This document shows positions 1 to 64,000 of a stretch of DNA of 64,000 nucleotides, one piece after another; positions within the stretch are counted from its first letter, which is position 1; each line of letters starts with the position of its first letter. The stretch comes from Amphiscolops sp. MND2022 (taxonomy: Eukaryota): assembly GCA_964187785.1 (NCBI GenBank), contig CAXLNC010000776.1, positions 1 to 64,000 of the forward strand. The letters run 5' to 3'. The position numbers were made by a program, and so were the translations under genes. The notes under the pieces were generated by a model. The model was given only the letters and a program-made list of their open reading frames with translations. It had not been told where the DNA came from and made no database searches.

Positions 1-1360
1 TATCATAGCCTTGCGCCATTCCATTAAGAGAATGCTTCTAGCCTGGCTTGTCAGTACTCGAGTAGATCCTATCATAAGCTAGTGCATCAAGTAGAGTGTT
101 GACTGTGACATGGCAGATCCTTGAGAGCGGCTTGCCAGATCATGCGTCAACATCCGATAGATCAAGGTCACATTGCCAAGAAATAAGTTGGGTATCCCAG
201 ATGATAAGAGTCAGAACTTGCAAGTGTCGAGTTGGATATATTGCATTGAAAAAGTATTCTATCAAGCTCCTCCAGCACATATATCTTTGACCATATGCTG
301 TTCACCCCTTCTCCCCATCTCCAGAAAGCCATAACTTCCTTCTCCTTCGGTCCTGCCTCCGCAACCAATCCTATTGGCGGAGCTGCTGACAAGGTGATCC
401 CCGAAACGCCATGTTTTTGAAAGGGGCCTAAAGGAAGAAAGTACTTAGAACCAAGGACAGAAGTGACCCCAATGAAAAATGATGCGAGAGTCTGCTGGTC
501 CTATGCAAAGACATGCGAATTCCAACACCCCCTTTTTCTTTGTCATTTTGGCGTGTCGCTGGGAGCGAGTCATGCTACCCCGCCGAGCTTCTGGAAAGTC
601 CCCGGACCTCCCACAGAATTTCCCCAAACTTCCCCGGAAGTTCCTCCGCGACTTCCCTGGAACTTCTCTCACTGTGGATTTTAAGAGCCATCCAGAGGTT
701 CCCCGGAACTTTTTCCCAGACTTGTCCGGAAGTTCGAAGTTTCTTGGACCTCCCCAGAGGTCAGCCCCATTTCTCTGGGATCTGATAATTCACAAGAAGT
801 TCCTCTGACAACTTGCGTTTGAGCTCAGTTTGTCCCCTCAAGCACGTCCATTCGAACGTGCTTGCAACATTTCCTGACGTGAAGATCGTGAACTGCATGC
901 TCCTGAGTTGAGCTCAACACTCCATTCATTCGCAATTGCTTGTGATGTTTGTGTCGGAAGTCGAGATTGCATATGACAACACGTGGGACTCCCTAGCGCC
1001 AGAGCATGAATGCGCCACTACAGAGTTTTCTGGAGTAAAGGAGCACCCCAAGAATCTTTCAAAGCGATGTTTGCCTCAAAAGGTATCATGGTTTCCGATG
1101 TTATTTTTCAAGACGCTTCAAGAAAACTGTCAAGCAAGCGTGGTTATTGTCCTTTTGAGGTTATTTCTTGCCTTGCTATGGTGCGACGAGTTGACAATGA
1201 CTGTTATGGCGGACCTGACTTGAGTTGTTTTTGCAATGTCATGCATGACTATCCTCCCCACCTCCCTTTTCTGCCGACAAGGCTCATCAATCCCGAGCAA
1301 GCCCTTGCTCCCAGAGTGGGTGGTGTGTGAGGTGTGGCTCGTGATGCATCTACACACACA

Positions 1361-1388
<28 letters not shown>
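1361..1388. repeat. (CT)n microsatellite
   Basis: Uninterrupted ctctct run, followed by a degenerate CT-rich tract to about 1570. Confidence 0.9.
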
Positions 1389-1392
<4 letters not shown>

Positions 1393-1629
1393 TTCTTCAC
1401 CCTTGTCACCATTCCTCGCCCTCTCTCATGGCGCTCTCTCACCAGGCTCACCCCTTCTTTTATGATATGTTATCTTTTCCCCTCTCTCATGATGTATTCT
1501 ACTATTCTCTCCTCTCTCACCATGTGCTCTCTTACTCTCTCGCAATGTGGTGTGCTCTCTCCCTCTCGCATGTCGCGACTTTCACAAAGGCATCCCTGTT
1601 TCGGTGCAGATGCCACTTAACTGAGTCAC

Positions 1630-2480
1630 CGAGGGAGAGATCTGCTGCTAAACATGCATGGCGTGGGATTCCGAGGTTTCCTGGCTAGCCCGTCCAGCAC
1701 TTCACTGATCTTTCAAGACTCAATGTCAGTGGTGGACGCTCGCAGCAAAGCATGTACGCTGCTCAACAAGCTCATAGGAAATCAAGTTGCTACCAGTGGC
1801 GCCACAATGATAACCCGAAGTGACTTCAGAGCCGAACATGTTAGCACAGGTAGCGTGAGTGCACCATCCCACATTAATCTGTCAACTTTTCATGCTTCCC
1901 AAAGTCTCCCAGATCTCTGGTTCATCAATAGCTAGCAGATGCTCAATGAATCAGATCCAAGAGAGGGCACCACTTGTTTATGGAACCACAATTGTTTTGA
2001 TATTTGACTTGGATATGATTCCCAACCAAGAAACTGATCTGATCCAGGAGGACATCGTTTCCAAGGAAACGATCATGATGAGGATAAACGCTGATTACGT
2101 AGATATCCGAAGACTATCCAAAGGTAAGTGCTCTCAATCATACACGTAAAAACGCCAAATCTTAGATCATTCCCTGTGCATGCAATTCAATTGTTCTAGC
2201 CTAGTTCAGAGTTCATGCTTCCAGAATCAAGCTCAATATGGGATACCATTTTAGCACCCAATGGTGCCAAAAGAGAAACGCTTGCATTGCATCTATGCAC
2301 ACAGGACAATGCTGTGCCAAATGCACTGTGAGCCAGGACACATCTCAAAGCGCAAGCAGCAAGCTCCACATCGGAGCGCGCGAGTCCTTGCAAGGAGATG
2401 AAGCTGCGAGCTTCCTCTTCGTGCCGCTTGCCAACATGTGCACTAGCAAAAACACAGATGCAACTCTAAGGCTACTAAAC
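1630..2480. repeat. Dispersed degenerate repeat with coding-like divergence, copy 1
   Basis: Aligns by eye with 16955-17780 (e.g. tccagcac-tcactgatctttcaagactc, gctgctcaacaagct, aatagctagcagatgctc, ccaatggtgcca) and partly with 3125-3270. All frames contain stops. Confidence 0.7.
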
Positions 2481-3124
2481 ATGGCTGCCTTGAGAGATGT
2501 TGCTGCATCAGCCCAACCACAAGTGAACCTTAGTGTCTGTACGTCATACCCTCTGTGGTGTTTCTTTCCTGTTCAACTTCCTCTGTCTTTCCCATATGGA
2601 TCTCTTTACCATGCCGCACCAGTTGCAGAGAAGCTTCTCAGATTCATGTGTTTGGTATCAACAACTTTCTTCTCCGCCCTAGGCAAGCTTGAGAAAGCAG
2701 CGGTCTCTGCTGACTAAGACATTTTGTTGGCCCTTACTGGGAACATCTACCGACATCAGTCTCCTGAAGCGATGAAAGCGACATGAGCAACTTCACCCCC
2801 AAGATCAGATCTAGTCAAAGCGGCACCCCCAGGAAGGGAGAAGGATAACTATGCTCATGACGTTCAGCCAAAAAATAACAGATCCGATCTTAAAGTTGAA
2901 CTATTCCCCTCACATGGCAGGCCTTACTCACGCAATGATAAGTCTATTAAGCAAGGAGATCCCAGCAAGAGTACATGCTCTCTTTCTGGGGAGATGGGGT
3001 GGGGTGTATGTTTTATGTTGTTCATGTGTGTCTGTCTTCCTCTACGATTGCACAGATAGACACATACACCTTTTGGCAAAGCCGCCATGCAATGGCCTTG
3101 CCAACAGAAGAGAGTGCATCAATC

Positions 3125-3270
3125 GCTAGCCAGGCATGGCATAGGATTCCGTGACCTCCTCGCCTGTTTGTCCAGCATGTCACTGGTCTTTCAAGACCCA
3201 GCGCTAGCAATGGACTTTTTGCAACAGCGAATGGGTGCTGCTCAACAGGCTTGCGAGAGGTCAGGCAAGC
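3125..3270. repeat. Dispersed degenerate repeat, short copy 3
   Basis: ggattccg...tccagcatgtcactggtctttcaagac...gctgctcaacaggcttgc matches copies 1 and 2 in the same orientation. Confidence 0.6.
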
Positions 3271-3385
3271 CAGAATGAGTGGGTCAATTTCCTGAATTTT
3301 TCAAGACGAGCCTTCCGTTGCAGACAGACTCATACACACGCAAGACAGGAGAGTATTTTTGGACATGTATATATATATATATATA

Positions 3386-5730
3386 TGCCGACGAGTCAGA
3401 CAAAGGGACGCAATTTGAAAATTTTGAAGTTAAATAAAGGGACGCGCAGATGGCTTTGTGGACCGCAACCATTCAGCAATTTTAGCATTTTCGCCCTAGT
3501 ATTCTGTGGTTACGCTCAAGAATTGGCCCGAAATAACGAGTTAAACAAAGGGACGCGACGAGTCAATTTTTCATCAAAAAACGCCCAAAAACGAAAACAC
3601 ACCTGCGCCCCCTTTACGTCTTTTGGCGCGTCCCGTTGTTTAACCCGTCGTTTTTGCGTGAGAAACGCTCGAAATCGCAATTGCCGCTCTCCACTGAAAG
3701 CACTATTTTTATAGCGTTTTTTTGCCATTATCCAATCTTTGTCTCGATTGTCTTTGTCATTCTTGGGCGCTAATTTAGCGCACCCCCCGCGTCCCTTTAA
3801 ACGTCCGGCAACGCATCTCACTTTTAATTGCGTCCCGTTATTTGACTCGTTGTTTTTGTCCTTCAATTTCCGCAGGGAAAACCCACCTTTGCATATGTCA
3901 GTACAATGACACAAAACCAACCTTCACCAAAGTCGCTCCACCAAATACAGCAGAAAGAGAAACCAAGAAGAAAAGCCCCAGTGAGGAAAAAATGGTGACA
4001 ACAACAGTCAGAAGCAAACCAAACAAAAACCAGCACGAAAGGAAAGAAGGAAGCGCCAAGCCTGAAGCAAAAATTGCTGAAGAGAGGAAGAATAGAAGAG
4101 CGAAACGACCAAAAATGAAAGCAAGGTGGATTGGAGAAGGGAATGGCAGGAAACTGGTTGGAAGGAACGAAGCAGGAACGAAGAAAGGAAAGGGGCAACA
4201 AAGATAAAGCCAAAGAAACGAAACAAGAATAATATCTCGAAAGGGGTTGATGAAAAAAACAATGTTGAAATGGAAGACAGAAGAAAAAACAAGAGAAAAT
4301 AACAAACCGAGAGTGGTTTTGGAAAAGGGCCTTGGGGGCGGGGGGGAGGGGGAAAACGAGCAAAATATCTCTCGAATTGCCGGAAACCCTTTGTCTGTAT
4401 CAGCTATAATAGCACCCCTTTTGAAAAAAAAAAACCCAGAATTGCAGGGAAAACGGCGTTTGTTGTCCTAATCTCAAAGCAAAACAACAGACACAAAGAA
4501 AAAAAATGAAGATCAACCAAAAAAACAGAAATAAAAAACGCAACAACAATCAAGACACAAACAACAGAGAAACCAGGAGGCCCCAAATGCAGGAAACTTG
4601 GGTTTGGAAAGGGGGTGCGATGGAACTGGCCTTAAAGGAAAGCAACAAACTCAAGAAAGGTAGAAAGAAGAGAAAGGATAGGACAGAGACAAAAAAAACA
4701 GAATGTTCGCTCTAAAGGGTTTGATGAATTACAAAGAAAACAACCATGGTTTTTCCAAATCGAAAGGGCTGAGAAAACCAAAAAAAGAAGACCAAGAGCA
4801 AGTCAAGGATCTTGTCCGCCAAAAACCACCACCACCCTTTTGTAAAAATCCCTGAGCGTTTATAACAGAAATTCATATCAAATTCAGGGTGCAGACAAGC
4901 GCTGAAAACTGCAGATTGGGGAACATCAGGACCCCCGGTGACCTCGCAGCAAATTAGCGCAAATCGCGTCCCGTTATTTTACGGCATGAAGTGCTTGCAT
5001 GAGAAGGTTCGTTGTAAACCCTAAGCCCAACACCAACCCCCGAAAAACCATGTCGAGCTTCGTTTCCGCAGAAAACGACAGAACCTGCAAAAAAGACCGT
5101 CTGAAGATATACAAATTTTGTCCCAATTAGGGAAAACGACTGGCAGAAAAAAAAAACCCTTTTTTTTTCATGTTGTCCACTTTTGAGAAAACGCACCGCA
5201 AACGCGTCCCGTTATTTTTTGTGTTTCGAGCTTTGTGTCCGCAGCAACCGCGCACAGACGCTAATTGGAAAACCCATTTTTTCCCAAAAACCAATTAGCG
5301 CTAATTTTGCGCAAATTTCACGCAAATAAAGGGACACAATTCGACGTCAATTAGTGACGAATTAGCGGAATCCAAAAAAACAGCATTGAGGAGAAGGATT
5401 TCCTCGGAAGCGTGTTGTCTCAAAGCCCTATTTTTCTAGTGTTTTCAGTGTCGCAGCACAAAAAAATAGAGACGAAACCGCCAAACGAAGAAATGCGATT
5501 TCCCAAAAGTGCGAAAATCCGAAAAACGAGTCCCACTAATTTCCGAGCTTCAGCATCGGCGATCAGTCGCACCGACGACCCAGCTTCACTAATTTCACCC
5601 CCCCCAAAAAAGAGCGAAACCACTATTTTTATAGTGCAAAACGGGGCGCGTCCCGTTGTTTAACGCGTGCGCGTCCCGTTATTTAACCCGTTTTGGTGTC
5701 AAAAGCGTCCCGTTGTCCGACTCGTCGGCA
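3386..5730. mobile_element. Non-autonomous TIR DNA element inserted in a (TA)n tract
   Basis: Left end TGCCGACGAGTCAGACAAAGGGACGC versus reverse complement of right end TGCCGACGAGTCGGACAACGGGACGC (24/26). (TA)n on both flanks. Many subterminal AAAGGGACGC/GCGTCCCGTT repeats. No transposase motif seen. Confidence 0.85.
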
Positions 5731-8700
5731 TATATATATATACATACATACATACATATAAATAGATAGATAGATATATATATATATATTTAAAGTAGAG
5801 AGAGATGTCCTGCTGCAGCCATGATCGTATGGAATTCATGCTTTGCTCTGGCCTGCCTGCCTGCTCAACGCATCACTGAAAGAGTGGATATCGCCTCCCA
5901 GACTCCAAGCTAGGCACGCAAAGCGAAGAAAGAACGCGCAGCGACTGGTCAAACCAGAGTCGCCATCTCAGCTGATGCTCTCAAACTGCTTTATTCTGAC
6001 TGCAACTACGGTGATCTCAATGCATCACCTAATCCTTGTTTCGTTTCGTCGGGTTCTACTCCCCTTTGGGCAAATCTGTATTCCTGTTGGAAGTTTTCCA
6101 CATGTTCACTTCTTATCCATAAAAAGGGGGTATAATTCACTCCCAGCTCCAGTTTGCCATTGCACATGACTTGTCCATGTTTAGGAGCCAAGAAAGGGGG
6201 TTGATAGCACAGACACAAAGCACACTTAAGAAATCAGACAGTGCGCCTGATGCATCCTGATTCCTGAGCCTGGGGGGCCAAGGCTATTTTTCGCTTCTAA
6301 AACAGGAAGGCTGATATGTTTTTAATCAAGACCCTCCCACAATAACCTCCGAAACAAGCACAGAAATAACCTGGCAATGCTATGTTCATTTCTTGAGGTC
6401 GTTTTTGCCTTGCAAAGTTATTTCTTGGAAAAACCTTACAAGATTCCTAGGGAAGAACACCGACAACGACTTTTGCCGGGAAAATCGATCCAATCCGCTG
6501 TCGGAGGTTTGTCAGGGACTTTTGTTGCTTCAAGTCTACACGAGCCCTTTGCTGAGGACTCTGTGAAGGGCTCTCTTCCCCACGAAAAATGAAGGACGCC
6601 AGGGCTTTGTCAGGGATCTTTGCTCCATCAAGGTTGCATGAGCCGGGCTCTCTTCTGGGTGCTTTCCCGCGAATACGAACGACAACAATCCAACAATGGC
6701 CCAAGCAACCTGCTCCGACAAAGAATGCACAATACAAGCGCAATTGCAGATGATGGGCCCCATTCCGGTACACTGCGAGGACCCTGCCCGGAGGAATGGG
6801 AGCTGTGCTTTGCAGAGGTGGACCTGTTTTTGCGTGTCCCCAGACCTCCACCCTGCACAAACACAGATCAGAGACAAGATCGTCTGATCAGACCGTCTTT
6901 CTGTCTGGACATTTTCGCTCAGGGAGTGGTTGACTCAAACCCCCCAAAAAATGGAGTTCAGGTCTTTCCTCGCTCCTTTCATAGGTGTGTATCACTGACT
7001 ATCTGGTTTTTGCTGAGGGGCGGCTTCCTTACTGGACAAGCTCTGTGCATGAAGAGACACAAGGCTTTAAAAGCAGAGAGCAAAATCTTTTTGTCCTTTA
7101 GGAACCAGAACTCTAGAAACAGAGAGCAAAAACACAGACTAGTGTTGTTTGCATTGGACCTCGACCGGCTTCGCATTGCCTCTGCACTCTGCTCCCACTT
7201 CTCCACCCACTCCAGTCCAGGTCTGAGAGCACCAAAAACCACAGTCGCAGATTGACGCAGTACTCTCTCGCAAACACCCCTGTCGCCAACCCGAGCTGCA
7301 GTGAGGACGCTCTCTTCTGCCGGAAAAACGCAAGAAAAATCGCACCGTTTTCTGGCGGGATTAGACACTTCCGGAGCCCAAAAACCGCAGCAAATATTCG
7401 GACGCGTCAGACAACAGCAATCGCAATCACAGAGAAATCGCAGCACTCGGTTTGCTCGGCTCCAGGCTGCGCCTTTCCTGAGGATCCGAGCATTCCAATT
7501 TTCTGGGGCTGTTTGCGGAAGCATCCAACCCCTTGTTGCACAAACACAACTCCTTCCTTCTTTTTCTTGCTGAATGACCGCTGACATCCAATCTCTTTGA
7601 GAAAATAGCCATACAAACAAAACAACGGGTGGAACAATGGAAAGAACCACAAACAACAAACAAGAAGAAAGAAAATGTGAAAGGAACGTTCAAGTTTATT
7701 CCTAAATGATTTCTGGTGCTTTCCAACATTTTGACTATTTGTGATATCTTTGAGGAGAGTGGTCGATAATCAGACATTCCCACGTTTTGCTTGTTGCGGT
7801 GCGCTTCCAATTGCAAGTAGGTCGCAGAACACTCATGACAAGCATGCAACAACATGATAAAGATGTTAACCAGAGTGTGGATCTCTGATGAGGGACCAAG
7901 GCCATGAACATATGCAATTTCTTGCTGGATTGCCGAGCGAGACCCTTGACATAAACCACTTATGGTAAATCAAGCTGCTGTTCCAAAATGCTCATGTCAG
8001 GCAAGCGGCTCGGCCTGAACAATCACATAAATCTCGAAGCATGATCCCACTAGACCCCGAGCCCTGGAGCAAATCTGCTGATGTGTTCATGATCAAATTT
8101 TCTCATGGCGCTCTGTCTGCTCGGATCTAAGGGCATAGATAGGCTATCCGTCGAGCCGGCAAGGATGCCGCAAACGCTGCGTAACTGAATCCGCTCTTAG
8201 TGCCGCGCTCTTTGGAGAAGCCCTTTTCAGGGAAGGGAAATTCACGTACCAGTGCAGGGTCCCCCCGAATAGTTTTATGGGGGAAAATGTCACCGGTGCG
8301 AATCATTTTGCTTTACTTTCCAAGGAAAATCATATGGACAAGGGGGGGCCGAAAAATTTTGGAAAAAAAAACCCTCCAACCGGTACCGGTACGAAGATTT
8401 AATTTCCCAGCTTAAATAAAACACACGAAGTCTTTCGAATGAATAAGTTTTGCCTTTGTGACACAGTGCAGTTTGAGCAAGCACCCAAAACGGGCTCAAG
8501 CACTATAACCGTGATCAGAAATTCCCGGGATCAACAGACTTCCCTCTGCACCGGCGCTGCCCTAATCTACTCGACCCCATGCATCTCCGCTGTGGTTTCT
8601 TATTGGATTGTGCTTGGTTCACACTTAGTTCTTGCAGCTTGCACTGAGATTTCTCCAAACCAGCGATTCGGAGCACTGAATTCTAAACCCGGAGGTTTCC

Positions 8701-9299
8701 CAAAACCAGATTTGCTGGGATCCTTCTGAGTTTTGCGGGACTTGTCATTTGTTGGTTCTTCTGGTGCCCTTCTTCGGGCTGGGAAATAAGCACAAACGCC
8801 AGAAATTCGCGATAAAGAGGGAGAAGTCGGGAACTGGCACACCCTGGGTTTGGAAGCCCCCGCCCTCCAAACATCCAGCATCCAACAATAAATGACCAAA
8901 GCGAACGACATTTGGCCACTACACCTGTCTTCTCTCTCCCCCACTTCCTTACCTTCTCGCTTGATTTTCGCTCACTTTCCGATTTTATCTTGTTGTTTTT
9001 TTGTCAATGCAACTTCTCCAGCCTTAATTTGGTCAAAGAATTCCGACGTTTCCTTGGCCATAATCGGCTACAATCGGCTCAGAAGCGGCTAAAATTGGCT
9101 AAAAGATTGGTTAGAACAGATTGGCTAAAACTGGCTGAAAAGGGAGGGTTTCGTTTCACAGTTAAGGCGCTGAGAGATTTACACATAAAGTTCTTTCCCT
9201 GTGTTTGCAGTCTTTCTCACTAGCTTCTGCCTACTTTTGCTCGTTCAACACTATCCCTGTTTTACTGGTCTCGTGAGAGGTCCTCTCTCTAAGGAAGCG

Positions 9300-10850
9300 T
9301 CACAAAACTAAGGTGAGGTTATGAACTCGCCAAGGCTGCAACTCATCCAAGGAATGGATGGTGCTGGATCCTGACCTTAGAGGCCCAGCAGCGATACTTT
9401 TCATATCGCAAAACTATTTGGTGCTTGTTTGTGGGGGGGGGGGTATCACACAATTATCGCGCGATATGTTGCAAAATGGGGTACCGTTGACAAGGAAATT
9501 GAAGTGAAACTAATTCCGTGATAATATTTGTCCGCTTTCGCTTTCGTATTGATACTAAAATTGGACAGATGATCTTTTTGCATTCATGTTCACATAGATA
9601 CTTCACCCCGAATTACACTTTCGCTTTCGCTTTCGTAATTCTGAAGGTTATTAATTCGGAAATCATGTTGTTTCGCTTTGCGTTAATTTCTGTGTCAATG
9701 GTAACGGGGTATCACAAAGATCGTGACAGATGTGCCTGTGTGAAACTAGGCGTTAAGGGGGGCATCGTGCCCTTATTGGGGAGCTGTTAACCTCCCTGAC
9801 GAGGTATCGCGCCATATGGCGTATCGCAGCGATGGTATCGCAATATCGCACGATACGGGGGCACTAAGATCCTGACAGCAAAACACCAGTGGCTGTGACC
9901 TGATGAGGATCCAAGCCAAGGCGACCTGCACACTCTAGCAGGACGACGTGGAGAGAGCTGTCGACTGAGAAGAGTATCGAGGAGCAACGGCCAGACAAGA
10001 GCACAACATTTAGCGTCACAAGGGGAAAGCTCCTATACAACACTAACTTCTCCCGGAGCTCATTCGACACAACAGTCTCATTGTTTCCTCTGAGCTCCTC
10101 AGACGCAGATGGCGGGGCCAAAGAGCACTGAGAGGCTACTGCCATGATAAAGTCATAGCTGTTCCTGAGCTCCTTGGACGCAAACACAAGCGCTCCAAAA
10201 GGGTCCTTGGACAAAGCTGCCATGACAAACTCGTGGTTGCTCCTAAGCTCCTCTGACGCAAAGAGCTTGGCTTCTACCGAGTCCTCGGAGAAGAGTGCCA
10301 TGACAAACTCGTGGTTGCTCCTCAGCCCAAGCTCCTCTGACGCAAAGCGCCTGGCTCCTACAGGGTCCTTTGAGAAGAGTGTCAAGACAAACTCGTGATT
10401 GCTCCTCAGCTCCTCTGACGCAAAGCGCGCGGCTGCTGCAGGGTCCTTGGAGAAGAGTGTCATGACAAACTCGTGGTTGCTCCTAAGCTCCTCTGACGCA
10501 AAGCGTACGGCTTCTGCAGGGTCCTTGGAGAAGAGTGTCAAGACAAAGTCATGGTTGTTCTTGAGCTCTCTGGGAGCAAAGTGTAGGCACAAGGAAGTCT
10601 TGCAGCCTGCTGCAATGACCACCTCTTCACTGTTCTCAAGATCTTCGGACGCAAGCTGCAGGGACAACAACTTCTTGGAAGCCACAATGACAGCCGCATA
10701 GTTGCCATTGAGCTCTTTGGAGTCAGACTGCAGCCCCATAGCATCCTGGAAAACTGCTGCCATGACAACTTCATGGTTGCTCTTGCTAGCCAACTGGAGG
10801 ATGACTTCACTGCTTGCTTCTTCCCGACGGTGGCTCTGAGCCAAGACCAT
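9300..10850 (-). CDS. DUF4116-repeat protein with C-terminal ubiquitin-like domain, paralog 1; exons 10850-9877 and 9375-9300 if the MITE is spliced out
   Basis: ORF 9864-10850 has ASEELRSNHEFVM-type repeats, then LVTLNVVLLSGR...GVLLSGS. Sequence 9375-9300 continues SGSSTIHSLDELQPWRVHNLTLVL*, matching the C-terminus of paralog 2 (SGSKTIHSLKELEPWQVHNVTLVL*). The start codon is uncertain. The DUF4116 and Ubl assignments are from motif recognition. Confidence 0.75.
9376..9868. mobile_element. MITE with 8-bp TSD (introner candidate)
   Basis: TIRs CTTAGAGGCCC / GGGGCACTAAG. TSD ATCCTGAC at 9368-9375 and 9869-9876. Internal GCGATA/TATCGC repeats. A partial sister copy lies at 15403-15562. Confidence 0.9.
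9483..9702. mobile_element. Nested MITE inside the 9376-9868 element
   Basis: TIRs ACCGTTGACA / TGTCAATGGT. 8-bp TSD AATGGGGT (9475-9482) / AACGGGGT (9703-9710). The sister copy at 15403-15562 lacks this insert. Confidence 0.8.
10150..10570 (-). repeat. Intragenic tandem repeat of ~75-81 bp units encoding DUF4116-type repeats
   Basis: About five near-identical units of gacaaactcgtggttgctcctaagctcctctgacgcaaag. Confidence 0.85.
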
Positions 10851-11264
10851 TGCAGATTGGAGTCACTTGGGAGCTGTCTGCATGAAACATCTGAAGCTCC
10901 AAGTAAGTTTGGGTCGATGCCCCCGATCTGGCCAAAATGCGCGCCCCTTAACATGCGTATTTTTCTGCAAATTTTTATTTTTTTCTACGCCTCAAGCTCG
11001 CCCCTTTTTCAACACTTGCGGTCCTTATGCTCATTAGACTTGAGGTCACCTGTTGCCCAAGTGTGAGCCCCGCACCCCCACAAACGTCTTGCGAAAACTG
11101 TTGAAACTAGCAAACTATTGATTGAGGCATCTGCCAAAAAAACCCAACATCCAAACACCAGCTCATCATGTTCCCAAACAAGCCGCATGCACTTGAAAAC
11201 AATGATTTCAGCAAGGATGTTTCAGAGCTGCTGCCATTAGGCAACCCAAATGCCCCGCAGCGTT

Positions 11265-11337
11265 GCCCCTTAGCGTGCCCCTTAGCGTGCCCCGTAGCGT
11301 GCCCCGTAGCGTGCCCCTTAGCGTGCCCCTTAGCGTC
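11265..11337. repeat. 12-bp tandem repeat (GCCCCT/GTAGCGT)n
   Basis: About six units of tagcgtgccccy/g inside a MITE-like segment. Confidence 0.85.
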
Positions 11338-11715
11338 CCGACCACTGTTTTTCCGCAGGTTTTCCGCGTTTAAATTTCCCCCAAAACCTCTTCCTGCAAC
11401 ACATGTTGGGGCCACGCTAAGGGGCACGCAAATTCCCCACCTTAAGGGGCACCAATTTCCAACAATGATTCCTAAACAGCTTGCCCTTGTCCTTGCCATC
11501 CACCACACAAGAAAGAACAGACTTGTTCAAGAGGTCTGCATTACATGATATTTTCGATTGAAGGCCTGATTTTCCTACCTCCCTGTGCCAGTAGCCACAG
11601 AGCACGAAACGTCTTGCAAACCATGCAAACGAGAGTCCCAAACCACAAGTAGAAACCTCTGAACACTGCCACAGACCATCAATTGGAGTAGTGGCATATA
11701 AGTCCCCATGTTTTT

Positions 11716-11879
11716 TTGAATCCGGAAAATTTTAATGAAAAATTCACCTTAATGGGTTGGCCGGCTTGAGGTTGCCGAAGTTTGGGGAAGGGTCTCATTG
11801 AATCCGGAAAATTTTAATGAAAAATTCACCTTAATGGGTTGGCCGGCTTGAGGTTGCCGAAGTTTGGGGAAGGGTCTCA
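11716..11879. repeat. Perfect 82-bp tandem duplication
   Basis: 11716-11797 is identical to 11798-11879. Confidence 0.9.
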
Positions 11880-13889
11880 GTCTTTGCCACTAACATCCAA
11901 GATGTTGCCACTCTAATTCCCAGAGATGTCAAGAGAGCAACGGTAATGGCAGACAATGCAGAGAATTCCCTGTCAAGCCACAGGACGTATGACCTTATAA
12001 CAAGAAGCAAGGCCAGAATGGTAGCAATAACCAATAATAACTTTTCAGAGTGTCAAGATGCGTGCATAAGAAGGATGAAAATAAGAAGACTGCCAATGAA
12101 GTTGACTCAAATGGCAGTGAGGGCAAGTCTGATGACACCGCACTTTCCGTCTCTGAGCAAGGAGACGTTAGCTAGTCAAATCTGCATGACGAGTCTGCAT
12201 CTGGACATGAAGTGCATGACATCAGATCCAAAAAATACAGCAAATTCATGTCTACCATAGCCTTCACGAGACCTGCAAACATTTTGCGCCGCTGTGGTGG
12301 TGGCACCCATTTGCCATCTTTTATTTTGGTGCTTTAAACCTGAGTTTCGTGCACTGTTTGAAGCCTGCAGAGACCAACATAAACCTTTAGAACATGAGGT
12401 TTCGCAGCGGACAAAAACCTTGAAGACATGGGGGTTTTGCAAGTTCTTGGGCGGATTTTTAGAAGATAAATCAGGGTTTCGAGATTCTCTTAAGGGCAAA
12501 GGAAGGCCACGAAAATGCCACTTTCCCCATTGATGTAAAGAAGAAAAGGTGGCGCACACCTCATTTCATGGGCAGATATAGTGCATGTTTGGCATTTTTT
12601 GCCCAGTTTTATAGTAAAAAATGCCCAGAACTTACAGCCACTGAAAGGTGGCTGTAAATTTGTTTTTCTCATTTCTAGCTTTTCTCTTCTTTTGCCTTTT
12701 TCTGCCTTATTTGTCCCTTTTTCCTCTGCTTCTATAAATCTCAAAGCCTCAAACTTGCCCACCAATTGAGATGTGCGGCAAGGTGGTCTAACTTGTATAA
12801 CGTCTATTTTTCAGTGGTTGCTGGCCTCGCCACTCTCCACACCCTTGGTTTGGAAGCAATTCCTGATGGTGATGCAGCCAAGATTCTTGTTTCCACACGG
12901 CATCCGGACACAAGAATTTCGACCTTCGATTGCTTCTCGGAGATACATGACCATTTCTGTAGTGGTTTCCCACGAGTTGCCTTCATGATCATCTTGGCTC
13001 CGCTTCAGTGTGGGGTCTCCAGTGCAGAAGTGCAGAGGAAGTCTCTTGCCCTGGAACAAAGGAGGTTTCCACAGGTGCGAAACAATGGTTGCGCGGTGCG
13101 AAAGCCTTTTCCTGGCCTTTTGCATTGGAGGCTCAAAAGACCTTTAGCACTTTTGCCTATCCACTTTGAGGCAACTTCGGGGATTTGACTCCTCTTTTGT
13201 GCCCGCTGGGGTTGCGGCCCAAGGATGGAAAGTCCTTACAAAACAATACATGGTATAAAGGTGCAAAGGCGAGACTGCAGATGTCCAAGGATTGCTTAGG
13301 GGACCACCAACCACACAGCCCACTCCCACAAAGGGTGTTCTCCTCGACAAGTGGTAGTTACCAGGGGCTGATGTACGAATTGTGGATGCCTAAGAGAACA
13401 GCAAAACATGCACCACCCCCAGTATAGCATTTTGCGATGTCCACCGTGACTCTTGTGGGGGTGGTGAGCAGACACTGCAAACGCCCTACTGCGAACCTCC
13501 ACACGCCTCCATGCTCAGCAATTCGAACTCTTTTCCTTCATGCCAGTGGTGGTCTTCTTGGTTTGTCTCCATGTTCAGGACCTCATCCCGGAGCAAGGCA
13601 CGGCATCAGATAATCTATCAGATTGTATTTAAGGCACAGCTCATCTAGAGCCTTCATATCGAAGACTCTAGCTTGGGCACTTAAGTGGCGGTTTGATTTT
13701 TCTTCTTAACTGCGGGTTTGGGTGCTTAAGCACCAATTTGGCCCTCTTGAGTGCCAGTTTTGGAACTTAAGTGCAGGTTTTCCGAACGAAAGTCACCATG
13801 GTGCCAGAGCTCACAACCATCCGGTCCTTATTGCAAACAAACAAAGCTCTATGGGTTGCTCTATGGGTTGCTCTATGGGTTGTTCAACA

Positions 13890-15330
13890 GATGCGCAAGA
13901 GCCTGAACAGGGACACTCGAGGATACAGAGTGGCGGAGCTGCACAGATCTGCCAAACCAGGCGGCATGTTGCACCAAATGTTCTGCAGCTTCATCACTCG
14001 CTTGCGACAAAAATCATTATGGCAGGAATTGACCACGACGCTGTGGCATCTGAGCTGTGTAGATTGTCATTACGATCCATGGCTGTAGCCCAGGAGTTGG
14101 TGTTGCTTCGCGTTTCTGGATATCCATACATCCTGTTCACATTGATGATTGATGAGGCCGAGGCTGACAGCATCTTGCATTGTTACCACACAACGCCTTT
14201 CATGATGGACGCCTTCAATTTCAAGTTTGTGAGCATGTGAACCAGTCGCGTCTTGTTGGTATCAGAGGAGTCACTTGGCCTCTTGGCTTGTGTAGTACTG
14301 CAAGTTGTGGGAACTACGCTTGACACAGAAAGGCTTCACAGCAAGAACTCTCGACGTGCACGGCAAGCGCAAACTCACTGCCTTTCATTCGAGCAGATGG
14401 CCTTGTGGCACTCGACAGATGCTGGCCCTGCTTGGATTGCAAAGCTGGTATAGCTGGGGAGGGCCGTGAAGAACGTCAACACACATGTAGACTATCTCAA
14501 GCCCCTAATCTCCTTGCTCTGCTTCGTGTTATTGTCTTCTTGGATTCACAGTCTGGACGTTGCAATCTGCTCTTTCTGAAAGTTTCCGGCTCTTCACGCA
14601 GGCAGTAGCAAGAATACTTTGACATGGGTGTGGTTCTAGCGTAGAAAGTCTTGGACACTCACTCACACAGCGGGTCTGGATACTCTTCTTGTGGACCCTT
14701 GTAAAAACTAACTTTGAAACTAAAAGCGGCAAGATTACACAGCAAGCTTGCACCTAATGGTTTTGATTCTGGAAGACAAGTCAGGAAGATACCGTTCCTT
14801 GGCAGTCGCGCCTGAACCTTAGCCCGACCATAACAGACCAGCTCAGAGAGGAGGGGGAGGTGCGTGGATAGCACTCTGTCACATCCGCTCGCAAGGCGCC
14901 AAGTTGAACACTGCAGAGGGGACTTCGAGCACCACACTCAGCTAGCAATACAGACCGCTTTCAGGTGAGGATTTCCAGTACTTCTCAAACTTGGGTGCCA
15001 CAGCTTCTGCTCTGCATGCAATGAGGGGCGCAAGCTTCCCTTCAGCACCAAGAAGGGCCCGTTATGAACGTACTAAAGGGATAGAGGCAGCGGAGAGTTG
15101 GACATACCTCGCTGTCAGCAGAATCAATGGCAGAAATGCAGTCATTTGAGAAGGACATCTGCGCTGGCCAGAGTGCTAGTATGCCAGTGGATTGGTGTGA
15201 TGGTGACTTAGACAGAAGATGCACACAATCTCTTCGGATATATATTCGAGCCAAGCACACTGACCACGTAGAAGCTGATGGAGAGGCAGCGAGGGATGTG
15301 AGAGCCTTCTGAGATGCACAACAACCAATC
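13890..15330 (+). pseudogene. Decayed large ORF, putative DNA-transposase-like protein with an HMG-box-like helical segment
   Basis: Protein-like frames broken by stops and frameshifts: ELCRLSLRSMAVAQELVLLRVSGYPYILFTLM...TPFMMDAFNFKFV*, then LDTERLHSKNSRR, then GGGAWIALCHIRSQGAKLNTAEG...YRPLSGEDFQYFSNLG. I recall similar motifs in uncharacterised Symbiodiniaceae TE-like proteins; this is not verified. Confidence 0.4.
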
Positions 15331-15402
15331 GTCTTGCAAAAAAGGTTTGAGGAATCTACCTTGTAGCGAGTGGCATGCATGTCCACATCGTTGCGAAGCA
15401 AC

Positions 15403-15562
15403 GGCCCAGCAGCGATACTTTTCATATCGCGTGATACTTGTAGCGATAGTAGATACTATCGAAGAACTCTTTCGTGCTTGTTTTTACAGGGTATCGCACA
15501 CTGCTCATGTGATATGTTGCAAAATGTGGTATCGCACAGATGTGCCTGTGAAACTAAGTACC
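15403..15562. mobile_element. Truncated copy of the 9376-9868 MITE family
   Basis: ggcccagcagcgatacttttcatatcgc...gcaaaatgtggtatcgcacagatgtgcctgtgaaact matches both halves of the 9.4-9.9 kb element. Confidence 0.85.
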
Positions 15563-15692
15563 AGAGGCCAGCTGCATCCCCACAGCATCCGCTCTACCGT
15601 TTCCTTCTTTCACACTGTGCAAAAGAGCCAAGCTTTCACAGAATCCAATCACTTGGCTGCTGAGGCATATGCAACTCCTAGTTAGTCAGGTG

Positions 15693-16047
15693 TGGAAGCC
15701 TCTTCTGTCCCAGAATTAAGGGGCAAGCTTACGAGGTGACCATTTAAAGAAGTGCCGAAGCCCAGGCCAGGAAAGTGCCGAAAAGAGTGCTCGGAGAGTG
15801 CCGGCCCCAAAAGAGGTGCTGAGGAAAGTGTCGAAAAAGTGCTTTGGTCCCTCGCCTGTGCTACTCTCTACAGAGGAGCGGACCCCGAGCACTTTGTCGG
15901 CACTTTCCTCTCGCCAGGGGCTCGTAAGTAAGAAAAAGCAGCAAATTGCAACTAAATAATGCCAAATAAAACAAGATAACGCAAATCAGTGGAGAGTTTA
16001 ACTGACGCAAATTGGCAGCAACAAGCTTTGGGACAGAAAGGCTTCCA
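15693..16047. mobile_element. MITE (possibly composite)
   Basis: TIRs TGGAAGCCTCTTCTGTCCCA / TGGGACAGAAAGGCTTCCA. Inner CTTACGAG...CTCGTAAG inverted pair. No TSD recognised. Confidence 0.65.
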
Positions 16048-16954
16048 TAGAATGACGCTCAACTAGCTAGTTCAATCTCTCTCTGGATCTTGGCTAAGCC
16101 AGCCCTGAGTAGCTTCAAGAGAGCAACGGACATGTTGTGGGAAATTCCAGTCTGGAGACATTCAAGATGGCAACGCGTAGATTTTGGGAGTTCCCAAACC
16201 TGGCTGTTTCAAAACTGGTTGTTTGCAATTTTTACCAGTGGAAGCGCTCTTTTGCGCCCTTTTGCGCTCTTTAAAGCGCCCTTTTGCGGACTTGTGTTTC
16301 CGCTCTCTTGCGCTCATTTGCGTTCTTTTGCGCGCATTTGCGTGTCTCTTCATCCGACCGTGTTCAGAATGAACGCGCTTGGGAACTGCAGGAGATTCGG
16401 AGAGCGCTCTGTCGAGCCAATGGAAGCATAACCTACCCAGCAAAACAAGATGGTAGCCACCTAATCGACCAGAAGTTTCAAGACCATAAGAAGAGCGGGA
16501 GGGAAGCATAGATGAGATTGACGGTGCGATTCATAATGCTATCTCTCTCTCTCTCACACTGTCCCGTTTCCCGCTCCCATCGCATTACCTTGCCCTCTCA
16601 CATGACGCGTTTCTTGTTCTCTCTTTCTTTATTTCAGTAATTCTTGTCTCTTCTCTCTCTCTCATGACATACCCTCTCCCTACCTCACAATGTGCCCTTT
16701 GTCTCTTTCTCAGGCCTCCCAAAAAAGGCCAGAAATGGGGTGCCACGACAAAATGACAAAAGTCATGCTGTTGGAAGAGTGCTTCTTCAACATTTTAACA
16801 ACTGGTCGAATCCCCTGCGCCAAAATTGTCGACTCTTGACACGTTTTCATGTTTTCTGTTGTGGCACCTTCGGCTGGCCTCTTTTGCAGGGCTTTGATTC
16901 ACAGAGGCATCCATGTTTTCTTGCGCAGATGCCTTACAACAGACTCACCAACAA

Positions 16955-17780
16955 AAAGAGATCTGCTGCTTGCCATGCACAGCATGGAATTCCGAGGTTC
17001 TTGGCCTGCCAGTCCAGCACGTCACTGATCTTTCAAGACTCAGCGGCTGTGGTGGATACTCGCAACAGAGCATGGACGCTGCTCAACAAGCTTGCAGGAA
17101 ACCAAGTCACCACCATTGGTACCATAATGATGAACCCCAAGTGATTGCGGAGTCAGACAGTGAGCCTATAACAATGTGAGTGCACCATTCAACACAAATC
17201 TGTCAGCTTTTAAGTGCATCCAAGATATCCCTGATATCTGTTTGGCAATAGCTAGCAGATGCTCGGCGAATCCGATCCATAAGAGGCAAAGCTTATCTGG
17301 CAAGCATCCCGGCAAGCTACGATGGTTTCAATGCCTGACATAAATGCTATTCCCATGGATTAAGCTTATCAAGTCCACAAGTATATCATTTTGCAAAACA
17401 AAAAAAGCATGGGGACAATTGTTGAGTATGCACATTTCCACATGCTGCCCAATGGCAAGAGGCCCGGGCGAGCTAAGCAATACCCTTGAGAACGTCCAAT
17501 TTTGGATAGATCAAAGTGCATGTAAACATGTCATCGCCTTGTACAGAGTTCATGTTTGCTTCCAGCAGGAAGCTGAGCATGAGGTACTGTTTGGCATCCA
17601 ATGGTGCCAGAAGAATAAAGCTTATATGCACAGAGGGCAATGCTGGGCCACATGCAGTGCGAGCCATGACCCATATCGAAGCGCAAGCCCCACATTTGCA
17701 CGCAGGATTATTTACAAGCCGTGAAGATGTAAGTTCCTCCTTTCTGCCACTTAGTCACCAAACGTGGCTTCCCTTTGAAA
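16955..17780. repeat. Dispersed degenerate repeat with coding-like divergence, copy 2
   Basis: Colinear with 1630-2480 in the same orientation. Confidence 0.7.
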
Positions 17781-17846
17781 TGTTGCTGTATCAACCCACT
17801 ACTGTCTGCACCCCAGAGCTTCTCTTGCGCTTCTTTCATTGTCTAA

Positions 17847-17877
<31 letters not shown>

Positions 17878-19277
17878 TTCCCACATAGCTCTCTATACAA
17901 TACCACTTGTACGAGGCGCAGAGGGCTTCCCGTCTTCCCAATGTGCACCCGAAAAAAAAAGAGGGCCTGTCTGCTGAACAACACATTTTATGTGAACCAT
18001 TGGTTGGATCATTCGCCTTCATCGATCTTTTGAGAGCGAAGTGATTGCCTTCACCACCTGTGACCAGTGCAAGATCTAGTTAAGTTGAGGCTGCCAGAGC
18101 TAAACGGCAGAACAAAATGTACCGAAAAGCAAAGCCTCGCCCGTCGGAAACCATTTCTCGAGACCCTCCGAGCTGTTTTTCTGAGGAGTTCCAAAAGCTG
18201 TTTCTGAGGAGGTCAGCTGAGGGAAAGTCTGGGCATTTCTAAGGGACTTAGTAGTACGACTTACTAAGATAAAAATGGAGGAGGGGGGTCGGGAACTGTT
18301 TTGTGTGGGGGGTCTCCTCGTGAGGTTTCCCCCCCCCTCTCTCTTTCCCCCCCCCCCTGGCGTTCTCTGGTTTTTCCAGAGTTGGACTTTGTGGGATTCC
18401 ACGAGATTCTTCGGGGCTCGGTCCGGTCCTCGTGTTTTCAGGGTGCAGGTGACCTCATCAGGATTCTGATGCAACACAGATCCCAAATAAATCTTCAGCA
18501 GACTAGCTTGAGAAAGTCGACACGGCCAGAGCAAGAAGTTGCTGTCGAAGTCTTGGCTCCTAAAGCAAGATATAAGAGTCGGGAAGTTTTTTTTACTTAC
18601 ATTTGGAGCTTCTTTGCTCACAGTTGAGCTTCTTGACTGACAGTCTGTTGAGTTGCTTATTAGAAGCGCTTTCCGACTGTAAACAAAAGAACTTAAATTG
18701 TAAGTAAAAAAAACTCCAGCTGTAGGTGAAATAACTCAAATTGTAAGTAAAAGAGCTCCCAAACACCACTGCAAGTAAAAAGACTCTACTGTAAGCAGGA
18801 AGCTTCCAATTGTAAGCAAAGAAGCTGCATCCATATAAGAGGTGTATCTTGTGATTTCTGGAAGGCCATTCTTATCTTCTCACCAACCTTAGCTTGGCCA
18901 AATAGCTTAGCCTATATTAAGAGGAGGACAAACGTGCAACAACTAACGTGCAAAATCGATTCCTCCAATTAATTTTATTATCTTTTCTTCTCTTTTATTA
19001 TCCTTGAGCTAAAACCCCTTGTTTTGAAGGTAAAAGTCCGGGGGAAAAATTATGAAAAAGTGCCAAAAAGTGCGAAAAAGTGCGAAAATTCTGAAACGAT
19101 TTTGCCCTTTGGTTGTTGCCCGTTAGTTTTTCCCTGATATATCTCAGAATCGCTAGCAAGAGTGATCGCCGCCATTCGAATCACTAGCCTTCGTTTGCTG
19201 TCATATGTCCTCCCCCAAACACAGAAATTGTTCCTCATAGACACTGCGTTCGTTGCGCTGCGATTTGAAACGCAGTT

Positions 19278-19465
19278 CCCTGTCCTTCCTTTCCATGACT
19301 TTTCTGTTTTACCAAGGAAAACCCACAAATTAACCAAGGATTTTTGTCCCCTGCCGAGCCCACTAAAACCTTGGAAAACCAGAGAAAACGCACAAATAAC
19401 CAAGGAAATAACCTTGCTTAAAATTAACCAAGGAATTCAAAAAACCAACGAAAGGAAGGACAGGG
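19278..19465. mobile_element. MITE
   Basis: TIRs CCCTGTCCTTCCTTTC / GAAAGGAAGGACAGGG. Internal AACCAAGGA repeats. Confidence 0.75.
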
Positions 19466-22092
19466 TTGGCACTCATTCGTACAACATTCGTTCCACGTGC
19501 AATTGTGCATGGAATGGCTTACGAGAGTTGACTGTGCTCGCTGCATGCCAGCGACTGGCGATTGGCGATCTTGCCTGCTGAAGGCACTGCAGCATATGGT
19601 CAGTTTAGCGGCTTGGGTCGTGCGTTGTTTCCGCCTCCTCAGGATGCCTATTTGCGCAAACCCCGTGTTGGCCGAACCCTCCCCAACCCCCGATTTTCCC
19701 TCAAAACCCGGCGTTGCTCCCGAAATCGCCCAGGAATTCCCACTGAATTCAAATGAAGCGCCATGCAAAACCCCACTGAATTCCGCTGAGTTCCCCCCAA
19801 CTTTCCCCAAATTTTCCTGATTTCGCCCAAATTCCCCGAAATTGCGGGAAAGAAGGGGGGGTAGGGGCCAAAAAATCAACGCAAACTTTTTTTGTACAAA
19901 GTTTTTCGACAACCCTTCGGGTCGTGGACGTCCGCACCGAAAATCGTGGACGTCCGCACCAAAAAGTGCGTGTTCCTGCGGCCCCGGTGGTGGGGAGAAA
20001 CTTTTTGACCCCGGGGCATCCGGGCGTAAGGGTCGGGAATGTCCGCGAGAAATCCGGACCAAAAAGTTTATGTTTATGCTGTTTTTTCTTCCCTGAAGGG
20101 GGGGGGGGAATTCACGCAATCAGCCACCTCAGGACATAGCAGATGACATGTGCCTCGGAAATGCTTCGGAGGTCTCCCAGATTCACAGCACTTTCTCCAC
20201 AAAACCAGAGCACGTAGAGAATAGTGGTTGGATGGGCGCAATGGCTGGGTCTGCAGAATCGGGGCCCCTCATTACGGGGCCAAATTTTATACACCCCCCC
20301 CCCCCCACCCCTGAAAATACCCTTCTGGAGGTGGGGGGCGTATAAAAGAGGGGGGACGTATAAAATTCCTGCCGCGGGCTTCAAAATATCCCCCCCCCTC
20401 TCCCTGAAAGATGCCTTCTGGCCAAAATGGCGTGGAGGCGGGGGGGCATATGTAATTATATTTCCCTGGACTCATTTTCAATCATATAACTACATCTAGC
20501 TGAAGATACACAAGAAACTTTTGGGGGACCGAAAAAGCACATGCACTTTTTCAACTTAGACTTTTCGGCCCCCACCCAAAACACCCCCCCCATTTTGGGC
20601 CTCAAAAAGAAAAAAGTGTAGGTGCCTCATTTCCTGGGAAAGGAAGCAAAAAAGGGACCCACATAAACTTTTTCGGGGGGATTTTCAGGGTTCGGGCCAT
20701 TTTCGGCCACCAAAAAGTTTAGTTTATTGCTTTTCCTGCCCTTGTCGAAATGTGAATTCCTGAAGACGAGAAATGAATGGGCCATGAATGTCAGCAATTT
20801 CTTCACAGGCTGCTGAGTGAGACCCTTGAGATAAACTCCGACTGCAGGCCAACCTTCTGCCCCGAGCAGGCACATATTAGGCAAGTAGTGCAGCCTGAAC
20901 AGCACCACAAATCATGTCGCATGATCCCCTTAGACCGCTACTCTAATCGGAGGTTCGCAAAAGGGTGGTTTCCAAAAGGGTGGTTTTGGCGGATTTTTGC
21001 GTATTCATATATACTCATATGTCCTTGCATACATGTGTATATGTAAACATCTCTCTTTAAATATACACAGATAGATATAAGTGGCACACACATGCACAGA
21101 CCAAAATGTGATATACATATGGACATACATATGTATGTATANNNNNNNNNNNNNNNNNNNNNNNNNNNNNNNNNNNNNNNNNNNNNNNNNNNNNNNNNNN
21201 NNNNNNNNNNNNNNNNNNNNNNNNNNNNNNNNNNNNNNNNNNNNNNNNNNNNNNNNNNNNNNNNNNNNNNNATTCGGATGTTCGCTGGGTTCAAAAACCG
21301 GAACGAGGGTACATTCGCCAAACCCACCCTTTTACGAAACCGCCCTTTAGTTTCCTCTCGATCTAACAATGACTCTCCTTGAAATACTTGACTCAGTGCT
21401 CCAATTTCTCAGAATGGACTCCTCCTGCACAGAGAGGAGAGGGTCTCTTGGACAATGGTGGTTCTAACTTCGGACTCTCAGAATTTCAACTTAAGCATCA
21501 GAAAGCTCGGTAGGAATTTTTACATTGGACAATGCTCTTTCTGAGCTGATTCCAATAATTTGCTCTTGTAGTTTGTTAGTTTGACACTTAACATTCTCCC
21601 CGAACCAACTCTGTGATTCCTCCTGAGTTTTCTGGGACTTGTCCTCTTTTTCCATTTTCTTGTTTCCTTCTGCCCCATTTTCTAGGGGAGAGACGCAAGG
21701 ACAAATCCCAGAAGTTTTTCAGAAGTCAGAACAACTGCCAGAGAATCAGGAATCGTCAAACCCAAAGCTGGGAACCACCCCGCCCCTGCCCGCCCTATGT
21801 CCAACCATAATGAACCAAAGAAACGGGCGTCCAGACACACACGCGCACACCTCTCTTTCCCAAGGCTTAACTCTCACAACTTCGTTCACAAAGAGTGTTT
21901 CTGACTCATTCTCCAGAATTCACTGTCTTTTTCTCAAGATTTCCACTTCTTCACTTTCTGCTGCCCAATTCTGCTCATGTCGGCTCAATTCTGCTCGTTT
22001 CGGCTCTGTTCTGCTTGCTTTGCATTGATGTAACACGATGGCCCTCTGGTCAGCACAGACCAGTCTCATGAAAGGGTTTCTCAGGAATTGTC

Positions 22093-23040
22093 TTACAGAA
22101 CCAAGGTGACATTATGAACTTGCCATGGCTCCAACTCCTTTAAAGAATGGATGGTCTTGGATCCGGACAGCAACACGCCGGTGTGTTGCACCTTGGTAGG
22201 GTCGAAACCAAGGACCTCTGCACACTGCCCCAGGACGGAGTAGAGAGGGATGCTGACTGAGAAGAGTATCGAGGCGGAACGGCCAGACAAGAGAACCACA
22301 CTCAACACCACAAGGGGAGAATGCCTAAAGGCCAGCAGACTCTCCCGCAACTCATATGCCACAACAACCTCCTTGTTCCCTCGGAGCTCCTCAAACGCAA
22401 ATTGCTGGTCCTCAAGGTCCTTGCAGACTACTGCGATGACAAACTCATGGTTGTTCAGGAGCTCCTCGGATGCATAGAGCAAGGCCACAGGGTTCTTGGA
22501 GACTGCTGCCATCACTATCTCATCATTATTCCTGAGCTCCTTGGACGCATGCTGCAGGGCCCAACCACACTTGGAGACTGCTGCCATCACTACCTCGTGG
22601 TTGTTCTTGAGCTCCTCGGATGCATTTTGCAGGGCAAGAGGCTCCTTCGAGACTGCTGCCATCACTATCTCATAATTGTTCTTGAGCTCCTCAGATGCAA
22701 AATGCAAGACAAGGGGCTGTTTGGAGACTGCTGCCATGACCAACTCATGGTTGCTCTTGAGCTCTTCGGACGCATTCGCCAGGGCGTCGGGGCAGTTGGA
22801 GAATGCTGTCATGACTATCTCAGCATTGTTCCCGAGCTCCTTGGACGCATGCTGCAGCTGCTCAGAGGTATCCTTGTACAACGTATCCTTGTCCAACATA
22901 CCCGTCCTGAGCATGTTGAAGACTTCTTTCAGGTCTCTCTCTATGACTCTCTTGTGGTTGTGCTTGAGCACAGTGGGCGCAAGGACCATACGTCTGAGCC
23001 GAATACACTGCTGAAACAAGTCAGCTGGTGGCTGAAGCAT
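22093..23040 (-). CDS. DUF4116-repeat protein with C-terminal ubiquitin-like domain, paralog 2 (uninterrupted, 315 aa)
   Basis: About six ASEELKNNxEIVMAAVSK repeats, then VVLSVVLLSGRSASILF...LLSGSKTIHSLKELEPWQVHNVTLVL*. Colinear with paralog 1. Confidence 0.8.
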   Translation of the reverse strand: MLQPPADLFQQCIRLRRMVLAPTVLKHNHKRVIERDLKEVFNMLRTGMLDKDTLYKDTSEQLQHASKELGNNAEIVMTAFSNCPDALANASEELKSNHELVMAAVSKQPLVLHFASEELKNNYEIVMAAVSKEPLALQNASEELKNNHEVVMAAVSKCGWALQHASKELRNNDEIVMAAVSKNPVALLYASEELLNNHEFVIAVVCKDLEDQQFAFEELRGNKEVVVAYELRESLLAFRHSPLVVLSVVLLSGRSASILFSVSIPLYSVLGQCAEVLGFDPTKVQHTGVLLSGSKTIHSLKELEPWQVHNVTLVL

Positions 23041-23206
23041 CTGTGAGCATTACAGATGCTTCAGTCTCCAGGAAGAATCTGCATCTGTAACGGACCTCGC
23101 AACCCTTACACCTAATTTTTGGAAGGGGGCATTGAAGGGACTCCCTAACCTGAGGATCTATTTGCTGGTGACGGAAAAAGGCACGCCGTCAAACCCTTAT
23201 GAAACC

Positions 23207-23954
23207 CAAGGCCGGTCATAATAAAGCTGGTCGGTCGGATTGTCGAAATCAGCGATTCGAACCCGATAGGTGGAGAATGCGGAAAATGTGGAAGGTCCCT
23301 CTCACCACGGAGAGAAAAGGGTCTAAGGAGCAAGAACCGGAAAACGCGGAAAATGTGGAAACGAAAATGCGGAAAAATCGGAAAATGCGGATGACTGGCT
23401 TTAATGTGACTGCCTTCAGGTGACCCCCAGGAATACAGAGAGAGAGAGAGAAGCGACAGACACAGCGATTGGATCCTTGCATTCACTTTCTTTTGGGGAG
23501 GGGGGGATTGCAGAGCATATCCAGCCCTTTCAGAACAAGAAGCGCAATACATCCATGTGGCCAGTGCCCCCCTCTTGCAAGAACACTAACTCTCAATGCA
23601 AGTGGCCGAGCCGACAGAGAATACAGGACTTCACGTCCTGTCATGGTGGCCATCCGCTCAAAGTAGGTGTGATGCGTGAATGCAAGGATCCAATCGCTGT
23701 GTCTGTCGCTTCTCTCTCTCTCTCTCTCTGTATTCCTGGGGGTCACCTGAAATCAGTCACATTAAAACCAGTCATCCGCATTTTCCGATTTTTCGCATTT
23801 TCGCGCATTTTCTGCGTTTTCCGCGTTCTTGCTCCTCAGACCCTTTTCTCTCCGTGGTGAGAGGGACCTTCCACATTTTCCGCATTTTCCACCTATCGGG
23901 TTCGAATCGCTGATTTCGACCATCCGACCGACCGGCTGTACTATGACCGCCTTG
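23207..23954. mobile_element. Foldback element: ~280-bp inverted arms around a 189-bp spacer
   Basis: 23207-23486 is the reverse complement of 23676-23954 with few mismatches; the provided ORFs 23199(-)/23249(-) and 23680(+) mirror this. Confidence 0.85.
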
Positions 23955-24774
23955 CGCGCTTGAGAAGTATTGCTTGTCTATTTTGCAGTCCGATGCCCTC
24001 TGCCCGGTGAGGAACCCACAGGTTTTGCTATGGGCCATGGCAGATCTAGTTTTGGAAAGTTCTGGCCTGATTGACAGCCATTCATTGTTGTTGCCTGACT
24101 TGAAGGAGGTGTTGACAACCAAAGCTTTTCTCATTTGTGCATAGGCACTGCGTCTCTCAAATGCTAGATGGCAATTCAATAAATAACTTCACATGTCTCG
24201 AAGTCCCAGAGAGGTCAGCTCAAGCACTTCAGGAGCCAAGGGAAGTTGTCTGGGAAGACCACTTGAATCAAGAGAAAGAGAACGAAAGATAGAATGTAAG
24301 GTATCTTCAATCTGTTTGTCAGATGTGGTGGTCTTGGAACTGGCACAATGATGCACTAAACGCAAATCCCTCTGCCACCATTCCAAAACCATTCACCAAC
24401 CCTTCCAGTGATCTTTGCCATGTGGGACAAGCTGACGGTCACTATCATGGCGGAGCTAACTGGAGCTCTCCCCANNNNNNNNNNNNNNNNNNNNNNNNNN
24501 NNNNNNNNNNNNNNNNNNNNNNNNNNNNNNNNNNNNNNNNNNNNNNNNNNNNNNNNNNNNNNNNNNNNNNNNNNNNNNNNNNNNNNNNNNNNNNNNNNNN
24601 NNNNNNNNNNNNNNNNNNNNNNNNNNNNNNNNNNNNNNNNNNNNNNNNNNNNNNNNNNNNNNNNNNNNNNNNNNATTGCGTTGGGCTTTGAATTTCAAAT
24701 ATTGGAGCCTTAAATAATTCCATAATAAGTTTGGTGAAAAATAACGCTCTTTCCGCACCAAATCTGCGGAATTT

Positions 24775-25154
24775 TGTGAAAACCCTACATCTGGAAACAT
24801 CTTCTGTGCCTCCTCAGAACATCAGCCAACCCTATGGACATCTGGGGCTCAAGGCCACATCGCAAAAAAGTGGCACATCAGGGCACCTGCACCTTAGATC
24901 ATCAATCATCTGGTTATCACATCACATGGTCAGTCGTTGTTATTGTATCACATTGACACATCATTATCAGGAGCTGTCAGTGTCATTGCAGAAAAGGATA
25001 TCTGCACATAAGGAAGACTGACATCATGATTGTCATCATAGGAGGAGAAGTCAGAGAAAAAAAGGAGAGACATCAGGAGAGGATCAATGACATATCACCA
25101 TGACGTCGTCCATCTTATCAAGAACATCAGGAATATCTCTTGTCTAATTTCACA
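24775..25154 (+). repeat. 5' LTR (380 bp)
   Basis: TG...CA ends with a 7-bp terminal inverted repeat. About 15 substitutions and 6 indels versus the 3' LTR by hand alignment. Confidence 0.95.
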
Positions 25155-27222
25155 TGGTAGCAGAGCGACAAGACTGACAGCGACATCGACACAACGACTG
25201 TCAACATCAACATCCGTAGATAGAAGTAGCAGCAGCAATGGCAGCGACGACAACATCCAAGTCAGCGGCGGTTCTTATACTGACAACAACAAGCACTGTG
25301 TATCCAACACCAAGCTCCTCGTGGATACTGACATCAAGCAGCAGGAATCAGCAGATTTTTCAACTGCATCACCAACATCTTCATGTGGCTCCATGACAAG
25401 CACATCTACACTTGTAGGCTCTACATCAATAGCTGGACCTACTTGTTCACTGTCAACATCTCCATCTCATACTTCTACAACAGTATGCAATGACCTTCCT
25501 GTCGCATCATCAACCTGATCTACATCATCGAGACTGATCACCTCGAAGACAAAGGCTGCCGACATCACCATCAACATGCTACATCTTGGCCAAGCCAAGT
25601 TGCCCATGCCTACACCGTATGACGGTACATCCAACTTCATGGAATGGGCTCGAGAGCTTCGCACCTTCCTGCTCATCAGCAACTTCGAATACATCCCACA
25701 GCTTGACGACGCCCTGACACATGACACTGAAGTCACCATCGAGGAAATCCTTGCTCATACTCCTGAAGGAGCATTGGAACTGACCACCATCAGCACTAAC
25801 AGCGAGGCCGTCGCTGCCCTGCAGGCAGAAAAGTCAGGCACACCAGAGGATCAACGTCCTGCTGATCGTGATGGTGACACCATCAATGGCGAGATTGACG
25901 TCTTAGAGACTGCCAACACTACAGCCCAAACCACTTTAGCCGGACATCGGTTCAATATTGAGAAGGCTGCCAGTTACCTCCTGTATATCTTGCTGCACTC
26001 TACCAAGCCCGGCTCCGAGATCAACTCTTACATCAGGTCCACCCACCGCTTTGAGGCCTGGAGACTCTTACGTCTCAGGTCCTCGGGTGGACATCAACTG
26101 CAGTCATGTTCCTTGCTGCAGAACATCCTTTCTCCCAAGTGGACCGAGTCATCACAGCAAGACCGGTTCAGGGAGTGGCTGGAGAACATCAGCCGTTATG
26201 AAGCAGAGGCAGCTGACATCGCCTACAATCTCAAGGTGGCGACATTGATAAATGCACTTCATGGCCAAGTCAAAACAACATCTTCTCCTCAGCATCCGAC
26301 CATCGCACACCTGTGGCAGCAAGTTCGAGACATCGTCGAGAACTACTTCAATAATGCCTACCTCCCATCCTCGTCGAGCCATGGCATGCACAACATCGGC
26401 GACGACATCAATGCAGTGAAAGGAAAAACGAAAGGCAAAGGAAAAGGCAAAGGAAAAGCAGGAGGAGGAGGCAAAGGTCAAGGAAAGAAAGGAGGATACA
26501 ACATCTACAACAACTACAACAGAGGAGCAAAAGGAAAAGGAAAGTCAAAAGGAAAAGGGAAGGGCAACAACAACAATCATTCAGGATACTACAACAGCAA
26601 CTACAACAACAACAACAACAACAACAAAGGATCTGGAAAGACTTGGTCTTCCTGGTCCAACAGCAACAGTCAGATGAACAGCTTGAAGGGCAAATCAAAA
26701 GGCAAAACATCTTTGTGGTTCACAAACTGCAATAAATCGGGGCACACAACAGATAGATGCTGGTGGCGGACTGGCCAATGGCCAGCATTGAACAACATCA
26801 CAACACAGCAAGCAGCCCTCCCACCACCACAGCAGCAAATCGCTCTTAACAGCCAGACGTTGGACATGCCCATCTCGCACATGCCTCGAGATAATCTTCC
26901 TACTTGCAATGCTCAAGGACAGTGCATCTCTGGATCCTATCCTACAACATCATCAAGGGCATCTACATCATGCATCACTACTCCTGGCCCTGTTGTCTAT
27001 GACATCAGCAACATCGAGATTCAGGATGACATCTGCCAAGTGGGTCACTTCTACAATCCTGAGTTTCTGTCTGAGATCCCATCATCGTGGTTACGTCATT
27101 ATGGAATCATGATTGATACAGGTGCTAGTGCATCTGTTGCACCTGTGTTCCTTGCGGACCACATCAAGTTGGAGAAGCTTGACGTGCCATCCTCCATGAA
27201 GCTCCAGACAGCAACTGCATAA
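25087..27222 (+). pseudogene. gag: Copia gag and aspartic protease
   Basis: ORFs 25087-25518 and 25576-27222 share a frame and are separated by one TGA (25516). Contains PTPYDGTSNFMEW, KGKGK tracts, a degenerate zinc knuckle F-TN-C-NKSG-H-TTDR-C (26719-26760, first Cys is Phe) and protease IDTGAS (27115). Ends in a premature TAA at 27220. Confidence 0.9.
25155..25166 (+). promoter_or_regulatory. Primer binding site, tRNA-Met(i) type
   Basis: TGGTAGCAGAGC immediately follows the LTR. TGGTAGCAGAG is complementary to the 3' end of many eukaryotic initiator tRNA-Met. Confidence 0.85.
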
Positions 27223-30200
27223 CCTATGCATCTTCATGGTTTAAAGACGTTCACCTCATCATTGGTCAGATTGATCTCCATGTTCGCTTTTACATCCCAA
27301 ACGTCAGTCAGCCCATATCAGGCGCGACGTTGAACATCAGTGACCCATTGTCATCACTGATCATCAAGAATGGCAAGGAAGAACAGCTTCAGTACCTTCA
27401 TCGTCATCTATGGGCAGAAGCCATTGCACTACCTGTTGATCATGACAGCAATGCAGCTTGGATCTTCTACATCCAGCACAAGCACTTTACTGATTCCAAT
27501 GGCCTATGCCTGAACAACATCGAGCCTGACACGGACATCAGCGCTGAGCATGATCATTCTGGTGAAGCTAGAGCTCCAACATCCAAGAAGGCCTCATCCT
27601 TGCCATCTGCTGAAGAAATTCATCGACATTCTTTGACTCATCAGCCCTTCCGCAGCTGGTGCCCGGTTTGTCAAAGAGCTCGGGGCCGACAAGAACATCA
27701 TCGATGTCGCCCTGCTCAAGAACAACCAGCATCAATCATCCAAAAGGATTATGCGTACATGAGTCATCCTGAAGAAGAACCTCATCTTCGTCTGGGTTCT
27801 GGCCGCAACATCACTATTCTCACAATGCTGGAGACGTCCACTGGAATGGCTCACGCCATCGTAGTCAACCGCAAGTTTGACTACTCACATCCTCTGATGC
27901 AAGCCAAACGCTGGATAACAGCAAACGGCTTTGCACAATCTACAATCCAGACGGACAACGAGACATCCCTCATCCAGCTTGGAGAGCACATTGCCAGAGA
28001 TCTGAACATCAAGTTCCGGACTACTCCTCCATACAGCCATCAATCCAACGGCTATGTAGAGCGCTGGCATCATAGTTTGTTTGCCCAGATACGGTCCATC
28101 CGTTTTCAATGGGCAGCCCATCTTGGCATCCAGCCCCATCAACTTCCAGCACAAGCTACACCATGGATTGTCCAACATGCATCTTTCATCTGCAATCGCT
28201 TCCTCATCAAGAGTTCCGGTTCTACGTCTTATGGACATTGTTTTGGGCGTGAATGGAAAGGTGACATCTATCACTTTGGTGCTAAGGTCTTCGGGGACGT
28301 TGGAGTTCGTGAGAACCTCAAACTTCAACATCGCATTGCAGATCAAAAACTACAAGGCATCTGGCTTGGACGAGACATCACTACCGGCCTACATCTTCTT
28401 GCATTGCCTGCAGCTGCTCATTCACATCCGGGTGTTCATGGTCAGATCTTCCGCTGTAGGACCATCACTCCTGTTCCGGTCGAACATTGCTTTGACGTGA
28501 TCTTCACATCGTCGGTAGCTTGGCCACAACTTGAACTGACTGACCACATCGAGGGAAGAATGAGAACATCACGTTGCAGCAGCACCTTGATAGAGAGGCA
28601 CAGCGTCATCCTCCTCAGGACTATGTGCCTCAACAGCCAAAGGCAGTGCTTCCACGTCCACCTCCAGGTCTTGAACGTCAACATCAGCCAGTAGTCCCTG
28701 CTGCCCCTCCTGCGGCGGTACAACCTCAACATCAACCTTTCATTCCGGCGCCTCCACCTCGCCCACCGCCTCCACCAGCACATCCTCGACCTGCACAATC
28801 TGCTCAACATCGACCTGCTGGTAAGCACTATAATCATCCTCGGGCTCAGAGAAACATCCACAATGTTGACTTCGACAACCTGCTGGACATGAGCCTGGAA
28901 CATCAGATCTTGTACCTTGCTGTCAATGAGGACCCAGCTGAAAAGAACATCATGACTGAGCTTGTCAATGAACACTGTACCTCAGCTCCTCATGAGTTTG
29001 TGGACATCCAGTCTGAGGGCCACTATCTTGATGACATCTCTGGCTACTCTCGTGAACATCTTCAACGTGCATTCTATGAGGAGTACCAGAAGCTTACTGA
29101 CAAGGAGCTTTATGAGGAAGTACATCGCACATCTCTCACATCTGAACAACAAAAACAGATTGTCAAGACCCGCTGGGTTGTGAGTGACCAGCCAGGTACA
29201 TCAGGTGAGCCCATCTTGAAAGCCCGGTTTGTGGCCAAAGGGTACAGCCAGTACGTCACATCGGATACTTTTGCAGCTACCCCGGCTTCGACGTCACTGC
29301 GGGCTTCGTTGATGCTGTCCATCATTTCAGGCTGGAGTGTTACATCATGCGACATCTCATCTGCCTTTATTTATACACCTCTACCTGAAGGCCAAAACAT
29401 CTGGGTTGAACCTCCAGTGGAGGTCTATGGGCGCCAAAGTCCCATCATCTGGCGCCTCAAGAAGGCGATGTGTGGGCTCAAAACGAGCCCACATCTTTGG
29501 CAGAGACACCTCGCATCTCTATTGGAGAACATCGGTTTCACGCAATCGCGTGCAGACCGTTGTCTCTTCACATCTGATGACATCGCCTTGCTCATCTATG
29601 TGGACGATGTGCTCATCATTGGCACATCAGCAGCAACATCAGATTTCCTGCGGAAGCTTGAGCATCAATTTGGCCTGAAGCACGTCACACATCTCACTCA
29701 CAGCCAGGATTTGAAATTTTTGGGCAAACAACTGCGCTTACATAGTGACGGCAGCATTTCAATAGGCTTAGACTCATCCTACTACATCAACATGTTGAAG
29801 CCCTACTATCTCCACAACGACAACAGCAACCCTGTCACAACCACTGCCAAGGTACAGCAACCTCTTGACAACAGTGCTCCTCTTGATGCAGCTGCACATC
29901 ATCAATTTCGCGCCACAGTTGGTCAGCTCATCTGGACATCCTTAGAACGTCCCGACCTCGTGTTTGCAACTAAGCTACACAGCAGCAGAGTGCAACATCC
30001 TACCACAGCTGATGCAGCTAGCTTGAAGCACACCTTGCGCTACATTAAGGGGACCGTGGATTACCATCTTGTCCTTGGTCGTCATCTTCAACATCGAGTC
30101 CGTCAGTGGAATGGTCAAGCTATTCCCATCCACGTCAATGCATACACGGACAGCGACTGGGCCGGTGACATCAAGACTCGCAAGAGTACCTCAGGATACA

Positions 30201-30640
30201 TCATCAGTGTTCTGGGCGTTCCTCTCAGCTTTGCATCTAGGACCCAGCATACCATCTGCCACAACTCAGCAGAAGCGGAGCTCATAGCTCTGGGTAGTGG
30301 ACTCAATGAGTCCATTCACATCACGCAGCTCATCAAAGAGGTCCAGGATGGCATGAAGCAGCACATCTTTGACATCCCTGACCATACTGAACCTCAGCAA
30401 CATCCTGTTGTGACACTGCATACTGACAGCACTTCTGCATCTTCTTTGGCATCCAAGTTGGGCGTCAACAAACGCAGTCGTCACATCAATTTGAAGTATT
30501 TGTGGTTGCAGGATGAGTGCAAAAGGGTGTCGTTAACATCGCTCGTGTTCCAACATCAGAGAACCCAGCAGATGTGTTCACAAAATTGTTGTCCGCTCCC
30601 CTCACGCGTCGACATCTATCTCCTTGTGGTCTGTGTCAAC
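27223..30640 (+). pseudogene. pol: Copia pol: integrase, reverse transcriptase, RNase H (frameshifted)
   Basis: IN: HSLTHQPFRSWCPVC, QKDY, QTDNE, SNGYVER. RT: KTRWV, KARFVAKGY, CDISSAF, IYVDD (29597). RH: TDSDWAG, RKSTSG, SAEAELIA, then a frameshift near 30516 to ENPADVFTK. Other frameshifts near 27245 and 28555. Confidence 0.95.
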
Positions 30641-31281
30641 TTCCCGTCGGAGAGGGGGAAGAACAGCAAGAACTTCAAGACATCAACATCTTGCTGGATT
30701 CCGTCGTGAAGTTGCACATCAAGCATCGTCAACAACAAGCTGCACAACTGTCTGCACAACTGAACAACATCACTGCTACAACTGATCAACATCATCAACT
30801 GACACGACTACAACAGCAGCAGCAACAGCGGAGCAACAGCTTAGATACTGTATACATCAATATGATTGATACTGTTGATCACCTAGCAGCAACAGCAAGC
30901 AGATACATCAAGAGAAGCATCTGACATCACAGCAGAAGAACGTCAGAGGAAGCAGGCAGCTGAGATCAGAGCAACAGTTCAGAACTTCAGAGGAGACAAC
31001 AGCAACAACAACAGCAACAGCAGCGGTCACCTTCTGAAGCACAACATCAAGATCCATCACCACGACCACGACGACAGCAACATCAAGAGAATGGAGAAGA
31101 GGCTAGAAGTGAGAGGGGGCCATCAGTTACATCCAGAAGGTCGAGAACATCATCACCAGGAAGACAGGAAGGAGAGGAAAGAAGGAGTCAAGAAGGAGAA
31201 AGGAGAATACGACCATGTCGACAGCCACCGACAGCAATTGTTGCCATTAGACAGAGAGCATCACATCATCGAAGGGCCATC

Positions 31282-31959
31282 ATGGTTGTCACATCTCTTG
31301 TTCTTTCTGTTGTTTCATCTTTGTCACCTGTTGCAGCATCGTTGCCGTTTTACATCAGTGAAGCAGCTAGATTGTCCCAGCGCACATCTCAGTTGGCATC
31401 TCACATCCCGTGGGACATCCCTTTGCACATCATTGGGAACATCAGTCATCGAGTCATGGCAGGCACATCATCTACAGCATCTGTTGCAGAGGAAGTCATC
31501 ATGGTTGGTGAACATCTTGCAGCACAGCCTGCATCACCACAGCCGACATCTCCTCAGCAACAGCAGCAGGCACATCAGCATGCATCTCCACAGCAAGGAG
31601 AACAGCCATCAGTGGTGCCAGCCATCGAGAAGCAGAGGGACATCAAAACCCATCTCATCCAGGACATCATTGAGCAACGCATCGGCATCTTTGACAACAC
31701 AGCACCGTCAACAGACATCAGGAACATCTACAGGAACTTCAGTGAAGTGTACATCGACGGCCACCATCTTTCATTCAACAACATCGATGAATTTGACCTG
31801 TGTCATTGCATCGGGCTGCTATGCCCAAGTTCCATCTGGGGCACACACATCTCATCTACAACATCACACATGGGGCAGACATCAATCAAACGTTCTACAT
31901 CATCCTCAGCACATCTGAACATCAAGTGCTACTTAACCACAACGAGCTCACATCAGTGA
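31282..31959 (+). CDS. Extra ORF between pol and the 3' LTR (env-position ORF, unknown function)
   Basis: 225-aa ORF in the same frame as the RNase H tail. It has a hydrophobic N-terminal stretch (MVVTSLVLSVVSSLSPVAASLPFYI), a P/Q linker and a globular-looking C-terminal part. Confidence 0.45.
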   Translation: MVVTSLVLSVVSSLSPVAASLPFYISEAARLSQRTSQLASHIPWDIPLHIIGNISHRVMAGTSSTASVAEEVIMVGEHLAAQPASPQPTSPQQQQQAHQHASPQQGEQPSVVPAIEKQRDIKTHLIQDIIEQRIGIFDNTAPSTDIRNIYRNFSEVYIDGHHLSFNNIDEFDLCHCIGLLCPSSIWGTHISSTTSHMGQTSIKRSTSSSAHLNIKCYLTTTSSHQ

Positions 31960-32240
31960 CAGCAGTGACATCAGAGGCATCCACAGTCAGAGGTGCACAT
32001 CTGAGTCAGCTACAGCATCCTGTTGCTCATCTGAGACCATCAAGTCACATCATCATTGGCACTTTGCCAGAGCATCAGGTCACATCGTTTGCGGAACTTT
32101 GCCATCGTGAGAGCTTGCAGCTTTCACATCACATCACAGCAGAGACAGCAGTCTCATCTTGACCTCAGTCCATCTGAGTGACATCAGCACATCTTGAGCC
32201 AGACATTTCTTTGAGAGTTGAAGCACATCTGTTTCCATCT

Positions 32241-32249
32241 GAGAGGGGG
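32241..32249 (+). promoter_or_regulatory. Polypurine tract
   Basis: GAGAGGGGG directly abuts the TG start of the 3' LTR. Confidence 0.9.
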
Positions 32250-32625
32250 TGTGAAAACCTTACATCTGGAAACATCTTCTGTGCCTCCTCGGAACATCAG
32301 CTAACCCTATGGAATCTGGGGCTCAAAACCACATCGCAAAAAAGTGGCACATCAGGGCCCTGCACCTTAGATCATCAATCATCTGGTTATCACATCACAC
32401 GGTCAGTCATTGTTATTGTAGCACATCGACACATCATGAGCTGTCAGTGTGTCATTGCAGAAAAGGATATCTGCACATAAGGAAGACTGACATCATGATT
32501 GTCATCAAAGGAGGAAAGGAGAAGTCAGAGAAAAGAAGGAGAGACATCGGGAGAGGATCAATGACGCATCACCATGACGTCGTCCATCCTATCAAGAACA
32601 TCAGGAATATCTGTCTAATTTCACA
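32250..32625 (+). repeat. 3' LTR (376 bp)
   Basis: Aligns end to end with 24775-25154 and is followed by the TSD AATTT. Confidence 0.95.
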
Positions 32626-33885
32626 AATTTCGGGGGTTGTCCTGCAGATTCTGGCCTCTGAATATGGCCATGCCATACGCCACCAAGCCAGAGCTCCACT
32701 AAGTGCTGGCCGATTAGATTCCTCCAGATACCTCTATGTAAGTGATCATTTAGATCGGGGGGGGGGGGGAATAAATCTACATGTCTCATAGTGTTAGGAA
32801 GCTGGTGCTCGTAACAGAGCCATGTGAACCCAGAGCTCAGGCAGTGAATCACCTGGACACTAGGGAGAAAGACCGTCTGCAGCTATTGCACCCTGTTTCT
32901 TCACATTGAGACACCCAAAACCCCACATCCTGGGATATGGGGTATCGCCGAGATGGTCTCGCAGTAGAGCGCAAGACGGCACTAGGCCGACAGTTCAGAA
33001 AGTCTATCCTGTTGGGCATGGAGTGCATTTGGCTCAGACTGTGGGTTTTGCTTTTGCTGTCCTTCTTGATCTCTGCACTTTATCAATGCACTCCCTCTAT
33101 CTGTCCGTTGATGTGTCTGTCTCTCCTCCCACCTCCCCTCTTCTAAGCACATCGAGCTTTGTCTTCCTTTCATTGTTTCCTTTGTTTGTTCCTGTTTTTC
33201 CTTTGTTTGTCTCTCTGCTTCCCTCCCTCTCTCTCCTTCTCTCAATCTATATATATGTATATATATATATATCTCTCTCTCTCTCTCTCTCTCTCCCCCT
33301 CATTTGTCTCTCCCTTTGGCTCTCTTTTCTTTCTCCCCTAAGTTAGAAAAAGGCCAATCATTTATTTTACTTGTATCGCTGCTACATCTCTTCTAGACCC
33401 TCGTTCTCTCTCTGTTTCTCTCTCTATATCTCTCCCCCTCTCTCTCTCTCTCAGAGCAATTTGGCCTTCTGTAAGTTTCTTCCTCTGTGCACTCCCCTGG
33501 CCCTGATTGAATAGGCTGCTCTTTGTTTCATGACACTAAGTCAACTTTCTCTCTTTGTGTGCCCTCTTCTCCCATCACTGTCTTCTCCTGACTGCCAGAG
33601 CAGCACGTGCAATGAAAGTGACCACCCAGAAGTGGAAAACAGGCCTGGTCCAATTTAAAAAGGGTTTGAAGCAGGGCGCTTTGCGCTTGCAGAATGCCTA
33701 TTTCTGCAAGCGACTTTTCTCCTCTCAGGCATAGGACTTTTAAGGAAGAAAGTTGCCACAAAGCGCAAATTTGTCATTACTCCATGGTCAATTCAAAATG
33801 CCTTTTAAAGTGGATCTGGTCAATTCTTCCACTCCTGATCTACAACGAAGTTCAACCACTGTGTTAGCGGCTGCATAGCTGGCAC

Positions 33886-33939
33886 CACCAAAGGGATGTC
33901 ATTGTCGATGCTTTTGGGTATGGCGACAACAGAGCACTC
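33886..33939 (-). CDS. PFK: Micro-exon of a 6-phosphofructokinase gene (ECSVVAIPKSIDNDIPLV)
   Basis: Matches the family signature (V/I)xGIPKTIDNDI. Acceptor AG|G at 33940/33939 and GT donor at 33885; 54 nt, phase 0-0. Confidence 0.7.
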
Positions 33940-36900
33940 CTCGCAGACGCATGGACTACCGGCAAGAAGCGATGCATATGTCCCTGCAGGTCGAGCCCCT
34001 TTGGTGGCCACTGACTCTTTCCAAAAAACTTCATATTGAAATGTCAGAAGCCTGGGCACCACCCCAATGTGAAAAAACGCTCTCGGTCCGGGGGGGAGTC
34101 TCGGAGTGGAAAGGCCATGCTTGGATCAACTCTCTAAATTCTGGGGCGTCCTTGGAGCAATTCTCGGAACTGCTCTCACAATATACGTGGGAAGACCCAA
34201 TTCTCGGACCAAGTCTCGGAACGACTACCGGTTTGGATGGGAAACCAAAATTTCAGCCCGAATTCTCAGTTTTCTATCAAAACTGGGGTTGTCCCCACGC
34301 AATGGACAATGGGCCATGAAATCACTACATAAATATTCTGCATGGGAATTGTTATGCAAATGTAGCTGTAACCTGGATGCAATGATCAATCTGTGAGGTA
34401 CTTGTGTATTGATGCAGAGGCCCACAGACAAAGATCATACCCTCAAGAGCCGTCTATATACCGGCAATTGCAATGGTAACCTCAAAGGACACAAAACAAA
34501 TCATTGTTGTATTATTTGTATTCAATCATGTGAGGACGACAGTAGTGGGTTTAGGGATGAAGATTGTGTGAGTTGTTTTGCACCAGATGAGAGCTCTAAA
34601 AGGACAAGCTCTAAACCATTCTTGAAATCACCCCAGATAGCCTCTGCTCAAGACACATGCTATCATTGGAGGAATCCTGCCCTCCAAACAAGATCTGGTT
34701 CTTCTATGCTTAGCACTGGGCCCTGGGGAACATGAACCTGGAAGGTGAGCAAAGCACAAGAATGACAAAGTTGCACGCATTCGCTGCTGACTCTAGGCAA
34801 AAAAAAACAAAAAAACAAGAGAACATAAAAACAGTATTTTCACAGCATTGCGCCGGGGGATTGTCCCGGGACTGTCCTGGCATTTTCCTGAGATTTACTC
34901 GGAACTTGGTTTATGTGCTTCGCTTTTCCCCAAGAAAAAGGCAACACATGAATAATATTGACCCCACCCAATTCGCGGGATAATCCCCAAAAGTTGTTTA
35001 TGTTTGTCGTCTTTTTATTGAAACTTCGTGTTCTCAAAAGTTTGGTAGGAGAAGGCACAACTCAATATGCTGAAATTCCAGCCGACTTGAATTGTTCATA
35101 CACTTATTTAGAGGCATTTTGTGCGTGCTTCACACAATGCTTTCTGCCAAAACAAGTTCCAGAATGTCAGGACTTTTGCTCCTTGATAGCTGATAGTGAC
35201 CATCCGGGACCTGAGTGAGTGTGTATGTAACCAATGACTTTTCACCATCGCCATGATGGTTCAAACACCGACCTCGCCATTTGATCAGTCTAACCAGCAG
35301 AGAGTAATTGCTGCCCCTGCCTTCAAAATAAACAGCACTCTAAAGATCCTGAGCCGTTAAGATCGCCACAAAAAAAACAGGATGTCTTACCATGGACCTA
35401 TGAAGTTTCCTATGCGCCGTTTTGCGCGGCGATTTTGTACAGAAATCCACATCCCATGGAATTTCGTGGAAACCCATCTTCACAGTAGGAAAAACAACAC
35501 CAAATACATATCCAACGAAATCATCTTGTTACCACTGTTTTGCCAGGAAATTTGACAAGAAACATTGAAAACCACCTGGATACTCACTAAACAACTGTGT
35601 AAGTAGAGAAACATCTGCACAATGCTGCAGAAGACAAGGTAGGATCGCCTTTGGTTCAGAAGTTTGGTTCCGAATCTGGAATGCATTTTCAAGTTTGGGA
35701 AAAAAAACTTGTGTTCAGCCGAGAAAAACAAAACCGTAACCCGCCAGATCTTGTGAAATAACAAATTCCACCTCTTTGGGGAGCAAATCAGCTGCAAAAG
35801 AGCAAGTACCGAACCTTTTTGTCAAGTGTGAATGTCTGACAGGACTTCCACACATACACTTTTCCCAGAACAACTCGTTGGGGCAAATCTAAGGGGTGGC
35901 TGCATCAGATTTACTCGGCAGAAGGAACTATAGAGTTCCCCAACTTATGACAGAGAGAAGTACAGACAAACTCATCATCTACTTTTACAGAGAAGGCCCA
36001 GGAGTCTCCAAAGCAATTTTTTGATTCAGGAACACCCTTCCAAATAAAAAACCTTTTTGACTCCCACGCCCTCCCCCTGTTCTTATACTGAGTTTACTCA
36101 AGCAAGCGACAAGCAGAGCCGGGATAAGGGGGAGGGCCCGGGATCAAAAAGACATAATTTGTCATACCATTGTGGATAGACAAGGATTGATTCGAAAGAG
36201 CCTTATACATGTACCCACCATGTAGAAAATTGCATGTGCGAGCAGAAGTTCCGACACGGTCAACTTCAGGACCTTTCTTGGCAATTCTATGCAGGGGATT
36301 TTGTGTCATTCGCTAGAAAACATTACTGACCCGACAATTTTTTTGTGGGGGGGGGGATTACCCTCCGACTTCAAATTTCACGAATTTTCATTGGGTGGTG
36401 TTTTCGTGGTCAATGGTAATTTATTGGGGGGATTTCTCGACAAGTTCGGACCTAAGCGCACGCAAAATCGCAATCGCAATTCGCCAGCGACTTAAATCGC
36501 AGGAGGCAAATCGGAAGGGAACTCCGCAGCCAGAACGATTAACAGGCAAAAAAATTCCAGATCCCAATCGTAATTCGCTAGCAATTTATAGTTTACTATC
36601 ACAGTAATAGTTCTCTATTTGTGGGGGGAAAGCCAGGTGTTTCAGAGACCCTGTCGTAGTCTTTTACTACCGTCGTAGTGTTTGCTGCCACCTATGACAG
36701 TAGTATTTTGGTATGGCAGGATCCTTAGGCCAAGGAATATCGATAAAAATCGACCGAAATGGCCCTGAAGATTTCGCATGGAAGGTGGAGCAAAACAACA
36801 CCCAACGCTTGCACCAGCGAATCCAACAAAATCCGTCAAAATCCGACCAAACTCTCCGAAGACTTCCCGGACTGTCCCTGAGACTTTTTGGACACGTTTT

Positions 36901-37010
36901 GGAGTCCCGGGATCGGAGGCGCCAGGGGATATTTTCGACACTTTTTCGGCATTTCGGGCCTTCTTTCTGTCCTCATCTGTGTATATGTGTGTATGTATGT
37001 ATATTTATAT

Positions 37011-37862
37011 AGAGATTGTGAGCCCACTATCCACCTATACCCCCAAACCGAGTTAGTTCACTATCCACGTGAGAGCTAGCCCACTGTCCACGTCAATTTT
37101 CCCCTATAAAAAGAGGTGTTTGAAATAATTTTGGCAGCCATGTTGGTGTCATGCTTGTGTGCACATTTTGTGGTGTGTTTGGTGAGTGTGTGGCCATTGC
37201 AAGCGTGGGTGTCGTGAGAAATCGGCCCATTTTCGACAGTGGAAACCTTGTAAAACTGGATTTTCAAAATTTTGTAGTTGCTAACGCAACGCAACATCTT
37301 CCGGGCAAGGACCTAAACCCGGCCCGGTTTTTTGTTCAGTCAAAACAAAGCGGTGTTTTAGTTTTTTTTTTTTTGGGGGGGGGGGGGGCATGTTGGAGAT
37401 GTACATGATGAAAATGACAAAGAGGAAGAGGAACACAAGAAGAAGAAGACAAATAAGAAGAAGGAATAAGACAAATAAACATAAAAATGATAAGAATAAA
37501 TGAAATTCGAAAAAATCTGAAAATGGATAAGCACATAGGTGGAGCATCATCTGGTCCTGATGTTTTCTTTTTTCATGTTGCTTTGTTTTTTGGTTGGTTA
37601 GTTTGTTAGTTTTTTGTTTTGGTCTTAGTGCTTTTTGTTGATTGTAGTTTACCCTTGTTTTCCTTGCAATTTCAATTTGTTGTTATTTGGCCCTCTGTTT
37701 TGCTTGGGTTTCGGCCCATGTTTTGAACACGTTTTTTATGTGTTTGGTTGTTCATTTTCTGAACCATGTTTTTGTTTGTTGGGAAGTCTTTTTGTTTGGC
37801 TAGGCGTGTTTTATTGTTTTATTGTTGTTCCTTTTCTGTGTTGTCATTGTTGATGTTGTTGG

Positions 37863-37902
<40 letters not shown>

Positions 37903-38564
37903 CTTTCTTGTTTTGTTGTTATTGTATTTTAAATGTATTTGTTAATTGTTGTCGTTATTGTTGATAGAATGTTTACAAATGTGTTTTTCCTGGTTGTTGC
38001 ATTCTGTTTTTCTTGTTCTTGCTGGAAGTTATATTTTATTGTTTTGGTTTAGGTTTATGCATTGTTTTTGTTTGCATGTGTTTGTTTTAGACATAATTAT
38101 TTTGTATTCATCTTTTGAGGTTTTGTTTGGTTAGTTAGCCCACTATCCACCTTGTTGCCGAGGGTTCAAAATATGTTTGGGAGTGGTCTTTTTGAAACAC
38201 ACATTTTGGAATTGATGAAGGCCACTATGTTGAGGACATCAAGGAAACCCCTATTTTAGACGGGGCTTTGCTACTTCTCATACGAGGTTTTTGGGAGATG
38301 TTAAGACAAAATGGAGAGCCACGTAAGATTTGATCCACTATCCCCGTTTTCCGTTCTTATGCTGCACGGAATGTGGATAGCGGGCAACGCCATGTGGATA
38401 GTGGGCTAACTCTTCAAGTCTGGACCATGAAAATCACACAGCTCGTTGCCCCCCTTGTGTTGTGTGTTTATTTTGATGTTTTTCTTGGAAGGGGCGGGGT
38501 AAAGGTGGGTAGTGGACTAACTCTGTTTTGGTGGTAAAGGTGGATAGTGGGGCGACTGTGCAGC

Positions 38565-38565
<1 letters not shown>
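37011..38565. mobile_element. Composite TIR element(s) of the CCCACTATCCACC family, flanked by TA/TG repeats
   Basis: Arrays of CCCACTATCCAC on the left and GTGGATAGTGGG on the right, with a TTG-rich interior. The two ends do not match exactly, so it is probably nested. Confidence 0.7.
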
Positions 38566-38598
<33 letters not shown>

Positions 38599-38624
38599 AT
38601 ACATTGATCCAGCTATTTATATAT

Positions 38625-39127
38625 GTTGTAAAATTAAAAATTGGTCCAATGTTTGCCCTTCTTGAAGTTAAAAATTGGTCCAATTTTTTGTTTTGTTTTT
38701 CTTGAAGATCTCGTTCTCCCTGCAGAAAGCAGAAAGAAGAAAAAACTCCAAGAAAACAAAAACAACAAAAAACACAATTTTCAACGTTACAAATTGGTCC
38801 AATTTTGTTGCGCAACATACTTGGACCAGTCTTTAACTTAGACTTGGACCAATTTTTAATGTGAACATTTGTCATTTGTTGTGATTTTGTTTTGACTGAA
38901 ATCACTATTTTAAAGTGTTTTCAGCAAAGCATGCAAAATTTAAAGACACACAAAAATAACACTATTTGTGAACACACCTGTGCTAACTGCTCTTGTCAAA
39001 ATGTCCGTTAATGTCCATTTTCTGCATTTTTCATTTTGGGGGTGTTCGGAATTTCCAAATTTCTGAGATGTTTTTGATGGGTCGCCAAAATTCAACAATA
39101 ACAGAATACCAAAGCAACTAAAACAAA

Positions 39128-39196
<69 letters not shown>

Positions 39197-40738
39197 GAAG
39201 CAAGATGCAAAACAACACATGTAAAATTGTGACTCAAAACAAAACAAGAGAACAAACAGAAAAACAAAACAAAAGAACATCTTGCAACAAAAAGCAAACA
39301 AAACAAAAAGCAAGAACCAGAAACTGAAGTGAGAAACAGATATTCATTTTTTAACAACCCAAAACACTGGAATTGCAAGGAAAACGGTGATTTTCATAAG
39401 AAACAGAAAAACAATCACAAAAAAACAAAAACAAACACAAACACAAAACAAGAACAACACCTAGGCCACTCCAAGAAACACAAAGAACAAAACATAGGCA
39501 AGCCAAAAAGAGACAATTAGAAAAAAAAAAAACAAAAATAGCAAAACACTCCAACACAAACAAAGCAAAACAAACAAAACCAAACAAACACAAAACCAAA
39601 AAAACACAGAAGAAACCCCTAAAACAGGAACACCGCCAATAAACAATCCAACAACAAAACAAAAACAGAGCAAAATAAAAAAAACAATCCCTAAACAAAA
39701 GCAAAACAAAAACAAGAAACACAAAAACACCTAAACCTTCCAAACCCAAATAAACAAGACTATGCCACCCCCACAGACAAACAATGGAAAACAAGAAGCA
39801 TTTTTAATAATTTGCAACTTTACCAAACACACAAAAACAAACCACAAAACCACTAAATCCTGAAACAAAAACAAAAATGGGAAAGAAAAGGACGATGACC
39901 ATGACTCCCTCAAGAGAACCTTCTGGCACATATGGTCATGGTCCTCTGAAAATTTGTTTCTGGAAAGGAAAAGACGATGACCATGACCAAGATTTCCTTA
40001 AAAAAACTTGCTACACATATGGTCATGGTCCTCTGATAAATCTTTTTCAAAAAACCACCATTTTGCCATGCTCAAAAACAGCCCACCATTTTCATAAATT
40101 ATCTGTTTTTCAGCATACATTTTTATTGCAACTGCTGTGTTTTGCTGAAAACACAATAAAATAGCGTTTTCAGAAACACAGCTTTTCAAAAAGACAGTTA
40201 GTAAAAACATTTTTCACCCCAAACCACCTTTTTCCCCAAAAAAATGTCATTTGGGCAATTTCCGCTGGAACCGTAATTTTATAGTTTTTCCTGGTTTCTC
40301 TGTTTTGGGCCCCAAAAATTTTTGGCCAAAACAGATAGCGCGCACAAAAATGCGCGTTTTTCTGCCTTCTTGACACACATAGTGTCAGGCAACTTCTGCT
40401 AAAAATCCATTTCTTCACTTTTCTCATATCTGGATAACCACCTTAAAATACACTATTTTTATAGGTTTTGGGGGCCTTTTTTCCATTGTCTGTTTTTTTT
40501 CTGTTCTCTTACAGCAACATAAAAACAAAAACAAAAATGCAATTTTCTATTCGAAAACCTCATATTTGACATCCCGACAACTTCGCGAAAACAGTATTTT
40601 GCCACTATTTGTGTTTTTGAACATGCCCCCTAAACACTTTAAAAATAAGGAAAAACTTGGACTGGTTTTTAGCTTTGAGCTTAGACCAGTTTTTGACTTT
40701 AAAGCTCCCAAAGCCTGGACCAGTTTTAACTTTACCGC
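38625..40738. mobile_element. Non-autonomous TIR element in a (TA)n tract with TTGGTCC subterminal repeats
   Basis: Left GTTGTAAAATTAAAAATTGGTCC versus right reverse complement GCGGTAAAGTTAAAACTGGTCC. TA repeats on both flanks; A/C-rich interior. Confidence 0.7.
39131..39196. repeat. (CAA)n microsatellite
   Basis: About 22 perfect units. Confidence 0.95.
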
Positions 40739-41663
40739 AAAAAAAAAAATATATATATATATATATAGGAGTGTTGCCCCACTAGCCACCTTTAACCCAC
40801 AACAGAGTTGCCCCACTAGCCACCTAAGAGTTACCCCACTAGCCACGTCAATTTTGCACTGTAAAAATAGGTATGGGAGGTCCTGGGCCTGTTCGAAGTG
40901 TACTTTGCGGTGTCGCGAAATATGTGGGTTGTGGTGATGGTGTTCCTCAACATGCAAGTGGGGGGTCTGAAAAAAGGCCCGGTTGGAAAACTCTAGAAGT
41001 TGAGTTTTGACGTAGAGGTGCAAGTTACAAAACTCTATAAAATAGGGGTTTGGGGACCTGGTGCATCTTTTTTTTGATGTGTTGCATCTATGGCCTCTGA
41101 AATTTTGTGTTTCGACGTTCATAAAATTGTGTTTCTGAAGCTGGATTCAAGTTGCAGCTGAACTAGCACCACTGAAGGCCTGACTGGCAGAAAAAGTTGC
41201 GAATGCATACGAACAACAGTTGAGCACAAGCTCGGCTGCGCACTCTTTTGGCAAACCTCTCACAAAGCCCGAAAGAAACTGCTGAGGAGGGCGGAAATCT
41301 CTGCAAAGGACTTCCCAACACTGAAAACCCCCAAAATCGGCACTGCTTTTGGCTTGTGAGGCCTTTGGGGTGGTCTTCGGCTTGTTCTCTGGCCTGAGGG
41401 GGCGGTCGGGGGGGGGGGTGTCCCAGGCCAAGGCGCGCGGAACTGCGCGGAACCCTTATAAGTAAAACAAGTCGCGCGGAACTCGTGTGCGCGGAACTGC
41501 GCGGAACTCAGGGATGGAAACAGGCTGCCCAGAATGGCCCCAAAATGGGTCCCAAGCCGCACATCGCTGGCAAAACCGGCTTGAGAGAAAATTCCTGTTT
41601 TTTTTTGCTCCCATTTTCTTTGTTCGCACCAACGCGCCTCTCTAACGAAGCGCCTGCTCATTG

Positions 41664-41900
41664 AAGTACCGGCAATGAGTCCAGCTGCACGACAAAGTCT
41701 TATTCATTGTCCCAATGTCATAGCCACAACATAGCACTCACAGAGATGCACTCACACACCTGAAGCACCAGCAATGAGTCCAGATTCACGACCATCTTTT
41801 GTTCATTGTGACAATCTCATCACCACAACACAGCACTCGCAGACATGCATTCACACAACTAAAGCACCGGCAATGAGTCCAGATTCAACACCTTTTTTGA
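41664..41900. repeat. Degenerate ~100-bp minisatellite, three units
   Basis: AAG(T/C)ACC(G/A)GCAATGAGTCCAG at 41664, 41763 and 41862. Confidence 0.7.
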
Positions 41901-43109
41901 TTCATTTTCTCCAACGCCCACCCTACCACCCAACTTATGCTAGCAACCCCATTGACGCCCCTGCCCCCACCCGAACCATCTCCGGAACTCTGACCCAGTG
42001 ACCTTTTTCTCCAAGGCTGACTGGGCTCAGAGCACCGGAAGTGGTTTCGGGTGAGGCGGGGGCTTGGGGGGTTGAGTCGTCCATCAGCCCAACCATCCCC
42101 CCCCTCCCTCCCAGGAGCGCCTCCCCCCCCTTGGATGTGAGGGCGGATGGTCAGCGCTTCCTGGCAAGGGGGGGGGTATGGTGGGGTCAAGGGACGACTT
42201 TCAGCTGAGCAGTGTTCAGGGCTTTCGCCCTGGGGTGGCACTTGGCGGGCACTGCTATCTACACCCCTCCCCCCAGACCCCTCCCCCCATCCCCCATCAT
42301 CCTGCACCCGATTCATCTGGAAATCAGGTGCAGGATCACGGAGGCGGGGAAAGGGTTTGGGCGCCCACCATTGCGGTGGGCTGGATAGGGGCGGATTTGG
42401 TCCCCCTCGCCTCAACACCGCGCGCTGGGAAAAGTCGCGCAGGTGGAGGCCTATGAGGGGGATCAAATCCTGAACCTAGAATTGGTGCCTAATTTTACTG
42501 ATGATCATGATGGAGCTGATGGTGATACAAGTTCGCCCCTTGGGGCCCCTCCCGCACCAAGAAAATGACTGGTCCCAAATCGAAAACAAGTTTTCCCGAA
42601 AACTAGTTTTTCCAAAAACTAGTTTTTTCCAATAATTAGTCTTTTTTCCAAAAGCGAGTTTTCCCCAAAAAATCACTAGTGGATGAAAAGGTTTTCAACA
42701 AATCACCGCAAGTCAAAAGAATCAAAAGCTATCACAAAACACCATCATTTTAAGAAATGCCAGTCATTTTTTTGGGTGCGGAGAGGGTCTCAAGGGGGGC
42801 AGCCGTCAACAAGTAGAGGAAGATGCCAACTAAGTAACACGGGCAAAAGAGCAAAACAACAAAAAGAAACAACGCTTGATTAGAACTCTCATTTCCAATC
42901 TAAAAGAATTCCCCTCTTCCTGAACACGAAAGGCGTGATTTGAACCGAGACTATGTAAGAATATCCAAATTTCAGCGTTTTCTCTCTCTCTGTTTTTGTT
43001 ATTAGAAAAAACAAAACTCTTTTGCCCGTGGAGAGAGCAAGGCAGTGCTTGCCTGGGCCTCCTACTCCTTCTGCTCCTCCTCCTCCTTATCCTTTTTTTC
43101 TCTCCCTGT

Positions 43110-43293
43110 TCTCTCTCTCTCCGAAGCCGTATTCGGCCCGTTTCCGATTCTGCAGCCAGGCCTGCCTCTCCTCTGTTCCCTCTCTTTCTCTCTCTGCTCT
43201 TTCTCTTTCTCTCTCGTACTCTCCGAAGCCGTATTCGGCCCCTTTCCGATTCTGCAGCCAGGCCTGCCTCTCCTCTGTTCCCTCTCTCTCTCT

Positions 43294-43344
<51 letters not shown>

Positions 43345-43405
43345 TCTCTCTCTCTCTTTTGTCTCTCGTTCTCTCCGAAGCCGTATTCGGCCTCTTTCCG
43401 ATTTT
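43110..43405. repeat. Three-unit repeat interleaved with (CT)n
   Basis: CTCCGAAGCCGTATTCGGCC at about 43119, 43221 and 43373. Confidence 0.8.
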
Positions 43406-44240
43406 GCTTTTTGACTCTACCCACTGCCTCCGCCTCCTCACAAATAACAATTTTGGATTGATCCTCAAAGGGGGTTGAAACCAGACCTCAAAAAAAAACC
43501 TTGACAGAAGTCTTGTTTTGGGGGTTTTGCCCCAGAAAGAAGTCTTGTCTTGGGGGGCTTTTGCCCAAAAATGATCTCAAAGAAAAGAGGAAGAAGCAGA
43601 TCAGAACAGAAGAAGTGATCAGTCGCCTTGCACACTCAATAACTTTATAGGTCAATAGCCTCAAAGAAGACAATATATCAGAGAAGCAAGGCGTTGGAGC
43701 ATTTCTCCCAGTGCTAAAGATCTTCATGAAACAAAACGATGTTTGCACCAGACATTCTACAGGCAAGTTCTCAGCGTCATGAATGTAAACGTCCAAATGC
43801 ACATGTAGCCAAGATTTACAGCCATACACAATGCATGGGCCCAAAAGAACCTTGTGTTTAGGTGGCCGCCAACCACCACCCCCACTCTAAAACAGACTAA
43901 CTATGATGTAAAAGCCTGGCCCCACCCCACTTTTTATCAGCCTTATGACAAGGGCCCAGAACAAGAGTTAGTTCAATCCTGATGGCTCAACAACCTCGGA
44001 CAAAGGCAAGGCTCTGACACCTCAAGCCAGTACTTAAGGGCGTCTCGGTATGCCATCCAATCGAAACTGACATATGTTGCATTGCGTATTTGTGACATGA
44101 GGGGCCATTTTTGGCTTGTTTTGCATGTAGCACCCCTTAGCAAACACTTTCAAGACACATATGGTTTCTGCCCCCTTTTTTTGTGGGGAAACTCTGGGTC
44201 ACAGAACCAAGATTCGCCCTCACCTCCTGCCTCCAGATCA

Positions 44241-44362
44241 TCATTGTTCGTCGTTGCCAGAGGGATGGTGTTGAAACGTATATGCCAAACTTCGGATCAT
44301 AGAACCAAGTCCCGCCCCCATACCACCAATGTTCGTCGCTGCCATCCCACCAGTGGAGCCAC
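44241..44362 (-). CDS. Candidate exon (GSTGGMAATNIGGMGAGLGSMIRSLAYTFQHH...), weak similarity to the PFK N-terminal GGLCPGLNSVIREL motif
   Basis: CAG|G acceptor, phase-compatible with exon 47857-47923, and 8/14 identities to the PFK motif. The frame ends in TGA unless a GC donor is used. Confidence 0.3.
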
Positions 44363-47300
44363 CTGCATGACAGAGGGATGTTATTGAAATGTGTGTGCAC
44401 TTGGGTGTAGCCAGATGACCCCTTGCTTTTTTGGAGAGGCGATTGCAAATGTAGACAGACCAGACAAAGCTTGGCTGTGTAGTCAATGTCACGGCGAGCA
44501 TTGCCGCAGATGAACCGTGCCCCAAGTTCGTGCCCCAAAATTCCCCATTCATGTTCGCATTTCTCTAGCATCTAACCACGTTTTCCCACACCAAAAATTT
44601 CACCTGAATCTATGAGCGTGTCGTCACTACGTTTGGTCCGTTGCACGTCAACCATTCCCGATCGAATGTTCTCAGGGTGCTGTTAAAGTCATGAATGTTT
44701 CATAGATGTTGTTGTCCTCAACAATGTGACAATTTGAAGACGTGTGTGATTTTGAATTGTATCTCTGTTAGTTTTATTGCTATTGTTCTAAATTATCTGA
44801 CCAACTGNNNNNNNNNNNNNNNNNNNNNNNNNNNNNNNNNNNNNNNNNNNNNNNNNNNNNNNNNNNNNNNNNNNNNNNNNNNNNNNNNNNNNNNNNNNNN
44901 NNNNNNNNNNNNNNNNNNNNNNNNNNNNNNNNNNNNNNNNNNNNNNNNNNNNNNNNNNNNNNNNNNNNNNNNNNNNNNNNNNNNNNNNNNNNNNNNNNNN
45001 NNNNNNNATGAAGTGAACAAAGCATATCATCGTAATCATGGTAGGAGAAGGAGTCAAGGGCCGATTCTTCCACGCTTGCCGATCTCAGCGAAAACAGATT
45101 CGATACATCGTCCGGCGATCTGGGAGAAAAAGGCGGACTTGAACAAAAACCTAAGAGACAGCAACCCACCTCTACCACCCCGGTTACAGTCAGGCTAGGG
45201 CACCCTACGAACGGGATTTATTAGCGCGAGTTCGTCCAGTGGAGTCACCTTCGGGAGAAAACACTGACTCAAAAACATCAGATGGGGATGCTGCTGATCA
45301 AAAGTCTCTTATAGACTCCACTCCGATCATTCGGAGTTCGTTTGGCAATCCGTCTGGCGTTGACGGTTGTCCGAGGGCATACGGTAGCACTAGTTTAGCG
45401 GAGGTCTTGAATCGACAAGCGCAACTAGAAGTCCTTGTTGCCTGCCTCTCAGTGGGGAGAAAGGCGCAACATGGTGCAATACTAAGCTGAGAGTTTGGTT
45501 TGGATCCTCCATGCTCGCCACCTGGCAGCAAATAATCACTAGAAACTCATTATTGGATGGCCATCCTGGACAAAACTGCGAGAGAGCAAGCTGCTTGGAC
45601 TCTGGGTTCTGTAGCTGTAAACCTCAAGAATTATGCACAGAAATTGTCCATGTCAAGGCAAAATTTGCAAGGCAATGCTTGTACCAAGTTAAGCGAACTG
45701 ATTCCAAGATGACCTCCTTACACCACGCTGAGTAGCTCTGGCCGAGATAGTATCACAAGGTTTGGGTGATGTTTTGCCAGCTTGAAGCGAGTTCCTGCAT
45801 AGTTCATCGAAGAATGCTAAACACCCAAACTCAGTGCCCAAATAGTTGGCTCATTTGTAGAGCCCTGAGAGAAATGATCGAGGCTGAGAAGACCTTGAAG
45901 ATCATGACCTCCTTAATTTAAGGATTCTAGGCCCCTCTTGTCGTTTTCCTAAGCGATAAGAGCACCATCAACGCCGAATGGTTTACCAAATCAACTTCCT
46001 AAATATGTTCTCCGGTCATGTAAGCCATCACATAACAGAAAATCAACTTCTCAAACCTTTTTCAGGTCATGTAATTTCTTGTTTTACAAGATTAACCCTG
46101 GCCAAAATCACTTTTACGAGATTTGTCTTCATAGGGTTACTTTGGCCCAATCCTGGGACACACTGAGAGGAGCCAGGGGCCTCCACATTACATGATCAAT
46201 TCCGGGCAGCCTGCCTGATTACATGAGTAACATGACAATTGAATGACATGAAACAAGCAATTCTGGGAATCATCTCTTCCGGTCATGAAGTGCGTTTTAG
46301 GTGTTCTTTCCCACCACCTTAAGTGTGAAATGAAGAGCCCCCATTTAGTCGACTTTAGATGAGATTTATTTGAATTTTAGTCGAATTTGAGTCGAATTTG
46401 GCTGATGTTTAGCTGATGTTTAGCTGATTTTAGCCAATGTTAGCCAAGATTAGCCAAGATTACGCAGGAATTCTTTGACAATATCAAGGTGGCAGAACGA
46501 ACCCGTAAATGCATTACATGATTTAAAGTGTTCCCGAAAACTACTTTTCCGTCCTGTTAATTTTTGGTGCGGATGGTCTTTGGGAACAGTGAACTTTGAT
46601 GCAAGGGAATGATCGGAGTGCTGGAAAGGGCTTGTCTAGGAAGGGGGTTATTTGCAAAGAATGTCCACGGCAAAGTGCCATGTTTGAAAGAGGATCCGTC
46701 ACACCCCAGACATGCGTAGTTCCGGTCATTACAGATGAGAGGCATGATGCGACACATGTTTGGACTGGAAACCACGAGAAGCACGAAAACCACGACATTG
46801 AGTGATCGCCCTTTTTGTAAACTACCCCTTTGCATACATGCTAAAAGTGATTTGGTGTCTCTGGGCCGAGAGTCTCAAAAGAGTCTATTGCACCGTGCAA
46901 ACCCTGTTTCGCACCTGGGAAACAGCCTAAAACAGGGTCTCGCCCCGTGCAACAGACTCTTTGGGGGCTCTCAACCCGCAGGCCCAAAACACCTTTCTCC
47001 TTAAGCACTTTAGGGCATTTTGGCTGTTCGACACTTGTGCCAGGCCGGCGGGGTTGCAACACCAGATCTGTTCTTCCGCAGAAGTGCTTTGGAATGAGAG
47101 ATTGGGTTGCACCATCCGAACGGGAAATTAATACATTTCCAATTCCCGGCGAATTTTTGATGTATATGTATTCATGTTGAGTTTGAATGCAGTAACAAAG
47201 AAACTTTTTCACCTATGTGTATTCGGGCATTTGTTACAAGATAAATGCATGCGAAAAGAGCGAGGCTTCGCGACGTGAATCGGCCCACCCATACATCGAT

Positions 47301-47856
47301 TTGCGAGAATCGATTCGCAGAGAAGCCCCGAAGTTCATGGCATCTGAGCGATTCGCGTGAATCGCCTCGAAGCTGCAATTCGCAATTTTTAATCCCCCGA
47401 AATGCGATTCGCAAACGAGGGGTTCGGTTCGGGAACCCCGAAACGATTCGCGCGAACCAGGTCTAAGTTTTAAGGTGTATCAGGGGTTTAGAGCAGTTTT
47501 CCCTTTTTTGTGCAGCACTCAGGGTTACGAGCGTGGGGGTCAACAGACTGCAATGTGTCGCGACGAGAGAATCAAGCCTCGGCCAGGTTGGAGTCTGGTT
47601 GGACAAGAATCGAAGCCCACCCAAACCACAAAATAACTGCTGCAGAAGGCAGACAACTCGCTCCGAGCTTCTGAAGAATGCTCCCCTCTCCTGGAGAACC
47701 TTTCCCGAGCTCATCGTTAGAATCGCGATGATGTTTGGATCATTGCAAGTCTCTCTAAGTATCGGGGGGTTCGGCCGAAGTACAATTCAAGAGATCAAAG
47801 ACAGAGAGAAGAAGCAAGAGAGAGAGAGAGAGAGAGAACAGATCTCCTGAGGATAC

Positions 47857-47923
47857 CTTCAATCCTCTCTGTTGAAAGGGTGTGGACGATGGTCTTGTAG
47901 TCCTTCTCGTCCTCCGGCATACC
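47857..47923 (-). CDS. Micro-exon GMPEDEKDYKTIVHTLSTERIE(G) of an unidentified gene
   Basis: CAG|G acceptor, AAG|GT donor, GC3-rich codons; in frame with exon 48989-49030. Confidence 0.6.

Positions 47924-64000: not shown

What the first reader, a model, noticed from the sequence alone, without database searches (positions are those of the whole stretch)
9300..9876. Introner-like MITE: the insertion carries its own splice sites and would be removed seamlessly from a DUF4116-Ubl gene
Seen: a 493-bp TIR element with an 8-bp TSD interrupts the gene and brings an in-frame TAG. On the coding strand the layout is ...CT[GTCAGGAT CTTAG...CTAAG]GTCAGGAT.... Removing 9876-9376 (GT...AG) or 9871-9371 (AG|GA donor, CAG|G acceptor) gives the same 501-nt intron. 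Either restores LLSGSSTIHSLDELQPWRVHNLTLVL*, which matches the intronless paralog at 22093-23040. Known: introner transposons create introns from TSD- and terminus-derived splice sites, and dinoflagellates accept GT/GC/GA donors and favour AG|G. Inference: this is intron gain caught in progress, with the paralog as the ancestral state. The downstream exon has kept its frame and stop.
Basis: partly seen in the sequence, partly recalled or inferred. Interest (0 to 1): 0.82.

Follow-up and report, generated by a model that had tools for sequence, protein, structure and literature searches.

The report
Old transposon-made intron candidate, unproven splicing
A small jumping-gene copy sits near the end of a repeat-protein gene exactly as in the known "introner" introns of dinoflagellates and was probably spliced out for a long time, but it is old rather than caught in the act, and no RNA data could be found to prove the splicing.

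Summary
The minus-strand ORF 9864-10850 (six DUF4116 repeats plus the start of a ubiquitin-like domain) ends at a TAG inside a 493-bp insert (9376-9868). The insert is flanked by the 8-bp duplication GTCAGGAT. Removing the insert plus one duplicate restores ...LLSGSSTIHSLDELQPWRVHNLTLVL*, as in the uninterrupted paralog at 22093-23040.

The insert belongs to a very high-copy MITE family with CTTAG...CTAAG ends and 8-bp target duplications. Its layout (donor GT from the duplication, acceptor AG|G from the element end) matches the 8-nt-TSD introner classes published for the dinoflagellate Polarella glacialis.

- **Age.** The insertion is not recent. Three more diverged gene copies in another assembly carry the same insertion, and the four element copies form one clade.
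- **Composition.** The 493 bp is composite: a ~273-bp MITE with a second, nested TIR element.
- **Specialisation.** Eight independent family copies show no splice-compatible target bias.

Splicing is not shown, because no RNA data were available. Indirect evidence favours it. The upstream reading frame stayed intact after the insertion. The cut-off 21 codons encode two essential strands of the domain. In three of the four copies those codons changed mostly synonymously.

Verdict: a new example of a known kind, of modest interest. First readers flagged other introner-like cases elsewhere in this genome.

The parts
9877..10850 (-). Exon 1 / ORF of the interrupted DUF4116 + ubiquitin-like gene. 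The firmly constrained coding part is about 9877-10583; the first ~90 codons carry frameshifting differences between paralogs.
   Evidence: ORF; six DUF4116 hits, E 2e-39. Only in-frame indels occur at 9877-10583, against 1-nt indels at 10584-10850.
9869..9876 (-). Target-site duplication copy 1 (GTCAGGAT), the proposed 5' splice site (GT). A GA donor at 9871 gives the same mRNA.
   Evidence: It is unchanged in all four insertion-bearing copies.
9864..9866 (-). In-frame TAG supplied by the element's CTTAG terminus. It ends the protein if the insert is not spliced.
   Evidence: ORF calls P0001, P0002 and L004 89-1279 end at the same place.
9376..9868 (-). The 493-bp insert: a MITE of a very high-copy family (ends CTTAG...CTAAG, 8-bp duplications), composite here.
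   Evidence: Depth 10^3-10^4 times the flanks and 458 contigs breaking at 9376. Nine independent family copies in L005-L011; eight of them have matching 8-bp duplications, six perfect and two 7 of 8.
9726..9868 (-). 5' arm of the MITE on the coding strand.
   Evidence: Aligns to short-form copies at about 85% identity.
9484..9725 (.). Nested second TIR element (ACCATTGACA...TGTCAACGGT). Present in the window and L001 only; absent from L002, L004 and most family copies.
   Evidence: Alignment A1. Joints 9483->9726 are abundant in all four runs.
9376..9483 (-). 3' arm of the MITE, ending CTCTAAG (the proposed acceptor AG at 9376-9377). It lacks about 29 nt near 9409 that other copies have.
   Evidence: Loose ends 'behind 9409' with a conserved consensus.
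9300..9375 (-). Proposed exon 2. It starts with duplication copy 2 (9368-9375), then 21 codons STIHSLDELQPWRVHNLTLVL and TGA (9300-9302). It encodes strands beta-4 and beta-5 of the ubiquitin-like domain.
   Evidence: Frame and stop are kept in all four copies. The model of the paralog places strands at residues 295-297 and 308-314.
22093..23040 (-). Uninterrupted paralog (315 aa), with the empty target site ATCCGGAC at 22161-22168.
15403..15556 (+). Partial, degenerate short-form copy of the same MITE family. It lacks the other arm and clean termini.

Best explanation
A non-autonomous DNA transposon (a MITE of about 273 bp, ends CTTAG...CTAAG, 8-bp target duplication) inserted into codon 325-327 of an ancestral DUF4116 + ubiquitin-like gene and duplicated GTCAGGAT. 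On the coding strand, the first duplicate supplies a GT donor and the element's last bases supply an AG acceptor followed by G. The spliceosome can therefore remove 'duplicate 1 + element' and restore the original message exactly. This is the published introner mechanism of dinoflagellates. The intron-bearing gene was then duplicated at least twice. In the lineage of the window copy the intron also took in a nested second MITE and lost about 29 nt, reaching 501 nt. Shown here: the insertion, its family, its age, the empty ancestral sites, and continued selection on the upstream reading frame. Inferred: that the element is actually spliced and that the last 21 codons are translated.
For: Geometry and frame restoration. 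Family membership: extreme copy number and sharp edge at 9376; nine independent copies, eight with matching 8-bp duplications. Single old event: the same site, duplication and orientation in L001, L002 and L004, and the four element copies form one clade with 96/97 support. Empty sites: window gene 2, L003 and L004 5001-6470. The gene stayed alive after insertion. In 707 nt of upstream coding sequence there are only in-frame indels (6 nt, 240 nt). In 851 nt of element arms plus 3' flank there are 10-14 indel events, nearly all out of frame. No stop codon has arisen, although about 6 nonsense changes are expected if the element's branch lengths are taken as the neutral clock. The cut-off piece is structurally needed: the modelled domain is a beta-grasp fold (pLDDT about 90; ubiquitin, SUMO and ISG15 hits at TM 0.65-0.73), and strands 4 and 5 lie after the insertion point. 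The ...TLV(L/I) tail is kept in relatives at only 35-40% identity. In the window, L001 and L004 copies, exon 2 changed at 4 synonymous and 2 non-synonymous sites (binomial p = 0.025). Its pN/pS of 0-0.19 matches the 0.18 seen between uninterrupted paralogs. Both duplicates and the GT / AG|G bases are unchanged in all four copies. Literature: P. glacialis introner classes with an 8-nt TSD GHN6, donor from the TSD, acceptor from the element end (TAAG or TAGG), working in either orientation (bioRxiv 10.1101/2020.10.14.339549). A complete relict dinoflagellate spliced leader lies upstream of a related gene in the sister assembly.
Against: There is no RNA evidence at all. The runs found look like low-coverage DNA, and no transcript-derived protein spans the junction. 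The gene family evolves fast: pN/pS is 0.5-0.9 over much of the protein, and the coding sequence is no better conserved than its flanks. In L002, exon 2 looks relaxed (six of 21 residues changed, pN/pS about 0.9). The exon 2 statistics rest on six substitutions, with one copy excluded after the fact. Divergence along the locus is mosaic (left arm 81%, right arm 94% between window and L001), so gene conversion may blur the comparisons. None of the nine independent family copies lies in a convincing coding exon.
Confidence: 0.65

Rival explanations
1. Plain disruptive insertion. The element is not spliced, and the gene copies make a protein truncated at ...LLSGS (or are decaying pseudogenes). 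The downstream 21 codons merely have not yet broken.
For: No RNA support. pN/pS is high across the family and the coding sequence is no more conserved than its flanks. There are 1-nt frameshift differences in the first ~90 codons between copies. Exon 2 of L002 evolves near neutrally. With only 76 nt, about one indel is expected per pair, so an intact exon 2 is weak evidence. The MITE family shows no splice-related target preference.
Against: The upstream frame has been kept free of stops and frameshifts over a period in which neutral sequence gained 6-10% substitutions and more than one indel per 100 nt. So the product is under selection, yet a product ending at LLSGS lacks two strands of its beta-grasp domain. 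The exon 1 part of that domain is the best-conserved part of the protein (pN/pS 0.3-0.57). Exon 2 shows a synonymous excess in three copies. Splice dinucleotides and both duplicates are unchanged in four copies.
Confidence: 0.27
2. Recurrent independent insertions of family members into a hot-spot target (GTCAGGAT) in several paralogs, rather than one old event.
For: Short and long forms occupy the same site in different copies.
Against: The four gene-resident elements group together against eight independent copies (96/97 support). They share derived bases, orientation and an identical duplication. The long form is explained by a nested second element with its own inverted ends. Independent copies show no target consensus.
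Confidence: 0.02
3. Assembly artefact: a repeat copy wrongly placed inside the gene.
For: The element is extremely repetitive.
Against: The same junctions occur in three contigs of an independent assembly. A read contig of another organism's run spans 9840-10017, though with only 29 element letters plus the 8-nt duplicate on the element side, just under the tool's 31-letter rule for bridging. A perfect 8-bp duplication flanks the insert.
Confidence: 0.01

Closest known systems
Introner-like elements (ILEs) of Polarella glacialis with 8-nt target duplications (classes 6, 8, 10, and class 1 with TAAG/TAGG ends). Roy et al., bioRxiv 10.1101/2020.10.14.339549; Curr Biol 2023.
   Same: [quoted passage not shown] The element's terminal ...TAAG gives the AG acceptor, followed by exonic G. 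Symmetric ends can work in either orientation. One family copy here ends TAGG instead of TAAG (L008 8730-9008). The host looks like a dinoflagellate.
   Different: Sequence identity to the published consensus could not be checked, because the sequences are not held. Splicing is not shown here. The independent copies sampled lie in non-coding contexts and show no G-first target rule, so the family behaves as a general MITE rather than a dedicated intron maker.
Introners of Micromonas, Aureococcus and many other eukaryotes (Gozashti et al., PNAS 2022, PMC9860276; PNAS 2025, PMC12130899).
   Same: The general mechanism: a transposon insertion in an exon, with splice sites carried by the element and/or recruited from the target duplication, removed exactly.
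   Different: Those families are defined by many similar introns in unrelated genes backed by annotation or RNA. Here only one insertion event, later copied by gene duplication, is documented.
hAT-type MITEs
   Same: 8-bp target duplication, short terminal inverted repeats, subterminal short repeats (GCGATA / TATCGC), non-autonomous, about 270 bp.
   Different: The termini begin CTTAG rather than the usual hAT YARNG. No autonomous partner or transposase was found, so the superfamily is unassigned (P and Merlin elements also make 8-bp duplications).

Membership tests
Introner / ILE-derived intron | The sequence is a copy of a multi-copy transposon with recognisable ends and a target-site duplication. 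| tested here: met
   Depth 10^3-10^4 times the flanks and a sharp edge at 9376. Nine independent copies share the termini; eight have matching 8-bp duplications.
Introner / ILE-derived intron | Element plus one duplicate is bounded by usable splice dinucleotides, and its removal restores the reading frame. | tested here: met
   GT...AG (9876-9376) or GA...AG (9871-9371). The restored tail matches uninterrupted paralogs.
Introner / ILE-derived intron | The element is actually spliced from transcripts. | not testable with these tools
   No RNA run holds the locus. Laid contigs look like DNA. No transcript-derived protein was found. Only indirect evolutionary support exists.
Introner / ILE-derived intron | Homologous genes without the intron show the unoccupied site. 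| tested here: met
   A single GTC[A/G/C]GGAT in window 22161-22168, L003 and L004 5001-6470.
Introner / ILE-derived intron | Many family members form introns in unrelated genes. | tested here: inconclusive
   Nine independent copies were examined and none lies in a convincing coding exon. One (L009 10208-10481) restores a 340-codon ORF, but its translation looks non-coding. No genome annotation was available.
P. glacialis 8-nt-TSD ILE classes | 8-nt duplication of form G-H-N6 on the coding strand, with the acceptor from the element end TAAG/TAGG. | tested here: met
   GTCAGGAT and ...CTCTAAG|G. A TAGG variant occurs in L008. Description.
P. glacialis 8-nt-TSD ILE classes | Sequence similarity to the published class consensus. 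| not testable with these tools
   No supplementary sequences are held, and the journal version is not held.
hAT superfamily MITE | 8-bp target duplication. | tested here: met
hAT superfamily MITE | Terminal motif YARNG and a related autonomous hAT transposase. | tested here: not met
   The termini are CTTAG(T/A)GGCCC. If TAGNG is taken as the end, the flanks no longer match. No autonomous copy was seen.

The most novel reading that the evidence does not exclude
A general-purpose MITE family with no target preference for splice-like sequence became a working intron only because this one 8-bp target happened to start with GT. That intron then survived at least two gene duplications and grew by capturing a second MITE. 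The four copies (275, 279, 493 and 515 bp, one with a duplicated acceptor) would form a dated natural series of intron birth, persistence, growth and, in one copy (L002), possible failure.
Probability: 0.45. Interest if true: 0.45.

Novelty: new member of a known kind. Interest (0 to 1): 0.3.

Why it matters
Transposon-made introns are the leading explanation for bursts of intron gain, and dinoflagellates are the best-known case. This locus adds a clean, easily tested example. Filled and empty paralogs lie in the same 64-kb window. Three further filled copies of different age and size exist. The cut-off piece encodes two essential strands of a ubiquitin-like fold, so function depends on splicing. 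The locus does not change the picture: mechanism and geometry are already published, and the key step, splicing, is unproven here.

Tried and rejected
1. RNA evidence. Both run searches gave only runs that behave like low-coverage DNA. The single read-laying run listed only high-depth joints inside the repeat, so a single-copy 9877/9375 joint could not be seen either way.
2. Transcript-derived proteins. Searches with the truncated ORF and with the C-terminal domain of P0004 found only ORF calls on genomic contigs.
3. Gene tree for monophyly of the insertion-bearing genes. It was unresolved with 294 columns. The element tree was used instead.
4. Rate comparison between partitions. It was uninformative because divergence is mosaic and the coding sequence is as diverged as the flanks.
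5. Other family copies acting as introns. ORFs running through element copies were used to fetch nine independent insertions. None has a Pfam-bearing flank. The one long restored ORF (L009) looks non-coding.
6. Organism identity from window ORFs. Pfam scans gave nothing useful, and there is no spliced-leader match in the window. A complete relict leader was found only in the related assembly.
7. Published ILE sequences for direct comparison are not held.
8. A 9-bp duplication (Mutator-like) was rejected: the family-wide duplication is 8 bp, and the ninth base is the element's own C.

Full report
**What is in the sequence.**
- On the minus strand, an ORF runs from ATG 10850 to TAG 9864-9866 (328 aa). 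It carries six DUF4116 repeats (E 2e-39).
- The coding strand reads ...GCT GTCAGGAT CTTAGTGCCCCC ... GGGCCTCTAAG GTCAGGAT CCAGCACC....
- The repeat finder reports GATCCTGAC at 9367-9375 and 9868-9876, 501 nt apart.
- After the second repeat, the frame continues S-T-I-H-S-L-D-E-L-Q-P-W-R-V-H-N-L-T-L-V-L-stop, with TGA at 9300-9302.
- The paralog at 22093-23040 (315 aa) reads straight through...GVLLSGSKTIHSLKELEPWQVHNVTLVL*. It has one copy of the target (ATCCGGAC, 22161-22168).

**The insert is a real, very abundant transposon.**
- Contigs from four public runs of two organisms were laid on 8800-11600. They pile up 10^3-10^4 times deeper over 9364-9927 than over the flanking gene.
- Hundreds of contigs break exactly at 9376 into unrelated sequence (458 in X3, agreement about 0.3).
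- I used an ORF that happens to run through the element as a protein query. This recovered 26 ORF calls on other contigs of ENA assembly ERZ25074608, and I fetched seven of those contigs.
- They hold nine independent copies with the same ends (CTTAGTGGCCCCAT...CTGGGCCTCTAAG). Eight copies have matching 8-bp duplications, six perfect and two at 7 of 8: GAAGAGAG, CATGTGGC, GTGATAAG, GCTTCTCC, ACCCCACA, ACAAGGTG, TTCGCCTG, CATTTCAG.
- The duplication is therefore 8 bp. The ninth shared base at this locus is the element's own C.
- There is no target consensus. Only 4 of 16 strand readings start G[A/C/T], about what chance gives.
- None of these copies sits in a convincing coding exon.

**The 493 bp is composite.**
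- Alignment A1 shows that the common family form is about 273 bp.
- The window copy and L001 carry an extra block, 9484-9725, with its own inverted ends (ACCATTGACA...TGTCAACGGT). This is a nested second MITE.
- The window copy also lacks about 29 nt near 9409.
- The read joints 9483->9726 and the loose ends at 9409 confirm that most genomic copies are the short form.
- A degenerate partial copy lies at 15403-15556.

**The insertion is old, not in progress.**
- The closest proteins to the truncated ORF, P0001 and P0002, also end at ...LLSGS.
- Their contigs (L001, L002), plus a third gene on L004 (89-1279), carry the element at the same site, in the same orientation, with the same GTCAGGAT on both sides.
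- L001 is 89% identical to the window over 2.6 kb, and L002 is 81-84% identical.
- The four gene-resident elements form one group against eight independent copies (ultrafast bootstrap 96, SH-aLRT 97). Their terminal branches are 0.06-0.10.
- This points to one insertion followed by at least two gene duplications.
- Run X1 holds contigs that match the window exactly as well as variant contigs, and the contigs across the junction carry L001-type bases (9882, 9888). This suggests both forms occur in one organism.
- Uninterrupted relatives (window gene 2, L003/P0004, L004 5001-6470/P0003) have a single GTC[A/G/C]GGAT. They are more distant (pS 0.23-0.51, against 0.10-0.21 within the filled group).
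- The paralog is therefore a fair picture of the ancestral state.

**Is the element spliced?**

No RNA evidence could be obtained. Both run searches returned only runs that behave like low-coverage DNA. No transcript-derived protein spans the junction. The argument is therefore indirect.

1. *The gene stayed under selection after the insertion.*
   - In the 707 nt of upstream coding sequence (9877-10583), the only indels between copies are 6 and 240 nt.
   - In 851 nt of element arms plus 3' flank there are 10-14 indel events, nearly all out of frame.
   - No stop codon has arisen. About six would be expected from the fraction of substitutions that create stops (2.6-3.4%) and the element's branch lengths.
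2. *The part cut off is needed.*
   - An AlphaFold model of the paralog gives a confident C-terminal beta-grasp domain (pLDDT about 90). It matches ubiquitin, SUMO, ISG15 and UBX domains (TM 0.65-0.73 over about 78 residues).
   - Strands 4 and 5 (residues 295-297 and 308-314) lie after the insertion point.
   - The ...TLV(L/I) tail is kept in relatives at only 35-40% identity.
   - The exon 1 part of the domain is the best-conserved part of the filled copies (pN/pS 0.3-0.57, against about 1 in the linker).
3. *Exon 2 changed mostly synonymously in three of the four copies.*
   - In the window, L001 and L004 copies, exon 2 changed at four synonymous and two non-synonymous sites (binomial p = 0.025).
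   - Its pN/pS of 0-0.19 equals the 0.18 between uninterrupted paralogs.
4. *The splice signals are unchanged.* Both duplicates, the GT and the AG|G are identical in all four copies.

Several points weigh against splicing:
- The family evolves fast (pN/pS 0.5-0.9 overall).
- The coding sequence is no better conserved than its flanks, and divergence along the locus is mosaic.
- Exon 2 of L002 looks relaxed.
- The exon 2 test rests on six changes, with one copy excluded after the fact.

I put the probability that the window copy is spliced at about two in three.

**Comparison with what is known.**
- Roy et al. (bioRxiv 10.1101/2020.10.14.339549) describe P. glacialis introner classes with 8-nt duplications of form GHN6. 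In these, the duplication gives the 5' splice site and the element end gives the 3' site, in either orientation. One class has ends of TAAG or TAGG.
- They also report GT/GC/GA donors and a conserved G after the acceptor.
- This locus fits that description point for point, and one family copy here ends TAGG (L008).
- A complete relict dinoflagellate spliced leader (GCGTAGCCATTTTGGCTCAAG) lies 50 nt upstream of a related DUF4116 gene in the sister assembly. That supports a dinoflagellate origin.
- Other notes of this scan on the same genome point the same way, although one follow-up called it an animal.
- I could not compare the element with the published consensus sequences.
- The superfamily is unassigned. 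The 8-bp duplication suggests hAT, P or Merlin, but the CTTAG ends do not fit the hAT motif.

**Verdict.** This is a new example of a known kind of intron origin. First readers flagged several other introner-like cases elsewhere in this genome; I did not check them.

Noticed in passing
window 9484-9725: A second small TIR element (ACCATTGACA...TGTCAACGGT) is nested inside the first MITE. It is present only in the window and L001 copies, and this region is itself highly repeated in the read data.
   Followed up: partly
window 8988-9175: Another very high-copy repeat lies just downstream of the gene (depth up to 10^3 times the flanks, edge at 9014). It is built of degenerate ~10-nt units like GGCTAAAATT, and the same stretch follows all four filled paralogs.
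   Followed up: no
window 10584-10850 (and L001, L002, L004): The first ~90 codons of the ORF differ between paralogs by 1-nt indels (near 10753 and 10585). Only the window copy reads in one frame from the first ATG. In the others, and in P0003/P0005, the ORF enters through the other frame (MKLSWQQFSR...). The true start, or an unrecognised small intron, is unclear.
   Followed up: partly
L004 1541-1553: This copy has a 6-nt duplication (CCTAAG) at the element's 3' end, giving two AG acceptors 6 nt apart. Using the first would add two in-frame codons.
   Followed up: no
L004 89-1629 and 5001-6470: A filled and an uninterrupted paralog lie in tandem 3.4 kb apart on one contig, like the two genes 12 kb apart in the window.
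   Followed up: no
L010 1460-1480: A near-complete dinoflagellate spliced-leader sequence (GCGTAGCCATTTTGGCTCAAG) lies 50 nt upstream of the ATG of an intact 469-aa DUF4116 + ubiquitin-like gene. This is the signature of a retroposed gene.
   Followed up: partly
L009 10208-10481: This family copy has the duplication ACAAGGTG/ACAAGCTG. Excision restores a 340-codon ORF, and AG|GT inside the duplicate could serve as both splice sites. The translation is proline- and arginine-rich and looks non-coding.
   Followed up: partly
window 11244-11337: A short tandem repeat (reads GHAKGHATG... in one frame) has about 10-fold excess depth in all runs.
   Followed up: no

Follow-up and report, generated by a model that had tools for sequence, protein, structure and literature searches.

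The window analysed (64,000 nt, forward strand, of contig CAXLNC010000776.1 in the Amphiscolops sp. MND2022 assembly GCA_964187785.1) carries at positions 24775-32625 a complete Ty1/copia element, which runs from LTR to LTR on the + strand and is flanked by a target-site duplication of the five letters AATTT (24770-24774 and 32626-32630, immediately outside the LTR ends). The 5' LTR (24775-25154, 380 bp, TG...CA) forms a direct repeat with the 3' LTR (32250-32625, 376 bp; identity 91-95%, with 14 CATC sites in common and 3 differing), and is directly followed by a primer-binding site (TGGTAGCAGAGC, 25155-25166), which we take to resemble the 3' end of initiator tRNA-Met. Downstream lie a gag and protease open frame (25576-27222), in whose translation a Lys/Gly/Asn-rich tract is succeeded by a zinc-knuckle remnant (26719-26760, first Cys lost) and the protease DTG (27112-27129), and an integrase frame (27330-28694) with an HHCC finger (27621-27671) and candidate DDE core segments (27945-27962 and 28053-28070); neither of these two frames yielded a Pfam match at E <= 0.01. 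The integrase is thus encoded upstream of an RVT_2-type reverse transcriptase (reverse transcriptase and RNase H frame 28574-30709; Pfam RVT_2, E = 3.6e-24; YVDD at 29597), which is followed by a possibly coding 3' region of ~1.5 kb (30710-32240) and a polypurine tract (GAGAGGGGG, 32241-32249) that adjoins the 3' LTR on its upstream side. Since the integrase frame stands apart from those of gag and reverse transcriptase, the copy is broken by frame changes and, with these breaks and the lost knuckle Cys, it is dead; it was found in no RNA run. The 3' region shares 68-72% nucleotide identity with the matching part of the related C707 element, and translated matches between the two change frame. 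The contig is probably that of a dinoflagellate, co-assembled with the animal genome. SmTCL, the heat-activated Ty1-copia of Symbiodinium microadriaticum, is likewise a dinoflagellate LTR copia with integrase upstream of reverse transcriptase (PMC5776459), and copia is the most abundant retrotransposon superfamily in that species (PMC5890265); word bias is reported in neither study.

The element is saturated, on its sense (RNA) strand only, with a short word: ACATC occurs 160 times against 4 GATGT (20 per kb), while the remaining 56 kb of the window hold 58 and 53 (~1 per kb on each strand), which makes the word ~20 times commoner inside than in the surroundings (Poisson probability ~1e-143 against the outside background). 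The core of this word is CATC (282 vs 17 GATG, 160 of the former within ACATC), preceded by A in 57% of its sites and followed by A or T in 72%; together with CAGC (118 vs 34) and CAAC (112 vs 33) it heads the list of strand-biased 4-mers, and the three form an array that extends over 24775-32625. In 1-kb and 1.5-kb scans the excess begins and ends at the element ends, that is, at the target-site duplications, and no other stretch of the window has a similar one. These counts bear out the preliminary description, in which the word had been tallied by hand: the 11 ACATC and absence of GATGT in the 5' LTR were recovered identically (with 15 CATC and 0 GATG; the 3' LTR has 11 ACATC and 16 CATC), the approximately 34 ACATC in 31261-32240 proved to be 34 (with 0 GATGT), plain CATC is indeed commoner still, and the reported fall to background beyond the duplications is evident from the 2-kb flanks, which hold just 1 and 3 ACATC. 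The density of CATC rises from 24-34/kb in gag, integrase and reverse transcriptase through 40/kb in the LTRs with the leader to 54/kb over 30710-32249 (the 3' region forming the densest array, with 29 ACATC/kb), and is therefore greatest in the parts under weakest coding constraint. Over the whole element the spacing is near-geometric (mean gap 28 nt) and without periodicity; within 30710-32240, gaps divisible by 3 are preferred (40/23/19). CAUC is predicted to be unpaired with a probability of 0.59 (mean 0.46; rank 19 of 127 4-mers), about the level expected from a G-poor composition, and the predicted folding energy of the element equals that of its flanks.

Dinucleotide-preserving shuffles yielded 29.6 +/- 5.1 ACATC (z = 25) and 105 +/- 8 CATC (z = 22). 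As even an order-2 Markov model raises the expectation for ACATC only to ~77 (order-1: 30), specificity at the level of a word of 4-5 letters is needed. Each long ORF exceeds its synonymous-codon shuffles (z = 4-9) as well as dicodon shuffles that keep both protein and dinucleotides (z = 3-7), the 42 ACATC of the reverse transcriptase ORF are distributed over the three codon phases (12/16/14), and the LTRs are also filled; codon-usage or amino-acid bias is consequently rejected. The earlier claim of an element-wide, nucleotide-level signal on the sense strand, present in all codon phases, in LTRs and in untranslated parts, hence stands; its author had been ready to abandon it should the enrichment vanish upon codon- and dinucleotide-preserving shuffling or recur at the same density in host coding sequence, and we observed that it persists in the former and is lacking from the neighbouring host sequence. 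Moreover, the last C of the word shows all three alternative letters equally depleted (0.45-0.53 of expectation), a pattern in keeping with selection on the word, not with a single type of substitution. Hypermutation or editing of the APOBEC-like or RNA-editing kind (one substitution class, 1-2 letters of context) does not have the word-level context needed, and the fact that TA is not raised while TG falls in the element also counts against it.

Comparison with relatives revealed that individual sites are replaced while their number is kept. Of 43 CATC sites in the reverse transcriptase, the element has only 15 in common with C707, the figure for other CATC families being 7-10 of 35-49; across the 3' region, the element and C707 retain 35-40% of their CATC sites (other 4-mers 25-31%), with totals of 83 and 94. 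As most sites differ between relatives and the totals are nonetheless similar, density is maintained through turnover, the words being renewed. After insertion the words merely decay: copies of the ACATC family differ from each other by ordinary transitions, a CATC being touched by only 5 of the 40 differences with the best support. Furthermore, the words distort amino-acid composition even in the conserved reverse transcriptase core, where His reaches 5.6% in the ACATC family; other families, each with a word of its own, stand out by Thr (10.9%, ACTAC), Gln (8.1%, CAACA) or Leu (15%) and Ala and Lys (8%; AGCTT).

Each related copia family on contigs of this probable dinoflagellate kind is likewise saturated, with a word of its own that is oriented with transcription and bounded sharply by the LTR ends, so that the signal has the same extent as the replicated RNA/cDNA. 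At least six words are in use (ACATC, CATCA, CAACA, ACTAC, AGCTT and TCAAG), all families being significant against dinucleotide shuffles (z = 7 to 36), and in all of them it is the least constrained parts that carry the word most densely (up to 62 AGCTT/kb); nothing of the kind is seen in the chromosomal copia of the animal itself. Although the ACTAC family is the sister group of the ACATC family (53% reverse transcriptase identity, support 94/92), its CATC is at background. Two features are held in common by all families: a compositional layer (A+C 52-61%, with sense-biased CAAC and CAGC), and the encoding of a Lys/Gly-rich tail with one CCHC knuckle, the residues of which vary from family to family, with conservation inside the AGCTT clade. 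No published description of family-specific word saturation was found in the literature, in agreement with the preliminary description, whose author knew of none for ACATC. The family-private words look like an undescribed RNA label.

Our preferred reading, to which we assign a probability of about 0.4, is that of a family-private RNA code which the Gag nucleocapsid of each family reads for the selective packaging of its own RNA; it takes up the idea of an RNA-binding array already put forward in the preliminary description, where such an array was suggested to act against splicing, in export or in packaging. The whole genomic RNA, from LTR to LTR, would be written in a private vocabulary, namely a short single-stranded word (consensus A-C-A-(U/A/G)-C, mostly ACAUC) placed on average every 28 nt of the sense strand, with CAUCA, CAACA, ACUAC, AGCUU and UCAAG as its putative counterparts in sister families. 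Each word may constitute a low-affinity site for an element-encoded RNA-binding protein, for which the nucleocapsid part of Gag (the Lys/Gly-rich tail and single CCHC zinc knuckle) is the likeliest candidate; hundreds of such sites would confer on the Gag of each family a high avidity for its own RNA, and this avidity could in turn ensure that, amid many co-resident copia families, this RNA is packaged selectively and protected. We infer that the words act in RNA, that they are maintained by selection and not by mutation bias, and that Gag is their reader. An element-encoded reader, as against a general host splicing or export factor, is favoured by there being at least six family words, of which ACATC is one; their divergence within one genome points to the elements' own proteins, the only ones known to differ between families within one cell. 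On the other hand, retroviral zinc knuckles characteristically contact G-containing motifs, and the lack of G in ACAUC and ACUAC counts against a zinc-knuckle reader. In addition, with one lineage per word the knuckle differences between families are confounded with phylogeny, and the common layer of CAAC/CAGC and A+C, not being private, needs an explanation other than a Gag code.

Precedents exist for the proposed code. In HIV-1 it is the abundance of A that serves Gag as a packaging signature (PMC13056067; PMC12247898); there too a genome-wide sense-strand bias in a reverse-transcribing element distorts codon and amino-acid usage and is proposed to let Gag choose its own RNA via many weak contacts. 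The HIV-1 bias is, however, one of a single base, whereas here a word of 4-5 letters recurs at 20-60 per kb and varies between sister families of one genome, in dinoflagellate copia with putative binding by Gag. Packaging signals are dispersed over the genome in several ssRNA viruses (PMC6281560), and in alphaviruses the capsid protein binds the genome at multiple sites (PMC7499256). Such assembly, in ssRNA viruses and HBV, relies on many degenerate sites with a short common motif in coding and non-coding parts (PMC6281560, PMC5431903, PMC7612645), specific to the virus's own coat protein; many sites with a common short motif are likewise found here, the 282 CATC including those of the LTRs and all ORFs. 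Those systems use tens of stem-loop sites, while the element has hundreds at near-random spacing with no sign of hairpin presentation.

An unlikely alternative is that the words recruit abundant host single-stranded-RNA-binding proteins, different ones per family, which coat, stabilise, export or keep unspliced the 8-kb RNA. For the CATC-type families the candidates would come from the cold-shock-domain (Y-box-like) proteins, a group that has undergone great expansion in dinoflagellates. Their recognition site has A or C at -1 and no G at +1, and the CATC flanks fit it (A or C at -1 in 70%, non-G at +1 in 86%). The cold-shock domain of YB-1 binds CAUC at high affinity, and Y-box proteins, which package mRNA in general, prefer A/C-rich RNA and CANC (PMC3458536, PMC7226217), in keeping with CATC, CAGC and CAAC being the three most strand-biased 4-mers here and with the sense bias of CAAC and CAGC in all families; of the 'transcription factors' annotated in dinoflagellates, ~60% are cold-shock proteins, which prefer RNA (PMC8106185). 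However, ACTAC, AGCTT and TCAAG are not CANC words, and CACC, another motif that YB-1 binds with high affinity, is used least among the CANC words of the element (40 vs 17 antisense; ACACC at 0.63 of expectation). One abundant target would moreover predict convergence on one best word, whereas the families diverge; four dinoflagellate cold-shock proteins, tested on double-stranded DNA only, showed no sequence preference (PMC8106185), and splice-like signals are not depleted in the element (AG 565 vs CT 503; AGG 125 vs CCT 130). We consider it improbable that the words stem from a strand-specific mutation pressure of the replication cycle (context-dependent reverse transcriptase errors in each family, or RNA editing fixed by reverse transcription). 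Such a pressure would act strand-specifically on the transcribed and reverse-transcribed unit only, would be family-specific if derived from the reverse transcriptase, would renew words during site turnover, and could account for the common A+C-rich, CA-rich and TG-poor layer. It would nevertheless require 4-5 letters of context (30 and ~77 ACATC expected at orders 1 and 2, against 160) and would have to beat purifying selection in the reverse transcriptase core, doubling its His content; the equal depletion of the alternatives at position 5 is unlike a single substitution class, and the ordinary transitions that separate copies (5 of 40 at a CATC) speak against it as well.

Very doubtful, in our judgement, is an action of the words in DNA, where they would attract or evade base modification (as 5hmU or 5mC) or else a chromatin protein in the dinoflagellates' unusual nucleus. 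In Amphidinium carterae, 5hmU peaks were described as TG-rich (GTTGTTGTTG) and located in transposons, including copia interiors, which they silence, with a hydroxylase that prefers single-stranded DNA (preprint bioRxiv 10.1101/2023.11.30.569493). In line with this, GTTGTTGTTG is complementary to CAACAACAAC, which recurs often on the sense strand of the element (CAACAACA 13 vs 0), and the AAGCTT of one family is palindromic. The claim of a TG-rich motif is, however, missing from the published version of that study (PMC11572971). Double-stranded recognition should ignore strand, whereas the words are kept on the transcribed sense strand in every family, and AGCTT is sense-biased even with AAGCTT set aside; a separate DNA reader per family would be needed in one nucleus, and an element would gain nothing from keeping a motif that attracts silencing. 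The orientation in every family, together with the different words within one nucleus, therefore disfavours DNA modification. Bacterial Chi, KOPS and uptake sequences are also over-represented, strand-oriented short words that a protein reads along one strand; they are chromosome-wide host systems read in DNA at ~1 per several kb, in contrast to the word described here, which belongs to a mobile element alone and occurs 10-50 times more densely.

Should the preferred reading, a private RNA code read by Gag, hold, these elements would provide the clearest natural case of selective packaging written genome-wide and not in one signal, with an alphabet readable straight from sequence and switches that can be placed on a phylogeny. 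They would likewise offer a model both extreme and easy to handle experimentally (a word of five letters, hundreds of copies, six natural variants) for an open question of retrovirology, namely how Gag finds its RNA, and would demonstrate that constraint at the nucleotide level is able to remodel a conserved enzyme's composition. More tentatively, the words may form a barcode system, in which each dinoflagellate copia lineage writes a private pentamer throughout its RNA and has it read by its own Gag, so that retrotransposons competing in one nucleus become reproductively isolated. The cost would be the deformation of the lineage's own proteins, a change of word (as from ACATC to ACTAC between sisters) would resemble a speciation event among retrotransposons, and non-autonomous parasites would be forced to copy the word of their helper. 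Were reverse transcriptase mutation bias the cause instead, it would imply a word-specific polymerase error spectrum, itself unprecedented. These elements are abundant and their antisense strand is TG-rich; the 'TG-rich 5hmU motif' reported from transposons of dinoflagellates may have its source there. For annotation, the words flag element boundaries and nested insertions at a glance, and they generate long spurious open frames that mislead gene calling.

We observed that each of the related copia families in this assembly is packed with a sense-strand 'word' of its own (a short string repeated throughout the element), which in the Ty1/copia LTR retrotransposon at window positions 24775-32625 (+ strand, 7,851 bp) is ACATC, with CATC as its core. 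This element is complete but dead: its LTRs (TG...CA ends, 91-95% alike) are flanked by a 5-bp target-site duplication (AATTT) and enclose a primer-binding site (25155, TGGTAGCAGAGC), gag (a Lys/Gly/Asn-rich tract, followed by a CCHC knuckle that has lost its first Cys and by the protease DTG), an integrase frame with the HHCC finger, a RVT_2 reverse transcriptase (RT) with RNase H, a further 1.5 kb ahead of the 3' LTR and a polypurine tract (32241), with the reading frames interrupted between gag, integrase and RT. The preliminary description had proposed an element-wide ACATC code on the basis of hand counts, which proved exact (11 ACATC and 0 GATGT in the 380-bp 5' LTR, 34 and 0 in 31261-32240). 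Over the whole element ACATC outnumbers GATGT by 160 to 4, whereas the remaining 56 kb of the window holds 58 and 53 (ca. 1/kb), so that the neighbouring sequence does not share the density. The core is denser still (282 CATC vs. 17 GATG, one site per 28 nt), being preceded by A in 57% and followed by A or T in 72% of the cases. Sliding windows confirmed that the excess starts and ends at the element boundaries, and revealed no similar stretch in the rest of the window.

The enrichment persisted under codon- and dinucleotide-preserving shuffling. Dinucleotide-preserving shuffles of the element yielded 29.6 ± 5.1 ACATC (z = 25 for the observed number) and 105 ± 8 CATC (z = 22), and as an order-2 Markov model still predicts only ca. 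77 ACATC, it takes a word of 4-5 letters to account for the specificity. Within every long open frame, the word was more frequent than in a synonymous-codon shuffle, which preserves the protein together with the codon usage of the element (z = 4-9), and also than in a dicodon shuffle, in which the dinucleotides are kept as well (z = 3-7); both kinds of shuffle rule out simple codon or dinucleotide bias. In keeping with the nucleotide-level signal initially claimed, the word is used in all three codon phases. Its density peaks where coding constraint is lowest, with 40 CATC/kb in the LTRs and leader and 54/kb in the 3' region (30710-32249), in comparison to 24-34/kb in gag, integrase and RT. 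Regular spacing was rejected, the gaps being near-geometric (CV 0.86) apart from a scarcity of very short ones and a mod-3 bias. Of the single-letter variants of ACATC, those that replace the last C are depleted to the same degree whichever of the three other letters takes its place (0.45-0.53), and at position 4 A and G are tolerated and C is not. This pattern resembles the effect of selection for a degenerate word, ACA(T/A/G)C, and not that of a single substitution class. Between 30500 and 32500 the sense strand carries overlapping open frames in differing phases (31091-31918, 31282-31959 and 31800-32162); the element contains 21 TAA and 35 TAG triplets, and we suspect that these frames arise from a depletion of stop triplets by the word bias, in which case open frames are here weak evidence of coding.

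The families (contigs of the same assembly in brackets) are characterized by ACATC (the window, C707, C509), CATCA/TCATC (C819, C1673), CAACA together with CATC (C1849), ACTAC/CTAC (C620, C1210, C1539, C1812), AGCTT (C405, C869, C1228, C1279, C311, C440) and TCAAG/TCAG (C114, C1767, C1157, C1047), and all of them exceed dinucleotide shuffles (z = 7 to 36). In 500-bp profiles of longer stretches the word starts and stops abruptly wherever an element end falls inside. The AGCTT saturation, found in elements with a RVT_2 reverse transcriptase, rises to 62 per kb over the 3' part of C405's element (dispersed copies, no tandem repeat) and is likewise sense-biased, since the antisense count derives almost wholly from the palindrome AAGCTT; a search for LTRs recovered only more AGCTT elements that have long open frames. 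The ACTAC and AGCTT families are also present in an independent ENA assembly, and the ACATC family is multi-copy in sequencing runs of a second organism from two studies. One AGCTT-saturated element has a 500-bp hole (L057, C440:7500-8000) in which AGCTT is absent and CA/TG are balanced; this is probably foreign DNA that was inserted into the element. The density of the word might be used to mark boundaries.

In the 1.07 Gb assembly, contigs on the scale of chromosomes stand beside many small ones, of which the window is one (C789). Copia elements with 37-56% RT identity to the window's element are all located on small contigs, in contrast to ca. 30% for those of the large contigs, and a maximum-likelihood RT tree groups the elements of the small contigs in a single clade (support 100/100) apart from the chromosomal copia. 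The exact 21-letter dinoflagellate spliced leader is present on a small contig (C1301:15170) and occurs with one mismatch on two others (C131 and C1910); a reversed control had no occurrence on small contigs. Moreover, two open frames with DUF4116 repeats on the minus strand of the window (9864-10850, E = 2e-39; 22093-23040, E = 1e-49) have as relatives metagenome proteins without a name and transcripts of protists, Amphidinium carterae among them; all the named matches are from protists. Taken together, these observations point to a dinoflagellate co-assembled with an animal genome, and it is from the dinoflagellate that the window appears to derive. All the dinoflagellate families share a second layer of sense-biased CAAC and CAGC, with CA about twice as frequent as TG and an A+C content of 52-61%. 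No saturation is seen in the chromosomal copia of the animal, whose word biases are mild (up to ca. 8 per kb). A search for other dinoflagellate retroelement classes by way of DNA methyltransferase yielded one small-contig locus (L053, C1674:2984-6397), whose coding part is without word saturation; its methyltransferase-like open frame adjoins sequence rich in TGATG (45 per 600 nt), probably a microsatellite.

The ACTAC family is sister to the ACATC pair formed by the window's element and that of C707 (support 94/92, RT identity 53%) and yet has CATC at background, which indicates that words switch within the clade. Of 43 RT CATC sites in the window's element, 15 are positionally common to C707, and 7-10 of 35-49 are common to other CATC-type families (random expectation 1-2). 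Across the 3' region the window and C707 are 68% identical and keep 35-40% of CATC (25-31% for other 4-mers), with totals of 83 and 94, respectively. Single sites are thus lost and replaced at a maintained density, and once an element has inserted, its words only decay. Three CATC sites are not shared by the two LTRs, one owing to a deletion, one to CpG having become TpG and one to a change of two letters (CGCATC vs. CATATC); all three are losses, by which host mutation was rejected as the source of the words; among the best-supported differences between the window and other copies, CATC is missing from the window four times and extra once. The word pressure extends to protein composition: in the homologous RT core, the ACATC element of the window has His at 5.6% (the others at 2.0-4.5%), the AGCTT family Leu at 15% and Ala and Lys at 8%, the ACTAC family Thr at 10.9% and the CAACA family Gln at 8.1%.

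On account of the transcription orientation, the LTR bounds, the indifference to frame, the higher density where sequence is free to vary and the renewal through turnover, we place the cause in the retrotransposition cycle, at the level of RNA or first-strand cDNA. A mutation bias of the replication cycle (RT errors or inherited RNA editing) would account for the strandedness, for the limits at the element ends and perhaps for the shared layer as well, but it would require 4-5 letters of context and the differences between copies do not show it, and we consider it improbable. Somewhat less improbable, though still doubtful, is binding of the words by host single-stranded-RNA-binding proteins of the cold-shock/Y-box type: Y-box cold-shock domains are known to prefer CAUC and CANC in A/C-rich RNA (PMC3458536, PMC7226217), and dinoflagellate cold-shock proteins are greatly expanded and prefer RNA (PMC8106185), which fits CATC, CAAC and CAGC and may explain the layer shared by families. 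However, neither ACTAC, AGCTT and TCAAG nor the avoidance of CACC fit, and a single abundant target should drive families to converge, whereas their words differ within one shared nucleus. The least likely explanation is a DNA-level mark. A preprint (bioRxiv 10.1101/2023.11.30.569493) reported TG-rich 5hmU peaks (GTTGTTGTTG) within dinoflagellate transposons, and strings complementary to this motif are frequent on copia sense strands; strand orientation and family specificity nevertheless speak against a reader of double-stranded DNA, the motif is missing from the published version of the study (PMC11572971), and it is more likely that the copia strand bias contributes to the reported motif.

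To our knowledge, the only components that differ between families in one nucleus are their own proteins, and as the words are family-specific, we favour an element-encoded reader. The words may then constitute a family-private RNA code (a reading to which we assign a probability of about 0.4), read by a protein of the element, most likely the Gag nucleocapsid, for which hundreds of weak sites would provide avidity for self RNA. All families encode a Lys/Gly-rich tail and a single CCHC knuckle. The residues of this knuckle are conserved within the AGCTT clade and vary from family to family, although these differences are confounded with phylogeny. Retroviral zinc knuckles usually contact G, and the fact that two of the words lack G counts against the knuckle of Gag as the reader. 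The same logic of avidity for self RNA was recently shown for the A-rich content of HIV-1 (PMC13056067) and for ssRNA viruses with dispersed packaging signals (PMC6281560; alphavirus PMC7499256), from which the present case differs in that a whole word would be recognized. The proposed mechanism would belong with signatures for packaging or recognition that extend over a genome, and should the mechanism be a different one, the finding would be more novel still. The papers found on dinoflagellate copia, other retrotransposons and Symbiodiniaceae k-mers make no mention of such words, and a search on AACAUC provided nothing of use. A search for RNA runs carrying the element found none, and no depletion of splice-like signals was seen in the element. 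Unstructured RNA was rejected, as the sense RNA is folded no less than the flanks (-33.6 vs. -34.2 kcal per 150 nt) and more than shuffled versions of itself; no notable placement of the words in loops was seen.

A link to the spliced leader was also rejected: TCAAG equals its last five letters, which we treat as coincidence, as no other family word lies within it and the window has no spliced-leader relic. In the 3' LTR region of the AGCTT-family element in C405 (L042:1470-1490, minus strand) we found GGCTCAAG, the last eight letters of the leader, which may likewise be coincidental. Among the animal's chromosomal copia, one (L037, C8:29576190-29580440) carries 32 GACG on the sense strand vs. 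2 in 2.25 kb and another (L034) 19 ATTCA vs. 3; these mild biases are partly spread over phases and may represent the phenomenon in a weaker form. Lastly, a low-G+C stretch of the window (36750-39800) switches strand from TG/GT-rich to CA/AC-rich, with (GTT)n at ca. 37.83-37.93 kb facing (CAA)n at ca. 39.09-39.22 kb as an inverted pair; GTTGTTGTTG is the motif that the preprint gave for 5hmU peaks in Amphidinium.
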